Shown here piece by piece: positions 1 to 64,000 of a DNA stretch of 64,000 nt. A program made the position numbers and the translations under genes. The DNA is taken from positions 352,001 through 416,000 of the forward strand of contig JAYFMW010000005.1 in the NCBI GenBank assembly GCA_042408215.1, given 5' to 3'. A model generated the notes under the pieces. That model had not been told where the DNA came from. It saw only the letters and a list, made by a program, of their open reading frames with translations, and made no database searches. The DNA comes from Microcoleus sp. GTDB lineage: Bacteria; Cyanobacteriota; Cyanobacteriia; Cyanobacteriales; Microcoleaceae. Each line of letters starts with the position of its first letter. The stretch's first letter is position 1.

Positions 1-1
1 A

Positions 2-2806
2 GCTATAAATATCCTAACGAGTATAACTTCTGCTGCGTTTATAGCTGCTCCCGATGTTTGTTGGCTGGTGGTATTATCAAAGGTTAATTTATCCATCAAA
101 TATGGCAATGCCACCTACTCAGGATATGCTTATGGTGCTTACGGTATATTTTCACGAGCGGCCCTCCAAAATATTGAGTCAAGTTATAAATTAGGCAAAT
201 TAGCTTTAAGTTTGGTGGAACGGTTAAATGCCAAGAATGTCAAAGCTAAGGTACTCTTGTCATTTGGCGGGCACCTAAGACACTGGAAAGATCATTTGAG
301 GGAAAGTATACCAGTTTTGATTGAAGGTTATCAAAGCGGAGTGGAAACCGGAGATTTTCAATATGCTGGTTATTGTGCCGCTTATGTGTGCGAATGCTCG
401 TATTTGATCGGTCACGAACTTACAGGATTAGAACAACAGATAACTATCTACAGTAAAGCTATCAATCAAATCGGGCAGGAAGGCCCTTTTAATTGGACGG
501 CGATTTTTTGGCAGGTAGTCCTCAACTTGCTGGGTAAAGCTGAAGATCCCATCCGTTTAATGGGGGATGCCTATAATCAGGAACAAGCGTTGCCCCGGGC
601 TATCAAAGTCAATAACCGAATAGAACTGTTATTTATTTATTCAAATCAACTGATATTGTGCTATTTGTTTGGGGAGGTGCAGCAAGCCGTGAACAATGCA
701 ACGCTTGCCAAGCAATATCTAGAAGGGTTGGCGGGAATGCCAGTTGTAAGTGCCATCTATTTGTATGAATCTCTGGCATATTTGTGCCTATTTGTTGAAG
801 CTTCGGATGCTGAAAAAGAAGCTTTGCTTAATCGGGTTAATGCCAACCAGGAAAAGATGCTTCAATGGGCGGATCATGCTCCAATGAATTATGTCCACAA
901 ATTTTATTTGGTAGAAGCTGAACGGTATCGAGTTTTAGGTGAAAATATGGAGGCGATGGAAATGTACGATCGCGCCATTAAACTCGCTCAAGAAAATGAG
1001 TACATCAATGAAGAAGCCCTCGCCAACGAACTCGCCGCCAAGTTTTATTTAGACTGGGGTAAAGAGAAAATTGCTCAAGTCTACCTAACTGATGCTTACT
1101 ACGCTTACGCGCGTTGGGGTGCAAAGGCAAAAATTGACGATTTAGAAAAACGCTATCCTCAATTACTTGCGCCTATTTTAAATCAGAAAACTAACTTAAA
1201 GACAGGCGAAACAATTGCTCAAATGATGATAACTGGAACTGTTGCAAGTACCAGTTCTGGTGTTTCAGAAATTCTGGATTTGGCAACAGTAATCAAAGCA
1301 TCTCAATCGCTGTCAGGAGAAATCAATCTCGATAAGTTGCTCTCCACTTTGATGCAAGTGATGATTGAGAATGCGGGAGCAGAAACAGGAGCTATGATTT
1401 TGATAGAAAGAGATTCATTCTTGCTGGCTGCTCAATGTGCGATCGGCAAATCCTACAATCTACACTCAACTCCCGTTGTTGACTCTCAGGAAATTCCGAT
1501 CGCCATTATTAACTATGTCTCGCGCACCCAAGAAACCTTGGTAATAAATGATGCCACTACTGAGGCTACCTTTGCTGCTGACTCTTATATCATCCAGCAT
1601 CAACCAAAGTCGGTTTTGTGTCTGCCGATTCAACATCAAGGAAAGCCGATCGCCATTCTGTACCTAGAAAATAATCTCGTGACAAATGCCTTTACTCCCG
1701 ATCGCTTGGCAGTCTTAAATATCTTAGCCTCTCAAGCGGCAATTTCGATTGAAAATGCCCAACTTTATGCTAATTTAGAAACTAAAGTAGAAGAACGTAC
1801 TCAGGAACTTTCAGAAGCTTTAAACAATCTCAAATCTACCCAAGAGGAACTAATTCAATCAGAAAAAATGGCAGCATTAGGACAACTGGTGGCGGGAGTG
1901 GCCCATGAAATCAATACACCTTTGGGAGCAATCTGTTCCTCCGTGGGTTATATTAGCGATTTCTTGAATCAAAATCTCAATCAATTACCCTCGTTTTTTC
2001 AATCACTATCCCCACAACGCCAACAGCAATTTATCGAGATGTTGGAGCGATCGCAACAAAATACTACCACTGTATCGGGCCGAGAACGTCGCCAACTCAG
2101 GAAAGCTATTGTCAGCCAGCTACAAGCTCAAGGCATGACTGAGGCTGATTCTGTGGCGAATCTGCTGCTAGATTTGGGCATTTGCGATCGGCTGGAGCCT
2201 TTGATCTCGATATTCCAAGATGCGGAGTGCGAAAACTTCCTCAAAACTGTGCGCCAGTTTGTCCGGTTACAAGAAAGCACGCGAGACATTAAAATTGCTT
2301 CTGAAAGAGCGGCAAAAATTGTTTTTGCACTAAAAACCTATGCCCGATTTAACCAAACGGGAGAAACGGTTGAAGCGAATATTATTGATGGAATTGAAGT
2401 TGTTTTAACCCTATATCAAAATCAACTTAAACAGGGAGTCGAGGTAATTCGTAAGTATCAAGATTTGCCCCGGATTCGCTGCTACTTTGATGAACTCAAT
2501 CAAGTTTGGACGAATTTAATTCATAACGGATTGCAAGCCATGAATAACCGGGGAATTTTGACTATTGAGGCCAGGGAGCAAAATGGCTCTATACTGGTGA
2601 GTGTTACTGATAGCGGTGAGGGAATTCCTGAAGAAATTAAGCCGAAAATATTTCAGCCTTTCTTTACTACTAAACCACCCGGAGAAGGTAGTGGTTTAGG
2701 ACTGGATATTGTTAGGAGGATTGTGGAAAAACATCGGGGTATTATTGAATTTGAATCTATTCCTGGTCAAACTACTTTTACTGTCTCTTTACCGATAAAT
2801 AGCTAG
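2..2806 (+). CDS. Multi-domain sensor kinase (TPR-like region, GAF, HisKA, HATPase), 5'-truncated by the window edge; likely Ser/Thr kinase-AAA-GAF-HK type
   Basis: Frame is open from position 2; GAF motif (SVLCLPI...YLENN), H-box VAHEINTPLG, and DSGEG/GSGLGL boxes. Confidence 0.85.
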   Translation, partial: AINILTSITSAAFIAAPDVCWLVVLSKVNLSIKYGNATYSGYAYGAYGIFSRAALQNIESSYKLGKLALSLVERLNAKNVKAKVLLSFGGHLRHWKDHLRESIPVLIEGYQSGVETGDFQYAGYCAAYVCECSYLIGHELTGLEQQITIYSKAINQIGQEGPFNWTAIFWQVVLNLLGKAEDPIRLMGDAYNQEQALPRAIKVNNRIELLFIYSNQLILCYLFGEVQQAVNNATLAKQYLEGLAGMPVVSAIYLYESLAYLCLFVEASDAEKEALLNRVNANQEKMLQWADHAPMNYVHKFYLVEAERYRVLGENMEAMEMYDRAIKLAQENEYINEEALANELAAKFYLDWGKEKIAQVYLTDAYYAYARWGAKAKIDDLEKRYPQLLAPILNQKTNLKTGETIAQMMITGTVASTSSGVSEILDLATVIKASQSLSGEINLDKLLSTLMQVMIENAGAETGAMILIERDSFLLAAQCAIGKSYNLHSTPVVDSQEIPIAIINYVSRTQETLVINDATTEATFAADSYIIQHQPKSVLCLPIQHQGKPIAILYLENNLVTNAFTPDRLAVLNILASQAAISIENAQLYANLETKVEERTQELSEALNNLKSTQEELIQSEKMAALGQLVAGVAHEINTPLGAICSSVGYISDFLNQNLNQLPSFFQSLSPQRQQQFIEMLERSQQNTTTVSGRERRQLRKAIVSQLQAQGMTEADSVANLLLDLGICDRLEPLISIFQDAECENFLKTVRQFVRLQESTRDIKIASERAAKIVFALKTYARFNQTGETVEANIIDGIEVVLTLYQNQLKQGVEVIRKYQDLPRIRCYFDELNQVWTNLIHNGLQAMNNRGILTIEAREQNGSILVSVTDSGEGIPEEIKPKIFQPFFTTKPPGEGSGLGLDIVRRIVEKHRGIIEFESIPGQTTFTVSLPINS

Positions 2807-2828
2807 CCCATAATAAATGTCGCTTGTA

Positions 2829-3052
2829 GTCGAGTCTCGATCCCCCCTAGCCCCCCTTAATAAGGGGAGTAGGGGGTGGGACAAGAGCATTCAAAGTCCC
2901 CCTTTTTAAGGGGGATTTAGGGGGATCGAGACTCGACAATCATCTCGATCCCCCTAGCGAGAGGGCGGGCACGGGACACCGCCCCTAGGAAGGGGGGGAC
3001 AAGAGTCCGATCAAAGTCCCCCTTCTTAAGGGGGATTTAGGGGGATCTAGAC
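2829..3052. repeat. Cluster of palindromic CCCCCTT-N-AAGGGGG dispersed repeats
   Basis: Outer inverted repeat GTCGAGTCTCGATCCCCC/GGGGGATCGAGACTCGAC enclosing CCCCCTT..AAGGGG units; a second similar unit follows. Confidence 0.75.
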
Positions 3053-3235
3053 TCAGGTAAAAACGATATTTATCAAGGCTTTCAGGCTTAAGTTGACACC
3101 AATAGGCACGCGCTTAGTGTCCCTACCCCAAAATAATCAATCTTCTTCGCTCGGATGTAACCATCGCCCGATTAATTGTAGGGATACGGCACTGCCGTAT
3201 CCTGATTGGAATTAACAACTTCTAAAGAACCCAAA

Positions 3236-3631
3236 ATGTCTAAACTATCCATTTTATGTGTTGATGATGAAGTGATTATTCTCAATAGTCTGCTACGACA
3301 ACTGCAAGCCGCATTTGGCGATCGCTATGTCTATGAGACTTCAGAAAATGCGGAAGAAGCCCTCGAAATTATTGAAGAATTACAACAAGAAAAGACCGAT
3401 GTGATTGTCATAGTTTCTGACTGGTTAATGCCAGGTATGAAGGGTGATGAATTTTTGATTGAAGTTCAAAAAAAATTCCCCAATGTGGTTAAAATATTAT
3501 TGACGGGACAAGCGGATGAAGCAGCGGTAGAACGGGCTAAAGAACAGGCGAATCTTCATCGCTATCTCCAAAAGCCTTGGAGCGAACAGGAATTAATTGC
3601 TTGTATTCAAGAAGGATTGGGAAAATTATGA
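3236..3631 (+). CDS. Single-domain response regulator
   Basis: CVDDE, SDWLMPG, LTG and KPW receiver motifs; ATG at 3236. Confidence 0.9.
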   Translation: MSKLSILCVDDEVIILNSLLRQLQAAFGDRYVYETSENAEEALEIIEELQQEKTDVIVIVSDWLMPGMKGDEFLIEVQKKFPNVVKILLTGQADEAAVERAKEQANLHRYLQKPWSEQELIACIQEGLGKL

Positions 3632-5541
3632 TGAAACCTGTGATTATTTGTATTGACGACGATCGGACGGTGCTGGATAGTTTGATGAGGGAATTATCAG
3701 TAAATTTCGGAGATCGGTTTGAGATTGAAACCGCTATGGGCGGGATTGAAGCTTTAGAATTAGTGTCAGATTTGCTCGTCGATGAATGCGAAATTGCTGT
3801 GGTAATCGCTGACTATATTATGCCCGATATGAAAGGGGATGAAGTTTTAAAACGTATCCATGAGCGATCGCCCAATACGCTCAAAATTATGCTAACCGGT
3901 CAAGCTACTATAGAAGGAGTCAGCAATGCAGTCAATTCTGCTCAACTCTATCGCTATATTGCCAAGCCTTGGGAAAGTACACAACTCAATTTAACCCTCC
4001 AAGAAGCGCTAAAAATTTATTGGCTAGAGCACCAGTTGGCAGAACAAAATGCCCAACTTAGAGCCAGTGAGCATCGTCTGGCTCAGTTTTTGGAAGCGAT
4101 ACCTATAGGGGTATCTGTCCACGATGCAACGGGAAAAACAACCTACGCCAATCGTAAAGCAAAGGAATTATTAGGAATTGAAGTGTTACCTCTGGCGACA
4201 ATCGAGCAGTTGTCTCCAGCGTATCAAGTTTATCGCACTGGTACTGGACAATTGTATCCTAATGATGAGTTGCCGATTGTGCGATCGCTCGCGGGAGAAA
4301 CGGTGCGTGCGGAAGATTTGGAATTGCATCAACTGGATCGGATTATTCCCTTGGAGATTTCGACGACACCAATCTCCAACGAAACTGGAAAGATTACTTA
4401 TGCAATTTGTACTTTCCAAGATATTAGCGATCGCCAACGAGCAGAATCCGATCGGCTGCGTCTCGCCCAAGAAAGGGAAGCTAAGAATGTTGCTTTGCGG
4501 ATGAATCGAGAAATTGAGGCAAAAAACCAAGAATTAGCCAATACTTTACAACAATTGCAAGCCACTCAGCAACAATTAATCGAGTCGGAAAAAATGGCAG
4601 CACTGGGACAATTGGTTGCTGGAGTTGCCCATGAAATCAATAACCCTATAGGTGCTATTCGATCGTTAGCGGGGAGTATTTCCAGTTTCTTGAGTCCAAC
4701 CCTAGAACAGTTGCCGGCACTGTTTCAAACCCTTACCGAAGAGCAAGGGCAAGACTTCCGGGCGTTACTTGGGCGATCGCTCCATCAAGAATTAACACTA
4801 TCTACCAAAGAAGAGCGCAAATTGAAGAAAGCTTTAAGGAGTCAACTGCAAGATTTGGAATTCTCTGAGACTGATGCTGAAAGTGTTGCTGATACATTAG
4901 TAATCATGGGAATTTATAACGAAATTGATTTCTTGATTCCCCTATTAACCAGACCCGATGGTTTTGATGTATTAGAAATCGCCTCTAAAATTTCACAAAT
5001 AAAAAGAGGTATGACGACTATTCAAACAGCCACAGAGCGAGCCTCAAAAGTGGTGTTTGCTTTGAAAACCTATGCCCATTACGAACATTCTGGTCAAAGG
5101 ACTCAAGCCAATTTAACTGAAGGAATTGAGACTGTCTTAACTCTCTATCAAAGTCAATTGAAACAAGGAGTTAATGTCATCAGAAACTATGCCGAATTGC
5201 CACCCATACTGTGTTATCCAGACGAACTGAATCAGGTGTGGACAAATCTGATTCACAATGCCTTGCAAGCGATGGATAATCGAGGCACTTTAACTATTGA
5301 TGTTACTACTATTGACTTGCAGGCAAAAATTAGCTTTACTGATAGTGGCAAAGGAATACCTGAAGAGATTAAATCGAAAATATTCGATCCTTTTTTTACC
5401 ACTAAACCCCCTGGAGAAGGCAGCGGATTGGGACTAGATATTGTCAAGAAAATTGTCGATAAACATCAGGGAAAAATAGAATTTGAATCTCTGACTGGTC
5501 AAACTAGATTTAATGTTTTCCTGCCCATTGCCAGACTCTAG
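3628..5541 (+). CDS. Hybrid Rec-PAS-histidine kinase
   Basis: N-terminal receiver, PAS region, HEINNP H-box, HATPase boxes; ATGA overlap with the upstream gene. Confidence 0.9.
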
Positions 5542-5574
5542 TAATCGGAAAAGTAAATATATCTCATCTCATTA

Positions 5575-5677
5575 TATCGTTTCCGGTTGCATCGGAATGA
5601 TTTAACCGCAGAGAACACAGAGGACACAGAGGGAGAGAATAGAGCTCTGAATAATTCCGATGCTACCGGATTTGATA
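5575..5677. repeat. MITE-like inverted-repeat element
   Basis: TATCGTTTCCGGTTGCATCGGAAT ... ATTCCGATGCTACCGGATTTGATA imperfect terminal inverted repeats around CACAGAG repeats. Confidence 0.6.
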
Positions 5678-5707
5678 TTAAATGTAAAATAAGTCGGAAA
5701 AAAAATC

Positions 5708-6103
5708 ATGTCTAAACCTGTAATTTTGTGTGTTGACGACGAGAGAATGGTCTTAGATAGTCTCAGGATACAGCTCTCCACAGCCTTCGGAACTTGCTAC
5801 ACATATGAAGGAGCTGAAGATGCCTATGAAGCTTTAGATTTAATAGAGGAACTCGATGGCGATCGGATTAGTGTTATTGTGATTATTTCTGATTGGTTAA
5901 TGCCCGGTATTAAGGGCGATGACTTTTTGATTCGCGTCCACGAGCGATTCCCCAAAGTTATTAAAATTATGCTGACGGGTCAAGCGGATGAATTAGCTAT
6001 TGATCGAGCAAAAAAACAAGCAAATCTCCATTGTTGTTTGTTGAAACCTTGGTCGGAAACCGAGTTGCTAGAAACTATTAAGTCTGCTTTGTCCAAACTA
6101 TAA
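5708..6103 (+). CDS. Single-domain response regulator
   Basis: Receiver motifs; paralogue of 3236..3631. Confidence 0.9.
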   Translation: MSKPVILCVDDERMVLDSLRIQLSTAFGTCYTYEGAEDAYEALDLIEELDGDRISVIVIISDWLMPGIKGDDFLIRVHERFPKVIKIMLTGQADELAIDRAKKQANLHCCLLKPWSETELLETIKSALSKL

Positions 6104-6108
6104 TGTAA

Positions 6109-6192
6109 GGGGAATTGGTCATTGGGAATTGGGAATTGGTCACAAATAACCAATAACCAATAACCAATAACCAATAACCACTGACTACTGAC
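6109..6192. repeat. Heptamer short tandem repeats (STRR-type)
   Basis: GGGAATT and CCAATAA tandem units between convergent genes. Confidence 0.7.
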
Positions 6193-9172
6193 TAATTTGT
6201 TCGATCGGGATTTCAATGATAAACTCCGCTCCTTGACCTGGTGCTGAAACACAACTGAGTTTCCCACCGTGTTCCTGCACAACTTTGTAGGAAATTGACA
6301 GGCCCAAACCAGTACCTTTACCAGCGGGTTTGGTGGTAAAAAACGCCTCAAACAACTGCTGGCTGACTGCTTCGGGCATACCGGAGCCGTTGTCAGAAAT
6401 CCGAATTATAGCATTCGAGTTTTGGACTTCTGTCTTAATTTTAATTTTACTGCGATTAGCTTTAGCTTCAGCAACAGAGCGCCCCTGATTGTAATCCTCG
6501 ATCGCATCGATCGCATTGCCGATCAAATTCATAAATACCTGATTAACTTTGCCAGCATAACACTCCACCAAAGGCAAGTTTCCATACTCCTTAATTACGG
6601 CAATTTCAGGATAGCTGCCGCGCGCTTTCAGACGACTTTGCAGAATCAGCAGGGTTCCTTCTATTCCTTCATGTAGGTTAACCTTACTCATCTGAGTATC
6701 ATCTTTGCGGGAGAAATTTCGCAGGGAACGCACAATTTCCCGAATGCGATCGGCTCCTACCTGCATGGAAGACATTGCTTTTGGCAAATCTTCTACCATA
6801 AAATCTAGTTCAATATCCTCAATTTTAGCTTCAATTTCTGCTGATGGCTGCGGACAGTGCTGCTGGTACAAATCGATCAAATTCAGCAAATCTTCGGTGT
6901 AGTGACCGACATGAACTAGATTGCCGCAGACGCTGTTTACCGGATTGTTAATTTCGTGAGCAACACCGGCCACCATTTGACCGAGTGTAGACATTTTTTC
7001 CGTGTGAATTAAGAGGGCTTGAGTTTGCTGCAATTCCTGCAAAGTATTTTCAAGTTGCAGCTTTTGCTGGGTCAATTCAGTTTGCGATCGCAGCAAAGCT
7101 TCTTCACTACGTTTCTGCTCGGAAATATCAGTAATTAATCCTTCTAAAGCTATCAATTCTCCAGACTCAGAAAACACCCCTAAACCTTGTTCCCAAACCC
7201 ACTTTAATTCGCCAGATTTAGAAGTAATGCGGTAATTAAGCTGATAGGGTCGATGTTCCAAAACGGCAATCTGTACGGCATTCCACAAAACATCGCGGTC
7301 ATCAGGGTGAGTCAATTCCGAGATAGAAACTGTCGAAGTTCCGAGAAACTCTTCAGGAGAATAACCAGCTAATTGATAGCAACCCTCGCTCACAAACTCC
7401 ATACTGCGATCGGCATCATTGCGAAAACGGTAGGCCATCCCCGGCAAATTGCTCATCAGCGTAGCCAAGGCCCGCTGGCTTTCCCGTAGGGCTTCTTCTG
7501 CGTGTTTGCGATCGGTAATATCCGTCATCACCGCCACCATACAGAGTTCGTCTCCCAAATTAATCAACTCAGCCGAGAGCAAACAAACCACCACCGCACC
7601 CGACTTCATTTGAAACTCGCACTCGCGGTTGCGAACAACACCTTGCTCATCCAAAATTCGCCTAAAAGTCGCTCGTTCTTCTGGTCTTACCCAAATATTC
7701 AATTGTGGCACTGTCTGACCAATTACCTCTTGCTGAGAGTAACCAATCATCGACAAAAAACTATCATTAACATCGATAAACATTCCGGTAGCAAAAGTAG
7801 TAATAGTCATCGAATCTGGACTAGAGCGAAAAGCCTTAGAAAACTTTTCTTCCGACAAACCCAACTGTTTAATAGCTGACTCTAACTGACTTGTCCGCTT
7901 TTTAACCCGACATTCCAACACTTCATTAGCCTGCTTCAAAGCCTCCTCTGCTTGCACCCGATAAGTAATGTCCCGCACCACCGCTTGCAGCCCCATTTTG
8001 CCGCCAATATCCATAGAAGTAAGCAGCACCTCCGCCGGAAACTCCGAACCGTCTAACCTACAGTGCAGCCAGTCAAAACGGCAACTTCCTGCTGCAAAAG
8101 CCTCATTGATTCGCTCTTGCGACAGACTCATAGAATCTTGCCCGTTTGGTTGCATTTGCGGGCTAAATTCCGAGGGATGCTTGCCACAAAACTCTGATTC
8201 AGTGTTGCATCCAAACAATTTTAAAGTAGCCGGATTGCAGTCCAAAAAACCTATTTCATCTAGCAACATTACCGCATCAGTAGTCGATTCGTACAAAGTG
8301 CGAAACTTCCTTTCCGACTCCTGCAAAGAAGCAATCAACTGCATCTTTTCCTCTGCCGCCTGCTTTTGCTTAGTAATGTCCTGCATTACTTGAGAAAATC
8401 CGCGCAACTCTCCGCTTTCATCGCGCAATGCAGTCACAATAATATTCGCCCAAAATCGCGATCCATCCTTGCGAATCCTCCAGGCTTCATCCTCATATCT
8501 ACCTTCTGCGATCGCTGTCGCTAATTTTTGTTGAGGCTTACCAATAGCAATAGCTTCCTGGGTGTAAAAACACTCAGAATGTTGACCGACTACTTCATAA
8601 GATTGATAGCCAAAAATGCGTTCTGCTCCACAATTCCAGCTAGCTACATATCCGTCAGTATCTAACATGAATATAGCATAATCTTTAACGCCTTCAATTA
8701 CTAAGCGCAGGCGTTCTTCGCTTTCTCGAAGTCCAGACTCGGCTTGCTTGCGCTGGGTGATATCTTCCACAAAACCTTCGTAGTAGAGCAATTCGCCATT
8801 TTCATTGCAGACAGCCCGCCCATTTTCTGAAATCCAAATTACTGTTCCGTCTCGGCGATAAATCTGCGACTCAAAATCCGACACGATGCCGTGTTCTTGC
8901 AAAGTAGAAATAAACTCGTCGCGTCGCTGGATATCGACATAAAGCTGGTGGCCGATATCAGTCAAACTGAGCATCATTTCCTCTGTGGAATTATACCCGT
9001 AGATGCTAGCCAGAGCTGGGTTAGCGCTGATGTAGCGCCCTTCAGGCGTTGTTTGAAAAATACCGGAAATAGCATTTTCAAATATACTATAATATTTGGC
9101 TTCCATTTGCTGTAGCGCCTCCTTAATGTTCAGGCTGTCCATTGCTTTGTGTTCCATTTTTTGCTTTCTCAC
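6185..9172 (-). CDS. Multi-PAS sensor histidine kinase
   Basis: About five PAS/PAC repeats (DIT..K motifs), HEINNP H-box, GTGLGL. Confidence 0.9.
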   Translation of the reverse strand: MRKQKMEHKAMDSLNIKEALQQMEAKYYSIFENAISGIFQTTPEGRYISANPALASIYGYNSTEEMMLSLTDIGHQLYVDIQRRDEFISTLQEHGIVSDFESQIYRRDGTVIWISENGRAVCNENGELLYYEGFVEDITQRKQAESGLRESEERLRLVIEGVKDYAIFMLDTDGYVASWNCGAERIFGYQSYEVVGQHSECFYTQEAIAIGKPQQKLATAIAEGRYEDEAWRIRKDGSRFWANIIVTALRDESGELRGFSQVMQDITKQKQAAEEKMQLIASLQESERKFRTLYESTTDAVMLLDEIGFLDCNPATLKLFGCNTESEFCGKHPSEFSPQMQPNGQDSMSLSQERINEAFAAGSCRFDWLHCRLDGSEFPAEVLLTSMDIGGKMGLQAVVRDITYRVQAEEALKQANEVLECRVKKRTSQLESAIKQLGLSEEKFSKAFRSSPDSMTITTFATGMFIDVNDSFLSMIGYSQQEVIGQTVPQLNIWVRPEERATFRRILDEQGVVRNRECEFQMKSGAVVVCLLSAELINLGDELCMVAVMTDITDRKHAEEALRESQRALATLMSNLPGMAYRFRNDADRSMEFVSEGCYQLAGYSPEEFLGTSTVSISELTHPDDRDVLWNAVQIAVLEHRPYQLNYRITSKSGELKWVWEQGLGVFSESGELIALEGLITDISEQKRSEEALLRSQTELTQQKLQLENTLQELQQTQALLIHTEKMSTLGQMVAGVAHEINNPVNSVCGNLVHVGHYTEDLLNLIDLYQQHCPQPSAEIEAKIEDIELDFMVEDLPKAMSSMQVGADRIREIVRSLRNFSRKDDTQMSKVNLHEGIEGTLLILQSRLKARGSYPEIAVIKEYGNLPLVECYAGKVNQVFMNLIGNAIDAIEDYNQGRSVAEAKANRSKIKIKTEVQNSNAIIRISDNGSGMPEAVSQQLFEAFFTTKPAGKGTGLGLSISYKVVQEHGGKLSCVSAPGQGAEFIIEIPIEQISQ

Positions 9173-9436
9173 TTTTTAATACCCTGTGTCCTTCTTTGAA
9201 TTCAAGATTTGGTAATGGTTGTTAGTAATATGTAAAATTGCCACAACACAGGGGCCATAGTTGTATCAAAAAATTCATATTGAGCAGCAGTGTACAAATT
9301 CTGTAGCGGTGCTGACATTTGGGCAGAAGTTTGGGGGTTTCGGTGTAAAATGCGGCCGGGAAGTCTGGTAAAATCCCGATCGACTCTCGGTTTTGTTGAC
9401 AAGCTCGATCGGCCTAAATTTGACTATAACTAATAA

Positions 9437-10552
9437 ATGACTTATTCTCCCGTACTCGTAACACCAGAGTTATCCGCTGCTTCAACCCTGACAGCAGATT
9501 CTCCTCTGTGGCCCAGTTTGCTGCAACAATTGTTAGACAGACAATCTCTCGATCGCACCCAGGCGGCCAACTTAATGCAGGGATGGCTGAATGAAGCCAT
9601 TCCCCCCGTACTTTCCGGCGCGATTTTAGTCGCCCTCCAAGCCAAAGGCATTTCGCCCCAAGAATTAGCCGGCATGGCTCAGGTATTGCAGTCTCAGTCC
9701 CTCGCAGGAGATTTCGGCTCGATTTCGCCCTCTGAACTTTCTGCGCCGACCGTACCTTTAATCGATACTTGCGGCACAGGTGGCGACGGCGCTTCCACCT
9801 TTAACATTTCAACTGCTGTCGCTTTTGTCGCCGCCGCCGGCAAAGTGCGAGTCGCCAAACACGGAAATCGATCGGCATCAAGTAAAGTAGGTTCTGCTGA
9901 CGTCTTGGAAGCACTGGGAGTCAACCTCAACGCCGATTCCCAAAGAGTAAAGGCGGCGGTAGACGAAGTAGGTATCACCTTTTTATTTGCGCCTGGGTGG
10001 CATCCCGCACTCAAGGCTGTAGCGTCGCTCCGGCGCACTTTGAAGGTGCGGACTGTTTTTAACCTTTTGGGCCCCCTCGTCAATCCTATGCGCCCTACAG
10101 GCCAGGTAATCGGGGTGTTCGATCCGAGTCTGGTATCAACCATTGCCGAAGCTTTGGGCGAGTTGGGGACTAAGTTGGCTGTAGTTATTCATGGCAGAGA
10201 AAAGTTGGATGAAGCGGGTTTGGGAGATGTTTCAGACTTGGCGATTTTGTCGAATGGCAAAGTAGAAGTAACTACTTTAGATGCTACCAAAGTAGGATTG
10301 ACACGTTGTGCGATCGACTCTTTAAAAGGGGGAAATGTTGAGGAAAATTCCGAGATTTTGCGGAATGTTCTTCAGGGTAAGGGAACGCCGGCACAAATGG
10401 ATGTTGTGGCTTTGAATGCGTCTTTGGCACTTCAGGTGGGAGGTGCAATTCCTTTGGGCGATCACGCAGCAGGGGTTGTTTTGGCCTCTGAGATTTTATT
10501 GAGCGGCGAACCTTGGTTGAAGTTGCAGCAGTTGGTTGATTTTTTGAAATGA
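9437..10552 (+). CDS. trpD: Anthranilate phosphoribosyltransferase
   Basis: [20 protein letters not shown] and LGPLVNP motifs. Confidence 0.97.
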
Positions 10553-10722
10553 AGTCAGTTCGGCAACGGATTATGTAACGGATGTAACGGATGTAACGGA
10601 TGTCAGGGAAGGAAGAAGGAAGAAGTCAGTGGTTATTGGTTAATTGTTATTTGCTGGTTCTAATAACCAATGCCCTGTTTGGCCAAGACCCCATCCCCAA
10701 TCTCTTTACTTCTTCCTTTTTG

Positions 10723-11370
10723 TTAGGAGCGCGATCGAAATTCAATCACATCTTGCTTAATAGTTATGTCTTTATCACCAAAAAAGTCATGACCCAACAG
10801 TCCGATATCTAGGGACGGCGAAATCGCCACAACTACATTTTTAACCGCCAGCCCCCCAGCTTCCATAGAAGTCAAACGACCTGTAGGAAAAGTAGCATCT
10901 CCGTTGGGAGTTTTTGCTTTCACTGTTCCTTGAGGAACCACCCCCAAAGCTTTAGCCATTGCTGGTGTAATTACAGTGCCACTAGCTCCAGAATCTACCA
11001 TCATATCGAACTTTTCTTTGCCGTTAAACGTGACTTCTATGACCGGGATATTAGCCTCTCTGCGTTTAATTTTTGCTTGAAAAACTCCAGACTTGGCCAC
11101 CGGCGAAGTGGCGGGAGTCCATTCTTTGGGGAGAAAACCGCAGATGGATTGGCTCAAGTTGACAATTATGCCGGAGGAGTTCCGCATGAAGCAGCCCTCG
11201 CTTTCTTGAGCCACCACTCGCGAGGAGTTGGGCCCGCTGTCAACTAAAATTGAACTGCTCACAGAAATAACTGCTGTTAAAACCACCAGTAAAGGTTTGC
11301 GTAGCTTGGGAACTTTCACTTGATGCTTGTATAGGTTTGAAATTAAAGGCTCTTGAGATTTGCTAGCCAT
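10723..11370 (-). CDS. Retropepsin-like aspartic protease
   Basis: VDSGAS and LLGHDFF motifs with a hydrophobic N-terminal segment. Confidence 0.85.
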   Translation of the reverse strand: MASKSQEPLISNLYKHQVKVPKLRKPLLVVLTAVISVSSSILVDSGPNSSRVVAQESEGCFMRNSSGIIVNLSQSICGFLPKEWTPATSPVAKSGVFQAKIKRREANIPVIEVTFNGKEKFDMMVDSGASGTVITPAMAKALGVVPQGTVKAKTPNGDATFPTGRLTSMEAGGLAVKNVVVAISPSLDIGLLGHDFFGDKDITIKQDVIEFRSRS

Positions 11371-11571
11371 AGTTGGGTTAAATGCTATGGGTCGATCGTA
11401 ACAGCGACAACTCCCTTTTGGTATATATTTAGACTTTCTGCTCTGTTTTCGATCGGATTTAGCTACAAAATGTCAAATAAAATACAGCAGTAAATGACTA
11501 TCGAACCCAAAACTAAAATAGGATTTTTATTTTGCTGGCGATCCAGAAGTCCCTGTTAGGGATAAAAATAA

Positions 11572-11898
11572 GGTTGATTAACAGTCAGACTTTTTCTGAC
11601 ATTTGCTAACAATCACTTACATTGGCCCGAGGTCTTTATGGCACTGTAGAATGAATTTAGCCGCTCGGATTTAGGTGAAAAACCTTGGTAGTAAGCAACC
11701 TCTATCTAAATAAGTTGCCTCTACAGTATCAAAGCAAATAAAATCAAGATTGGCTAAATGCGGTCACGCGAAAACCAAGCTGAACGCTCATAGTACAAGT
11801 GCTTGTAGAGATTTCTACGGGCATTGGTTGATACGCCTTAGTTGAGAACTGAGCTCAACTTATGTATTTGTTAGCAAACGTTAGCAAAAAAGTATCGG
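11572..11898 (+). mobile_element. Non-autonomous IS607-derived element, 327 bp, copy 1
   Basis: Matches 18534..18860 except for 1 nt; bounded by GG; starts GGTTGA; last ~100 nt homologous to the right end of the IS607 at 15943..17689. Confidence 0.88.
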
Positions 11899-11942
11899 TA
11901 ACAATCAAGAGCAAAAATCAGCGAAAAGTAATTAAGGATGCC

Positions 11943-13100
11943 ATGTCACTTTCAACTGCACAACCCGCTCTCCTAGTCCTGGCTGATGGTACTGCTTACC
12001 GCGGCTGGTCCTTTGGCGCTGACGCCACCGTCGTCGGCGAAGTAGTATTCAATACTGGGATGACGGGCTATCAAGAAGTCTTGACCGATCCCAGTTATTC
12101 GGGACAAATCGTAACTTTTACTTATCCAGAATTGGGTAATACCGGGGTAAATCTCGAAGATGAAGAGTCTTCGCACCCCCATATTCGAGCAGCGATCGCT
12201 CGTAATGTATGCAGTCGCCCTAGCAACTGGCGATCGTCCCAATCTCTGCAAAACTACCTCAAACACTACAATATCCCAGGAATTTACGGCATCGACACCC
12301 GCGCCCTGACTCGCAAAATTCGCACGGTGGGAGCAATCAACGGTGGTATTTCTACCTCGATTCTCGACCCTGCTGAGCTTTTGGAGCAAGTACAAGACGC
12401 GCCCAGCATGGACGGGCTGAATCTTGTCCGGGAAGTCACCACCCGCGAGGTTTATGAGTGGTCTGAAGCCACAGAATCGGTTTGGGAATTTAGTCCGACA
12501 GTCAAACCAGCCAAGGGTGAAATGTGGACAGTAGTGGCGATCGATTTTGGGATCAAGCGCAATATCCTGCGGCGTTTGGCCAGTTATGGCTGTCGGGTAA
12601 TTGTTGTCCCCGCTGACACAACGCCAGAGGAAATCCTCAAGTACAACCCGGATGGCATTTTTCTCTCCAACGGCCCTGGAGACCCCTCGGCGGTAACGGA
12701 AGGGATTGAGACTGCGAAAGCTTTGTTGAAGTCGGACAAACCTGTGTTCGGTATCTGCATGGGACACCAAATTTTGGGACTTTCCTTGGGTGCGGAAACT
12801 TTTAAACTCAAGTTTGGCCACCGGGGATTGAATCACCCGGCCGGTTTAACTCAGCAGGTGGAAATTACTAGCCAAAATCACGGTTTTGCGATCGACCCCG
12901 ATTCGCTAGTTCCCGAACTAGAAATTACTCACCTCAACTTGAACGATCGCACCGTAGCAGGATTGAAGCACAAAACCCAGCCCCTGTTCTCAGTCCAGTA
13001 CCACCCCGAAGCCAGCCCCGGCCCCCATGATGCCGACTATTTGTTCGATCGATTCGTCCAGTCGATGCGAGAAAATCAGAAAGTAGTCATTAGTCAGTAG
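11943..13100 (+). CDS. carA: Carbamoyl-phosphate synthase small subunit
   Basis: [28 protein letters not shown] and QYHPE; true start 11943 because the ORF-track extension runs into the mobile element. Confidence 0.97.
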
Positions 13101-13288
13101 TCATTGGTCAATAGTCAGCGGTCATTATCCTAGCAAGCTGTTTGTGCAGATAACCGATCGCCAATAACCAATAACTAATGACTAATGACCAATGACTAAT
13201 GACCAATAACTAAAAACAGTAGACAAAAAGCCAAAAATATCGTATAATGAATCCTCGACTTTAAGCAATATCTAGCTAGGAGGGTGTC

Positions 13289-13657
13289 ATTTCTGAGTCA
13301 TTGACCCTGACCGTTAGCCTCAGAGGCACTCGCGAAGTCAGGAATAACTATCAGCTATTTCGCCTGACGGGCCTACTGGACGCTTTTTCCGAAGCAACTT
13401 TTCGGAAGGTACTGACCAAATGTATCGACGACGGCCCAAAACACGTAATTTTGGACTTGTCTAAAATTGACTTTGTGGATAGTTCAGGCTTGGGTGCACT
13501 TGTGCAACTTGTCAAAAAAGCCCAAAGTTTGGAGGGGACATTGCAAATTGTTTCCAATCCCCGCGTAACTCAGACTGTTAAACTGGTTCGCTTAGAGAAA
13601 TTTTTGTCTTTGCAGCTGAGTGTGGATGCGGCCGTAAACAACGTCAAGGATGCTTGA
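13289..13657 (+). CDS. STAS-domain anti-sigma factor antagonist (start ATT 13289 or TTG 13301)
   Basis: DLSKIDFVDSSGLGAL motif; AGGAGG at 13278. Confidence 0.88.
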   Translation: MSESLTLTVSLRGTREVRNNYQLFRLTGLLDAFSEATFRKVLTKCIDDGPKHVILDLSKIDFVDSSGLGALVQLVKKAQSLEGTLQIVSNPRVTQTVKLVRLEKFLSLQLSVDAAVNNVKDA

Positions 13658-13812
13658 CGCCAAAGTTGATTAAATTCGCTATCCGGTTCTCAACGCTGGA
13701 TAGCAAATTTTTATGTTGGTGCTGGTAAAAAAGTATCGCTATAATTAATCAAGTGATGAACTAACTAAGTGACTTGACAAACCAAGCTGTGCGGAATTTT
13801 TATTAAAAAAGT

Positions 13813-14268
13813 ATGTCGCCGATCGCAGATGACCAGCCAAAGCTGAGTCTCATTGATATCAGTTTAAATCGATTACATCCTGGGATGGCGACATCAGCAG
13901 AAATAGAAAGGCTTTCGCCAGCAGCGTGGGCGTATTTGGGAGATGCAGTGTACGAACTCCATGTTCGGAGTTCGTACCTAGTGCCGCCCAAAAAAATGCA
14001 AGCTTATCACGAATTGGTGGTGGGACAAGTACGAGCCGAAACTCAAGCGCGTCACTTGCGATCGATCTCTCCCCACCTGAACAGCACAGAATTAGCAATT
14101 GTCAAGCGCGGCCGCAATGCCGCCGCCGGCCGTTCCAAACGAGCCGATCCCGATTTATATCAGCAAGCAAGCAGCTTAGAAACCTTGGTGGGATACTTAT
14201 ACCTCACCAATCCAGAAAGATTAAGGCAACTTCTGGCACTTTTAGAACTTGACACTCAAACAATTTAG
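13813..14268 (+). CDS. mrnC: Mini-ribonuclease III
   Basis: AYLGDAVYEL, KRGRNA and LETLVGYLYL; upstream of rlmB. Confidence 0.85.
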   Translation: MSPIADDQPKLSLIDISLNRLHPGMATSAEIERLSPAAWAYLGDAVYELHVRSSYLVPPKKMQAYHELVVGQVRAETQARHLRSISPHLNSTELAIVKRGRNAAAGRSKRADPDLYQQASSLETLVGYLYLTNPERLRQLLALLELDTQTI

Positions 14269-14409
14269 CAGTAGCCAGTTGTGCACCTCGATCGATTAAA
14301 AACTCCAGCACAGCCAACCTCAAAAAACCTTGCGGTAGATTGGGAGTTACTCCCGAACCGCCAGAAACATAACTATTCCCGAAGCAACTCACTCCTCGAT
14401 CGTCAAAAA

Positions 14410-15948
14410 ATGAGAAAATTTCCTAAACCAAACCCCCAACGTCAACAGCGCGACAGCAAGCCCTTCAAAAGCGAGAGCCGCGATGATGACTCCAGACCGT
14501 CTCTGCGTTTTGAACGGAAGCCCCGTCCCGATACTCGCGGCGTCGCCGGGCCTCAAAAGCGATCGTCCTTCGCCCCCCAATCCCAAGAAATGCCCGTGCG
14601 AGCAATTTTTAAACGCAGTGTTCAACCCGACAGCCAACCGGAACTGCGAAAAAATAATCATTTCAGAGACAGAGACAGAGACAGAGACAGCAGCCCCCAG
14701 GAATCTCGCGGCAATCATTTCAGAGACAGAGACAGCAGCCCCCAGGAATCTCGCGGCAATCATTTCAGAGACAGAGACAGCAGCCCCCAGGAATCTCGCG
14801 GCAATCATTTCAGAGACAGAGACAGCAGCCCCCAGGAATATCGCGGCAATCATTTCAGAGACAGAGACAGCAGCCCCCAGGAATATCGCGGCAATCATTT
14901 CAGCAACAGAGACAGCAGCCCCCAGGAATCTCGCGGCAATCATTTCAGAGACAGAGACAGCAGCCCCCAGGAATCTCGCGGCAATCATTTCAGCAACAGA
15001 GACAGCAGCCCACAGGAATCTCGCGGCAATTCTTACAAAAACAGAGACAGCAGCCCCCAGGAATCTCGCGGCAATCATTTCAGCAACAGAGACAGCAGCC
15101 CCCAGGAATCTCGCGGCAATTATTACAAAAACAGAGACAGTCGCCCGGTTGAGAATGCGAACACTACCGTCGTCCAAGCAGAAGCAGACACAGACATGAT
15201 TTACGGCCGCCATGCAGTGCAGGCCGCTTTAGAAGCAAACCAAGTGCTCAACCGGATCTGGGTTGTGCCACATCTGCGCTACGATCCCCGCTTTCACAGC
15301 TTGCTAACCGAAGCTAAATCCAACGGTAGCATCATTGACGAAGTGGACGATTTGCGCCTCGACTACATCACGCGCAAGGCCAACCACCAAGGTGTCGCCG
15401 CTCAAGTATCAGCCTACGAATACCTCGATTTGAGCGAACTAATCGCCAAGGCTAAATCTGCTTGCGAACATCCCGTACTCGTAGTAGCAGAAGGACTCAA
15501 CGATCCCCACAATTTAGGGGCGATTATTCGCACCGCAGAAGCATTAGGCACTCAGGGCGTAGTGATCCCGCAGCGGCGAGCCGTTGGGATTACGTCTGCG
15601 GTGAGAAAAGTGGCAGCAGGGGCATTGGAAAGCCTGCCAGTGGCTAGGGTTGTCAATCTCAGCCGCGCTTTGGAAGAATTGAAAGAGGCTGGATTTTGGA
15701 TTTACGGCACTGCTGCTGATGCCGGTCAATCGGTAGAGACAGTCAATTTCTCCGGTCCCACTGTTTTAGTTGTGGGCGGTGAATCTGACGGTTTGAGCCT
15801 TTTGATACAGCGCGGCTGTGACGGATTAGTTTCAATTCCACTCAGGGGCAAAACTCCTAGCCTGAATGTGTCCGTAGCAACGGGCATGGCTTTGTACGAA
15901 ATTTACCGCCAACGCGGGCCCAAGAAATTTCACGTACACGGAGGTTGA
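14410..15948 (+). CDS. rlmB: 23S rRNA G2251 2'-O-methyltransferase (TrmH/SpoU family) with a long repetitive N-terminus
   Basis: [23 protein letters not shown] and SLNVSVA motifs. Confidence 0.92.
14656..15143 (+). repeat. Coding tandem repeat, 45-bp unit, ten full copies plus a partial ([15 protein letters not shown])
   Basis: Contiguous units AATCATTTCAGAGACAGAGACAGCAGCCCCCAGGAATCTCGCGGC with minor variants. Confidence 0.95.
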
Positions 15949-16011
15949 CATACAGTGGTCAATTCTCTAACAATCATTCACATATGCTACCAGATGTGAG
16001 AGCGTTAGTGA

Positions 16012-16587
16012 ATGGCATACATACCGCTTAGAAAAGCAGTCGAATTTCTAGGCTTGCATCCAAACACGTTAAGGAAATACGCAGATGAAGGGCAGATTAA
16101 ATCAATCAAAAATGGAGCAGGGCAACGCCTTTACGACGTTGAGTCTTACCAAAAAGATGGAAGCATCTGCTCAGTCATCTGCTACTGCCGAGTCAGTAGT
16201 GCCAAGCAAAAAGACGACCTTGCTAGACAAGTCGAGTTCATGCAACAGCGATACCCCGACTCGGAAATCATCCAAGACATCGGCTCTGGACTTAACTTCA
16301 AAAGAAAAGGACTGCAAGCCTTACTGGTCAGATTTATGCGCGGAGATCAGCTCACGATTGTTGTTGCCTGTAGAGACAGGCTCTGCCGATTTGGATTTGA
16401 ACTTTTCGAGTTCATGGCAAAACAAAACGGTGGAGAAATCGTGGTTCTCTCAAATCCTGTTCACTGCCCAGAATCCGAACTTACAGCCGATCTTCTTGCC
16501 ATCCTTCACGTCTTTAGTTGCCGAATGCACGGACTCAGGAGCTACCGCCAGAAAATCAAAGAAGATCCGACTATTCCTAAGCCCTGA
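16012..16587 (+). CDS. tnpA: IS607 serine recombinase transposase (N-terminal MerR-like HTH)
   Basis: HPNTLRKY HTH, YCRVSS, DIGSGLNFKRKGL, DRLCRFGF and ELTADL. Confidence 0.95.
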   Translation: MAYIPLRKAVEFLGLHPNTLRKYADEGQIKSIKNGAGQRLYDVESYQKDGSICSVICYCRVSSAKQKDDLARQVEFMQQRYPDSEIIQDIGSGLNFKRKGLQALLVRFMRGDQLTIVVACRDRLCRFGFELFEFMAKQNGGEIVVLSNPVHCPESELTADLLAILHVFSCRMHGLRSYRQKIKEDPTIPKP

Positions 16588-17665
16588 GCAAAAAGCAATA
16601 CTCAAACAATGCTTTGGAGTTAGTCGTTACGTCTACAACACAACTATCAAATACTTGCAGCAACCAGACACTAAAGCCAATTGGATGTCAATCAAAACGG
16701 ACATACTTAATGGATTACCTGATTGGGCAAAGCCTGTACCATTTCAAATTAAATCTATTGCCATTAAAGATGCTTGCACGGCTGTCAAAAAAGCCCAAGC
16801 AGATTTCAATAAAACTGGCAAAATTTGGAGCGGCAAATTTCGCAGTCGCAAAGACACAAAACAGTCTCTTTATATTCCGAAGTCTGCCCTTGGGGCGAAA
16901 GGAATTTATCATACAAAATTGGGTCAGTCAAAGCTGAAAGAGGCATTACCCAAAGGCTTCAGTGATGGACGATTGACCCTTGCCTATGGCGAGTATTACA
17001 TTGTTGTATCTGAAGAAGTGCAACCACGTCAGACCGATAACCAAGGTCGCGTGGTTGCCTTAGACCCCGGTGTTAGAACGTTCATGACTTTCTTTTCTGA
17101 GTCATCCTATGGATGGCTTGGGAATGATTCTAATCTTTGGATTCAAAAGTTTTGTTTCAGGTTGGACAAGTTGATCTCAAGGATGAGTAAAACGAATAGC
17201 CCGCAACGCAAAAGACTCAAAAAAGCAGCGGACAGATTAAAGTCTAAGATTCAACATCTTGTCAAAGAGTTGCATCACAAGACTGCTAAGTTTTTAGTTG
17301 ATAATTTTGACGTGATATTACTTCCATCGTTTGAGTCTTCTCAGATGGTGAGCAAGTCACGTCGCAAGATTCGCTCTAAAACTGTTCGTCAAATGCTTAC
17401 TCTGAGTCATTATCAGTTCAAAAAGCATCTAGAGTGGAAAGCTTGGGAGCAAGGCAAAGTTGCTTTAACTTCTATCAACGAAGCTTACACTTCAAAGACT
17501 GTTTCATGGACTGGAGAAATCAAAAAGATTGGTGGTAGCAGAACGATTAAAGATTCTGATGGAAATCAGATGAACCGGGATCTAAATGGTGCTCGTGGGA
17601 TTTTCCTTCGGGCATCGGTTGATACGCCTTGGTTGAGATCGAATCTCAACTTATGTATTTGTTAG
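16085..17665 (+). CDS. tnpB: IS607 TnpB with Fanzor-like rearranged RuvC (start uncertain; frame overlaps tnpA)
   Basis: KIRLF...VSRYVYN, ALDPGVRTF, ILLP at RuvC-II, NEAYTSKT and RDLNGARGI. Confidence 0.9.
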   Translation: MKGRLNQSKMEQGNAFTTLSLTKKMEASAQSSATAESVVPSKKTTLLDKSSSCNSDTPTRKSSKTSALDLTSKEKDCKPYWSDLCAEISSRLLLPVETGSADLDLNFSSSWQNKTVEKSWFSQILFTAQNPNLQPIFLPSFTSLVAECTDSGATARKSKKIRLFLSPEQKAILKQCFGVSRYVYNTTIKYLQQPDTKANWMSIKTDILNGLPDWAKPVPFQIKSIAIKDACTAVKKAQADFNKTGKIWSGKFRSRKDTKQSLYIPKSALGAKGIYHTKLGQSKLKEALPKGFSDGRLTLAYGEYYIVVSEEVQPRQTDNQGRVVALDPGVRTFMTFFSESSYGWLGNDSNLWIQKFCFRLDKLISRMSKTNSPQRKRLKKAADRLKSKIQHLVKELHHKTAKFLVDNFDVILLPSFESSQMVSKSRRKIRSKTVRQMLTLSHYQFKKHLEWKAWEQGKVALTSINEAYTSKTVSWTGEIKKIGGSRTIKDSDGNQMNRDLNGARGIFLRASVDTPWLRSNLNLCIC

Positions 17666-17689
17666 TGAAAGTTAACGAAAAAGTATCGG
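17588..17689 (+). ncRNA. Predicted TnpB omegaRNA (right-end RNA) scaffold; guide predicted 3' of 17689
   Basis: Hairpins GGTTGAGAT/ATCTCAACT and TTTGTTAGT-GAAA-GTTAACGAA covary with the mini copies; GATAC can pair with terminal GTATC. Confidence 0.65.
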
Positions 17690-17766
17690 TTGAAGCTGTA
17701 AATAACTAAGGCGTAGGCTTGGCCTGCATCACTCTGGAAAAAACGTCAAATACATTACAAAAGCAC

Positions 17767-18124
17767 GTCAGTAACTCCGCCTTAAAGGGACTGAGCTTGC
17801 ACTTCGACTCCGCGAGCGTGACCGTTGAGTTTCGTCAAGCTATACTGACCAGCTATCGTCTTAACTGACTCCGTTATTTGAGTCACGACACTCCTTGAAT
17901 GCGACGCTAGTTTTGGGCTCAGTCATCTGCAATTAAACAGTTCTCAAGTCACGCTTTACAGTGTTGCAGGTTGAAAAAGCTCTTATAACAAAGGCGCGCG
18001 CGAAAATTACCCGCAAGGGATTCGGAGACAACCAGATCTCCACTCTGGGGCAATCATACCCCTCCACCCCCACCAGGGGAATCACTCTTGACTGAAGTCC
18101 CCCTGAGAGTTTCTCTCTCTTTCT
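17767..18124 (+). mobile_element. Non-autonomous IscB-type element carrying an orphan HEARO/omegaRNA
   Basis: P1 GTCAGTA/TACTGAC-CAG; CGTTA, GTCACGACAC, TAAACA, AGTG, AAGC..TAAC and ATTACC blocks in the same order as the iscB leader; right-end hairpin CTCTTGACTGAAGTC..GAGAG. Confidence 0.75.
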
Positions 18125-18162
18125 CTGAAGCCTCTGAGTTTCCCACTTACCGAACTTTTTTT

Positions 18163-18441
18163 ATGAAAGAACTCTTGATTAGCTTACTCAACTTTTTCGG
18201 ATTGGCTTGGTGGGTTGAAGTTAAAACTTCAACGCCGCGGTGCATTTACTATTTTGGCCCGTTCATGAGGGCTAAAGAGGCGGAAGCTGCAAAAGCAGGA
18301 TATATAGAAGACATCGAAAATGAAGGTGCTCAAGGTATTAAGGTTTTGATTCAACGCTGCAAACCGATTGATTTGACGGTTGCAGAAGATTTGGGAAAGC
18401 TTGGTGACGGAGGGATGTTGCCTGTTTTTAGCGGCCAGTAG
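18163..18441 (+). CDS. DUF1816-like cyanobacterial protein
   Basis: WWVEV.T..P.C.YYFGPF motif. Confidence 0.8.
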   Translation: MKELLISLLNFFGLAWWVEVKTSTPRCIYYFGPFMRAKEAEAAKAGYIEDIENEGAQGIKVLIQRCKPIDLTVAEDLGKLGDGGMLPVFSGQ

Positions 18442-18533
18442 CGATGGTCGAGCAGAAGTTTTGAGTTTTGAGTGAGCGAGTTTTGATTTTTAAATTCAAA
18501 ACTATTGACTTTTGGGCGATTAGTTGCTTCGGG

Positions 18534-18860
18534 GGTTGATTAACAGTCAGACTTTTTCTGACATTTGCTAACAATCACTTACATTGGCCCGAGGTCTTTA
18601 TGGCACTGTAGAATGAATTTAGCCGCTCGGATTTAGGTGAAAAACCTTGGTAGTAAGCAACCTCTATCTAAATAAGTTGCCTCTACAGTATCAAAGCAAA
18701 TAAAATCAAGATTGGCTAAATGCGGTCACGCGAAAACCAAGCTGAACGCTCATAGTACAAGTGCTTGTAGAGATTTCTACGGGCATTGGTTGATACGCCT
18801 TAGTTGAGAACTGAGCTCAACTTATGTATTTGTTAGCAAACGTTAGCAAAAAAGGATCGG
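18534..18860 (+). mobile_element. Non-autonomous IS607-derived element, 327 bp, copy 2
   Basis: Same sequence as 11572..11898 but ending GGATCGG instead of GTATCGG. Confidence 0.88.
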
Positions 18861-18870
18861 AACTCAAAAC

Positions 18871-19707
18871 TTAAGACTCGTAATTCCCAACTACCTGCGG
18901 GAGGGTATCGATCCATCGATCGATGTCTGCGAGTACCCGATCGGGAATTTCCCAGGGGAACAAGTGGGCTGTATTGGGATAGCACTGCCACTGACTGTTG
19001 TGGAGGTGGCGGGCTGTTTCTAAGCTCGATTGTGAGGTGATGTGCCGATCGGCCTCTCCGGCCAGCACTAAGCAGGGACAATGAATGTCGCCGAGGTGGG
19101 CAAGCCGATCGTATCGGGCCCTCAGAGCGGTATTTAGGGCCTTGGTAGCCCTGCGGTCGGTCTGTAGGTAGGCGGGGGTACCGGCGGCGGCTAGGTAGCG
19201 GTAAGGGGTGGCTGTATGCTGCTGTATCAAGTAGCGAAAGAGCGATCGCTTGCCAAAAGTATCAATATTCCACTGCCACCCCGGTATCGCCCAATTGATA
19301 ATTCCGGCTAAACCGGTGTATAGGTGATCTGGCCAAGAGATGGGAGGGTGACTTCCTGTTGGTTTGGCGGCGGACGCGAGTAGAATCAAACCTGTGACTC
19401 GCTGGGGATATTTCATGGCTAATTCGAGGGCTAAAATCCCTCCTAAAGACCATCCGATTACCAAACATCGATCGATTCCAAATCGATCGAGAAGTGCTTC
19501 TAGATCGAGGAGGTGGTCGGTCATTTCAAAGGGGACAGAGGTGCGGCTGTTGCCGTATCCGCGTAAGTCTGGGGCGATCGTTTGGAAGCGTTTTGATAGG
19601 TGTTCTGTGAAGACGGACATACAGTAGCCGGAACCTGGATGGCCGTGCAAGCAGAGAATGGGAAATCCTGTTCCTTTGACAGAAACGCTGAGTTTTGTGT
19701 GTGGCAT
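18871..19707 (-). CDS. Alpha/beta fold hydrolase
   Basis: LHGHPG, PDLRGYG, GWSLGG and AHLFPWE. Confidence 0.9.
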   Translation of the reverse strand: MPHTKLSVSVKGTGFPILCLHGHPGSGYCMSVFTEHLSKRFQTIAPDLRGYGNSRTSVPFEMTDHLLDLEALLDRFGIDRCLVIGWSLGGILALELAMKYPQRVTGLILLASAAKPTGSHPPISWPDHLYTGLAGIINWAIPGWQWNIDTFGKRSLFRYLIQQHTATPYRYLAAAGTPAYLQTDRRATKALNTALRARYDRLAHLGDIHCPCLVLAGEADRHITSQSSLETARHLHNSQWQCYPNTAHLFPWEIPDRVLADIDRWIDTLPQVVGNYES

Positions 19708-19792
19708 TTTCTGATTACTGTAATAAGCCCCCGGATTGCTCCGTGGGGTTGCTTTCTTCAATTCTTCAATTCTCCAATCTCAAGTCTAAAAT

Positions 19793-21130
19793 CTAAAATC
19801 TAAAATCGATAAAGCTGGGATTCCGGCTAATGTAATCGGCAATTTTAGAAATAGACTGACGCATTTCTGTATCGCTGCCACTGCTGCTGTCAATTACAGT
19901 AATCACATAGGCTTCGCCGTCAATGCTCATCGCTAAAGTTGTGCCGAGAACTAGGGAATTTTCGCCGGTTTTTTCGCCCAGCCACTGAGCTTGAGTGCCT
20001 TTGAGAGCGGCAAATCCTATATTGCGATCGTATTGGCGGTTTAGGGTTTCTACTAAGAATTTAGCACCGGGTGTTTCGCCATTGTAAATTTGCACCATCA
20101 TTTCGGTGAGTTCGTTGACAGTCACGCGGTTACGGCCAGAACCGGGGTTGGTAGGCATAATCTTTTCCCCCATTAATTTGAAGTTGACGCGGGTGACTTG
20201 GTAGCCGCTATTTTCTAAGACTTGATTGATGTAATCGGCACCCAAATAATCAATAAGTTGATTGGTCGCAATATTACTGCTGCGATCGATCATTTCTTCT
20301 AACAGTGTCTTGAGCGGATAATTCTGCTTGGACTCAATTTTCGTCGATGAGTCTTCGGTGAAATTGCCCGGAGTCACATAGACTTTCTTGTCGAGACTTA
20401 TTTGTTCTTTGGCGACTTTGTTCATCAGGGCGACAGCAATGGGAAGTTTAATTAAGCTGGCTGGACTGACAGGAGGTACATCGCCCCGGAGGTGTAAGCA
20501 TTCTCTAGAAAGGCGACAAATGCCGATCGAAGCTTTCCCAGACAAGCCGCTTTCCCGGGCAATCGATCCCAAAAGCTCTGATTTGGCTTGCTGTAGTTGA
20601 GAGGTTGCTGCTGTTAAATTTTCGCGGTATTCTTGAATTTTTGAGGCAGTTAGAGGGGCTAAAAATGAATTTTGAGGAATTTCTTGCAAGTTGTTGAGGG
20701 CTTGCTGCCACAGAAATTGAGTTTGCTGCCCAGATTCGATCGACTGATTTGATGTAAGTCCAGCTTCTACGGCTTGGTTGGCTAAACGTACTGCTTGTTG
20801 CAAGTTGTCGTTAGCTCTTTGTTCTACTAATATTTGTACCTCTACTGCTTGCAAATCCTGTATCAGAGTTTCTTGAGGATTGGTGGTGGCGGTTACTAAG
20901 CGATCGAGCAGGGTTGGTTCTGGGGAGGGCGAGGGGGGTGTTTCTAATTGGGTGATGATGCGATCGCGGATTTTGTAGAGTTGATCGAGGGAGCGGAGGT
21001 TGGATGATTGAGAAAATGAACTGGCGATCGTTAACACCTGAAACAATCCGATCCCAGCTACTACTGCCAAAGTCTTGTTTATGGCAGGCGAAAAACGCCG
21101 AATCCCCAGCATAGTTAACATCCTCAACAC
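19793..21130 (-). CDS. Class A beta-lactamase-like serine hydrolase
   Basis: ASLIK (SxxK), SSN and KTG motifs. Confidence 0.85.
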   Translation of the reverse strand: MLRMLTMLGIRRFSPAINKTLAVVAGIGLFQVLTIASSFSQSSNLRSLDQLYKIRDRIITQLETPPSPSPEPTLLDRLVTATTNPQETLIQDLQAVEVQILVEQRANDNLQQAVRLANQAVEAGLTSNQSIESGQQTQFLWQQALNNLQEIPQNSFLAPLTASKIQEYRENLTAATSQLQQAKSELLGSIARESGLSGKASIGICRLSRECLHLRGDVPPVSPASLIKLPIAVALMNKVAKEQISLDKKVYVTPGNFTEDSSTKIESKQNYPLKTLLEEMIDRSSNIATNQLIDYLGADYINQVLENSGYQVTRVNFKLMGEKIMPTNPGSGRNRVTVNELTEMMVQIYNGETPGAKFLVETLNRQYDRNIGFAALKGTQAQWLGEKTGENSLVLGTTLAMSIDGEAYVITVIDSSSGSDTEMRQSISKIADYISRNPSFIDFRF

Positions 21131-21232
21131 AATAATATTTACAGCGAAGCCCTATGCGATCAAAGAGGTTATCCAAGAGAAAGAGGGCTATTGCAGTTTA
21201 GCAATTAACGCCCTCTAAATATTGGGTAAAAT

Positions 21233-21721
21233 CTACTTTCTGCGCCGGCGTCGCCAGTTAACACCCAAGCGCTTGAGGTAGTCCCAGCCGCGTTGGGGCC
21301 AGACATGAGCCCGGCCGGTCTTTTCGGCAATCCAGCGAGCTACTTTGGGGCCCGTCCAGTCTCCGCCGTCGGGGGCTGGGTTTTGCAGCGCTTGTCGCAG
21401 TTCTGCTTGCTGTTCTGGATTGAGTAAGGATTTAGCGGGAGGGGGCTGGCGGTCTCTGCTGCGGTTTTTGACAGAGTTGGGCCCTTCTCGGTTGTAGCGC
21501 TGGACAATTTCTTTGGCGTAGTCGTAGTTGAGGCCTATGACTTGGGCTGCTTGTTTGATAGTCCAATTTCTGGAAACTAATAGCAGCAAGTGCCAGCGGC
21601 GTGACTCTGTGGTGTTTTGTGCCTGCCGGTAGCGAATTCTGATTTCCTCTGCCGTCAGGTGAGATTCTAGGTGGGCTTTAGGTGGCATACCTCCATCGGG
21701 GCATCGGGAAGTTCTTACCAT
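21233..21721 (-). CDS. Helix-turn-helix protein resembling the N-terminal part of IS630 transposases; no DDE domain
   Basis: RRWHLLLL, RYNREG, GGDWTGPKVA and GWDYLKRLG. Confidence 0.7.
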   Translation of the reverse strand: MVRTSRCPDGGMPPKAHLESHLTAEEIRIRYRQAQNTTESRRWHLLLLVSRNWTIKQAAQVIGLNYDYAKEIVQRYNREGPNSVKNRSRDRQPPPAKSLLNPEQQAELRQALQNPAPDGGDWTGPKVARWIAEKTGRAHVWPQRGWDYLKRLGVNWRRRRRK

Positions 21722-22207
21722 ATTTCTCTCGGTTTGGGGAGAATCCCGGATAGTATTTTATCAAAGAGTTTGATTCTGGCGATCGGGGAGGCAAATACAA
21801 AGCTTTTTTTACCGCAGATGTCGGCGGCTGGACGCGGATTGACGCGGATGAAGCAAGTGTGAAATTTACAATTTTCAATGTACGGTCAGGCGATTTGCTG
21901 AAGTGGGGGATTGGAGTCGGCCTGTGCCCTAAAGCAAAGCCGGGGCTGGTGGTGAGTGTTCTGATTCGCCGCCGTCAGGGACAAGCTGCGATCGCCCCTG
22001 TTGTTAAACCGGGCCAATAGATTGAGGTATGTTCGATCGCTCTTTTGTTCGCAGGGGGATCAAAGGGCGATCGATCTTTTTCAACGGCAGATGACTCACA
22101 GGGGGGACGCTCGTGCCACAATAAATGGGGATTGGAGAGGGCGATCGCTGTCAGGTAGCAGTAGGAAAAGAAAACCTACAGCTAGGTTGTTTCATCTTTG
22201 ATTTTTG

Positions 22208-22504
22208 TCAAATTTGCATTATGTACAGACTGATGATTTTTTTGAGTTTTTCATGAGCTTCTATGGCGATCGCCGCTCCTAAATCTGGACGAACAACCCA
22301 CCACCAAACTAGGGTTTCTAAATGATTGGGGGTGTCATCGTTGGGACACTATTCAATAGTATTTTCGTTGACAACAATAATATTGGCACAAAGAGCGTTG
22401 GCAATGGCAACGCGATCGTCTAGTTTTTCAAACTGTACGATGTCTTGCCAGGGAATTTTATGGGGAAGAGAATTGAGAATTGATTGAATATCTAGAGTCA
22501 GCAT
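22208..22504 (-). pseudogene. Small hypothetical gene (99 codons) with an in-frame TAG at codon 52
   Basis: MLTLDIQS...NTIE*CPNDD...LVWWWVVRPDLGAAIA...QI*; the frame continues coherently past the stop. Confidence 0.55.
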
Positions 22505-22727
22505 TATGGGAGTAATAAATAGAGGATTTTAATCTCCGATATTAACATTTAATAAGTTCGAGCGAAAAAGCCGATCGCCCCCTCGAACTTTCGCCACAAA
22601 AATAATCGCTCCGTAGAACTACGCGAACCCACCAGGCGTGCAGACTTTGCCTTCGGACTGTAAGCAGGTACAATTGCCAGCTATATTGGCTGTATTGTCT
22701 CAAAGTAGAAATAATAAAGGTACGAGC

Positions 22728-24188
22728 ATGGCATCCATCCGCGAGTTGCACCGACAACTGGTTAATAAAGAACGCTCTGCTGTGGAAATTACTCAAGAAG
22801 CATTAAACCGCATTACCCAGCTAGAGCCGAAGTTGAAAAGCTTTCTGTGCGTGACAGCAGACAGCGCATTGGCGCAGGCCAGGAAAGTGGATGCACAAAT
22901 CGCCGCCGGAGAGGAAATTGGGCTGTTGGCCGGTATTCCGATCGCCGTTAAAGACAATATGTGCACCGAAGGCATTCCCACAACCTGCGCCTCTCGGATT
23001 TTGGAGAATTTTGTGCCTCCCTATGATGCAACTGTTGTCTCGAAACTCGCAGCAGCAGGCGCTGTGATGGTGGGTAAGGCAAATATGGACGAGTTTGCAA
23101 TGGGAAGTTCGACGGAAACTTCTGCTTATCAAGTTACGGCGAATCCTTGGGATTTGGAGCGCGTGCCCGGCGGGTCTTCGGGTGGTTCGGCGGCCGCAGT
23201 AGCAGCCGGAGAATGCGTTGTGGGCTTGGGTTCGGACACTGGGGGTTCGATCCGTCAACCAGCTTCTTTTTGTGGCTTGGTGGGGCTAAAACCGACCTAT
23301 GGATTGGTTTCTCGCTATGGTTTGGTGGCCTATGCTTCTTCTCTCGATCAAATCGGGCCCTTTGGCCGGACTGTTGAGGATACGGCGATTTTGTTGGGGG
23401 CGATCGCGGGTTACGATCCGAGAGATTCCACGAGTCTCAATGTCCCAATTCCTGATTACGCTCAAGCTTTGAGACCCAATTTGCGACCGAAAGGTCAGAT
23501 TAGAATTGGGGTAATTAAAGAAACTTTTGGCGTCGGGTTGGACTCTGAGGTGAAAGATGCGGTAACAAAGGCGATCGAACAATTTCAAAAATTGGGAGCA
23601 GAAATTCAAGTAGTTTCTTGTCCCCGGTTCCGCTACGGTTTGCCTACTTACTACATTATTGCTCCCTCGGAAGCTTCGGCAAATTTGGCGAGATATGATG
23701 GAGTAAAATACGGTTTCCGGTCTCCTGATTCCGACAATCTTTTGGATATGTATGCCAAAACTCGCGCTCAAGGGTTCGGTGCTGAAGTTAAACGCCGGAT
23801 TGCGATCGGCACTTACGTTTTGTCGGCTGGATATTACGACGCTTATTATCTAAAAGCTCAAAAAGTTCGCACTTTGATTAAAGAAGACTTTGAGAAAGCT
23901 TTTGCTCAAGTTGATGTTTTGGTCAGTCCGACAGCTCCGACTACGGCTTTTAAGGCAGGGGAAAAAATTGACGATCCGTTGAGTATGTATTTGTCCGATT
24001 TGATGACTATTCCAGTCAATCTTGCTGGTTTGCCAGCTTTGAGTTTGCCTTGTGGTTTTGACGATCGAGGACTGCCTGTGGGCATACAACTGATTGGTAA
24101 TGTTTTGCAAGAATCTCGGCTGTTTCAAGTGGCTCATGCCTACGAACAGTCTACAAATTGGCACTTGCACAGCCCGGAATTGCATTAA
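22728..24188 (+). CDS. gatA: Glu-tRNA(Gln) amidotransferase subunit A
   Basis: Amidase signature [27 protein letters not shown]. Confidence 0.97.
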
Positions 24189-24314
24189 TTTTTGAAATTC
24201 GGCGGAACGCACCGGCGGGAGTTAGTAATAGATAATGGCTAATTATGTGAATTAATAATTAGCCATTAGCTTTTGACTGGTCTCTAATTATCCCCGTGCA
24301 ATTTCCGATCGTTT

Positions 24315-25334
24315 ATGAACAAATTGATTGTATTTATTTTGCCGAAATCGCTAGTAGCTATTGGGATGTTTTTGGCGATCGCCTATGCTGGTGCTTGTGT
24401 ATTTCTATTTGCAGCGCAAAGCAAGTTTATCTTTTTTCCGACGCGGGCGATCGCAGCTACGCCCGACGATGTGCAGTTGGGATATCAAGATGTTGTGCTG
24501 CCAATTTCCAGTAAAAATGGCGCGCCCGAAAGCGTACACGGGTGGTGGATTCCAGCCTCGCATACCCCCCCCAACCCCCCCTTGCCAAAGGGGGGAGAAA
24601 GAGGAGCCGTTTTGACCCCGCAAAGCGAGGGAGGGACTGCTCCGGTTCCCCCCCAAAGTGAGGGAAGGCCCACTCCGATTCCCCCCCTTAACAAGGGGGG
24701 GTTAGGGGGGGTAGTTTTGTACCTGCATGGGAATGGTTTAAATGTGGGGGCCAATGTCGAACACGCTAATCGATTTCATCGGTTAGGTTTGTCGGTGTTT
24801 TTAATAGATTATCGCGGTTACGGACAAAGCCAGGGCGATTTTCCGACAGAATCTCAGGTTTATGAAGATGCTCAACTTGCTTGGGATTATTTGGTGAAAA
24901 AACGGGGAATTAACCCGAATCAAATTTATATCTACGGTCATTCTTTGGGAGGGGCGATCGCGATCGATCTAGCAGTGCGCCACCCGGAGGCGGCGGGGTT
25001 AATCGTGGAAGGCTCTTTTACTTCGGCGCGGGCTATGGTGGACTTCCAAGCCGGGGTGTATCGGATGTTTCCGATAGATTTGTTGCTGATACAGCGGTTT
25101 GATTCGATCGCTAAAGTCGATCGGCTGCAAATGCCTGTGCTATTTATTCACGGAACTGCTGATACTGTAGTTCCCGTTGAGATGAGCAAAAAACTGTTTG
25201 ATAGCGCGCCTGAACCCAAACAGTTGTACATCGTTCCTGATGCCGGTCATAATAATTTGGCAGAGTTTGCGGGCGCTGAATATCTGCTCATGGTGCGCCA
25301 ATTTTTGGAACATACCAACAAAATTAAAAATTAA
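24315..25334 (+). CDS. Alpha/beta hydrolase (ABHD-type) with an in-frame repeat insertion
   Basis: YLHGNG, DYRGYG, GHSLGG, HGTAD and AGHNN. Confidence 0.9.
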   Translation: MNKLIVFILPKSLVAIGMFLAIAYAGACVFLFAAQSKFIFFPTRAIAATPDDVQLGYQDVVLPISSKNGAPESVHGWWIPASHTPPNPPLPKGGERGAVLTPQSEGGTAPVPPQSEGRPTPIPPLNKGGLGGVVLYLHGNGLNVGANVEHANRFHRLGLSVFLIDYRGYGQSQGDFPTESQVYEDAQLAWDYLVKKRGINPNQIYIYGHSLGGAIAIDLAVRHPEAAGLIVEGSFTSARAMVDFQAGVYRMFPIDLLLIQRFDSIAKVDRLQMPVLFIHGTADTVVPVEMSKKLFDSAPEPKQLYIVPDAGHNNLAEFAGAEYLLMVRQFLEHTNKIKN

Positions 25335-25366
25335 ACCGGGGAAAGAACAGCAGCCAAAGTTGTCGG

Positions 25367-26113
25367 CTAAAAAATGTTAATCCATTGAGGTTCGGTATAG
25401 ATAGCATGGCAATAATTGCAGTAATTATTCATCTGAAAAACTGCTTGTGGTTCTCCCTTAACTGGGCAGCCTCGCCGAGATTTTGAGCGGTTCGGCATCA
25501 GCGCGCCACAGAGATTAGCATCTTTAAGAATAGCTTTGTTTAATCTAGCATCGCTCAAGTCAGCTTCTCTGAGGTCGGCACCGCTGAGGTTTGCACCACT
25601 CAAATCCGCTGCTGTGAGGTCGGCACCGATGAGATTTGCACCAGTTAAATTGGCATTTCTTAGGTCGCTCTGACCTAGTTTAGCACCGCTCAAATTAGTA
25701 CATTTTAAGTTAGCCAACTGGAGGGATGCGTCTTTCAAAAAACTGGCGCTGAGGTTAGCATTTTCTAAGTTGGCTCCCCTGATATCCGCCCTGCTGAGGT
25801 CTGCTCTACTGAGGTCAGCATCGCTCAAAAAGGCGTTTCTCATGTTGGCGTTGTTTAAATTAGCTTCCATTAAATCAGCCGCTGTCAAGTCGGCATCAAT
25901 CAGGTCTGCTCTGCTGAGGATGGCACCGCTCAAGTTGGCGCCAAATAAGTCTGCACGGTTCAAGGAAGCGCCGAATAGGTCACATCCCGGACATCCTCTT
26001 GTTTCTAACAGTCGCTTGAGTAGAGGCAAATTTTGAGCTTGTAGGGGAACTGCTGCGAAAAATGGCAGTAGCAGTATCGCTGCTGTGAGCATTGTCAGTT
26101 TGATTTTGGTCAT
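25367..26113 (-). CDS. Pentapeptide repeat protein with signal peptide
   Basis: A(D/N)LxG repeats; CPGCDL. Confidence 0.9.
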   Translation of the reverse strand: MTKIKLTMLTAAILLLPFFAAVPLQAQNLPLLKRLLETRGCPGCDLFGASLNRADLFGANLSGAILSRADLIDADLTAADLMEANLNNANMRNAFLSDADLSRADLSRADIRGANLENANLSASFLKDASLQLANLKCTNLSGAKLGQSDLRNANLTGANLIGADLTAADLSGANLSGADLREADLSDARLNKAILKDANLCGALMPNRSKSRRGCPVKGEPQAVFQMNNYCNYCHAIYTEPQWINIF

Positions 26114-26513
26114 GTTGCTTAAGTTGCTGTAGCTGGCCTTGATCGGTGAGTTTTCACTCTACTTTAATCTCGACTCTTGGGGATTAACCCAAAGCAATTT
26201 GCTCACAAGCCCCTGAATTTATCAAGATTGAGTAATTCTCAAATCTCAAATCGGCTGACAGCAAATGAGTATTTGTACTCTGTGTAGTGTAATTTTGGTA
26301 CGGAGGGCGATCGTCCTCCGTACAGGTGCTTAGTGATTAAGCCAATTGGCTTATACTGTTAAGACATATTGCCGATGTGCTGCGTTCTCTAACAAGATAG
26401 CATCTTGATGTGAGCGACGAAAAAATACTGAGTTACTAAGTATAAAAAAATACACTAGCTCTCCGGTGGATGTGGAAATTGGGATAGTCAACACTTGCAG
26501 AAGCGGAAAATAA

Positions 26514-27164
26514 ATGTCTAAGAGCATAGATGAACTGGCAGAAGGCGGCAGAGGGGTTAAACTGATGTGGCAGATTGCAGACGAGCTAAGTTATACCCGG
26601 ACTCTCGACGGTCGCAATTGTTTGTTACTGACTAAAAATTATCAAGCAGAAATTTGCGATCGACCTAAAAATATTAAAAAAGCTAGTGCTTTAGATGAGT
26701 TACTGAATTTGTTAAACCAATGGGACTGGCTGGCTCAAGAACAGCAAGCAGAAGAGTTGAAGGAAAGTCGCGTTCAAAAAATTAGTCTACAAGTCAATAA
26801 TCATCTGAATGCTTTAACTGAAGTTTTGGAGTGGTTTGAGCAGTTGGAGGATTTATCGCTTCCCAATCAGGTGTGGTGGGGGTGTCAGCTAGCTTTAGCT
26901 GAAGGTTTCACTAATGCAGTTCGCCACGCTCACAAAGATCTGCCACATTCAACTCCTATTCAACTGGAAGTTACGGTGTTTAAGGGATACTTGGAGTTGA
27001 GAATTTGGGATGGCGGACAATATTTTGATTTGAATGCTAAGCTCAGGGAAATTATGGCAGCAGAAATAAAAAGCTGCTTAGATTTAGATGATTTTAGCGC
27101 TCCTTGCTTAGTACCTAGCAGAACGGAAAAATTGGAAGAGTCGCTGTTGCTAGTCGCTGGGTAG
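26514..27164 (+). CDS. Anti-sigma regulatory factor-like HATPase with atypical motif order
   Basis: EGGRG and NCLLL at the N-terminus; EGFTNAVRHAH and IWDGG later. Confidence 0.65.
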   Translation: MSKSIDELAEGGRGVKLMWQIADELSYTRTLDGRNCLLLTKNYQAEICDRPKNIKKASALDELLNLLNQWDWLAQEQQAEELKESRVQKISLQVNNHLNALTEVLEWFEQLEDLSLPNQVWWGCQLALAEGFTNAVRHAHKDLPHSTPIQLEVTVFKGYLELRIWDGGQYFDLNAKLREIMAAEIKSCLDLDDFSAPCLVPSRTEKLEESLLLVAG

Positions 27165-27320
27165 TGCTGTTATGTATAGAAATCAACTGACTGACACAGT
27201 TGTCCAGGTGTTAGAACAAAATCGGTGTTTAGGGGACGAGTTAGTGGTGTTGTCTGTAGATGGGTTTTAAATACTGCCTTCGTGCTGTATCATAGTATCT
27301 GGTCGCTATACCAATTACTA

Positions 27321-27638
27321 ATGATTTCCAAGGAAACTTTATTTGTTCTGTCTCTATTCCCTTACTTGGGATTTCTGTGGTTTTTGACTCGATCGGGAAA
27401 AACACCGCGTTTAGCTCTGATTGGATTTTATGGAACTTTGGTTTTTGTGGCGGTGACTATTCCCGCAGCAATTTACGCAAAAGTAGTCTACAACGAATCC
27501 CTAGCAAATGTCGATTGGCTGCACGGCGGTGCGGAATTATTCTTAACACTTGCCAATATTTTAGTAGTTTTAGGCTTTAGGGAATCGGTGATTAAAGCCA
27601 AACAATCATCCCAAATCCCCAATCCCAAATCCCAATGA
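27321..27638 (+). CDS. DUF3593-like membrane protein
   Basis: SLFPYLGFL, FVAVTIPA and VDWLHGGAE. Confidence 0.8.
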   Translation: MISKETLFVLSLFPYLGFLWFLTRSGKTPRLALIGFYGTLVFVAVTIPAAIYAKVVYNESLANVDWLHGGAELFLTLANILVVLGFRESVIKAKQSSQIPNPKSQ

Positions 27639-27671
27639 CAGCCCCCGCATCGGCAAAAATTCCTCCCAACC

Positions 27672-29267
27672 CTAAAAGGGAGGATCTGTTGTTTTCGATG
27701 ATTCTGTGAGATAGTTCAGATACCGAGAAATGCGATCGGGTTCTGTGTCAAGTAAACGGCTAGCCCAAGAGTGTAAATTTAGTCGATCGCGCATTTCTCG
27801 AAACACCAGAACATCCGGGTTATGATGGAGAGGAAAAACACAAGCATCAAAGCCAGCAGACTTGAGACGACTGACTGTTTCCTCACCATCTTGCACCCAC
27901 AATTGGCGATTAATGCGAACAGGTTGACAGGAATATTCACCTAGGACAATTCCCCCCACAGACACGCTAGCATCTTCTCCACGATTTGAAAGTTCTTGCA
28001 AAATAGCTTTGAGATGCTTCATTTTTTCAGTGTCTTTTACTAGCTTTCGTGTAAACTTGACAATCACCATTTGTAAAACTGCTACAGGTTTTGCTACTTG
28101 TACAATCTTCACTGGTTCTGGGTACAAAACCTCTGCCTCTTCAGTGTCCAATGGCTTGATTTCCTCTGCCATCTCTACCTCTTTTATTGGCTTTGCATCG
28201 TCTACAATTATCTGAATTTCCTCCCCGTCTTTCTCGATTTTTCCACTAATCAGTAAGACAGCATTCTCTGTAATATGTGAGCCAACTTGTTCATAAGTCT
28301 TGGGAAACACAACAGCTTTGATTTGATGTGTTAAATCTTCTATTTGCAAAATTGCCATCTTCTCCCCTTTCTTTGTCACTACAGGTTTGATAGCACCGAT
28401 CATCACAATAACTGATACTTTCCCTTTTTTATCTGCTAGTTGTTCGAGAGTAACAACATCTGGGTCTTGGTTCATTTGAAGCAAATTTTTCAGGGGATGT
28501 TCTGATACATAAAAGCCCAGCAATTCTTTTTCTAATTGCAACTTTTTCTGTGGATCGTAATCTTTGACTATTTTAGATTTTGGCGCAGACTCATACTTAT
28601 TCGCAGACTTCCCAAAGCTCATCCCACCTAACAAGTCAAATAGATTACCTTGACCGCTTTCTCGGTCTTTTTTCCGGTCTTGTGCCCATTTAATGACCCC
28701 TTCCATGTCCTGGACTAATTGATTGCGGTTGCTCTCAATTTTATCAAAAGCTCCGCATTGAATTAATGCTTCCAAAGCGCGACGGTTGACAGCATGAAGA
28801 TTTACGCGATCGCACAAATCTGGTAAAGATTTAAACTTACCCCCTTCCTGTCGCGCCTCCAAAATATTTTCAATTGCGCCCTCACCCACATTTTTAACCG
28901 CCGAAATCCCAAACAAAATTTTATCTTTAGATCCGGTCATCTTGAGCGGCGTAAAAGTAAGTTCAGAGCCATTAATATCAGGCGGCTCAACCTCAATACC
29001 CAGCTTGAGACAATTGGCGATATATCTCTGTACTTTATCCTGGTCGCCACTGTTAGCAGTCAACAGTGCAGCCATGTATTCTACAGTAAAATTTGCCTTT
29101 AAATAAGCAGTTTGATAAGTGATATAGGCATAGGCCATTGAATGGGATTTATTAAAGCAATTAGATACCACCAGACTATTTTCTAGCGTAAAATTATGGT
29201 CTTTTTCAACACCAATGTCATATACCTCTTGAGTTCCTATTGATTTTCTACTAATAATTTTAACCAT
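27672..29267 (-). CDS. dnaE: DNA polymerase III alpha, C-terminal half, starting with a 36-aa split intein IntC
   Basis: MVKIISRK...VYDIGV...HNF...SN|CFNKSH; HhH and OB-fold regions; AGGAG RBS before ATG 29267. Confidence 0.95.
   Translation of the reverse strand: MVKIISRKSIGTQEVYDIGVEKDHNFTLENSLVVSNCFNKSHSMAYAYITYQTAYLKANFTVEYMAALLTANSGDQDKVQRYIANCLKLGIEVEPPDINGSELTFTPLKMTGSKDKILFGISAVKNVGEGAIENILEARQEGGKFKSLPDLCDRVNLHAVNRRALEALIQCGAFDKIESNRNQLVQDMEGVIKWAQDRKKDRESGQGNLFDLLGGMSFGKSANKYESAPKSKIVKDYDPQKKLQLEKELLGFYVSEHPLKNLLQMNQDPDVVTLEQLADKKGKVSVIVMIGAIKPVVTKKGEKMAILQIEDLTHQIKAVVFPKTYEQVGSHITENAVLLISGKIEKDGEEIQIIVDDAKPIKEVEMAEEIKPLDTEEAEVLYPEPVKIVQVAKPVAVLQMVIVKFTRKLVKDTEKMKHLKAILQELSNRGEDASVSVGGIVLGEYSCQPVRINRQLWVQDGEETVSRLKSAGFDACVFPLHHNPDVLVFREMRDRLNLHSWASRLLDTEPDRISRYLNYLTESSKTTDPPF
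29160..29267 (-). other. DnaE split intein C-fragment (36 aa)
   Basis: Block F/G: VYDIGVEKDHNF, terminal Asn, Cys+1. Confidence 0.95.
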
Positions 29268-30039
29268 GTTTATAACTCCTGAGAATAGCCTCAATTTTAG
29301 TCTTCTTTCGTTGCAGTCCCAATTGGGGATATTGATACACAAAATCATAAAATGCTTGTATGTTTTTCCGACTAAATATTCTCCAGTAATAAACTTTTTT
29401 GAATAGATGCTCTTGTACAGAGCCCATGCCTAGGTGCATTGCTAGTTCGCAGGCAAATTCAAAAGAACCGACGATGCACACTAAACCGCCACTTCTGCCC
29501 TTGTTTGCATAAGCACAGCCGTCGCCATCAAAGTAGCCTAACACATAAGACGCTAAATATTTTGAGTTTGGGAAATAAGTAACTCCCGAAAAAGTCCTTC
29601 CTGGTATGATGCCGTAGCCGTGTAAAGAGCTTGCCAGTTGTTCAGAAGAAAAATTTATTCGGTAGTGAGGAGCGTAATTTTGAGGCTGAACAACTCTAAT
29701 TTCACCAGAGTATTGTAGCTCTATTCTGAGCATTTCTGTGAGTTCTTTGTCAATAGATTCAAATGCTACATAATTAGTGTTAGTAACGCAGCCATCAGCA
29801 GCTATTAACCCTAACAAATAAGCTTTAGATTGAGAGTCAATTACATCAAAATAGCTTTCATTTAAATAATATCGGTTTCGCCGCTTAGTATTAATATCAG
29901 CTTCTTTTAAAACTCTTGAAACCGCTCTTTCACTCACGCCAAGGTAGTTAGGAATTTCTCGGCACTCCATACCACGCTCAAAAGCAGAAATGATTTGTTG
30001 CTTGTGTTCCGATTTTAATTTCCTATAGTCGAGATACAT
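29260..30039 (-). CDS. Free-standing double-motif LAGLIDADG homing endonuclease with N-terminal HTH
   Basis: AYLLGLIAADG and YVLGYFDGDG motifs; HTH-like IPNYLGVSERAVSRVL; C-terminal LQRK. Confidence 0.9.
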   Translation of the reverse strand: MYLDYRKLKSEHKQQIISAFERGMECREIPNYLGVSERAVSRVLKEADINTKRRNRYYLNESYFDVIDSQSKAYLLGLIAADGCVTNTNYVAFESIDKELTEMLRIELQYSGEIRVVQPQNYAPHYRINFSSEQLASSLHGYGIIPGRTFSGVTYFPNSKYLASYVLGYFDGDGCAYANKGRSGGLVCIVGSFEFACELAMHLGMGSVQEHLFKKVYYWRIFSRKNIQAFYDFVYQYPQLGLQRKKTKIEAILRSYKHG

Positions 30040-30040
30040 T

Positions 30041-32704
30041 TTATATATCTGAGCGGGGGTTGATTTGTTTTAATTCTAATCCTTTTTCAAAGATTTCGTC
30101 AATGGGCAGCATTTGACCGTCAGCAGTCATAAACTTGTGTTCTTTTGTGGCGCGAATTATCGACCCATCTTCCAGGCAATACTCAAAAACCTCCTGCGGC
30201 CCCCGGCGATGCCACTGTGCAATTGACTGTGTATAAATATGACCATTACTATCAACACTGTAAACACTGCATTGAATTTCTTCCTCAACGATTTTACCAA
30301 TGGCCATCGGCCCATATTCCACAGTCAATATCTGCGTGTCATAGCTCAAGCAATACTCTGCGAATTGTAGCATCTGCGCGAACAAATCTTCGGCAATTTT
30401 TTGAGGGACACCATTCTTAGTTGCCCCATCAATAAATGTTTCCTTTTGTTTCTGCATTTCATCAGCCTTCTTCTTACCCATTGCGCGGCGCAGCAAGTCA
30501 GCTTGACCCAAAGAATAGCCAGCCAAATCTTGAGCCATCCGCATAATTTGCTCTTGAAAACAAAGCGTTCCGTAAGTTTCTTTTAAAATTGGTTCTAACA
30601 GCGGATGGTCGTATTTAACCACCTCTCTGCCGTGTTTGCGATCGATAAATTGTGGAATCAAACCAGCATCCAGCGGGCCGGGACGGTAAAGTGCGAGAAT
30701 AGAAGAAATATCATCCAGACAAGAAGGTTTGATTTTTTTTACTACATCCAGCATCCCAGAAGATTCCAACTGAAAAATACCTTCTAAATCTCCTTTTTCT
30801 AAGAGTTTGTAAGTTTTTTCTACATCTTCAGGCAACTTTTTGTTCCTGGAAAATATCTCTTGAGCTCTGCGTTCTATATCAGAAGGTAAGCCTTCGGCAT
30901 CGATGGTTATATCTTGCGTTTGCTTAACATAATCAACGGTTTTTTGGAGCGTTGTTAAATTCTTGAGTCCCAAAAAGTCCATTTTTAGTAACCCCAAAAA
31001 TTCCAAATCTTCCATGAAATATTGGGTAATCACAGCACCTTCGTTATTCTTTTGCAGCGGTACAATTTCATCTAGGGGCTGGGAAGAAATCACCACACCT
31101 GCGGCGTGAACGCCATAGGTTTTGTTGGTTCCTTCTATGCGAATTGCCATGTCAATCCACTGACGGACTGGGACTTCGGTGCCAGTTTCTGCATTTATGC
31201 AAATTGTATTTTCGTAGTTGTCTCTAAATTCCTGTGCAGGTGTTTCACCGGAAATCATCACTTTGAGTTTTTCCGGTTTTCCTCGCGACACCGGAATCAT
31301 TTTTGCCATCTCGTCTGCTTTTTTGTAGGGAATGCCTAAAACTCTGGCAACATCTTTCAAGACAGCTTTTGATGTCATTCTGTTAAACGTAATAATTTGC
31401 GCTACGCGATCGGTGCCATATTTTTCAGTAACGTATTTAATCATGTCGTCCCGTCTGTCTATGCAGAAATCGCTATCAATATCTGGCATAGATTTGCGTT
31501 CGGGATTGAGAAATCGCTCGAATAGTAGTCCGTGGTGTACGGGGTCTATATTGGTAATTTTTAGGACGTAGGCAACTAGAGAACCTGCGGCAGAACCGCG
31601 TCCTGGCCCTACGGGAATATGGTTATCTCTAGCATATTTTATGTAGTCCCAAACCACTAAAAAGTATTCAGAAAAGCCCATCTGCTGAATCATTTTTAGT
31701 TCGTATTCTAGCCTTTGTTTGTAGATAGGTGGAATTTCATTGCGGGTGCGGGATTTGAGGCGTTCTAATAGTCCTAGCCAGGATATTTCTTCTACATAGG
31801 TATCGGCGGTATGTTCTGGGGGAATTGGGATTGTGGGAATCCGGGCTTCTCCTGTCAGTTCATATCTTGATACTTTATTTGCGACTTCTAGGGTATTTTC
31901 GATCGCCTCTTCGATCGCATCAGCATCTAAATGGTCTTGAAACAGTTGCGCCATCTCGTCAGCGGACTTAAGATACTCAGTGCCGCTGTAGCGCATCCGC
32001 TTGTCTTCTTCAATCAGTTTATTGGTGTTAATACACAACAAAGCATCGTGAGCTTCGACGTCGTTGCAAGAAATATAGTGAGAATCATTAGTAGCGACTA
32101 TTTTAATGTTGAGTTCGCGAGCGATTTTCACAATTTCAACATTCACAATCCGGTCTTCTTGGGAACCGTGGTCTTGAATTTCTAAATAGTAATCTTCCCC
32201 AAATACTTCTTGATACCATTGGGCGACTTCGCGGGCGACATCTAGCTTGTTTTGCAGAATCATTTGGGGAACTTCGCCGCCCAAACAAGCGCTGGTAACA
32301 ATTAAGCCTTCGGAGTATTGTTTTAGGAGTTCTTTATTGATGCAAGGGCGGGCAAAAATACCTCTTTCGGGCATTCCCTTTAAATGGGAAATTGTGGTAA
32401 GCTTTACTAAGTTTTTATAACCTTGGGTATTTTTAGCTAAAACAACTTGATGGTATTTTCTTCTACCTCGAACTTTTACTTCAATGTCGCCGTTGACGAC
32501 GTACATTTCGTTGCCAATAATCGGCTTAATATTTTTATTTCGACAAACTTTGATGAGTTCGATCGCCCCATACATCACCCCGTGGTCCGTAAGGGCGATC
32601 GCGGGCATCCCCAATTCTACCGCCCGTTCAGCTAGCTGCTGTAGCTGAGACGCCCCGTCTAGCAGGCTATAATCGCTGTGAATGTGCAAACCAACGAAGG
32701 ACAT
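30041..32704 (-). CDS. dnaE: DNA polymerase III alpha, N-terminal half, ending in a 103-aa split intein IntN
   Basis: PHP motif [40 protein letters not shown]. Confidence 0.96.
30044..30352 (-). other. DnaE split intein N-fragment (103 aa)
   Basis: Block A CLSYDT; block [10 protein letters not shown]. Confidence 0.95.
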
Positions 32705-32893
32705 AGGGATTTTAGATTTTACATTTTAGATTTTAGATTGTACACCATCCGCGTAGATAAAGATAAATTGATTTGAGATGTGATATTTTATACTAAATAT
32801 GAGTGAGTTACCCCCTTTTTAATGAACCGCTTTCGTCGCAGAGGGCGCAGAGAAAAGAGTAATTAGATGTGAGATTGTACATCGTTGATTTAC

Positions 32894-33313
32894 TTACAAA
32901 CTTGCTTGTTGCAAATAACGCTCCAAGTCTTTAATGCGTTCTTGTGTCACTCTGGCTCTGCAATAACCGTAGGTAGAAGCAGCCAAAGTACCGCCTTCAA
33001 ACTGCCCCTTTTCATAATCGCAAGATTCATCTCTAAACTTGAGCCAAGTACGCTGTGCCACCATCAATCTCTGCTTTTGTTTGCTGTTGAGTTTTGGCTG
33101 AAGTTGCTGATATACTTGATTGAGTTTTCTGTCTGCTGTCTGAAACTCTTGACTAGAACACAGATTCATGTCCAGTGTCGTTTGAGGACTTTTACAGTTA
33201 ACTTGTTGGGCGAGTTGTAAGGGAGTGTTGCTAGCTTTGCTGGGGAGTAAAAAACCGGCGGTCAACAACAGTGAACTCGCCGCCAATGTTGCCCAAATAG
33301 TGATATTTTTCAA
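32894..33313 (-). CDS. LprI/DUF1311 family secreted protein
   Basis: Signal peptide; C..MNLC...ADRKLNQVY, AQRTWLKFRD.C. Confidence 0.85.
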   Translation of the reverse strand: MKNITIWATLAASSLLLTAGFLLPSKASNTPLQLAQQVNCKSPQTTLDMNLCSSQEFQTADRKLNQVYQQLQPKLNSKQKQRLMVAQRTWLKFRDESCDYEKGQFEGGTLAASTYGYCRARVTQERIKDLERYLQQASL

Positions 33314-33329
33314 AATATTTACCCCTTGT

Positions 33330-33644
33330 TTAATTTTTAATGTTTTCGACGGGTTGAGCCGATCGCCAAATCCACCAAGCCGCCGCCCATAGAGTAAAAT
33401 TGCCAATGAGAGTCATAGCCGCTTGCAGGGTAACAATCCATTCGAGGGCTGGAGAGTTATCAAAATAGTGCCACGTACAGGCACACATAGCGCTGACTAG
33501 AGCGGGCAACATCCCGAAGGAAAGGGCCCACCAAGCCCGATTTTGGGTAACATCACCGTAAGTCCAAATTAGCCAGATGGCGGCAATCCACTCGACGACG
33601 CTAGAGATGTGAATAATCCAGGTGGGAATTGACAAAGCGTGCAT
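33330..33644 (-). CDS. DUF2499 (Ycf49-like) membrane protein
   Basis: HALSIPTWIIHISSVVEW; ACTWH. Confidence 0.85.
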   Translation of the reverse strand: MHALSIPTWIIHISSVVEWIAAIWLIWTYGDVTQNRAWWALSFGMLPALVSAMCACTWHYFDNSPALEWIVTLQAAMTLIGNFTLWAAAWWIWRSAQPVENIKN

Positions 33645-33704
33645 TTTTTGTATTCTGAAATAAGATGGAACAAGGAAGATCAAAGATCTATTTAGTTGTT
33701 TAAG

Positions 33705-33780
33705 GCTGTTGAATGTTAACTGTTGACTGTTGACTGTTGAATGTTGACTGTTGACTGTTAACTGTTGACTATTGACGGTT
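33705..33780. repeat. TGTTGAC heptamer tandem repeat
   Basis: About ten degenerate units. Confidence 0.8.
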
Positions 33781-33856
33781 AAAAGAATTTATGGATTGCA
33801 ACAATTAGATATGGTAATAGTTAGATTCCCCATCGTCAACAAATAAAAGAGTAAAA

Positions 33857-34900
33857 ATGCGAGCAATTTTGTGCGGCTATTACGGTAAAGGCAACGGCGG
33901 CGACGAGGCGCTGCTGGCCTCGCTATTACAGATGTTACCAGATGATGTGACACCGATCGTCCTTTCTGGCAATCCTGTCGAGACAAATCGCAGGTACGGA
34001 GTGCAAGCGCGCGATCGCATGAATGCGTTTCAAGTCCTCGAAGCACTCCGCACCTCAGATGCGCTGATTTGGGGAGGCGGCAGTTTAATCCAAGACGCTA
34101 CTAGCACGATCAGCCCATTTTATTATGGCGGTTTGATGGGATTAGCGCAACAGATGGGCTTAAAAACTATTGCTTGGGCCCAGGGAATTGGGCCTTTGAA
34201 TCGAGAAATTACCCGTAAGTTATCTCAGCGGTGTTTTGCTGGATGTACTGCCGTTAGCGTGCGCGATAAAGGCTCAGCTACTTTACTTGCAGATTGGCAA
34301 ATTCCCTTTACTTTAGCGCCCGATCCCGTGTGGGCTTTGGAAAACTCACCCGTGTCTGGTTTGTGGGATTTACCAGCGCCGAGAGTTGCGGTTTGTTTGC
34401 GTAACCATCCTACACTAACTCCCGCCCGTTTGTCAACCCTAACTCGCGCTTTAATTGACTTTCAAAAAGCCACTCGCACCTTGATTTTACTGCTACCTTT
34501 TCAAGCTTCTCAAGACTTAGAAATCGCGAAATATCTGCGGGAAGCGATGCCGACAACCAGCCGGATTCTCAGTTTAGAAGATCCGAGGAAATTGAAAGGA
34601 GTATTCCGGGGAGTAGAAATGGCGATCGGGATGCGTTACCATAGTTTAATTATGGCAGCCTCGGAAGAATGCCGCTGTTTTGCCCTCAGCTACGACCCCA
34701 AAGTCAGTCAGTTGATGGACGAGTTAGAAATGCCGGGATACTTATTATCAGAATTGCCAGAAGATCCTTATTTAATCAGCAAAACCTGGATCGAACACTA
34801 TGCCAATGGCGACGCATTATCGCCAGAAAGGATCAAATTTATAGTAGGGCGATCGCTGTTTCATCAAGAAGTATTGAGAACCGCCCTCCCACAATCCTAG
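33857..34900 (+). CDS. csaB: Polysaccharide pyruvyl transferase
   Basis: GYYGKGNGGDEALL, GGGSLIQD, AQGIGP and MRYH. Confidence 0.92.
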   Translation: MRAILCGYYGKGNGGDEALLASLLQMLPDDVTPIVLSGNPVETNRRYGVQARDRMNAFQVLEALRTSDALIWGGGSLIQDATSTISPFYYGGLMGLAQQMGLKTIAWAQGIGPLNREITRKLSQRCFAGCTAVSVRDKGSATLLADWQIPFTLAPDPVWALENSPVSGLWDLPAPRVAVCLRNHPTLTPARLSTLTRALIDFQKATRTLILLLPFQASQDLEIAKYLREAMPTTSRILSLEDPRKLKGVFRGVEMAIGMRYHSLIMAASEECRCFALSYDPKVSQLMDELEMPGYLLSELPEDPYLISKTWIEHYANGDALSPERIKFIVGRSLFHQEVLRTALPQS

Positions 34901-34916
34901 TAAGAGGTAAAATACC

Positions 34917-35627
34917 ATGACAGTCAGTACAGCAGACTTAAAAATTACCTGGGAAAAATTGCCAGAGGATTTCATTTTAGACGAGGAACCTGTGGAAAAT
35001 ATCGACCAGCCCTTGCTAGCTGCGGCCTTGCGAGAAATATTAGAAATTGCTGGGCTAATTGTAGAAGGAATATTAATTGTCTCAAATATGGGGATTTGTG
35101 CGACAGTAGACAACAAGCTAGTTATCAAAGCCCCAGATTGGTTTTATGCCCGCAACGTACAGCCGCTTTCTAGTCAAGAAATCCGCCGCAGTTACACTCC
35201 CAACTTAGAAGGGGAAATTCCAGATATAGTCATGGAATTTTTGTCGGCGACGGCCAATGATGAATATTCCAACAAAAAAACTTATCCACCAGGGAAATGG
35301 TTTTTTTACGAACAAGTATTGCGAGTTCCAATCTATGCACTTTTTGAGCCGGTCACCGGAGTGCTAGAAATGTACCAGTTGGATTCATTAGGAAATTATG
35401 AAGTACAACAACCCGATTTAAACGGTCGTTATTGGATTCCAGGAGTAGGGTTATTTCTGGGCGTTTGGGAGGGAACAAAAGCTGAAAGAACCGGAGCTTG
35501 GTTGCGGTGGTGGGATGAAAGCGGAGAGATGTTATTGTGGGGAGCAGAAATGGTAGAAAGAGAAAGGCAAAGATCCGATCGACTAGCTGCACAATTAAGA
35601 GCAGCAGGCATTGAACCAGAAGCTTGA
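34917..35627 (+). CDS. Uma2/DUF820 family putative endonuclease
   Basis: KAPDW, VMEFLS, K..FYEQVL and WLRWWD. Confidence 0.88.
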   Translation: MTVSTADLKITWEKLPEDFILDEEPVENIDQPLLAAALREILEIAGLIVEGILIVSNMGICATVDNKLVIKAPDWFYARNVQPLSSQEIRRSYTPNLEGEIPDIVMEFLSATANDEYSNKKTYPPGKWFFYEQVLRVPIYALFEPVTGVLEMYQLDSLGNYEVQQPDLNGRYWIPGVGLFLGVWEGTKAERTGAWLRWWDESGEMLLWGAEMVERERQRSDRLAAQLRAAGIEPEA

Positions 35628-35802
35628 TATAATAATTAGAAATGAAAAACCGTAACACTGCTATTTTTCATTTCTAATTGGGCGATCGCTAATTCGCGAA
35701 CAAGAATTAAACAACATCGCAAAAATCAGTATTCATCTGCGTTAATCTGCTGTTAATCTGCCTTCATCAGCGGTTAAAAATCACATTCAGGAGACATCAA
35801 AA

Positions 35803-36435
35803 TTGGCAAGAGTTAGAGTTAGGGAACACGTCAATCCACTATCCATGAGATATCAAGCATCCGCAAGTCCCCCGGATTGGACAAAAATCTATGCTGACTT
35901 AAATTTGCCGCTGCATTTAGATATCGGCTGCGGCAGAGGACGGTTTTTATGGCACATGGCGCAAATCCAAACAGACTGGAATTTTCTCGGATTAGAAATT
36001 CGGGAACCTTTAGTAGAAGAGGCGAATGTTTGGCGGGATGAAAAAGGCTTGACAAATCTGCACTATTTGTTTTGTAATGCTAATAGTTCCCTGAAGCCAA
36101 TTTTAGAAACTTTTCCCGCAGGTATTTTGCAGCGGGTTAGCATTCAGTTTCCCGATCCCTGGTTCAAAAACAAACACCATAAACGGCGGGTAGTCCAACC
36201 GGAATTAGTCAATGATTTGGCAACTTATCTGGCAATTGGTGGCGAAGTTTTTATTCAATCTGATATTGAAGAAGTAGAAAGGGAAATGTGCGATCGCTTT
36301 TCATCTCACCCCACTTTTCAACGCCAAAACGGTGATAACTGGCTAGCAGAAAATCCCCTACCTGTGGCGACTGAAAGAGAAATTGGTAGACTAAAACGCG
36401 GCGAACCAGTCTATCGAGCACTGTATCAAAAATAA
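35803..36435 (+). CDS. trmB: tRNA (guanine-N7) methyltransferase
   Basis: [15 protein letters not shown] and FPDPWFK..H.KRR. Confidence 0.95.
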
Positions 36436-36454
36436 TCCTCGCTGATCTCACAGC

Positions 36455-36562
36455 TATAGCCTTTCTCAGAAAGATGAGGTACGACTGGGCATAGGGCATG
36501 GGGCATGGGGCATAGGGCATAGGGTTCCGTGGGCATACCTCACTTTTTTGAGAACCGCTATA
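36455..36562. mobile_element. MITE with TATAGC..TTCTC/GAGAA..GCTATA ends and internal GGGCATA heptamers, copy 1
   Basis: Terminal inverted repeats shared with 48039..48161. Confidence 0.7.
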
Positions 36563-36636
36563 TGTAATCTACTCGCTCTATTTGTCAGGTGCATAAGCAC
36601 CCTACAAATAGAGTCTGTGCGTAAGTCTTATCTAAC

Positions 36637-38151
36637 TTAAACCCAAGAAGGAAGCCACATCCTAATTTTCCATTCAATTGGCGACAAAGGCAGCCCCAAA
36701 TACACAGGCATCCAAAAAATAAAAGCACCCACAACCAGAAAAATAATCGTCACTCCCATCCCTCGGAGGCGAGTTAGAGGGCTGTGCAGCCACCTGTCAA
36801 CCCACCAAGCAAGTGCTAGGGATGCAAATACAGAACAGCCCATATAATGATACAAAAATATGCAGCGAGTCACCTTTACCCAAGGCAGCAAATTAGCGGT
36901 CCAGTTAACTATTAAATAGAGTGTCAGCCACATTTCAACAGTCGGGGGAAACAAAAGCGGCTGCTGCTGTTCTATTAGTGCCACAGAAGCCTCGCTGCGC
37001 GTTCTCACCCACACCCAAACCCGGTGAACTAAAATTGCCACTACTAACATTAAAGCTAAGGTGGACAGCCACCAGAGAGCCGGATTTCCCATCGCGTGAA
37101 CGTCAAAAATTACCTGAGTTGTACCTTCGGGTAAAGGCGGCAAAACCGGATCGGGTTGTGCATTGTTGGTAGCAGTTTTGTAGAAGTAAACTATCGGGCG
37201 CAGCATCACAGGCCAACTGTACCACGCGGAACAGTAAGGATGCACGTCTGGGCCACTTTTAATCCGCTGGTGATAAGTCAAAATTTCCGTTTGCATCTGC
37301 CAGAAATTGGGAGTTGGATTGAGTAGCAGGTGAGGAATCCAAGATATGCTGTAAACTAAAATAGGAATAATAGCTAAACTTAGCCCTACTTCTAAAAAGT
37401 TGAGTTTAGTCAATTTTTGCACCGGACTTTCGCCGGGAATCAGAGCCGAATTTCCCTCGCGGCTGGGTTCTTCCTCTCCTTTATTTCCCTGAATAAAACG
37501 CACCGCCCAAGCGCATATTAAAATTAGATAAGTGCCGAATAGAAACCATAAACCGTTCCATTTGATAGCAGCAGAGCCGCCGAAACCAACACCCGCTAGT
37601 ATTAACGAAAGCCAGCGCTTTTTGCCTTCAGATTCGACGGATTTCAGAATAAATAACTGACCCAAAATTCCAAATAATACCAGATAAATATTATTCAGTG
37701 CGTAGCGAGATTCAACTAAAAATAAACCGTCGCAGGCGGCAAACAAGGCAGCAATAAAAGCATAACTACGGCGTTTAACTAGCTGATAGGCTAGGGCTCC
37801 GACAACTAGGGGAATAAAGGAGCCTGTGAGAGCATTGATCCAGCGATAATCCCAAGGGGAAAGCAGGGAACCGGTCATACTGTTGACGGCGGTTTTTCCG
37901 AAGGGAAGGTGAGAACCTATCCAGATGCCGATCGCAATTATGTATTGACTCAGAGGCGGGTGAGCGTTGAAAAAAGGAGTTTTGGTGAGATAATCGTTGG
38001 CAAATTTAGCGTAGTAAACCTCGTCAAATACTAAAGTGTTAAATCGCTCTAGTTCCCAAAATCGGAGAGTTAAGGAGATGAGGAAAACGCCGAGCATTCC
38101 CAGGGAAAAAACCCAAGTTGATTTGTTGAAGAGTTTTTTGTTGAGTTTCAT
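36637..38151 (-). CDS. Phospholipid-carrier glycosyltransferase (PMT/GT39-like)
   Basis: FDEVYY, HPPL, HPYCS and FLYHY; many transmembrane segments. Confidence 0.88.
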   Translation of the reverse strand: MKLNKKLFNKSTWVFSLGMLGVFLISLTLRFWELERFNTLVFDEVYYAKFANDYLTKTPFFNAHPPLSQYIIAIGIWIGSHLPFGKTAVNSMTGSLLSPWDYRWINALTGSFIPLVVGALAYQLVKRRSYAFIAALFAACDGLFLVESRYALNNIYLVLFGILGQLFILKSVESEGKKRWLSLILAGVGFGGSAAIKWNGLWFLFGTYLILICAWAVRFIQGNKGEEEPSREGNSALIPGESPVQKLTKLNFLEVGLSLAIIPILVYSISWIPHLLLNPTPNFWQMQTEILTYHQRIKSGPDVHPYCSAWYSWPVMLRPIVYFYKTATNNAQPDPVLPPLPEGTTQVIFDVHAMGNPALWWLSTLALMLVVAILVHRVWVWVRTRSEASVALIEQQQPLLFPPTVEMWLTLYLIVNWTANLLPWVKVTRCIFLYHYMGCSVFASLALAWWVDRWLHSPLTRLRGMGVTIIFLVVGAFIFWMPVYLGLPLSPIEWKIRMWLPSWV

Positions 38152-38468
38152 AAAACAGCAGAAAATAGTAGATGCTAGATTTGAGGGCGCTAACTTAAAA
38201 ATACTGAGTTGAGTTGCTGTACGGTGCTATTGCCATTCTATCCATTGTCTCACAATATCTTCTAGTTCCCCAGTCAACGAATCAGTTGCATAAAGAGCAG
38301 AGTAGAAGATGATCTACTTCTTCCTTCTTCTTCCTTCTTCCTTCGTGTCCTTCGCGTCTTCGCGGTTCAATAATACTAATTCTTCGGGTCCGAAAGGATA
38401 AATTATACCAAAAAAAAGCAGCTCTGCTTGCCGCAGAACCGCCCTAACAGAGGATCAAAAACTCAAAC

Positions 38469-39545
38469 TTAATGCACAGCACCTTCTGTAGAAGGCGCAT
38501 CGATTGTCTTCAGGAAGTAAAGCTTCAATAATTGCCAGCCGTTGGACAAATACAGAGGCAATTTTTGGAACAATTGCAAGAATTTCGGAGTATTAGAAGC
38601 TACAATTGCTGTCAATTGCTGATTATTCTTGAGACAAACATCCAGCCGTTCATAAAACTCTGGATTGTTCACATCTAGCATGACTGGGAATACTCGACCG
38701 GCGGTTTCGTTGGTCTTTTTGATGACTTCGATGTCGTACTCGCGAGCATCTAGGCCGAGCGATCGATAAAAACCGCCTCTCTGGATATCATTGAGATACA
38801 TTGTGGCGAATACCGACAGCAAGAAGAAACGACACCAAAGTTTCGCCTTCCAATCGTTCAACATCTGAGGCTGAGCTTTCATCACCGCATCGAAGAAATC
38901 TCCGTGGCGGTTTTCATCCTGACACCAATTTTCAAAGAATCGGAAAATCGGATAAATCCGGTCTTCAGGATGCGCTTCCAAGTGGCGGTAAATCGTGATG
39001 TAGCGCCAATAACCGATCTTTTCAGACAAGTAAGTAGCGTAGAAAATGAATTTCGGTTTAAAGAAAGTGTAGCTGCGGCTCTTGGTCAGGAAACCCAAAT
39101 CCAGGGACAAATTAAAGTCCGAGAGAGCTTTGTTCAGGAATCCGGCGTGCCGCGCTTCATCCCGCGACATCAGCAAGAAACCCTCCGCCAGCACTGGATT
39201 TTTGTCCTTGAGCCTGCGTCCCAACTCTTTGTAGAGCAAGAAACCTGAAAACTCAGCGGTGCAGGAACGTTCTAGAAACTCAATGAACAACTGGCGCTTC
39301 TCGCCGTCAATGTGATCCCAAGATTGAGCGAACTCCTCATCTCGCACGAAGTGGTTTTTGTTGTAGTCAACGCGGAACTCTTGCATAATTGCTTCTAGTT
39401 CGGCTTCATTGAGCGAGATGTCCATTTTTGCCATCTCGTCAAAGTCTGTCGTGTAAAATCTCGGCGTGAGGATAGTTTCTTTGGCTGGGGTTTTCACTCC
39501 AGGCCGCATTTCTTCAAAGGCGGGTTTTTTGAGGGAATCTACCAT
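38469..39545 (-). CDS. acsF: Mg-protoporphyrin IX monomethyl ester cyclase
   Basis: [22 protein letters not shown] and DENRH. Confidence 0.97.
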
Positions 39546-39816
39546 AGGTTTATTGGATTTCGGTTATAACTACTCGCTGGTTTTGGTTGGCCTGGTACTG
39601 CGATCGCCAGTGACGCGCTCTTGTATTTCCACTCAGCGATCGCCAAGATCGCAGTTTGGCTCTGTGTGGTATTCAGGTCAATGCTGCTGTACTTTTTACG
39701 CTCTCTAGTTTACCAACCTCTCGACCCTGGAAATATGTTGCTGGCGTTAAGAATTGCTACGCAGACTCTTTGACAACATATCTTGCACTGGCCGAAAGCC
39801 GAAGGTAGAAGGCTCA

Positions 39817-40196
39817 TTGACACTCTCCGGGTTAAAACCACGGAGATTCTTAAGACCACAATTTTAGTCTTAAAGGCGCTGACAAATCGCCTCTACACGC
39901 TCAAAACAACTACTAATACCAGAAGTATTGCAATTGCGCTTACTTTGATCTTTTTATGCTTTCAGAGTCCATCACGCCCGCCAGTTAGGTACGCTCAACA
40001 ATTCACTGTTGCTTGTTTAACCAGACTACGATCGAGTCGAGGCGAAGCTCAATCAGGAGTTGCACCTTTTGAGATTGTTTCAACACGTAGATGGTTGTTC
40101 TTACTCGCCTTTTAAAAGGTAACAACTATTATAACACAAAGCCGTCCTAGAAGGACGGGGCTTGGGCCCTGCGAAGCGCAGGGCCCATTTTTTTTG
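39817..40196 (-). mobile_element. Non-autonomous IS200/IS605-family element (380 bp) with internal cargo
   Basis: Left end CAAAAAAAATGGG..CAAGCCCCGTCCTTCTAGGACGGCTTT resembles 52619; right end AAGAATCTCCG..CGGAGAGTGTCAA. Confidence 0.8.
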
Positions 40197-40376
40197 GTGA
40201 GAAGACACCGATCGCCCAAAATCCAGCCTTTTGTTAATTTAGAGGATATAGCATAAATCAATTTAATTGTCAAGCCGATCTTCGATCGCATACTGAAAAC
40301 AAACCTGGAGAAAGCATTGCCGACAAAATCGGCTAGAATGTTTGTTTGTCTATATCAGCAGCAAGTATTTACAGTC

Positions 40377-40550
40377 ATGGCAGTCCCTAAGAAGAAAACC
40401 TCAAAATCCAAGAAGAATATGCGTAAGGCAACCTGGAAGCGCAAAGCTGTGGTGGCAGCTCAGAAAGCTTTGTCCCTGGGCAAATCCGTTCTGACTGGGC
40501 GTTCCAACAGCTTTGTGTATCCCGGTAATGAAGAAGAAGAGGAAGAGTAA
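40377..40550 (+). CDS. rpmF: 50S ribosomal protein L32
   Basis: [12 protein letters not shown]. Confidence 0.96.
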
Positions 40551-40588
40551 AACAGGAAGACGGGGCATCGGGTTGGCCCAATGCCCCA

Positions 40589-41758
40589 TCAGTCAATCAC
40601 CTCTTCGATCGCATACGCTTCGGGCAAAATCAGCATGGCATCGCCAAAGGAATAAAAGCGGTACTGCTGGGCGATCGCCTCTTGATACAAATCCAGCACC
40701 CGCGATCGACCAATCATCGCACTGATCATCATCAGCAAAGTAGAGCGGGGTAAGTGAAAATTGGTAATCATCCCATCTACCACCCGCCACTTGTATCCCG
40801 GATAAATAAACAAATTTGTCTGGCCGGAAAAAGGTTGCAAGGGAAAATCACCAATTGGCGTTCCTGTGGCCGCCGCAGCCCCCTCTAAAGCTCGCACCGC
40901 TGTGGTACCCACAGCAATAATCCGCCCGCCTCTGGCTTGAGTTTCGCGGATTTTTTCGACGGTGGCGGGGGATACTTCCACCCATTCTCCATGCATTTGG
41001 TGAGTCGTCACGTCTGCCACCTCCACGGGGCGAAAAGTTCCTACCCCGACGTGGAGGGTGACAAAAGTTGTTTCGATTCCCCGCTGCTGCAAGCGGCTGA
41101 ACAAGTCTTGGGTGAAGTGTAGGCCAGCAGTGGGGGCTGCGATCGCCCCTAGTCGATCGGCATAAACAGTCTGGTACTGTTCCGGCGCAGCTTGGGAATT
41201 GTCAATGTAGGGCGGTAGGGGTACGTGGCCGTATTCGTCCAAAAACGGCACTAGAGACATCTCTGTCGGCAGATCAAACTCCAACAGCCGCCCTCCTGTG
41301 GCGTCATCCCTGGCTACAACTGTCGCAGTCAAGTGTTCGGTTAGTGTGGCTACGGCCCCTTGTGGAATGCAACAACAAGGGCCTGCTGCTTCCTCGTCGC
41401 AATGTGGGGCGATCGGATCGAACTCAATTTTTGCTCCCAACTTCAAGCGTTTTCCAGGCTTAACCAAAGCCAGCCAGCAGTTGTGCTCTCGTTCTTCCAT
41501 TAACAATATCTCCACAGCCGGCCCGTTGGGTTTGTGCCCGTAAAGCCTAGCTGGGAGCACGCGGGTATTGTTCAGTACCAGCAAGTCACCTGGATTCAGC
41601 AAATCTGGTAAATCCCGGAAAATCCGGTGTTGCTGGCTGCTGGGAGAATCTACCGCCAGCAAGCGAGAACTGTCCCTCGGCACTACGGGATTTTGGGCAA
41701 TGTGCGAGGGCGGAAGTTCGTAGTCATAACCGTCCAAAGACCAGTCTATCTCTGTCAT
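40589..41758 (-). CDS. queA: SAM:tRNA ribosyltransferase-isomerase
   Basis: [29 protein letters not shown] and YSFGDAM. Confidence 0.97.
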
Positions 41759-41904
41759 CAAGTGAATTCCTATCAAAAAATCTGTCAACTGGGTAACAAA
41801 TTGGGTAAAAACCCCCATCCAAAGTCGGGTGATTTTCCCCTTGTGGCGGCGGGTATGGCCAGGGAGGATAGAGATGTAGGATCAGCTTTGCTCGAAGGAA
41901 CGTT

Positions 41905-42294
41905 ATGGAATACCTCTACTACATCGCCAATACTAGCCTTACTTTGAGAGTCGTGGATTACCTACGCACGGCTCATCATCTTCCCTTGCAATTTATCACT
42001 GTTATTCACCAAATTGACGGCTGGGTGGTGAAGGTGAAAATGAGCCAATATTTAACTCCAGAAATGCACGGGGATTTTCGGGCGTTTATGAATGAACTCG
42101 GGATTCCTTACGATCCTGAAATTCGGTTGCAAATGGCACTTTGGAGTTTGGAAACGGGACAGTCGCCCCTGAGCGTGATGCGCCGTTACCAGGTTGCCGT
42201 GGTTTGTCACGGAAGTCCTGAGCGTAAAGAAATTGAAGCGTTTCGCCAGCAGTTTGTCAAGGGCCTGGGATATTGTCCAGAAACTCTGGCATAA
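41905..42294 (+). CDS. Conserved cyanobacterial hypothetical protein
   Basis: Clean ORF with AAGGA RBS; ends GLGYCPETLA. Confidence 0.7.
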   Translation: MEYLYYIANTSLTLRVVDYLRTAHHLPLQFITVIHQIDGWVVKVKMSQYLTPEMHGDFRAFMNELGIPYDPEIRLQMALWSLETGQSPLSVMRRYQVAVVCHGSPERKEIEAFRQQFVKGLGYCPETLA

Positions 42295-42412
42295 GTTTAT
42301 GGCCGGAGAAATTGCCTGTTATGGCGATCGGGGCTTCAGCACTTCCATAATTTCAAATCTCAAATTTAAAATCTCAAATCTCAAATTTAAAATCTCAAAT
42401 CTGATGAAATTT

Positions 42413-43000
42413 CTAGTTGCTGAAAGCCGATCGAATATATTGTTGCAAGGTGAGCAGGTAGCAGCCTGTAAGTGGGACTTGAGGGGTCACCATAGTTGAT
42501 GGTAATATTTTCTGAGTCTTTTTCCCAGAAGATTCACACCTGACGAGGGCGACATCAAACCGACAGGGATGATTTACTAAATCTGGATAAGCGCTTAAAA
42601 ATATCTCGGCTGTTTGCCAAAGTTTAGCTTGTTTGGCCGCACTAACAGCTAGCATTCCATCTGCATCCCAATTTCCCCGACGGCGAGTTTTGACCTCGAC
42701 AAATGCTAAAGTCGGGAATCGGGAATCGGGAATCGGGAATCGGGAATTTTCCTGAGTTTCCTTGTTTTCGATTTCTTCATCTCTTCCCAGTGCGATGATG
42801 TCAATCTCTCCCCATCGACAGTACCACTGCCGGTGCAGGATTTCCCAGCCTTGCTGCTGTAACCAATCGGCGACTAAGTTTTCACCTAAAGTGCCGATCG
42901 CGCGAGAGTTGGGAGATGGGGGGGGATTGGAGTCAGAATGGGGAGGATGTCGATCGCGCTTTCTGGTAAAATTCAATTCAGAACTGTCACGGCTTCCCAT
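42413..43000 (-). CDS. YraN family protein
   Basis: GENLV..WL, GEIDII, FVEVKTR and RFDV. Confidence 0.88.
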
Positions 43001-43014
43001 TAGCTTTAATTGGT

Positions 43015-43530
43015 ATGATTTCTCGCATTCGCCAACATATTTATACTTTCTCGATCGCTCTGGCAATTATTTTAGCAGCATTTGCCGCTGGGGCGATCGG
43101 CATTAATCCCGAACCAGCTTTCGCCCTAGATCACGACAAAGAAATCCTAGTCGGCGCTGATTTTAGTGGACGAGCTCTGAATGACGACAGTTTTAATAAA
43201 GCCAATCTTCGCAACAGCAATTTTACCAATGCAGATTTGCGGGGCGTCAGCTTGTTTGGTGCCAATCTGGAAGAGGCAAATTTAGAAGGCGCTAATCTCA
43301 CCGGTGCTACTTTAGATTTGGCTCGCATGATGAAAGCAAATTTAACTAATGCTATCCTTGAGGGTGCTTTTGCTTACAATACCAGGCTGGAAGGAGCAAT
43401 CATTGACGGTGCTGATTTCACTGAGACACTGCTGCGAGATGATATGATCAAAAAACTTTGTCAGGTGGCAAAAGGTACTAATCCCGTGACGGGTAGAGAT
43501 ACTCGCGAAACTCTTTTTTGCGATTATTAA
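43015..43530 (+). CDS. Pentapeptide repeat protein
   Basis: ANL repeats; GADF, GTNPVTG..TRETLFC. Confidence 0.9.
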
Positions 43531-43806
43531 AAGGCTAATTAAACGGAACTTACCCCGCACGCGGGGTAAATTCCATGTAAACCCTCACTCCATCAGCAAT
43601 CATTTTGTCCACTGTCAGCACCATACATAGCGTGAGAGATTAAGATAAAGTGGTTTTTGTCAATCAGTTAAAATACTTAAAATATTCTCCATAAAAATGA
43701 TAATCGTAGATTGGAAGAGGGGAGGCTGCCAATGGCTATAACTTAAGTTTTTTGGGATACTCCCATTTGGTGTATAATATTTTAATAGTTTAGATAGGTG
43801 CTAGTA

Positions 43807-44745
43807 ATGGAAAAAATCTGCGGTGCTGCCGAAATTTCTCAGAAGGTTGAAAACTTTGGTATTGAATTAAAAAGCATATCTAAAGTTGACCATATACGCT
43901 CTTTTGCAAAGCTATTAACTTATTTTGCTTTGGTAGTTTCTCTGAGTGTTGGAATTGTTTTTATTCAGGAGTGGAAATTAATTATTATACTCCAATTACT
44001 GTTGGGAATTACATTTGCTCATGGCTTAGAATTGCAACATGAGTGTCTTCATCACAATTTTTTTCATTCAAAGAGATTAAACCGCTTTTTCGGTTTTTTG
44101 TTTGGTGTTCCAATGCTTGTTTCATATACCCATTACAGAGTCCAGCATCTACACCATCATAAATATTTAGGCACAGAAAAGAATGCTGAGATATTTGACT
44201 ATGATGAGTCTTCACTAGAAAGCTTCAATAAACTCTTCGTTAGAGCTTGGAACTTAGCAAGAGTACCAACTTTTTTCTCGACATTATTTAACTTAATGAA
44301 AGGTAAATACCCCGAAGTTTTTTCTACTGACAAGGCTAAAAAGGATGTTTTAATTGAATATCTTGTGCTAGTCACAATTTTTCTAACACTCTTTTCTATT
44401 AGCGTGTTTGACCTGTCCTTGATACCTCTCAAAATCTGGTTTATACCGTGGTTAGTTTTTGGCGAATTGTTTCATTTTCTTATAGAGTTACCGGAACATA
44501 TATATTGCAATAAGACGACAACAGATGTTTTCTTAAATACTCGTTCAGTTGAAACTCATCCAATCATTAGTTACATTACAAATGGCAATAACTATCATGT
44601 TGAACATCATCTCTATCCTAGTGTAGCGGTACATAATCTTGATAAAGTTCATCATCCCATTCGTCATAAGATTGAATACTTGAGTGTGTCGTACTTCGAT
44701 TTATTTGTGGAAATATTTCAAAAAGCTACGAGTAATCGTTCCTAG
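43807..44745 (+). CDS. Membrane fatty acid desaturase-family diiron enzyme
   Basis: His boxes HECLH, HLHHH and HVEHH; AT-rich. Confidence 0.85.
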   Translation: MEKICGAAEISQKVENFGIELKSISKVDHIRSFAKLLTYFALVVSLSVGIVFIQEWKLIIILQLLLGITFAHGLELQHECLHHNFFHSKRLNRFFGFLFGVPMLVSYTHYRVQHLHHHKYLGTEKNAEIFDYDESSLESFNKLFVRAWNLARVPTFFSTLFNLMKGKYPEVFSTDKAKKDVLIEYLVLVTIFLTLFSISVFDLSLIPLKIWFIPWLVFGELFHFLIELPEHIYCNKTTTDVFLNTRSVETHPIISYITNGNNYHVEHHLYPSVAVHNLDKVHHPIRHKIEYLSVSYFDLFVEIFQKATSNRS

Positions 44746-44952
44746 TTCGTGGATAATTTGACTTTGTTGGCGAATTCATGTAAACCGCAATTTCTGGTGT
44801 GATCGGCTATGATCTTTCAAGGGGTTGAGCATAGCGATTGCCCGAAGGGCAGACGCCAGAGGTATATCGCAATTCGCCAACAGAATCATAATTTACGCGA
44901 CGAAGGTAATCTTTTTTGTCCAAAGTCCAAATGCTAAAGGAGATTGTGTAAA

Positions 44953-45597
44953 GTGCCTGAGTTTTTGCCGATTGTATTCCTTAACGGGTTTACCTTGTTT
45001 GCTGGACTAATAGTCGCCATCGGTGCTCAAAACGCCTACGTTTTGCGTCAAGGTCTCAAACGCGAACACGTTTTCGCGACTGCAAGCGTCTGCTTCCTAT
45101 GTGACGCCACTCTAATTATTATCGGTACTATAGGGTTCGGTACACTAAGCTCGAATATTCCAGAACTAACTAATATAGCTCTATGGGCTGGCGTGGTGTT
45201 TCTTTTATTTTATGGCTTATATTCATTTAAATCTGCTTTTGCACCAGCAGCGATAGATATAAATGAACTAGATATTCAACCAACAAGTCTTTGGAGCAAT
45301 GTTCTGACGACGCTGGCACTCAGCCTCCTAAACCCACACGTCTATCTTGACACTGTGGTACTGGTTGGTGGTTTGGCAGCTCAATACACGGTGAGTGAAC
45401 GCATTTTTTTCGCACTTGGCGCAATTCTTGCTTCCTTTATCTGGTTTTTTGCACTTGCATATGGCGCTGTTTGGCTAACGCCATTTTTCCAACGTCCATC
45501 TGCGTGGCGAATTCTTGACATTATTATTGGCTGTATTATGTGGTTTATAGCTGCATTACTAATTTTTCCTACGCTTAACTTTTATCAATTTGCTTAG
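44953..45597 (+). CDS. LysE/ArgO family amino acid exporter
   Basis: IGAQNAYVLRQG and LLNPHVYLDT. Confidence 0.9.
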   Translation: MPEFLPIVFLNGFTLFAGLIVAIGAQNAYVLRQGLKREHVFATASVCFLCDATLIIIGTIGFGTLSSNIPELTNIALWAGVVFLLFYGLYSFKSAFAPAAIDINELDIQPTSLWSNVLTTLALSLLNPHVYLDTVVLVGGLAAQYTVSERIFFALGAILASFIWFFALAYGAVWLTPFFQRPSAWRILDIIIGCIMWFIAALLIFPTLNFYQFA

Positions 45598-45599
45598 GA

Positions 45600-45837
45600 G
45601 ATTTTTCTCTATCTCCCTTGTTCCGAAGGAAATAGCATAGTACATACGAAGCTTTTGCATGATTGTCGTCCCAACCGAAACAAGCTCATGAAAAGATATC
45701 TCCAGGAAATACCAGAATTGGAGTATATTCTGTTAGCAATAGATCGTACAGCATGGGAATTAAAGGATGCCAAAACGATGAAAGATAGGGGCTATCAACA
45801 TAGCGCAGCATCAAAAAATTCAGCAGTATTTAGATGA
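45600..45837 (+). pseudogene. Transposase fragment (DDE type; IS701-like by recollection)
   Basis: RPNRNKLM...ILLAIDRTAW...AKTMKDRGYQH; truncated. Confidence 0.5.
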
Positions 45838-45955
45838 ACCGGGAGTATTGATCGATTTTTAGCGATCGTCGATAAATTAGTCAGTAACGTCCTAAAAGTT
45901 TGACCTTACTACCAACCTGATTTTGGTTCGTAGTAAGGACTTTAATCCTGAAATT

Positions 45956-48013
45956 CTACAAATTCCCACCCCAAGGTACAGCCGTTAAATCGTAAAAATT
46001 CACTTGACGCAGCCGCTCTAATTCCTCGATCCATTCTTGTTCGGCGCGGAATTGTTGGTGATATTCTTCAGCCTGTTCGCGACTGCTAGCGGTATTGGTT
46101 TTTTGCCACATATTGAGAGCGAGCCGACGGCGTTTCATGCTGAGAATTTGCTCGATACAAGCTACGGCCGATCGAATTGCTAAAGGTGGGCGGCAAACCT
46201 GTTTCTCGGCAAACTCGTTTAAGTGAAATAAATGAGAGATTTGATTAAGTTGATTGGGATATTCTATAAAGCTATCTTGCAACTTTAATATTAACTCAGA
46301 CGGTGCTATTTGTAAAGACATTTTGTGCACAAATTCTGCATTCAAAATTTGATGCCACAAAAATCTGTGGTGAGAAAGGCTGAACTGCACCTCTCGCGCT
46401 TCTATAGCTTCTCTGACATCTTGGCGGTGTTCGGGACAGTGCAAATAAATCTGCAATAATTGCGCTTCTGCTTCTTCTAAAAGAGTGCGGGCTACAGCGG
46501 CAAAAGTTGACTTTGAGGGATTGCTTTTGCTACTTGTAGTCTGCTTACTGTATTGTTTGTTTGGCTTCAGTTTCTTTCTAATTAACAGCGGCATTGTCAA
46601 AGATTCATCTTGAATCAGCCTCTTACCCCAATCGCTAACTACTTGATTTAGCAAGTTTTCCGCTAGCATTTTAGTTAGCCGAAAATCTCCTTTGCTGATG
46701 ATTTCGGCGCATTTTTGCAAATAATGTGCTAGTTGATTGTCGTCTGTGATCTTGGTTAATAACTTAAGGATTTTTTTAGTAATTTGCTGGTAAGTATCTG
46801 CTTGTTTTAAATCTTGATTGAGCAGCATTTGTTGAAGTTGCCAGTCGATCCACAAGGGAGCATTTTTGATCAATTCTCGATATTGTTCAGGAGAATATTT
46901 TTTGAGGAATTCATCGGCATCTTTGCCATCGGGAATGTTGAGAACTCGCAGTTGTACTTCGCCTTGATAAGCGAGTTTTTCGATTTCTCCGATCGCCCTT
47001 TCTGCTGCTTGAGTGCCTGCTTTGTCGGTGTCGAAATTGAGGATGATTTGTTTGGATTCAGTATAGCGCAGCAACTGCCGCACTTGGTCTAAACTTAAGG
47101 CTGTGCCGAGGGAAGCGACGGCGTTGGGAATGCCGGCGGCGTGAAGTGCGATCGCGTCAAAATATCCCTCGACTACAACGGCTCGATCTTCTTTACTAAT
47201 GGCAGTTTTGGCTTTATCTAAACCAAATAAAGTTTTGCCTTTATCGAACAGTTCTGTTTCGGGAGAATTGAGATATTTCGGTTGTTCGTCACCGAGAGCT
47301 CTGCCGCCAAAACCGATGACTCTTCCTTGGGTATCGCAAATCGGAATTATAATCCGATTGCGGAAGCGATCGTAATAGCCACTTCCTCCCGATTTTCGGG
47401 GTACAATTAATCCTGCTGCTTCTACTAACTGAGCTGGATAGTGTTTTTGTTCTACCAAATAACTGTAAAGTGTTTCCCAGCCTTGGGGTGCATAACCTAA
47501 CTGAAATTTTTGGATGGTTTCTTCGCTCAGTTGGCGATCGGATTTGAGATATGCTAAAGCAACCCCCCCTGTCCCCCCCTTGTCAAGGGGGGGATTGAGG
47601 GGGGGTTGTCTCAAAGCGTGTTCGTAAAACTTGGCGGTGAGGGCGGAAATTTCATAAAGTTGTTCTCGCAGAGAAATCTGGCGCTCTAACTCTTGTCGGT
47701 GTTCTGGTTCAACAGTTTTGATGGGTACTTGATAATTTTTAGCTAAGTCTAATACCACCTCGCTGAAAGGGCGTTTATCCAATTCCATCAGAAATTTAAA
47801 AGCATTCCCGCCAGCACCACAGCCGAAACAATAGTACATTTGTTTGGCTGGACTAACGGTAAAGCTGGGAGATTTTTCGTCGTGAAATGGACACAAACCT
47901 ACGAATTCTTTTCCCCGCTTCCGCAAGACGACGCGACCAGAAATGACATCTACTATGTCGGCTCTTTGTTTGACTTCTTCAATGGTTTCGGGATGCAGCC
48001 GTGGAAATTGCAT
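45956..48013 (-). CDS. dnaG: DNA primase
   Basis: CPFH..K.PSF, CFGC, KYLNSPET, VEGYFD and KDADE. Confidence 0.97.
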   Translation of the reverse strand: MQFPRLHPETIEEVKQRADIVDVISGRVVLRKRGKEFVGLCPFHDEKSPSFTVSPAKQMYYCFGCGAGGNAFKFLMELDKRPFSEVVLDLAKNYQVPIKTVEPEHRQELERQISLREQLYEISALTAKFYEHALRQPPLNPPLDKGGTGGVALAYLKSDRQLSEETIQKFQLGYAPQGWETLYSYLVEQKHYPAQLVEAAGLIVPRKSGGSGYYDRFRNRIIIPICDTQGRVIGFGGRALGDEQPKYLNSPETELFDKGKTLFGLDKAKTAISKEDRAVVVEGYFDAIALHAAGIPNAVASLGTALSLDQVRQLLRYTESKQIILNFDTDKAGTQAAERAIGEIEKLAYQGEVQLRVLNIPDGKDADEFLKKYSPEQYRELIKNAPLWIDWQLQQMLLNQDLKQADTYQQITKKILKLLTKITDDNQLAHYLQKCAEIISKGDFRLTKMLAENLLNQVVSDWGKRLIQDESLTMPLLIRKKLKPNKQYSKQTTSSKSNPSKSTFAAVARTLLEEAEAQLLQIYLHCPEHRQDVREAIEAREVQFSLSHHRFLWHQILNAEFVHKMSLQIAPSELILKLQDSFIEYPNQLNQISHLFHLNEFAEKQVCRPPLAIRSAVACIEQILSMKRRRLALNMWQKTNTASSREQAEEYHQQFRAEQEWIEELERLRQVNFYDLTAVPWGGNL

Positions 48014-48038
48014 AGAGCTATTTAAGGGAAATTGAAAC

Positions 48039-48161
48039 TATAGCCTTTCTCAGTAACAGTGCGGTGCACGCTTGATATAGGGCCTAGGGCCTAGGGCCTA
48101 GGGCCTAGGGCCTAGGGCCTAGGGCCTAGGGCATACCTCACCAAGATTGAGAACTGCTATA
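48039..48161. mobile_element. MITE copy 2, with about seven GGGCCTA heptamers
   Basis: TATAGCCTTTCTC ... CATACCTCAC ... GAGAACTGCTATA. Confidence 0.7.
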
Positions 48162-48243
48162 TGTTTATTTTGACCGACGGTAACAGAGCGTAGTCGAAGT
48201 TGAGCGTAGTCGAATTATCGCACAATTTGATCGTCTTGGAGGC

Positions 48244-48309
48244 AGAAACCGGGTTTTTTACGAAAATACTGGATTTGAGCCTTTGATACTGGTAAAAAAC
48301 CCGGTTTCT
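48244..48309. repeat. AGAAACCGGGTTTTT inverted-repeat element
   Basis: AGAAACCGGGTTTTTTAC / GTAAAAAACCCGGTTTCT. Confidence 0.75.
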
Positions 48310-48400
48310 CTGGTATTTATGCGTAACTGCTATTTGAGTAAAGCTAGGGCATAACTTTATTGTAAGATATTTACACTAACTGTAAGGAGCATCGAAATTA

Positions 48401-49342
48401 ATGCGAATTTTAATGATGGGCGGGACTCGGTTTATCGGGGTTTATCTAACTAAGATTTTAGCAGCTCAAGGGCATGAAGTGGTACTATTCAACCGTGGCA
48501 ATAAGCCGGTACCGGTTTCAGGCGTGAAACAAATTCAGGGCGATCGCACAAATGCTGACCAACTTAAGGACAAGTTATCGGCAGAGGACTTTGATGCCGT
48601 TTTTGACAACAACGGCCGCGAGCTGGGCGATACAAAGCCTTTAGCTGAAATATTTAAAGGCAGGGTGCAGCACTTTGTTTACATGAGCTCTGCGGGGGTT
48701 TATTTGAAGTCGGATCAAATGCCTCATATTGAAGGGGATGCTACCGATCCGAAAAGCCGCCATTTGGGCAAATGTGAAACTGAAACTTATTTAGCCGAGT
48801 CCGGTTTGCCTTGGACTTCTATTCGCCCAACTTACATTTATGGGCCACAAAATTATAACGATTTGGAGGCTTGGTTTTTCGATCGCATTGTGCGCGATCG
48901 ACCAATTCCGATTCCCGGTAACGGAATGCACTTCACGCAGTTAGGGCACTGTCAGGATTTAGCTAGTGCTATGGCGGCGGTTTTGGGCAATCAAAGGGCG
49001 ATCGGGCAAATTTACAACGTTTCGGGCGATCGATTTGTCACCTTTGACGGTTTAGCTCGTGCCTGCATTCAAGCGATCGGCAAATCACCAGACTCTATTA
49101 AGATTGTACATTACGATCCGAAACAATTTGACTTCGGCAAAAAGAAAGCCTTTCCGATGCGATTGCAGCATTTCTTTGCCTCAGTAAATAAAGCTGTTAC
49201 CGAACTTGACTGGCGGCCGGAATTTGACCTAGTTTCCGGTTTGAAAGATTCATTTCAGAATGATTATCTGGTTTCGGGAAGGGACAAAGCCGAGATCGAT
49301 TTTTCCGTAGATGAACAGATTTTGAAAGCCGTTCAAAGTTAA
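48401..49342 (+). CDS. NAD-dependent epimerase/dehydratase family (CSP41-like)
   Basis: GGTRFIG, SSAGVY and RPTYIYG. Confidence 0.9.
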   Translation: MRILMMGGTRFIGVYLTKILAAQGHEVVLFNRGNKPVPVSGVKQIQGDRTNADQLKDKLSAEDFDAVFDNNGRELGDTKPLAEIFKGRVQHFVYMSSAGVYLKSDQMPHIEGDATDPKSRHLGKCETETYLAESGLPWTSIRPTYIYGPQNYNDLEAWFFDRIVRDRPIPIPGNGMHFTQLGHCQDLASAMAAVLGNQRAIGQIYNVSGDRFVTFDGLARACIQAIGKSPDSIKIVHYDPKQFDFGKKKAFPMRLQHFFASVNKAVTELDWRPEFDLVSGLKDSFQNDYLVSGRDKAEIDFSVDEQILKAVQS

Positions 49343-49446
49343 GTTAAAGTAAGGTGCGCCCCTAAGCACCCTACCAGTTTTACATTGGTACTGGGATGAT
49401 CCTGGGAAAGGTCGGAAATGATGCGGAATTGACCTAAAAACTCATG

Positions 49447-50589
49447 CTAATTGCGGACAATCGGCAGAGTCAGATTTACCGTTGTTTCCTTTTGATAGAT
49501 ACTGGTAATTGAGAACTCTCCTCCCGCCAGTTCGACAATTTTCTTGACATTTTTTAAGGCCATACCGAGGCCCTGTTGCTCATAGGTTTTGCGCTCAAAC
49601 TGCATGAATGCACCGATTTTCTTAATTTGCTCTTCTGTCATGCCCCGCCCAGAGTCATGTACAGATAAATTCAGCATCTCCCCCAGGACTTGACTACTAA
49701 CTTTAATGGTTGTCTCTGGTAAGGAAAATTTCAGCGCATTATCAACTAATTCATAAATAATCATTGATAAATATCGCTCTGATAGAGCGATATCCGCTTC
49801 CTCAAGTGCCAAGATTAGATCGTTTTTACGGTTGACGCTCTCAGCATGGGATTTTAACGCGGCTTCAATAGCAGAAGCTGAAAATTTAGTCCGGGCAAAT
49901 TCGAGCTTCTGCTGCCGACTTGCGAATATTTCTAGTTCTAAATAAATCAGGAATTTTTTCGTTAATTTTTCTAAGCGACGGGCAGATAAATCGGCAATGC
50001 TTAACATCTCACGGATTTCGGCGAGATCCATGTCTTCGATATCGTCCTTGAGCAACCCGATCGTGCCTAAGATGCCATTGAGGGGCGTATTCAGTTCGTG
50101 GGATAGACTAGAAGCTAAGTTTCCACGCAGTTCATTGAGGGTGTGTTCCAAGATGTTGATGGTATTTTCTTGGAGGTGGGATAAGCTCTGGATATTGTCA
50201 TACTGTTGCTTGATTCTGAGCATTGAATGCACGCGAGCACGCAGTTCAATCCCATTGACTGGTTTACTAATGAAGTCGTCGGCTCCGGTGGTTAGACAAT
50301 GGGCTAGGTCGGATTTTGAGCTTAATGCTGTCACCATAATGATGGGAACGGCTTGCCATTTTGACAGGGCTTTGATTTGCCGACAAACTTCGATGCCGTC
50401 TATTCCTGGCATCATCACATCGAGTAGAATTAGATCGGGATTGAAGGTGTCTAGCATAGCGATCGCCTCTTGACCCCTGGCTGCATAATGCAACTCATAG
50501 TCTCGCTCTGATAACAGGGTTTCAATTACATCAAAGTTATCAGGTTCATCATCAATGATTAAGATGGAGAATTGAGACATAGTTGTCAC
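49447..50589 (-). CDS. Hybrid response regulator-histidine kinase
   Basis: Receiver domain, SHELNTPL, DNALKF and DSGRG. Confidence 0.9.
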   Translation of the reverse strand: MTTMSQFSILIIDDEPDNFDVIETLLSERDYELHYAARGQEAIAMLDTFNPDLILLDVMMPGIDGIEVCRQIKALSKWQAVPIIMVTALSSKSDLAHCLTTGADDFISKPVNGIELRARVHSMLRIKQQYDNIQSLSHLQENTINILEHTLNELRGNLASSLSHELNTPLNGILGTIGLLKDDIEDMDLAEIREMLSIADLSARRLEKLTKKFLIYLELEIFASRQQKLEFARTKFSASAIEAALKSHAESVNRKNDLILALEEADIALSERYLSMIIYELVDNALKFSLPETTIKVSSQVLGEMLNLSVHDSGRGMTEEQIKKIGAFMQFERKTYEQQGLGMALKNVKKIVELAGGEFSITSIYQKETTVNLTLPIVRN

Positions 50590-51149
50590 CTGTTCAATGT
50601 ATAAAGTTTTATTGGTTTACGTGATAGTTGTCAGATCGGCGGCCAAAGTGATTTCAAAAATTGCTCCTTGCGGTTGGTTGTTTCTGACACAAATTTTGCC
50701 CCCATGTGCCTCAACGACCATTTTGCAGAAAGCTAAACCCAACCCTATTTGAGATATCTCCGGCATCAGATTTCCGATCTCGTATTTCTCAAAAATCTTG
50801 TGCCTCAATGTATCAGGAACACCAGGCCCAGAGTCGATGACCTGGATTTTGGCATCGCCAGATGTGAGAAATTCTACATTCATTATGATTTGACTATTGG
50901 CTGGGGAAAACTTAATTGCATTCGAGAGGAGGTTATCCAGCGTTCGATGTATCATGGTGGCATCAACAGAGACTTTCCTACTGGGTGTTTCTGGTAATTG
51001 AGTGACCAGCAACTGATTTTTTTGAGCGGCGATCGCTTCAAAGTTTGATCGGGCAGATTGTATGAGATCGCAGAGATCAACTTCTGTGCAATTGAGACGA
51101 ATTTTACCGGATTCGAGTAAAGCAATTTGCAATAAATCGTCAATTAATA

Positions 51150-52470
51150 GTTACAGGTTTTCTAGGCAAATATTACACTTGCATTTCCCAACCATTTTGT
51201 AAGGTGTGACCCGAACCGGACGTACTACTACGCCCTGTATTCCCTCAGCAAAAGCGTTGGGAAATGCTTTTGTGATAATATTAGCACTGCCATTCACATC
51301 CGCATTGATAAGTCTGCCATCACCAGCACGAAACAAACCTCGCTTAATTCGTTTACCTTTGTACTCTGAATGCTTGACACAAGGTTCATTATCTAAAAAA
51401 GAACACTTTGAAGTGTAACTTTCTTCAATAACCTTCACAACGATTCCTGCTAACTGCGCTTTATAAGTTAGCATTTCAATAAACCTTGCATGAGGTATTG
51501 CTACGAAGTTCTGATTATTCCGCTTGCCGAGATTTATTCCCTGTTTCCAGTTATCGTTTTTACCAATCACCAGTGTCCCGATGCGGTTAGCTGCCAGATG
51601 ATTGATGATGAATCGACTTGCATTATGCAGGTAATTATCTACTTTTACATTACGCTTGTGAGTTAATTGTTCAATTTTGATTGATGTCTTTTTCTCCCCT
51701 TTCAAGTATGACTGCAACAGTGCCTTCTTTTTGTGATAGTAGGCATTGATTGATTTGAGCGGTTTGCCATTTATTATCAGCGGCAAAAACCATTTTTGAT
51801 TGGATGTAATTGTCGCTAAATTATTCAGACCAATATCAATCCCCGCTATCCCTTCAACACCTGATGATGATTGAGTTACAGACTTGGGTTCATAAACTAC
51901 CTCCATCGAGTAATGGTAAGTTTTTGGAACGATTCTGACTTGATTTACGACCCTAACTTTAGTGGTCAGAAATATGTCGGTCAAAGAAAGATTAATGATT
52001 CCTTTCTTGAGCCATGCTTTACTGATGGCTTGAGCGGTGTAAGTCAGGACATTTCTGCCTAATGTTTTGTGTTTGTATCTGGGTATTTTGGGTCTGGTTT
52101 TGAATTTATCTGGATGGATGTTATATTCCTTGGTAGCTGCAAAAAATGATTGCCAGCTTTCATGTAATCTCAATAATACTTGCTGAGATACTTTGGCTGG
52201 TAATGCTAGATAGTCAGTCGTTCCCTGACAGAGTTTCTGTATTTTGTAATAATCGAGGTATTCTCCCGAACTGATAAATTTTTGTCGGATCAGGTAGTTA
52301 GCGTAGTTGAAAAGATTCTTAGAAAGAAAGCACAAATTATCTAGCTGCTTGTATAGCCAGTGGTTTCGATCGATCATGTGCTTTTCAACTAGCTGCATTG
52401 TTTTGCCGTCATTTTTTACTATACTATACTATACATGGCTATTAATGGCTATAAAGTCAATGAAGTTTTA
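51150..52470 (-). mobile_element. TnpB-only element flanked by TATTA direct repeats
   Basis: Removing it with one TATTA restores the host reading frame. Confidence 0.85.
51151..52398 (-). CDS. tnpB: TnpB RNA-guided endonuclease
   Basis: GIDIGLNN, LVIGKN, EESYTSKCS and NADVNG. Confidence 0.93.
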   Translation of the reverse strand: MQLVEKHMIDRNHWLYKQLDNLCFLSKNLFNYANYLIRQKFISSGEYLDYYKIQKLCQGTTDYLALPAKVSQQVLLRLHESWQSFFAATKEYNIHPDKFKTRPKIPRYKHKTLGRNVLTYTAQAISKAWLKKGIINLSLTDIFLTTKVRVVNQVRIVPKTYHYSMEVVYEPKSVTQSSSGVEGIAGIDIGLNNLATITSNQKWFLPLIINGKPLKSINAYYHKKKALLQSYLKGEKKTSIKIEQLTHKRNVKVDNYLHNASRFIINHLAANRIGTLVIGKNDNWKQGINLGKRNNQNFVAIPHARFIEMLTYKAQLAGIVVKVIEESYTSKCSFLDNEPCVKHSEYKGKRIKRGLFRAGDGRLINADVNGSANIITKAFPNAFAEGIQGVVVRPVRVTPYKMVGKCKCNICLENL

Positions 52471-52618
52471 TAATACCTGTATTGCTTGTGCTGACGAGTA
52501 AATTTGAGTCAGTTTGCTGTTTTGTTTTTCTCTGGGATACTCTACGCTGGTTAGGAGTTCCAAGCCCAGCAAGACACCAGCCAGGGGGATTGCGTAAATC
52601 GTGGACTACCATGTTGAC

Positions 52619-52825
52619 CAAAAAATTGGGATACAAGCCCCGTCCTTTGAGGACGGCTTTTTGCTAGAATAAATTAAGTCAACGCTTCGACTACGCATGA
52701 CTCGCACCGCCCAGGGCATTGGGAGACTCGCTTCAGGACGCAGAGACAGAGTAAGACTACTTCGGTAGCATCAGTCGATGAAGCGTCAAGAATCACCGCT
52801 GATCCATTCACCGTGAGTATGTCAA
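52619..52825 (+). mobile_element. 207-bp non-autonomous IS605-type element with omegaRNA-like right end, inserted 3' of TTGAC
   Basis: Left-end hairpin GCCCCGTCCTTTGAGGACGGC; right end AAGAATCAC..GTGAGTATGTCAA; precise excision restores the host codons. Confidence 0.88.
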
Positions 52826-53259
52826 CATATCTTCCCGCAATTTTAGCAGGGTTTGCAGGTCGTTATACTGTTGCTTGATTCTGAGCATTGAATGGACGCG
52901 GGCTCGCAGTTCAATCCCATTGACTGGTTTACTAATGAAGTCGTCGGCTCCGGTGGTTAGACAATGGGCTAGGTCGGATTTTGAGCTTAATGCTGTCACC
53001 ATAATGATGGGAACGGCTTGCCATTTTGACAGGGCTTTGATTTTCCGACAAACTTCGATGCCGTCTATTCCTGGCATCATCACATCGAGTAGAATTAGAT
53101 CGGGATTGAAGGTGTCGAGGGATGCGATCGCCTCTTGACCGTTGGCTGCATAATGCAGTTGATAATCCCGATCGCTCAAGAGGGTTTCAATCACATCAAA
53201 GTTATCGGGTTCGTCGTCAACGACTAGAACGGAAGGGTGATTCATAAAACCAATTGTAC

Positions 53260-56010
53260 TTAGGGAGCTTGTACAAAAATAGCTTTCAACATTCCTGTTT
53301 CTCGATCGGGCTGGAATTGAAATCCTAACTTCCGACAAATGCTCTGCATCATGTAATTGCTGGTCAGAATATAACCCACGATCGCATCCAGTTGTTCTTC
53401 CTTCCCAATTTCTAGGATTTGCCTTAATAGTTCTGTTCCCAAGCCTTGATTTTGATAGTTATCGCTCACGATTAGAGCAAATTCGGCTTCGTTAGTCCCG
53501 TGTAACTTACTCAGCCGCGCGACTGCCAAAATCTCATGTTCAGACGTTTGCGGATCTTTGTAATCGGCGACTAGGAGCATTTCGCGATCGTAATCAATAA
53601 AACAAATTCGGGTCAACCGTTCATGAGCAATGCGCTGCGTCAGCTTCACGGTATGAGCATAACGCAAATAGACGCTCTCTTCCGAGAGATTTTGATGGAA
53701 CAGCACCATGAGCGGCTCGTCTTCGGGGCGAATTGGTCGAATATTGATGCGATCGCCCTTGCGTGACTCCCATTCCTGCACATATTTAGTTGGATAGGGA
53801 AGAACCGCAGGTACTGGTCGATCGGCAAAATCTGCGGTTGTATGGAGCAGCACACGAGCATCCAGAGCGATCATCCCTTCCGGGGAAACCAGCAGAGGAT
53901 TGATATCTATTTCCCGAATCTGCGGCTGTTCGACAATCAATTGACTAAAGCTAACCAATAATTGTTCGAGTTTTGCCAGATCGATCGCCTCTCTGCCGCG
54001 AACACCTTGCAAGGCTTTATAAATGCGGGTTTGTTCCATCATCCGCCGCGCCAGGGTTGTATTTAAGGGAGGTAACGCCAGCGCCCGGTCTTGAAAGATT
54101 TCCACCAATTGACCACCCATACCAAACAGCATCACCGCGCCAAACTGGGGATCAAGACTGCTACCCAAAATTAGCTCATAACCTTCCATTTTGACCATTG
54201 GTTGCACAGTTACGCCTAAAAATGCCTGGGGATCAATGGAACGTACTTTTGAGGCGATCGCCTCAAACGCTCGACTGACAGCCGCCGCATCACCCAGATT
54301 TAGACGTACACCACCAACATCACTTTTGTGTGTAATCGTTTCTGAATGCAGTTTCAGAACTACGGGATAACCGAAGCGATCGGCAATTTCCACAGCTTCA
54401 ATATCACTCGTAGCAATTTCTGTGGCAATTGTGGGAATACCATAGGCGGCAAGTAATTGCTTTGATTCGTATTCAGTTAACAGACTACGATCGCTATTGC
54501 GTACCCTGGTTAAAATCTGTTCTGCCAAAATGCGATCGGGCGCATGAATATCGGAGTCAGTAGGTAGAGAAGGAGTTTCATAAATGCCCCGCAAATTGTA
54601 GGTATACCGCCACATATAGTTAAACAATCTGACAGCGGTATCGGGATAGGGGAAAGTAGGAATATTTGCCTGATTGAGAATTTGCGTTCCTGCTGCAATT
54701 TCTGCACCGCCCATCCAACTGGATAAAATCGGCTTCCCTAATTTGCTATAAGCCTTGAGTTTTTCCGCTGTTTGGGTGGGATTGGTCATCGCTTGGGGAG
54801 TCAAAATCACTAACAAACCATCGCTATTAGGATCGTTAGCAACTACTTCTAAAGTTTGGGCATAGCGATCGCTACTAGCATCACCCAAAATATCGATCGG
54901 ATTATGATGACTCCATTGAGCGGGTAAAAATTGATTGAGTTTCTGTACTGTCTCTGGTGCTAATTCCGACAATGCACCGCCACCACTGATTAGAGCATCA
55001 GTAGCGATCGCCCCTGGGCCCCCAGCATTAGTCACAATCGAGAGCCGATTTCCTTTAGGGCGCGGTTGTTTAGCCAAAATTTCCGCCATATCAAACAGAT
55101 CGGAAATCGTATGGACACGCAACACTCCACAGCGACGGAAAGCAGCATTTAGCACTTCATCACTGCCAGTTAAAGCTCCTGTGTGGGAGGCGGCAGCTTT
55201 AGCGGCGGCTTCTGTATGTCCAACTTTCAGCACAATAATCGGCTTATCCATTGCGACTTCGCGGGCAGCAGATAGAAATGCGTGAGCATCCCCGATGGAT
55301 TCCATATACAAAACGATGCTATGAGTATAGGGATCATCACCGAGGTATTCAATCAAATCTCCCCAACCAACATCAAGCATGGAGCCGATCGACACAAAGG
55401 CACTAAATCCCACATTTTCGCCCAAGCTCCAGTCTAAAATCGAAGTACAGAGCGCCCCACTTTGACTAATGAAGGCGACGTTACCAGAACGGGCGATCGT
55501 CCCTGCAAAAGTGGCATTTAGCCCTACGAGAGGATTCATTAAGCCGAGACAATTGGGCCCAATAATTCGCATCCCTCCCAGCCGCGCTTCTGCGAGAACT
55601 TGTTGTTCTAAAGCTGCACCGGCCTCACCAATCTCTTTGAAACCCGCAGAAACAATAATTGCCCCTTTTACCCCAGCCGCCACACATTCTCGAATTACTT
55701 GGGGAACTGTCGCCGCAGGGGTAGCAATCACCGCCAGATCCACAACTTCAGGCACACTAGCAATATCACGATAGGACTTGATTCCCAATACACTATGACG
55801 CTGGGGATTGACCGGAAAAACCGTGCCGCCAAAGGGACTGCGAATCAAGTTCCACAGCATAGTCCGTCCCACACTGCCCTCTCTTTCACTGGCACCAATC
55901 ACAGCAACGGAGCGGGGACGAAAAATACAATCAAGGGGATGGCGCTGCGCTTTCCAAATGTCATGGGCGGGATCGCATAGAGATTTTTGATTTATTGAGA
56001 TTTTATCCAT
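53260..56010 (-). CDS. Bifunctional acetate-CoA ligase-like/GNAT protein acetyltransferase (Pat/PatZ-type)
   Basis: [25 protein letters not shown] and C-terminal GNAT QNQGLG. Confidence 0.92.
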
Positions 56011-56406
56011 GTCATCCTCCTGTTATTAGCTATCAATCAACGCTATTTTGTCTAACTAGAATTTCTCTATCATGAACCAGGTTAACCTACTCCCCAAAAA
56101 ATTGCAACCCGATCTAGAATGGCATGGAGTATCTGCAAATTTCTGAGTTCTGTTGCTAATTCATGAATTACGCACCAACTCTATCTGTAGGGTGGCCACC
56201 CACAAATAGTGTAAAAATTGCACCGCGTAAGTCCTATAATTATTGCTTTTCCGATCGTCTCAATGCAGACTGAGAAGTATTTTTTTTCTATAAATTAATT
56301 CATTTAATGCAATCTTTAACAAAACTTACTGGTTATTTTGAATTTGAGCAGTTTGTTGATGTAGTAGAGCCTCTCTGATTAGCTACAGATTAAGAGATAA
56401 TTAAGG

Positions 56407-56880
56407 TTATGTAAAGGCTTCGCTCTGGACGGTTCCCATGAGGTCTTCTGCGAGTTGTTTGCGGTGTTTGATTTGTGGTTCGAGTTGGTCGATTGTTTCC
56501 ATCAGGCGATCGCATTTTTCAACGATCGCTTTTTGTGCGGCGGGAGGGAGGGGAAAAAGTAAAGATGTGATTATTTTGACATAAATGTTTTTTTTTGCTG
56601 TTGCAGGAGCAAATCTTATAATTTCATCTTGAACACAAGAAAGATAGCATTTAATCATCCAAGATGTTGAAATATGGGTGAAATCGCAAGATTCGGCTTT
56701 TTTCCCCAGCCCGCGTCGCCTTTGATTCCCCTTGACATAAATCCGACCATCGGTAAAATATACCTGTTCTCGGACTTGCTTGCTGACATCCCACCCCGAT
56801 GGAACCAAAGCAGGTAAAATATACTGTGTACAAATATCCTGTTCTGAAATTTCTCCTTGATTGGTCATCTGTAACTTCAC
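56407..56880 (-). pseudogene. Type I restriction-modification remnant: HsdR N-terminus fused to HsdS C-terminus
   Basis: SEQDICTQYILPAL..GWD..FTDGRI followed by PATAKKNI...FPLPP..QKAIV. Confidence 0.65.
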
Positions 56881-57039
56881 TTACCTTGCTGAGGGTACTG
56901 TGAGTAATTATACAGCACTTACATCGCTAATAATCCAGGACGTAATTGGGTGTTAGCTTCCCTCGCCGGATCGCTGACATTAGATCAATTAGTTTGATTC
57001 TTTTTCCAACAAAAATCCTTTTAAATCTCCTCGCAGATC

Positions 57040-59857
57040 GTGAATAGCAATTCTCCCAAGGAGAGGCTACGCCAACGCCCCCCTAAATCCCCAAAAACTC
57101 GACATATCCCCCTGAGATTACTACTAATTGTCCCCTTTGTATTGCAAATTGTCGGAGCAGTGGGATTGGTAGGTTATCTGTCCTATCGCAGTGGACAAAA
57201 AGCGGTAGAGGAGATGGCCGATCAGTTAATGGATCAGGCAAAAAATCGAGTACAGGATCACCTCGACACATCTCTACAAACTCCACAGCAAACAATAGCT
57301 ATTAATTATCGTGCTGTTCAACAGGGTCGCCTTAACATCAAGGACTTTGAGCAAATGCGTCAGCACTTGTGGCAGCAGATTAACTTAACTCCAACATTGG
57401 CTATAACCTCCTATGTTAATGAACAGGGAAAACAAATGGGTTATGGACGGATCATCAACCAAGAGTTTGTTGAATTAGCCCACGAACTAACGGCGGAAAA
57501 AAATATCCAGATTGGCACACTTTTCTTATATAAAGTCAGTTCTACACAACAAAAAATACAGAATCACTATTTGGTAAATAAAGACGGTAAGCCTCGCAAA
57601 CATACTTATGCAGTGCCAGTGGATCATACGGTAGCACCCTGGTATCTACACGCCAAAGCAGTTAAAAAACAAACTTGGTCAGAGATTGATGTTTCCAAAA
57701 TTGCCCCATCATTGACCATAAATGCAGCATTTCCTATTTTCGATGCTGCTGGAAAATTTCAAGGTGTCTTTAACTCTAGTTTAATGTTGTCGGATATGAG
57801 CACTTTTTTAAATCAACTGAATTTATCACAATTAGGACAAGATTTTATTATAGACCGTTCCGGCGATCTAGTTGCTACATCCACCCTAGAGCTTCCCTAT
57901 CTGAATCATGGGAAGAAACCGCCAACTCGTTTACCTGCTACTGAAAGTCGGGATAGATGGACAAAGGCGATCGCTACTCAACTCAAACAGCAATACAAAG
58001 ATTTAAGCAAAATTCAAACTCATCACTACTTTAAAGTGGCCGTTAAGGGAAACACACTATTTGCTCAGGTTGTACCTTACCGAGATAAATATGGTCTGGA
58101 CTGGTTGATGGTGACGGCGATCCCAGAGTCTGAATTTATGGGACAAATTAATAACAATAGCAAAATCACAATTTTACTTTGTCTATTGACTTTAGGAATC
58201 GCCACAGGATTAGGAATTATTACCTCAAATTTGATTACTGCACCGATTAGGCGGTTGAGTCAAGCCAGTGGCGCGTTCGCCAGTGGTGAACTGAGTCAGA
58301 AAGTAGAGATAAAAGGAGTTTCTGAACTAGAAACTTTGGCAGATTCTTTTAATCAGATGGCGGAACAGTTACAAACATCCTTAGAAACGTTGGAACAGCG
58401 AGTACAGGAGAGGACGGCAGAATTGGCAATTGCTAAAGAAAAAGCGGAAGTTGCGAATCAAGCCAAAAGTACATTTATTGCCAACATGAGCCATGAATTG
58501 CGATCGCCTCTCAATGCTGTTCTGGGCTTTTCGCAATTAATGTTGCGCTCTAACAACCTCCCGGCTGACCATTATGAAAATGCAGGGCATCATCTATCGT
58601 AGTGGTGATTACCTATTAACGCTAATTAATAATATTCTTGATTTATCCAAAATCGAAGCAGGTAAAACTACCCTCAATCCCCGCGATTTTGACCTGTATC
58701 GCTTGCTGGATGATTTAGAAGATATGCTGCATCTGCGGGCTACAAATGCTGGCTTAAACTTGCTCTTTCAGCGGACTGAAAATGTCCCCCGCTATATCTG
58801 TACTGATGAAGTCAAATTGCGTCAGGTTATAATCAATTTGCTCAGTAATGCCATCAAATTTACCTCAGAGGGTCAAATTACTCTCTATGTCTTTCAGGGA
58901 GAGCAAGAAACAACCGATGTTTTTCATCTTCATTTTCGTGTGCGCGATCCTGGGGTAGGGATTGCAGCAGCAGAATTGCCCAAGATTTTTGAGGCATTTT
59001 CCCAAGCGCAAGCCGGAAAAGATATGCAAGAAGGAACGGGATTAGGTTTGGCAATAAGTCGCAAATTTGTGCAACTGATGGGAGGGGATATTTCCGTAGA
59101 AAGCGACTTAGGAAAAGGCACAACTTGCCAATTCTATATTCAGGCGAAATTGGGTCAACCAACAGTCAGCAAGAGTACAGAAGAATATCCAAGAGTGCTG
59201 GGGCTTGCTCCCGGCCAACCTACCTACAAAATTCTCACAGTAGATGATAAACCAATTAATCGCCAATTATTAATTAAGCTGCTGAGTCCTTTGGGATTTG
59301 AGGTGAAAGAAGCTAGTAATGGACAAGAAGCCATAACTATTTGGGATGAATGGGAACCTCATTTAATTTGGATGGACATGAGAATGCCTGTGATGGACGG
59401 CTACGAAGCTACAAAATATATCAAATCCACCACAAAAGGCAATGCTACGGCGGTGATTGCTCTCACAGCCAGTGTTTTAGAGGAAGAAAAAGCCATAGTT
59501 CTCTCGGCTGGATGTGATGACTTTCTCTGCAAACCCTTTACTGAACACACCATTTTTGACACACTGGCTAAACATCTTGGTGTAAAATATATATTTGCAG
59601 AAACAATTTTGCCCACAATAAATGAGCCAGCAGAAAGCATCTTGACATCGCAAGAGCTAACCTGTATGTCTGGAGCATGGATTACTCAACTATATGAAGC
59701 TGCTCTTGAAGCTAATACTAGCCTTGTCTTACAACTGGTAGGGGAAATTCCAGAAACAGAAACTCGTTTGATACAATCTCTAACAAAACTTGTTCGCCAA
59801 TTTCAATTTGAACAGTTGGTTGATTTAGCCGAACCCCTGATAACTAATGAATCATGA
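57040..59857 (+). pseudogene. Cache-HAMP-HisKA-HATPase-Rec hybrid kinase with a +1 frameshift near 58585
   Basis: Two ORFs join inside the HisKA domain (..[16 protein letters not shown]..) if one G of GGG is removed. Confidence 0.8.
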
Positions 59858-61217
59858 TTCTGAAACAGAAAACAAAGGTAATATTCTCCTGGTAGATGAC
59901 ATTCCAGAGAATCTGCAACTATTAAGCGATTTGCTCCTCAAACTCGGCTACACTGTTCGCAGCGTCACCAGTGGGCGAATGGCACTGAAAACGGTGAATG
60001 TGAAGCGACCAGATGTCATATTGTTAGATATCAAAATGCCAGAAATGGATGGCTATCAAGTCTGTCGAATTCTCAAAGCGGATGAGGAATTATGCAGCAT
60101 TCCTGTTATTTTTATTAGTGCTTTAGATGATGTTTTCGACAAGGTAACTGCCTTTAAGTCAGGTGGAATTGACTACATTACCAAACCCTTTCATATCGAA
60201 GAAGTAGTAGCGCGGCTAGAAAATCAGTTAACCATTCAACGCCAACAAAGACTTTTGGAAAAAGAAGTTATTCAGCGCCGGGAAGCAGAAGAGGTACTTT
60301 ATCAATCTAGAGCATTGCTGGCCAGCATTTTGAATAGTTCCCTCGATGGGGTTGCGGCAATGCAAGCTGTGCGCGATCCCACCACGGGAGATATTGAAGA
60401 TTTTCGTTGTTTAGTTGTCAATCCTGTAATTGCCAGAGCCTTTGGAAATAGGCGTGAAGATACGATCGGGAAATTGGTGCTCAAAAAATTGCTGAGTCGT
60501 CTTGATCCAGAACTATTTGCTCGCTTCGTTAAGATTGTCGAGATGGGGGAACCTTTAGAAAGGGATTTTTACTATCCATCTGGAGAGTCTTGTTGGTATC
60601 ACTTTGTAGCAGTAAAGTTAGGTGATGGTTTTGCCATTACCGTGCGTGATATCACCGCACGGAAACAAATGGAATTGGCTCTGCAAGATGCAAATCAGAA
60701 ACTCGAAAAACTAGCGAATCTGGATGGTTTGACTCAATTGGCTAACCGTCGCTGCTTCGATAATCGCCTAGAAACAGAATGGCTGCGCCAATCGCGAGAA
60801 CAACAGCCACTTTCACTTATCCTATTCGATGTTGATAAATTCAAATGCTACAACGACTACTATGGTCATCTGGCTGGTGATGATTGTCTAGTCAGGTTAG
60901 CACAAGCAGTACAGCAGAAAGTTCGTCGTCCCGCTGATTTAGTGGCGCGTTACGGTGGCGAAGAATTTGTGATACTTCTCCCCAATACGGATGTAGAGGG
61001 AGGGATTAAGGTGGCACAAAGCATTCAGCAAGCTATTCACAATTTGGCGATTCCCCATGAACATTCTAATGTAAAGGATATCGTCACAGTTAGTCTGGGA
61101 ATCGCCTCCCTTATCCCAAGGTTAGAAGTTGAGCCTGATACGCTGGTTGCTCATGCAGACAAAGCGCTATATCAAGCAAAAGAACAGGGGCGCGATCGCT
61201 ATTATACGAATAGTTGA
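59847..61217 (+). CDS. Response regulator-PAS-diguanylate cyclase
   Basis: Receiver domain, DGLT..NRR, RPAD I-site and RYGGEEF. Confidence 0.93.
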   Translation: MNHDSETENKGNILLVDDIPENLQLLSDLLLKLGYTVRSVTSGRMALKTVNVKRPDVILLDIKMPEMDGYQVCRILKADEELCSIPVIFISALDDVFDKVTAFKSGGIDYITKPFHIEEVVARLENQLTIQRQQRLLEKEVIQRREAEEVLYQSRALLASILNSSLDGVAAMQAVRDPTTGDIEDFRCLVVNPVIARAFGNRREDTIGKLVLKKLLSRLDPELFARFVKIVEMGEPLERDFYYPSGESCWYHFVAVKLGDGFAITVRDITARKQMELALQDANQKLEKLANLDGLTQLANRRCFDNRLETEWLRQSREQQPLSLILFDVDKFKCYNDYYGHLAGDDCLVRLAQAVQQKVRRPADLVARYGGEEFVILLPNTDVEGGIKVAQSIQQAIHNLAIPHEHSNVKDIVTVSLGIASLIPRLEVEPDTLVAHADKALYQAKEQGRDRYYTNS

Positions 61218-61233
61218 TAACTACAGATAACGG

Positions 61234-61262
61234 GTAGGGACACGGCAATGCCGTGTCCCTAC
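61234..61262. repeat. GTAG-type REP palindrome (relatives near 3104-3126, 3178-3203, 36587, 49351 and 56188)
   Basis: GTAGGGACACGGCA-A-TGCCGTGTCCCTAC. Confidence 0.75.
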
Positions 61263-61369
61263 TGTACTTCATAAACCTGGAATACGCTGTAAACTTGTTT
61301 GGCATTCTTCAATTAACCGTACTGGCGATCGCTACGCATCTAATTACTGTTTCAGTAGACAACGGTGGA

Positions 61370-62644
61370 CTAAGCGAAATAACTGTATCCATCGACGCGG
61401 TGGACCCCTCGGCAATATTTAGCTCTAACTGGGCTAACTTTGCCGAGTGGTGTCACCATTTCAAATACCCCCGTAGCCCGAACGGTTAATCGCCCAACAT
61501 GAGTTCCAGCAAATTTACCGACGGGAAGAATAGCACGAACTATATCGCCAGTCTGAAAGCCAAAAAATGCTTTTTGTCTGGTGCGGTGTCGGATGGGAAA
61601 ACCGTGCTTATTGGTAATGCAGAGTTGGTGATTTCCCCATCCCTTCGCTGTCATTAGTAGGGGTTTAGCACACACTATTTTTAACTTTTCTACAATACCA
61701 ACACAAGCGGCATCTAACCAATGTGATTTAGGGATACCCAGTTTGGTGCGATTGAACTTAGTTCTTCCACCAGTCCCCACTTCCACTGACAACCCTGTCG
61801 CCAGAAGCTTTCGATACAATTCCCATCGCGTAGAGTTAACAGCAGCGGCATCTTTCCGCAGTCCCTTGGATTGCGCCAGAATCTTTTTAAGTTTTTCTGG
61901 TTGGTTTTTCAAGAAGTCTTTAATGTCCGCAGCCCCTTTTTTTTGGTTGCAATCACGGCAAGCAATACAAAGGTTTGATATGCGATTAGTGCCTCCTTTT
62001 GATTTAGGGGTAATATGCTCGACCTCAAGCGGCACATCTTTCTTGTTGCAGTAGGCACAAGTTCTTTCCCATTTCTCCAGTAAATACTCTCGCACTTCAT
62101 AACCAAACAACTCGCCTTGCTGATATTCAATGCCGGAGATTTCTGGGCGATCTATTTGCTGTAAATCAAACCGGACTAATTCCTGAGAAATACCTGTGAT
62201 TGGGGCAAATTTTCTGAGCCTATTCACCCAAGTTAATGTAGTTTTCACTCGGTGTTCAAGACTAGGAGCTAACCACCCTTTTTTGCGGGTTCTATTGAGA
62301 AATCGTGGTTGACGATAACGAGTTTTACGGTGCCGCCGATTACGACGAATAGCTCGGCGCGATTCCAGCGAATTTTTGATAGCTTGCCCGCGATGGGTTA
62401 ATTCAGCCCCCCAAATAACTGCCTCATTTGATACCAATGCTAGGCCAGTAGTTTGAGAGCCTGGATCTATTTTTAACTGGAGCGGGTGGGTTGCTTCTAT
62501 TGATGTAGTTTTGAGGATAATCGCAAAAGGAAAACGACGATAGACGGCAGCTTTTCCTTGCGTAAGAAGTAAACGTGCCAAACAAGGATGAATGGGATTA
62601 AGGGGACGTTTGTTGGTATCAATGACAAACACAAAGTTAGACAT
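61370..62644 (-). CDS. iscB: IscB RNA-guided endonuclease
   Basis: PLMP-like PLNP, KIDPGS, RRxRR bridge helix, QELVRFD, HNH (EHITPKSKGG..NL..C..CN) and HWLDA. Confidence 0.95.
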   Translation of the reverse strand: MSNFVFVIDTNKRPLNPIHPCLARLLLTQGKAAVYRRFPFAIILKTTSIEATHPLQLKIDPGSQTTGLALVSNEAVIWGAELTHRGQAIKNSLESRRAIRRNRRHRKTRYRQPRFLNRTRKKGWLAPSLEHRVKTTLTWVNRLRKFAPITGISQELVRFDLQQIDRPEISGIEYQQGELFGYEVREYLLEKWERTCAYCNKKDVPLEVEHITPKSKGGTNRISNLCIACRDCNQKKGAADIKDFLKNQPEKLKKILAQSKGLRKDAAAVNSTRWELYRKLLATGLSVEVGTGGRTKFNRTKLGIPKSHWLDAACVGIVEKLKIVCAKPLLMTAKGWGNHQLCITNKHGFPIRHRTRQKAFFGFQTGDIVRAILPVGKFAGTHVGRLTVRATGVFEMVTPLGKVSPVRAKYCRGVHRVDGYSYFA

Positions 62645-62884
62645 GATTGATTTGAAACTCTGATTTCTCAGGTAATTTTTTCCTCGTCAAGGTTACTCAG
62701 GCTTGTGATGCTCAACTCACTTTCTTAGCTAAATATGAATGTTTAAAGTTGAGCGACAGAGCAAAAAGCTGGAAAGCACTCCTTGGTGTCGTGACCGAAG
62801 TAACGTAGCCATCAAAGGCTGAGACTGGCTATTTCTCCACTGACTGTACTGGTTGTCAGGCTTTGTCAGTGTTTAGTGGATAGC
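62645..62884 (-). ncRNA. IscB omegaRNA (HEARO) scaffold
   Basis: P1 GCTAT/ATAGC-CAG; CTACGTTAC, GTCACGACACC, CTCTGTC, TAAACA, GACGAGG and ATTACC blocks. Confidence 0.85.
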
Positions 62885-63973
62885 GATTCCATGCTGATAA
62901 TAGGCTGCACAAGCACCTTCAGAAGAAACCATTGGTGCTCCGAGTGGCCGTTCGGGTGTACAGGCTTTGCCAAAGCTCGGACATTCATGGGGTTTGCGCG
63001 TTCCTTGCAATATTAAACCGCTAATACAGAGTGGTGATTCGCGCACTTCGCTAGACTGGAAAGCAGCACAATCGAATCTATTTTGAGCATCAAATTTTGC
63101 ATACTTTTCTTTAAGTTTTAGTCCACTCTGAGGAATTTCTTCTAGACCTCGCCATTGCCTAGATGTAGCTTCAAAAACTTCATTAATCATGGCGATCGCC
63201 TGTTGGTTTCCTGCTCTTTTTACAGAACGTGCATATTGATTTTCTACTTCGGCTTTACCTGTTTCTAACTGTTTCACACAGAGATAAATCCCTTGGAGAA
63301 TATCGATCGGCTCAAAACCTGTGACGATGATCGGAACTTGAAATCGATCGGCGATCGCTTCATATTCGGTATATCCCATCACTGTGCAAACATGACCGGC
63401 TGCCAAAAATCCTTGCATGGTGCGATCGGGTGAGCTTAAAATTGCGGTCATGGCTGGTGGTACAAGCACATGAGCGCAGAGAATGGAAAAGTTGTCTAAG
63501 CCTAAATGGGCGGCTTGGGCGATCGCTAAAGCAGTCGTTGGGGCTGTGGTTTCAAAGCCTACGGCAAAAAATACGACTTGCGTCTGGGGATGTTGTCCGG
63601 CCAATTTAACCGCATCGAGAGGAGAATAGACCATGCGTACATCTGCACCAGAAGCCTTGGCGCGCAATAAGTCGGTGGTGCTACCGGGGACGCGCAACAT
63701 ATCGCCAAAAGAGCATAATATTACGTCTGGATGGGCAGCGATCGCGATCGCCCGATCGATTAGTTGAATCGGCGTGACGCAGACTGGACAACCAGGCCCG
63801 TGAATCAGGGTGATCTCTTTAGGAATAAGGCGATCGATGCCGTATTTGACGATCGTGTGAGTTTGTCCGCCGCAAATTTCCATCAATGTCCAAGGGCGGG
63901 TTGTAATTGCGGCGATCGCCTGTGCGTATTCCTGGGCGAGTTTAGCATCGCGGTATTCATCAATATATTTCAT
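62873..63973 (-). CDS. hypD: Hydrogenase maturation protein HypD
   Basis: [25 protein letters not shown] and [13 protein letters not shown]. Confidence 0.97.
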
Positions 63974-64000
63974 ATTTCTTGCAAATCCCGTAAAGTTTGT

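Follow-up and report, generated by a model that had tools for sequence, protein, structure and literature searches.

PATE-like protein-less IS200/IS605 elements of G. stearothermophilus are described as encoding omegaRNAs (PMC10055086), and the standalone omegaRNAs of OMEGA systems are described as working in trans (PMC10691335), each in the portion of the source that deals with such elements. The sections on RNA maturation in a further study report that TnpB performs the 5' processing of its own RNA (PMC10278001), and the parts of two preprints that treat IS607 right-end RNAs indicate that a pseudoknot is required for IS607 TnpB activity (10.1101/2023.08.09.552727; 10.1101/2023.11.20.567912). 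The window, that is, the whole 64,000-nucleotide stretch of Microcoleus sp. DNA analysed here, contains two short IS607 derivatives ("minis"). They resemble the PATE-like elements, as characterized in the section cited, in having no protein genes, both transposon ends, and a predicted omegaRNA for TnpB in trans; they resemble the standalone omegaRNAs, within the account cited, in being mobilized guide scaffolds that lack an effector and co-occur with effector loci. We consider it probable that the minis represent an old lineage of protein-free elements that act as standalone guide-RNA genes and parasitize a pro-Fanzor IS607 subfamily.

Copies, ends and mobility of the minis

Mini copy 1 (positions 11572 to 11898; all features are on the + strand) is located 44 nt 5' of the start codon (11943) of a co-oriented carA gene, assigned by Pfam, and mini copy 2 (18534 to 18860) is flanked by a DUF1816 gene and a convergent hydrolase gene. 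An initial sequence-only reading had proposed two 327-bp copies that differ at 1 nt, and alignment over the 327 nt confirmed T11893 versus G18855 as the only difference. It was also correct that GG bounds each mini at both termini, as it does the full IS607 element at 15943 to 17689. This candidate helper lies at the end of a SpoU-family gene, and its left end recreates the stop codon of that gene. It encodes both TnpA, an IS607-family serine recombinase (16012 to 16587; NF033518 above cut-off, and Pfam), and TnpB (open frame 16085 to 17665, with the nuclease domain from about 16556; NF040570), as expected of an autonomous IS607, whereas neither mini contains an ORF of at least 60 aa.

The genome carries 10 minis, five of which are 98 to 100% identical. 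Single-GG empty sites without target duplication occur in the related genome G008 for both minis and for the full IS607, as the suggested check had sought. The view of the minis as non-autonomous, GG-core mobile IS607 derivatives with flank-derived guides and an intact omegaRNA scaffold is supported. The left end of copy 1 (11572 to 11621) begins with the GG core and has CTNACA motifs at a 10-bp spacing, at 11596, 11606, and 11616, which are likely TnpA binding sites. Such short repeats occur near the ends of minis and full elements alike and replace terminal inverted repeats; the left and right ends of a mini are only weakly similar to each other. Phased end motifs are described for IS1535 in the corresponding part of PMC6188088. 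The ends match those of IS607 elements, with a GG core, and not the IS200/IS605 ends with a Y1 transposase that define PATEs. One element, at C1, was considered as a full-length parent and rejected, as it proved to be a mini into which an unrelated tnpB element has inserted.

Two purines stand before the GG in all 12 elements of the window's genome that have a left end (read by eye) and at all 22 such loci elsewhere. The left flanks had earlier been taken to suggest an RGG-type TAM; a purine-GG motif is indeed present, but its consensus is RRGG rather than RGG, and it represents an insertion preference. The predicted guides are the flanks at 11899 to 11916 for copy 1, with a length set by analogy with ISXfa1, and at 18861 to 18878 for copy 2. 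A genome search returned its own site as the sole match of each guide, and no second target was found in the genome for either.

The omegaRNA scaffold and its candidate partner

The predicted scaffold of copy 1 (11799 to 11898) comprises hairpins at 11799 to 11825, 11840 to 11860, and 11867 to 11888, a pseudoknot between 11830 to 11834 and 11892 to 11896, and a terminal CGG. As the initial reading noticed, the last ~100 nt align with the right end of the full IS607 (102 nt, 83%, E = 4e-22) and pairing is kept in both the AGTTGAG/CTCAACT and the AAAC-loop hairpins; the third hairpin, at 11799 to 11825, escaped that reading and keeps its pairing as well. The proposed complementarity of GATAC with GTATC forms the pseudoknot, in which 3 of 5 pairs are compensatory across 14 aligned ends. 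Over the same alignment, 96% of cells are paired and 9 of 27 pairs are compensatory, compared with at most 42% paired in slid controls. The terminal hairpin overlaps the probable TnpA binding repeats, so that an RNA function cannot be deduced from its conservation; helices 65 to 100 nt inside the end also compensate. The T>G change at 18855 in copy 2, which the initial reading suggested may silence that copy, creates one pseudoknot mismatch, and the resulting GGATC is not the peculiarity of copy 2 that it had seemed, since the C12 copy has it too.

The translation of the local TnpB has a DPG RuvC-I motif and the RuvC-III Asp and lacks the zinc-finger cysteines; its glutamate stands at a shifted place, six residues ahead of the zinc-finger position. 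Judged by these motifs against the criteria given in the relevant part of 10.1101/2023.08.09.552727, it appears to be of the pro-Fanzor type. The window's genome has three cognate tnpB copies that are uninterrupted by stop codons.

A structured 5' domain upstream of the scaffold

The initial reading overlooked the middle of the mini, where a promoter-like site, a structured 5' domain, and the scaffold follow one another. The putative promoter (11622 to 11652) has a -35-like TTG at 11622 and a -10-like TAGAAT at 11647 to 11652, and a vestige of the tnpA start (ATGGC, 11638) persists in the region. A consensus promoter scan of the window did not flag this site, and the set of minis compared for it was preselected for a -10-like box. 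Contigs from four of four RNA runs cover the mini and enter its left end upstream of the predicted start; we did not count them as proof of expression, as RNA ends are not visible in them and they may be DNA.

The 5' domain (~105 nt, 11655 to 11759) starts about 80 nt inside the left end and is predicted to fold into a T-loop three-way junction, with a long closing helix P1, a T-loop hairpin at 11674 to 11684, an extended helix P3/P4 at 11686 to 11731, and an A-rich junction. Over 12 sequences, 11 of 16 pairs are compensatory, which none of 500 shuffles equalled; compensatory changes common by descent are included, so that the counts are of pairs and not of independent events on a tree. Within the mobile lineage alone the signal is weak (3 of 28 pairs, with 139 of 500 shuffles as high), and one domain of the fixed lineage described below, when folded in isolation, shows no more stability than shuffled sequences (z = -0.02).

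The domain is present in five cyanobacterial families and was found in protein-less elements only; the full elements of the window's genome and the other full elements searched gave no match. A search of 25 loci at E<=1 detected it in three minis, plus one 14-bit match at chance level, and a 25-bit match at C19 was dropped as chance because it lies inside a coding gene. Rfam covariance models gave no match in 11640 to 11910 at E<=10, RAGATH-18 and HEARO included, and assigned no family to the mini and its relatives. A weak RAGATH-18 match (E = 0.085) was rejected, as it falls in the flank downstream of the fixed lineage, and alignment did not bear out a visual resemblance of the T-loop hairpin to a hairpin close to the 3' end of tnpB. 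The T-loop hairpin may resemble those of cobalamin riboswitches or group II introns, a likeness for which Rfam gives no support. A literature search among freely accessible papers found no description of the domain or of such cyanobacterial minis.

Since the 5' domain covaries and spans five families, and the scaffold pseudoknot also covaries, the minis appear to be an old, self-standing lineage and not a recent deletion of the local IS607. The suggestion that a sister element was their direct parent holds in part: the left end resembles those of full elements, including a sister full element, and at the right end the last 42 nt are closer to the C8 copy (95%) than the last 58 nt are to the local full element (84%). 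The minis are, however, a long-lived lineage with a 5' domain of its own, which is absent from the full elements searched.

Distribution and alternative explanations

The 5' domain was detected in 54 of 61 same-genus genomes and the cognate TnpB in 27. The cognate TnpB is present in six of the eight genomes with at least three copies (the other two are 74% and 83% complete) and in 17 of the 46 with one or two copies. The domain also persists in 31 of the 54 genomes where no cognate TnpB was found at E<=1e-75, including the near-closed G064 and G041; in G312, G101, G016, and G007 no related TnpB was found at E<=1e-20. A plasmid search gave no match, viral contigs gave one true copy (L210) and one chance match, and 36 of 70 matches from a metagenome scan were real, none of them scored as a new lineage. 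A sister mini copy is fixed at one locus in most related genomes. Copies of this fixed lineage hardly vary in the promoter-like site and 5' domain, whereas their pseudoknot and terminal CGG decay (the CGG is altered in 9 of 34 copies), and insertions break the right end at L153 and L094 with the 5' domain intact.

These patterns of retention would suit a TnpB-independent, cis-acting leader that regulates or stabilizes a downstream mRNA, in which case promoter plus leader would drive spread before host genes and the omegaRNA would be secondary. The positions of copies directly upstream of, and co-oriented with, several host genes, including carA in the window and Npun_F0813, point the same way. 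Three further downstream co-oriented genes are presumably clpP-like, mrp/apbC-like, and rplC-like. However, other copies sit in repeats, in other mobile elements, or where genes converge, and the fixed copy is missing from the window's genome. In all five families, moreover, a scaffold whose helices are compensated comes after the domain, except in eroded copies such as L156. We regard the leader reading as unlikely.

A different partner for the RNA, one that depends on the 5' domain, is quite improbable; it might be a TnpB of another clade, a derivative with a dead nuclease, or a protein of the host, and the right-end likeness would then reflect the same transposase only. Retention of the domain without cognate TnpB is compatible with such a partner, as is the tail of the fixed lineage, where the first 6 nt past the end are identical in 34 of 34 copies and about 13 nt survive where the remaining flank has been replaced. 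On the other hand, no partner gene is linked to the minis, as 70 loci yielded one weak, 23% TnpB match, and the scaffold of a mini resembles the full elements with which it shares a genome. RRGG followed by the conserved 9-mer of the tail occurs 4 times in 5 genomes and 4 times in the control, and no shared target was found beyond one coding motif in two genomes, which is at chance level. The minis have right-end scaffold stem-loops and a pseudoknot and no linked effector, which is the make-up of a standalone omegaRNA.

That the minis are passive, MITE-like deletion derivatives in which the DNA ends alone matter and the RNA features are relics is highly improbable: their ends bear TnpA-type repeats, their left ends retain the first tnpA codons, and copies without most of the 5' domain (C1) or part of the scaffold (C6:690973) exist, yet the compensated 5' domain has no counterpart in the full elements searched and the scaffold compensates deep inside the end.

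Proposed mechanism and comparison with known systems

In the reading we prefer, a borrowed TnpA and a borrowed pro-Fanzor-type TnpB would allow the minis to move and to return to empty sites of their own. The mobility is seen in the empty sites, and the TnpA of full copies would be the enzyme that moves the minis via the GG core into RRGG sites. A putative internal sigma70-type promoter would then produce an RNA of ~245 nt plus flank, whose 3' ~100 nt, with a fold indicated by covariation, would act as an omegaRNA and load the cognate TnpB in trans; the flank would be the guide. Only the empty allele would offer the target (RRGG plus guide), as the occupied end reads TCGG; cutting would therefore favor repair from the occupied copy and keep the mini in place. 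The 5' T-loop domain may stand in for the tnpB mRNA, the usual source of processed omegaRNA, and most likely would preserve the fold and stability of the transcript up to its binding and trimming by a TnpB from another locus.

A bolder version is possible, although we doubt it: the 5' domain would be an undescribed module that makes the omegaRNA an independent gene capturing pro-Fanzor TnpB in trans, and it would also have been domesticated, so that one copy, fixed in the majority of the genus and followed by a short, conserved guide-like tail, would work for its host as a leader or regulatory RNA even without the nuclease. The fixed lineage is a candidate case in which an omegaRNA gene, and not a protein, was domesticated. 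The minis offer a direct test of how a guide RNA that is normally cut from a nuclease mRNA lives as a separate gene. If the domain stabilizes the RNA or aids its loading, it would show a design from nature for guides that are expressed in trans for pro-Fanzor TnpBs. These TnpBs are the proposed ancestors of the Fanzors of eukaryotes, and an RRGG preference is predicted for them here.

Compared with the known systems, as far as the cited portions portray them, PATE-like elements have Y1 hairpin ends, whereas the minis have IS607 GG-core ends of the serine recombinase type, a promoter-like site, and a 5' T-loop domain that is conserved in five families. Unlike standalone omegaRNAs, as these are outlined in their source, the minis have a pro-Fanzor IS607 TnpB as candidate partner, and one of their lineages has become fixed at a single locus, where it persists also in genomes in which no cognate nuclease was found. 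The right-end RNAs of ISXfa1 and CboIStron, in the sections that describe them (10.1101/2023.08.09.552727; 10.1101/2023.11.20.567912), share with the minis a CGG-ended scaffold, three stem-loops, a pseudoknot to pre-guide bases, and insertion at a G-rich site that is unlike the end of the element itself. Their RNA overlaps tnpB, the ISXfa1 scaffold is 144 nt, and the TAMs are GGG and TGGG, whereas the minis have a predicted RNA with its own start and the RRGG insertion consensus. Group B IStrons (IS607 plus a group I intron), within the part of PMC13565253 that covers them, likewise have a structured RNA inside IS607 ends, a CGG terminus, and purine-GG insertion. The minis differ in that the added domain is far shorter, set well inside the left end, and has no group I intron match; an intron or IStron reading was rejected, as Rfam gave no intron match at E<=1 or E<=10. 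Guide-only minis are already known for IS605, and what is new here is the 5' domain and the fixation.

The two minis and the full IS607 element between them

The two 327-bp gene-less copies (minis) lie where the sequence-only reading had placed them, at 11572-11898 (copy 1) and 18534-18860 (copy 2), and pairwise alignment confirmed a single difference (11893/18855). The right end that they were said to share with the full IS607 at 15943-17689 was also borne out, as their last 102 nt have 83% identity to it. The full element codes for an IS607 transposase (TnpA; NF033518 match), and its TnpB, read from the translation, carries a DPG motif and a shifted glutamate, the features that define pro-Fanzors in the available text of the source (10.1101/2023.08.09.552727). 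Empty GG sites, proposed as a check, are present in G008, a close relative that is uninterrupted, with a single GG, at the sites of both minis and of the full element; all three are therefore GG-core insertions without target duplication.

The insertion point of the full element lies among the final codons of a SpoU-family gene (15940-15948), the stop codon of which is retained because GGTTGA occurs in both the target and the left end. The encoded methyltransferase has an N-terminal extension with tandem 12-codon repeats (14650-15150). Within the element, the continuous tnpB open frame overlaps most of tnpA (16085-16587), and tnpB homologs hold a domain of ~370 aa within open frames of about 450-590 aa, suggesting that the N-terminal extension is conserved dual-coding sequence. 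Right beside the element is a HEARO RNA (17767-18010; Rfam RF02033, 96.9 bits), a standalone IscB-type guide RNA; the ORF listing of the window contains no IscB-sized ORF after it.

Copy number and insertion preference

BLASTN, suggested for determining copy number, returned 10 minis in the window's genome, of which seven are complete (the two window copies, two on contig C6, and one each on C12, C30, and C20). Two of the 10 have lost the left end, and the mini on C1 lacks most of its middle and has a tnpB element inserted. Five are 98-100% identical, indicating recent movement. Four full elements with the same ends are present in this genome, three with a tnpB free of stops. Purines occupy both bases before the left GG in 12/12 elements with a left end in this genome (by eye) and in 22/22 further loci with a left end, two pairs of which are the same insertion in two genomes; the insertion preference is RRGG. 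By analogy with ISXfa1 and CboIStron, RRGG is probably the TAM as well: in the published portions available for both, the TAM agrees with the insertion site, and the CGG that ends the element itself is spared.

By eye, three minis (C6:423252, C12:36441, and C30:227765) seem placed in or beside the ends of other mobile elements, their neighbors being IS605-like right ends and HEARO-like sequence. At C1:43332-45400 lies an IS607 from a different subfamily; the ~250 nt after it close with a degenerate right end of the mini type and may represent an older mini that has eroded.

RNA structure of the minis

The 3′ 100 nt (11799-11898), the omegaRNA scaffold, fold into three hairpins and a pseudoknot. 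Across 14 ends (9 minis and 5 full or remnant elements), compensatory changes were found at 9 of 27 scaffold pairs, and 3 of the 5 pseudoknot pairs show them. Probable TnpA binding repeats overlap the terminal hairpin, which was left out as evidence of RNA function. In both systems tested in print, as far as the accessible text goes, IS607 TnpB activity requires the pseudoknot; the copy-2 change, shared by the C12 copy, is one mismatch there and could weaken it. Each predicted guide, the flank after the right end, has its own site as its sole match. At L006:1730-1760, the first scaffold hairpin of a mini is the full element's version, which suggests that minis and full elements have recombined.

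Mini positions ~55-215, passed over in the sequence-only reading, have no counterpart in full elements. Directly after a tnpA start-codon remnant stands a promoter-like site (TTG at 11622, TAGAAT at 11647), which a consensus promoter scan did not flag. One set showing −10-like boxes had been selected for having them; distant copies found without this filter show such a box too (e.g., TTGACA-17-TATCAT), and the site is a putative promoter. The fold of the whole predicted mini RNA has z = −3.05. The 5′ domain (11655-11759) is a three-way junction comprising a long closing helix, a T-loop hairpin, an extended helix, and an A-rich junction. Counts of compensatory pairs, all inflated by shared ancestry, are 8 of 39 in a same-genus alignment (n = 36; 96% of cells pair), 11 of 16 in a four-family alignment (n = 12; one helix inverted), and 3 of 28, a weak signal, in the mobile lineage alone. 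For the four-family alignment, no shuffle reached the score and slid controls were at most 48% paired. Rfam gave no match for the mini or its relatives.

In fourteen RNA runs, 33-49% of the words of a 701-nt stretch were found. Contigs covered the mini in 4/4 runs examined, and one spans 11587-11961 with zero differences, so the copy-1 insertion exists in that run. In one run, X3, mini contigs have depths of 117 and 277 versus 21 for carA. Multicopy collapse or DNA could also account for this coverage as a whole.

Distribution and age

Scanning GTDB for an exact pattern yielded 70 loci; almost all carry Microcoleus or Oscillatoriales in their titles, and none has IS607 genes beside it. Covariance models recovered further copies in four other families (genomes G138, G116; G312, G253, G341; G101), with the order of parts unchanged and no protein gene, one eroded copy excepted; beyond the genus they are rare (2/97 genomes in one covariance-model search, 1/136 in another). 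The 5′ domain thus occurs in five families and in none of the full elements searched, which argues that the minis are an old lineage, not fresh deletions. Mini scaffolds are still similar to those of local full elements, and the lineage appears to travel with one pro-Fanzor subfamily.

Three distant copies (L172:1459-1727, L206:1517-1738, and L154:1419-1754) lie just upstream of genes in the same orientation, which we take to be rplC-like, clpP-like, and mrp/apbC-like, respectively. A 78-kb viral contig carries an entire mini, 5′ domain included (L210:351-736), which is a possible route of spread.

Probable borrowing of proteins, and a fixed lineage

The minis are mobile and their RNA is structured. 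We consider it reasonably probable that they rely on borrowed TnpA for movement and on borrowed TnpB for cleavage of the sites that they have vacated. TnpA would come from full elements, and cutting by borrowed TnpB would favor repair from an occupied copy, the route that the available parts of the sources describe for IS605 and IS607 (PMC10055086; PMC13565253). The omegaRNA is normally trimmed by TnpB from TnpB's own mRNA, according to the text at hand (PMC10278001), and a gene-less element would need its own promoter. We infer that the minis are transcribed and loaded onto TnpB, and that the 5′ domain may keep the transcript intact until TnpB binds.

Among 61 same-genus genomes, 54 carry the 5′ domain and 27 encode a cognate TnpB (E ≤ 1e-75); 23 have both, 31 the domain only, 4 TnpB only, and 3 neither. 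TnpB occurs in 6/8 genomes with at least three copies (the remaining two are 74% and 83% complete) and in 17/46 with one or two, counts in which kin genomes are not independent and repeats may be unassembled. G064 (1 contig) and G041 (6 contigs) keep the RNA and lack the cognate TnpB.

Many single copies come from a second lineage, with 68% identity to the window's minis and absent from the window's genome, which occupies a single locus that in most cases precedes an Npun_F0813-family gene (among the loci fetched, from a subset of the 54 genomes). In this lineage the promoter-like site and the 5′ domain hardly vary, and the pseudoknot and terminal CGG (changed in 9/34) are decaying; that the 5′ domain is a TnpB-independent leader is an unlikely alternative. 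The first 6 nt past the end are identical in 34/34 and the tail has no target above chance; that the RNA serves another partner is improbable. A passive relic is the least probable reading. At L020:1484-1745 and other fixed-lineage loci, an IS605-like right-end remnant comes after the mini.

In the portions of the literature searched, the 5′ domain and a fixed nuclease-independent copy are undescribed, and supplements could hold such data. Protein-less omegaRNA minis are known for IS605 (PMC10055086), and standalone omegaRNAs function in trans (PMC10691335), as stated in the sections of these papers available.

Follow-up and report, generated by a model that had tools for sequence, protein, structure and literature searches.

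The two halves of the split DnaE intein trans-splice to give the full polymerase. The cyanobacterial intein of this kind (Npu, Ssp PCC 6803) occupies PolIII-alpha site a, where all inteins are split (Novikova et al. 2016, PMC4760082). It is described as encoded at separate loci that arose from a single irreversible break (Dassa et al. 2009, PMC2677866), or as gained once and lost repeatedly (Uyeda et al. 2016, PMC5029880). The former authors also state the problem of a lethal intermediate in the origin of a split intein. They described fractured genes, in which a host gene is broken by a split intein whose two halves have the gene of a free-standing endonuclease between them. In bifunctional full-length inteins, such as PI-PfuI and Tli VMA, a LAGLIDADG enzyme is encoded in frame between the splicing halves.

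In this study, we analyzed a 64,000-nucleotide stretch of Microcoleus sp. DNA (the window), whose minus strand carries dnaE-N+IntN, a LAGLIDADG gene and IntC+dnaE-C in tandem (Table 1). This layout had been given in a preliminary description and is borne out, and the locus is the sole dnaE: neither the second, unlinked dnaE pair that the description had considered nor a second endonuclease copy was found in the genome (99.98% complete). The first reading frame (887 aa) passes from AEY into an IntN beginning with CLSYDT and stops at TAA (30043-30041); one base (30040) separates it from the endonuclease ATG. The third (531 aa in total) starts at an ATG (29267) that overlaps the endonuclease gene by 8 nt and follows an AGGAG at 29280-29276, and its IntC ends in SN/CFN. 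The ORF caller placed the start of this frame at 29348, upstream of the intein start. The insertion point is AEY/CFN of DnaE, the classical cyanobacterial site, and the intein halves lie 0.78 kb apart. Both junctions change frame, so that, as the description had argued, one sequencing error does not explain the locus as a contiguous intein. Misassembly and a frameshifted contiguous intein were both ruled out by 29 loci with the enzyme and by public run X4. The enzyme gene immediately precedes IntC+dnaE-C in all 29 loci and follows dnaE-N+IntN in 27, the other two beginning too near a contig end, and a single X4 contig spans positions 28300-31200 unbroken.

Table 1. Features of the dnaE locus, in coordinates of the window.
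Feature	Position	Strand	Basis
dnaE N-extein, 784 aa (PHP, Pol III alpha NTPase, finger), ending in AEY	30353..32704	-	
N-half (IntN) of an Npu/Ssp-type split DnaE intein, 103 aa and a stop codon; 5' part of the putative mobile unit	30041..30352	-	
Free-standing two-motif LAGLIDADG endonuclease gene, N-terminal HTH, 259 aa	29260..30039	-	Pfam, model, Foldseek, dN/dS
LAGLIDADG motif 1, YLLGLIAADG, D82	29791..29820	-	homologue alignment
LAGLIDADG motif 2, YVLGYFDGDG, D171	29518..29547	-	homologue alignment
Shine-Dalgarno-like AGGAG and start codon of IntC, within the endonuclease 3' end	29260..29280	-	sequence
C-half (IntC) of the same split intein, 36 aa, ending in SN; 3' part of the putative mobile unit	29160..29267	-	phmmer
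dnaE C-extein, beginning CFNKSH (HhH, OB-fold)	27672..29159	-	
Entire inserted unit IntN-endonuclease-IntC, 1193 nt	29160..30352	-	missing, with base precision, from 39 genomes of the genus

IntN matched PDB chain 4qfq_A (phmmer E 4.5e-49), with C1 and the TxxH motif aligned, and IntC matched 4lx3_B (E 4.6e-11). By sequence, the intein is of the Npu/Ssp type: an IntN of about 100 aa, an IntC of 36 aa, C1, TxxH, the terminal N and C+1 are all present, and the catalytic roles of these residues are given in PMC2677866. These residues and the position of the locus as sole dnaE suggest that the halves trans-splice. The 1-nt gap and the 8-nt overlap point to translational coupling of the three frames. 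The Shine-Dalgarno site and IntC start lie within the endonuclease 3' end in other families as well, and this 3' end is retained in alleles that lack the enzyme. However, balanced trans-splicing, proposed earlier as the purpose of the coupling, is unsupported since the enzyme is often broken or lost. The promoter and terminator scans placed no terminator-like site between the frames; they returned 17 promoter sites (shuffle mean 11.8) and 9 terminator sites (5.3) and were not used as evidence. Fractured genes have a hairpin at the 5' end of the endonuclease gene (PMC2677866); here a short stem covers the AUG of that gene, but folding of the 91-nt region does not exceed that of shuffled sequences (z -0.69). 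The RNA data consist of one contig (run X14, 240 nt, depth 2.3), which does not show expression.

The endonuclease matched Pfam LAGLIDADG_3 (E 1.7e-10), with a weak N-terminal HTH. Its predicted structure (pLDDT 89.5) has I-Tsp061I, E-DreI and intein endonucleases as best Foldseek matches, and the protein combines the two helices, conserved acidic residues and fold of two-motif LAGLIDADG homing endonucleases. D82 and G83 of motif 1 and D171, G172 and G174 of motif 2 are present in all 51 aligned homologues (56-93% identity), and the active-site Asp is invariant at 55-73% identity between families. Several copies are damaged; over 23 open frames, dN/dS is 0.158. Purifying selection on the enzyme gene and the existence of element-less alleles are both features of a homing endonuclease. 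It is very improbable that the protein has been domesticated as a WhiA-like DNA binder, or is kept just because its 3' end gives dnaE-C a ribosome-binding site and start codon. The HTH, a Foldseek match to WhiA (3hyi, rank 32) and the retention of the 3' end after deletion would fit such roles, but conservation covers the whole enzyme and not the tail alone, and in a class sample of 401 genomes the enzyme occurs in only 11 of the 178 intein carriers and in no empty allele. In viral contigs, a single-protein search with the enzyme gave no match and a profile search found relatives at 23-33% only; the best places in cultured phages are all below 60% identity (25-33% among the 20 matches listed).

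The locus is polymorphic within the genus. Among 79 same-genus (Microcoleus-like) genomes, 39 have an intact intein-less dnaE with the exact AEY/CFN site, 29 the endonuclease cassette, five adjacent intein halves without the enzyme and two a contiguous mini-intein (L128, L388; 145-aa type, same site); four were uninformative. Intein-less alleles are thus as common as intein alleles (39 vs 36). Since about half of the close relatives have an intact dnaE, the cassette probably still copies itself rather than marking a one-time ancient break. The preliminary description had left a choice between a relic and a re-mobilized cassette; the second is favored, as a cassette that still moves. Some alleles have a broken or deleted enzyme gene, and the spacers of the enzyme-less alleles are unrelated to each other, which leaves the empty extein junction as the sole common conserved target. 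The cassette state is random on the host tree: it needs 21 changes on the distal-dnaE tree (69 rows), whereas shuffled states need 23.0 on average and 24% of 500 shuffles reach 21 or fewer. Genome G024, with an empty and a cassette allele together, was dropped as evidence and read as mixed strains; its alleles differ at 12 of 215 nt downstream, and the upstream comparison covers 66 nt only. Run X2 gives only a hint of coexisting alleles, with a depth of 80-91 on the flanks, 9.2 on a contig limited to the cassette and no flank-joining contig listed. In run X9, a single weak joint skips 764 nt.

Within the carriers, similarity breaks at the edge of the cassette, although the two flanks remain coupled. 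In 325 pairs of 26 carriers, which are not independent, the distances of IntN, enzyme and IntC correlate mutually (rho 0.79-0.86) but at only 0.35-0.39 with dnaE codons 1-600, with which the C-extein past the cassette correlates at 0.70. The intein halves follow the enzyme (0.86 for IntN, 0.82 for IntC) more than the exteins (0.35-0.61), which argues that they travel with it. The cassette alignment rejects three of the host clades (p-AU 3e-132, 1e-73 and 2e-4); conversely, two clades of the cassette tree are rejected by the host alignment (1e-42 and 1e-6). The pair L113/L029 differs at third positions by 0.010, 0.012 and 0.028 in IntN, enzyme and IntC, but by 0.273 in the adjoining 34 extein codons; L025/L022 shows the reverse (0.20-0.30 in the cassette vs 0.03-0.065 in codons 1-700). 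A 13-carrier group chosen from the cassette tree comprises 13 of the 14 carriers of one host clade; the fourteenth (L111) has a different cassette. It is quite unlikely that the endonuclease gene alone is mobile, with the IntN/IntC junction of contiguous mini-inteins or of enzyme-less split alleles as its target. This is the model published for fractured genes (PMC2677866), and the two mini-intein assemblies would supply such a target. However, these are scarce beside the 39 empty alleles, the spacers of the enzyme-less alleles share no common sequence, and the intein halves covary with the enzyme as described above.

Across the class sample, no IntN match was found in 223 genomes. All 11 genomes with strong or partial-length enzyme matches have the enzyme beside the intein halves at the same site, while three weak matches are not so placed; outside the genus, the enzyme lies in dnaE in only 6 of 394 genomes. 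The cassette occurs in five families (f1, f49, f40, f31 and f30), each with an empty sister on the class tree. Of the 80 top-scoring split pairs from other genera, 26 are arranged N to C with no more than 8.2 kb involved; with these pairs and the 223 genomes without an IntN match, the earlier statement that the halves are normally unlinked is only partly right. Another explanation is an ancient single gain with vertical descent and repeated loss, in which the cassette came first, intein-less donors spread empty alleles through ordinary recombination, which also shuffles cassettes among carriers, and the enzyme is now largely or wholly idle. The patchy intein has been read as one gain with convergent loss (PMC5029880), and broken enzymes and deletions do occur. 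At depth, the cassette and extein trees show no significant incongruence: two extein groupings are compatible with the cassette tree (p-AU 0.118 and 0.213), so that the case for cross-family transfer is not significant, and only 2 of 53 branches of the IntN tree are well supported. No broad co-conversion signal or gradient was seen: in every window, third-position distances are similar whether taken among carriers, among empties or between the two groups. Ordinary recombination is frequent here, with neighboring segments ranging over 0.04-0.18, and could move the insert without the enzyme. Nevertheless, we regard a single gain as unlikely. An idle enzyme should not hold a dN/dS of 0.16 and an active-site Asp invariant between such divergent families, the break in similarity sits at the cassette edge between coupled flanks, and the f49 carriers branch among families in which no intein was found (f37: 0/7).

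The sequence comparisons make it likely that intact dnaE is the homing target of IntN-endonuclease-IntC, which moves as a single 1.2-kb unit, and that enzyme loss and unlinking follow. The homing element would consist of three cistrons instead of one in-frame intein. Once DNA uptake or phage transfer has brought an intact dnaE and a cassette allele together in the same cell, the predicted LAGLIDADG activity would cut the uninterrupted AEY/CFN DNA, and repair would copy the whole unit into the cut gene; because the insertion separates the two halves of the target site, the carrier would be immune. From a single mRNA, DnaE-N-IntN would be translated first, the enzyme next by re-initiation across the 1-nt gap, and IntC-DnaE-C last, from the Shine-Dalgarno site and start codon in the enzyme's final codons; the two fusion proteins would then trans-splice to the full polymerase. 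Later decay of the enzyme by stops, IS insertion or deletion would leave adjacent halves, whose gap may fill with other genes, and then unlinked halves unable to move or be lost in one step; a re-fused mini-intein would be a rare alternative outcome.

A wider reading is possible, and we offer it tentatively. The Npu/Ssp-type split intein would then have arisen by decay of a three-cistron homing element that is already split when it invades, and would not be a fixed break inherited from an ancestor. The element would have interrupted dnaE on many independent occasions among cyanobacteria, a deep-branching family included; phage DnaE genes would be the reservoir and unlinked halves the domesticated end states, and the intein could not serve as a rare genomic marker in resolving the cyanobacterial tree. 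Homing of a unit that arrives already split, bringing its own stop, ribosome-binding site and start codon, offers a testable route to the best-known natural split intein without a lethal intermediate. A single site offers every stage of the predicted path for sampling (empty, fractured with the enzyme, without the enzyme, unlinked and contiguous), and one genus offers four of these. Should the intein prove to home, it is unsafe as a once-gained character for placing Pseudanabaena and S. elongatus (PMC5029880). The enzyme would also represent a LAGLIDADG family whose predicted natural target lies within an essential gene.

Compared with known systems, the locus shares its insertion site and split point with the cyanobacterial split DnaE intein, and both halves match the solved Npu/Ssp structures. 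Unlike the described site-a inteins, its halves are adjacent with an endonuclease gene between them, there are empty relatives, and two assemblies have a contiguous form; separate loci without an endonuclease describe neither this locus nor the 26 adjacent pairs noted above. A literature search, in which subscription papers were thinly covered, found no published description of an endonuclease-cassette layout at the cyanobacterial site. PI-PfuI and Tli VMA likewise carry an enzyme of the same fold between splicing halves, and homing into an intein-less allele is likewise their proposed mechanism; here, however, there are three polypeptides, predicted trans-splicing and an additional N-terminal HTH. 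The arrangement is also that of the fractured genes of Dassa et al. (PMC2677866), where the endonuclease 3' end overlaps the IntC start by 6-69 bp (8 here, an overlap kept across families), and the subsequent steps of their scheme, III (enzyme loss) and IV (uncoupling), are likewise represented at this one site. Their loci are metagenomic and judged to be phage-derived, whereas this one is chromosomal and the sole dnaE. Their enzymes are GIY-YIG or Vsr-like (the word LAGLIDADG does not occur in the main text of that paper), and their dnaE loci have other insertion points. Finally, in their model the enzyme invades an intein, whereas here the whole unit seems to enter intein-less genes.

The preliminary description proposed that dnaE-N with IntN, a LAGLIDADG endonuclease ORF and IntC with dnaE-C lie adjacent, and the sequence and ORF coordinates bear this out, with an AEY-to-CFN insert of 1193 nt. 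The observed layout is real: a single contig of the public sequencing run X4 spans it entirely. The genome (7.36 Mb, 99.98% complete) holds a single dnaE and a single copy of the endonuclease gene. In relatives, the enzyme gene precedes IntC and dnaE-C at 29 of 29 loci; dnaE-N with IntN is also visible at 27. The closest named enzyme loci belong to Microcoleus and Microcoleaceae (88-94% identity), while identity is 72% in Chroococcidiopsis FACHB-1243 and one uncultured record.

Features of the window and of loci with related arrangements
Feature	Position	Strand	Remarks
dnaE-N	stop 30041	-	C-terminal 103-aa IntN
Endonuclease ORF, 259 aa	start one base past dnaE-N stop (30041)	-	
IntC+dnaE-C	start 29267, 8 nt within endonuclease ORF	-	preceded by AGGAG, 29280-29276
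Last 34 N-extein codons	30353-30454	-	
DnaE C-terminal tail	27672-28100	-	longer and more variable in the genus than in other cyanobacteria
Alpha/beta hydrolase	24315-25334		proline/glycine-rich repeated insert, about residues 85-130, where close homologues align poorly
Divergent-DnaE cassette	L150:62-2731; L151; L152		
224-228-aa gap ORF	L228:959-1630; L233:1407-2081; also L227, L242, L238		

Both intein halves match the solved Npu and Ssp DnaE inteins (IntN, E 4.5e-49; IntC, E 4.6e-11), and such halves join their exteins by trans-splicing. The middle protein carries the Pfam domain LAGLIDADG_3 with intact motifs. Its confident structure model (pLDDT 89.5) combines a helical, HTH-like N-terminal region with two LAGLIDADG repeats; I-Tsp061I, E-DreI and intein endonucleases rank highest among its structural matches. 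All 51 aligned homologues, hand-chosen among the matches listed (120 of 206), retain D82 and D171. C-half open frames run to 535-723 codons in the genus versus mostly about 450-500 in other cyanobacteria.

A query joining IntC to the opening C-extein residues was run against 79 same-genus genomes: 36 matched with IntC, 39 from the C-extein on, one as a fragment only and three not at all. All 39 alleles of the second kind, every sequence being inspected, have an uninterrupted AEY|CFN, and the gene neighbourhood of these empty alleles is the same among the rows listed. The IntC-bearing genomes comprise 29 with the enzyme gene (in two of these the contig breaks off just before it), five with adjacent halves (enzyme deleted or only its ends left) and two, with incomplete assemblies (84% and 89%), in which loci L128 and L388 encode a contiguous, in-frame mini-intein with a common short linker; L128 has a frameshift farther down dnaE-C. 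This form, which may be a re-fusion or ancestral, differs from the inteins at this site in the consulted excerpts of Novikova 2016 (PMC4760082), all of which are split. In genome G150 (loci L385 and L386), one contig carries dnaE intact and free of the intein, and another carries a short piece of dnaE-N with two copies of IntN; the assembly may be mixed, or a second copy may be degenerating.

Decay of the enzyme is seen in a survey of 26 distinct carriers: premature stops (L111, L120), an IS630/IS66 insertion (L125), a stop four codons early (L119) and an altered motif glycine (L124, L129); locus L034 is frameshifted close to the 3' end. IS630-type elements or remnants also lie at the L384 end, at the L034 and L020 starts, in L029 and at L039:6493-9000, at the TA-rich IntN/endonuclease junction or within the enzyme gene; such insertion is a possible first step of unlinking.

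From sequence comparison, we consider it likely that IntN, endonuclease and IntC home as a whole cassette. The enzyme would cleave the empty AEY|CFN junction, repair would copy the cassette into the cleaved allele, the three ORFs would be translated in a coupled fashion, and the cassette would decay in ordered stages. According to the excerpted PMC3229294, homing is cleavage of a vacant allele, and selection on the nuclease is lost after targets are exhausted. The empty-site 24-mer of the window has no match at up to 4 mismatches in its own genome, which is consistent with carrier immunity.

The cassette is decoupled from its flanks as a unit. On a host tree of dnaE codons 1-600 (69 rows; two of 71 dropped as short, one a duplicate), its presence requires 21 changes versus a mean of 23.0 for shuffled labels. 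Across 26 carriers, with non-independent pairs, IntN, enzyme and IntC intercorrelate at 0.79-0.86 versus only 0.35-0.39 with dnaE codons 1-600, with which the C-extein beyond the cassette correlates at 0.70. Invasion by the enzyme alone, set beside correlations that all three parts share, is improbable. In AU tests, each of the three host clades tried was rejected by the cassette alignment, and each of the two cassette clades by the host alignment. Within one host clade, 13 carriers differ at third positions by 0.030-0.036 within the cassette versus 0.164 over the 34 codons next to it (0.042-0.181 elsewhere). However, no co-conversion gradient was found, and background recombination is high; these points and the non-independence of the pairs count against unit movement. 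Synonymous diversity in the last 34 N-extein codons is locally high in carriers and empties alike (0.16-0.18 versus 0.04-0.11 in neighbouring segments), which may mark a recombination boundary or reflect escape variation.

In 23 open frames, mean dS is 0.254 for the enzyme versus 0.404 for distal dnaE, and dN/dS indicates purifying selection (enzyme 0.158, IntN 0.148, extein 0.05-0.07). The conserved endonuclease tail supplies IntC with its SD and start codon across all families examined. Domestication of the enzyme is very improbable.

Of 401 genomes drawn evenly across the class, 398 matched dnaE-C and 178 matched IntN. Some families are uniform for IntN (f7 18/18; f23 0/46; f37 0/7) and many are mixed (f30 12/46, f36 7/45, f38 17/40, f25 5/19); inspection of 40 low-scoring genomes found 39 empty at this site and one split. 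The enzyme profile matched 14 genomes: five in the genus and five full-length plus one partial in other families, all 11 at this site, and three weak ones outside dnaE. On a tree of 93 rows, hand-picked with mixed genera favoured, intein state changes at least 30 times, with empty sisters beside carriers in five families. The deep cassette tree does not conflict significantly with that of the exteins (p-AU 0.118, 0.213); long-term persistence in lineages is therefore as good a fit as transfer from one lineage to another. A relic cassette with repeated loss is unlikely. IntN identity is 75.5% in carrier pairs (extein 73.0%) and 64.7% in pairs with unlinked halves (extein 75.8%); the higher value may reflect recency or rate.

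The earlier statement that the halves are normally unlinked holds in part. Outside the genus, a hand count of the 80 top-scoring split pairs put 26 in N-to-C order within 8.2 kb and 10 (one genus) in the opposite order at a distance of about 14 kb, with the rest far apart or on different contigs. Enzyme remnants persist in genomes G033 and G361; other spacers contain Uma2 genes, a Dam-type methylase gene or unnamed ORFs. Uma2-type (three Pfam-confirmed) or Dam-type genes often occupy the gap (L231, L232, L234-L237, L239, L243, L240, L224), and in family f30 and genome G129 it is occupied by a conserved ORF of 224-228 aa that has no Pfam match. The space vacated by the endonuclease is apparently a hot spot for insertions. 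Long N-extein frames at L254, L261 and L301-L303 (G159, G112, G208, G407, G472) suggest additional in-frame inteins elsewhere in dnaE, in alleles with the split intein as well as in alleles without it.

The same cassette occurs on three short metagenome contigs (L150-L152), with enzyme identity of 41-46%, in host DnaE genes only 31-40% like that of the window. In protein P0273, whose contig measures up to 204 kb, finger, IntN and enzyme share a single frame and IntC is still separate. Judging by divergence and neighbours, these DnaE genes are probably phage-like.

The literature was consulted as excerpts. Uyeda 2016 (PMC5029880) noted the patchiness of the DnaE intein and interpreted it as one gain with convergent losses; its searched text and supplement files make no mention of an endonuclease. 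The split intein is missing from one Thermosynechococcus assembly (PMC9403480), and the excerpts of PMC3919608, PMC7283527 and PMC7765530 add nothing further on layout. No endonuclease-bearing cassette at this site, or sign of its movement, was found in the literature searched. The patchiness, by contrast, is already in print. Dassa 2009 (PMC2677866) described the fractured-gene layout as of phage origin and placed the cyanobacterial DnaE halves at separate loci after a single irreversible break. Compared with the excerpted account of those fractured genes, the cassette reported here is a real variant of that kind, previously undescribed in the literature found.
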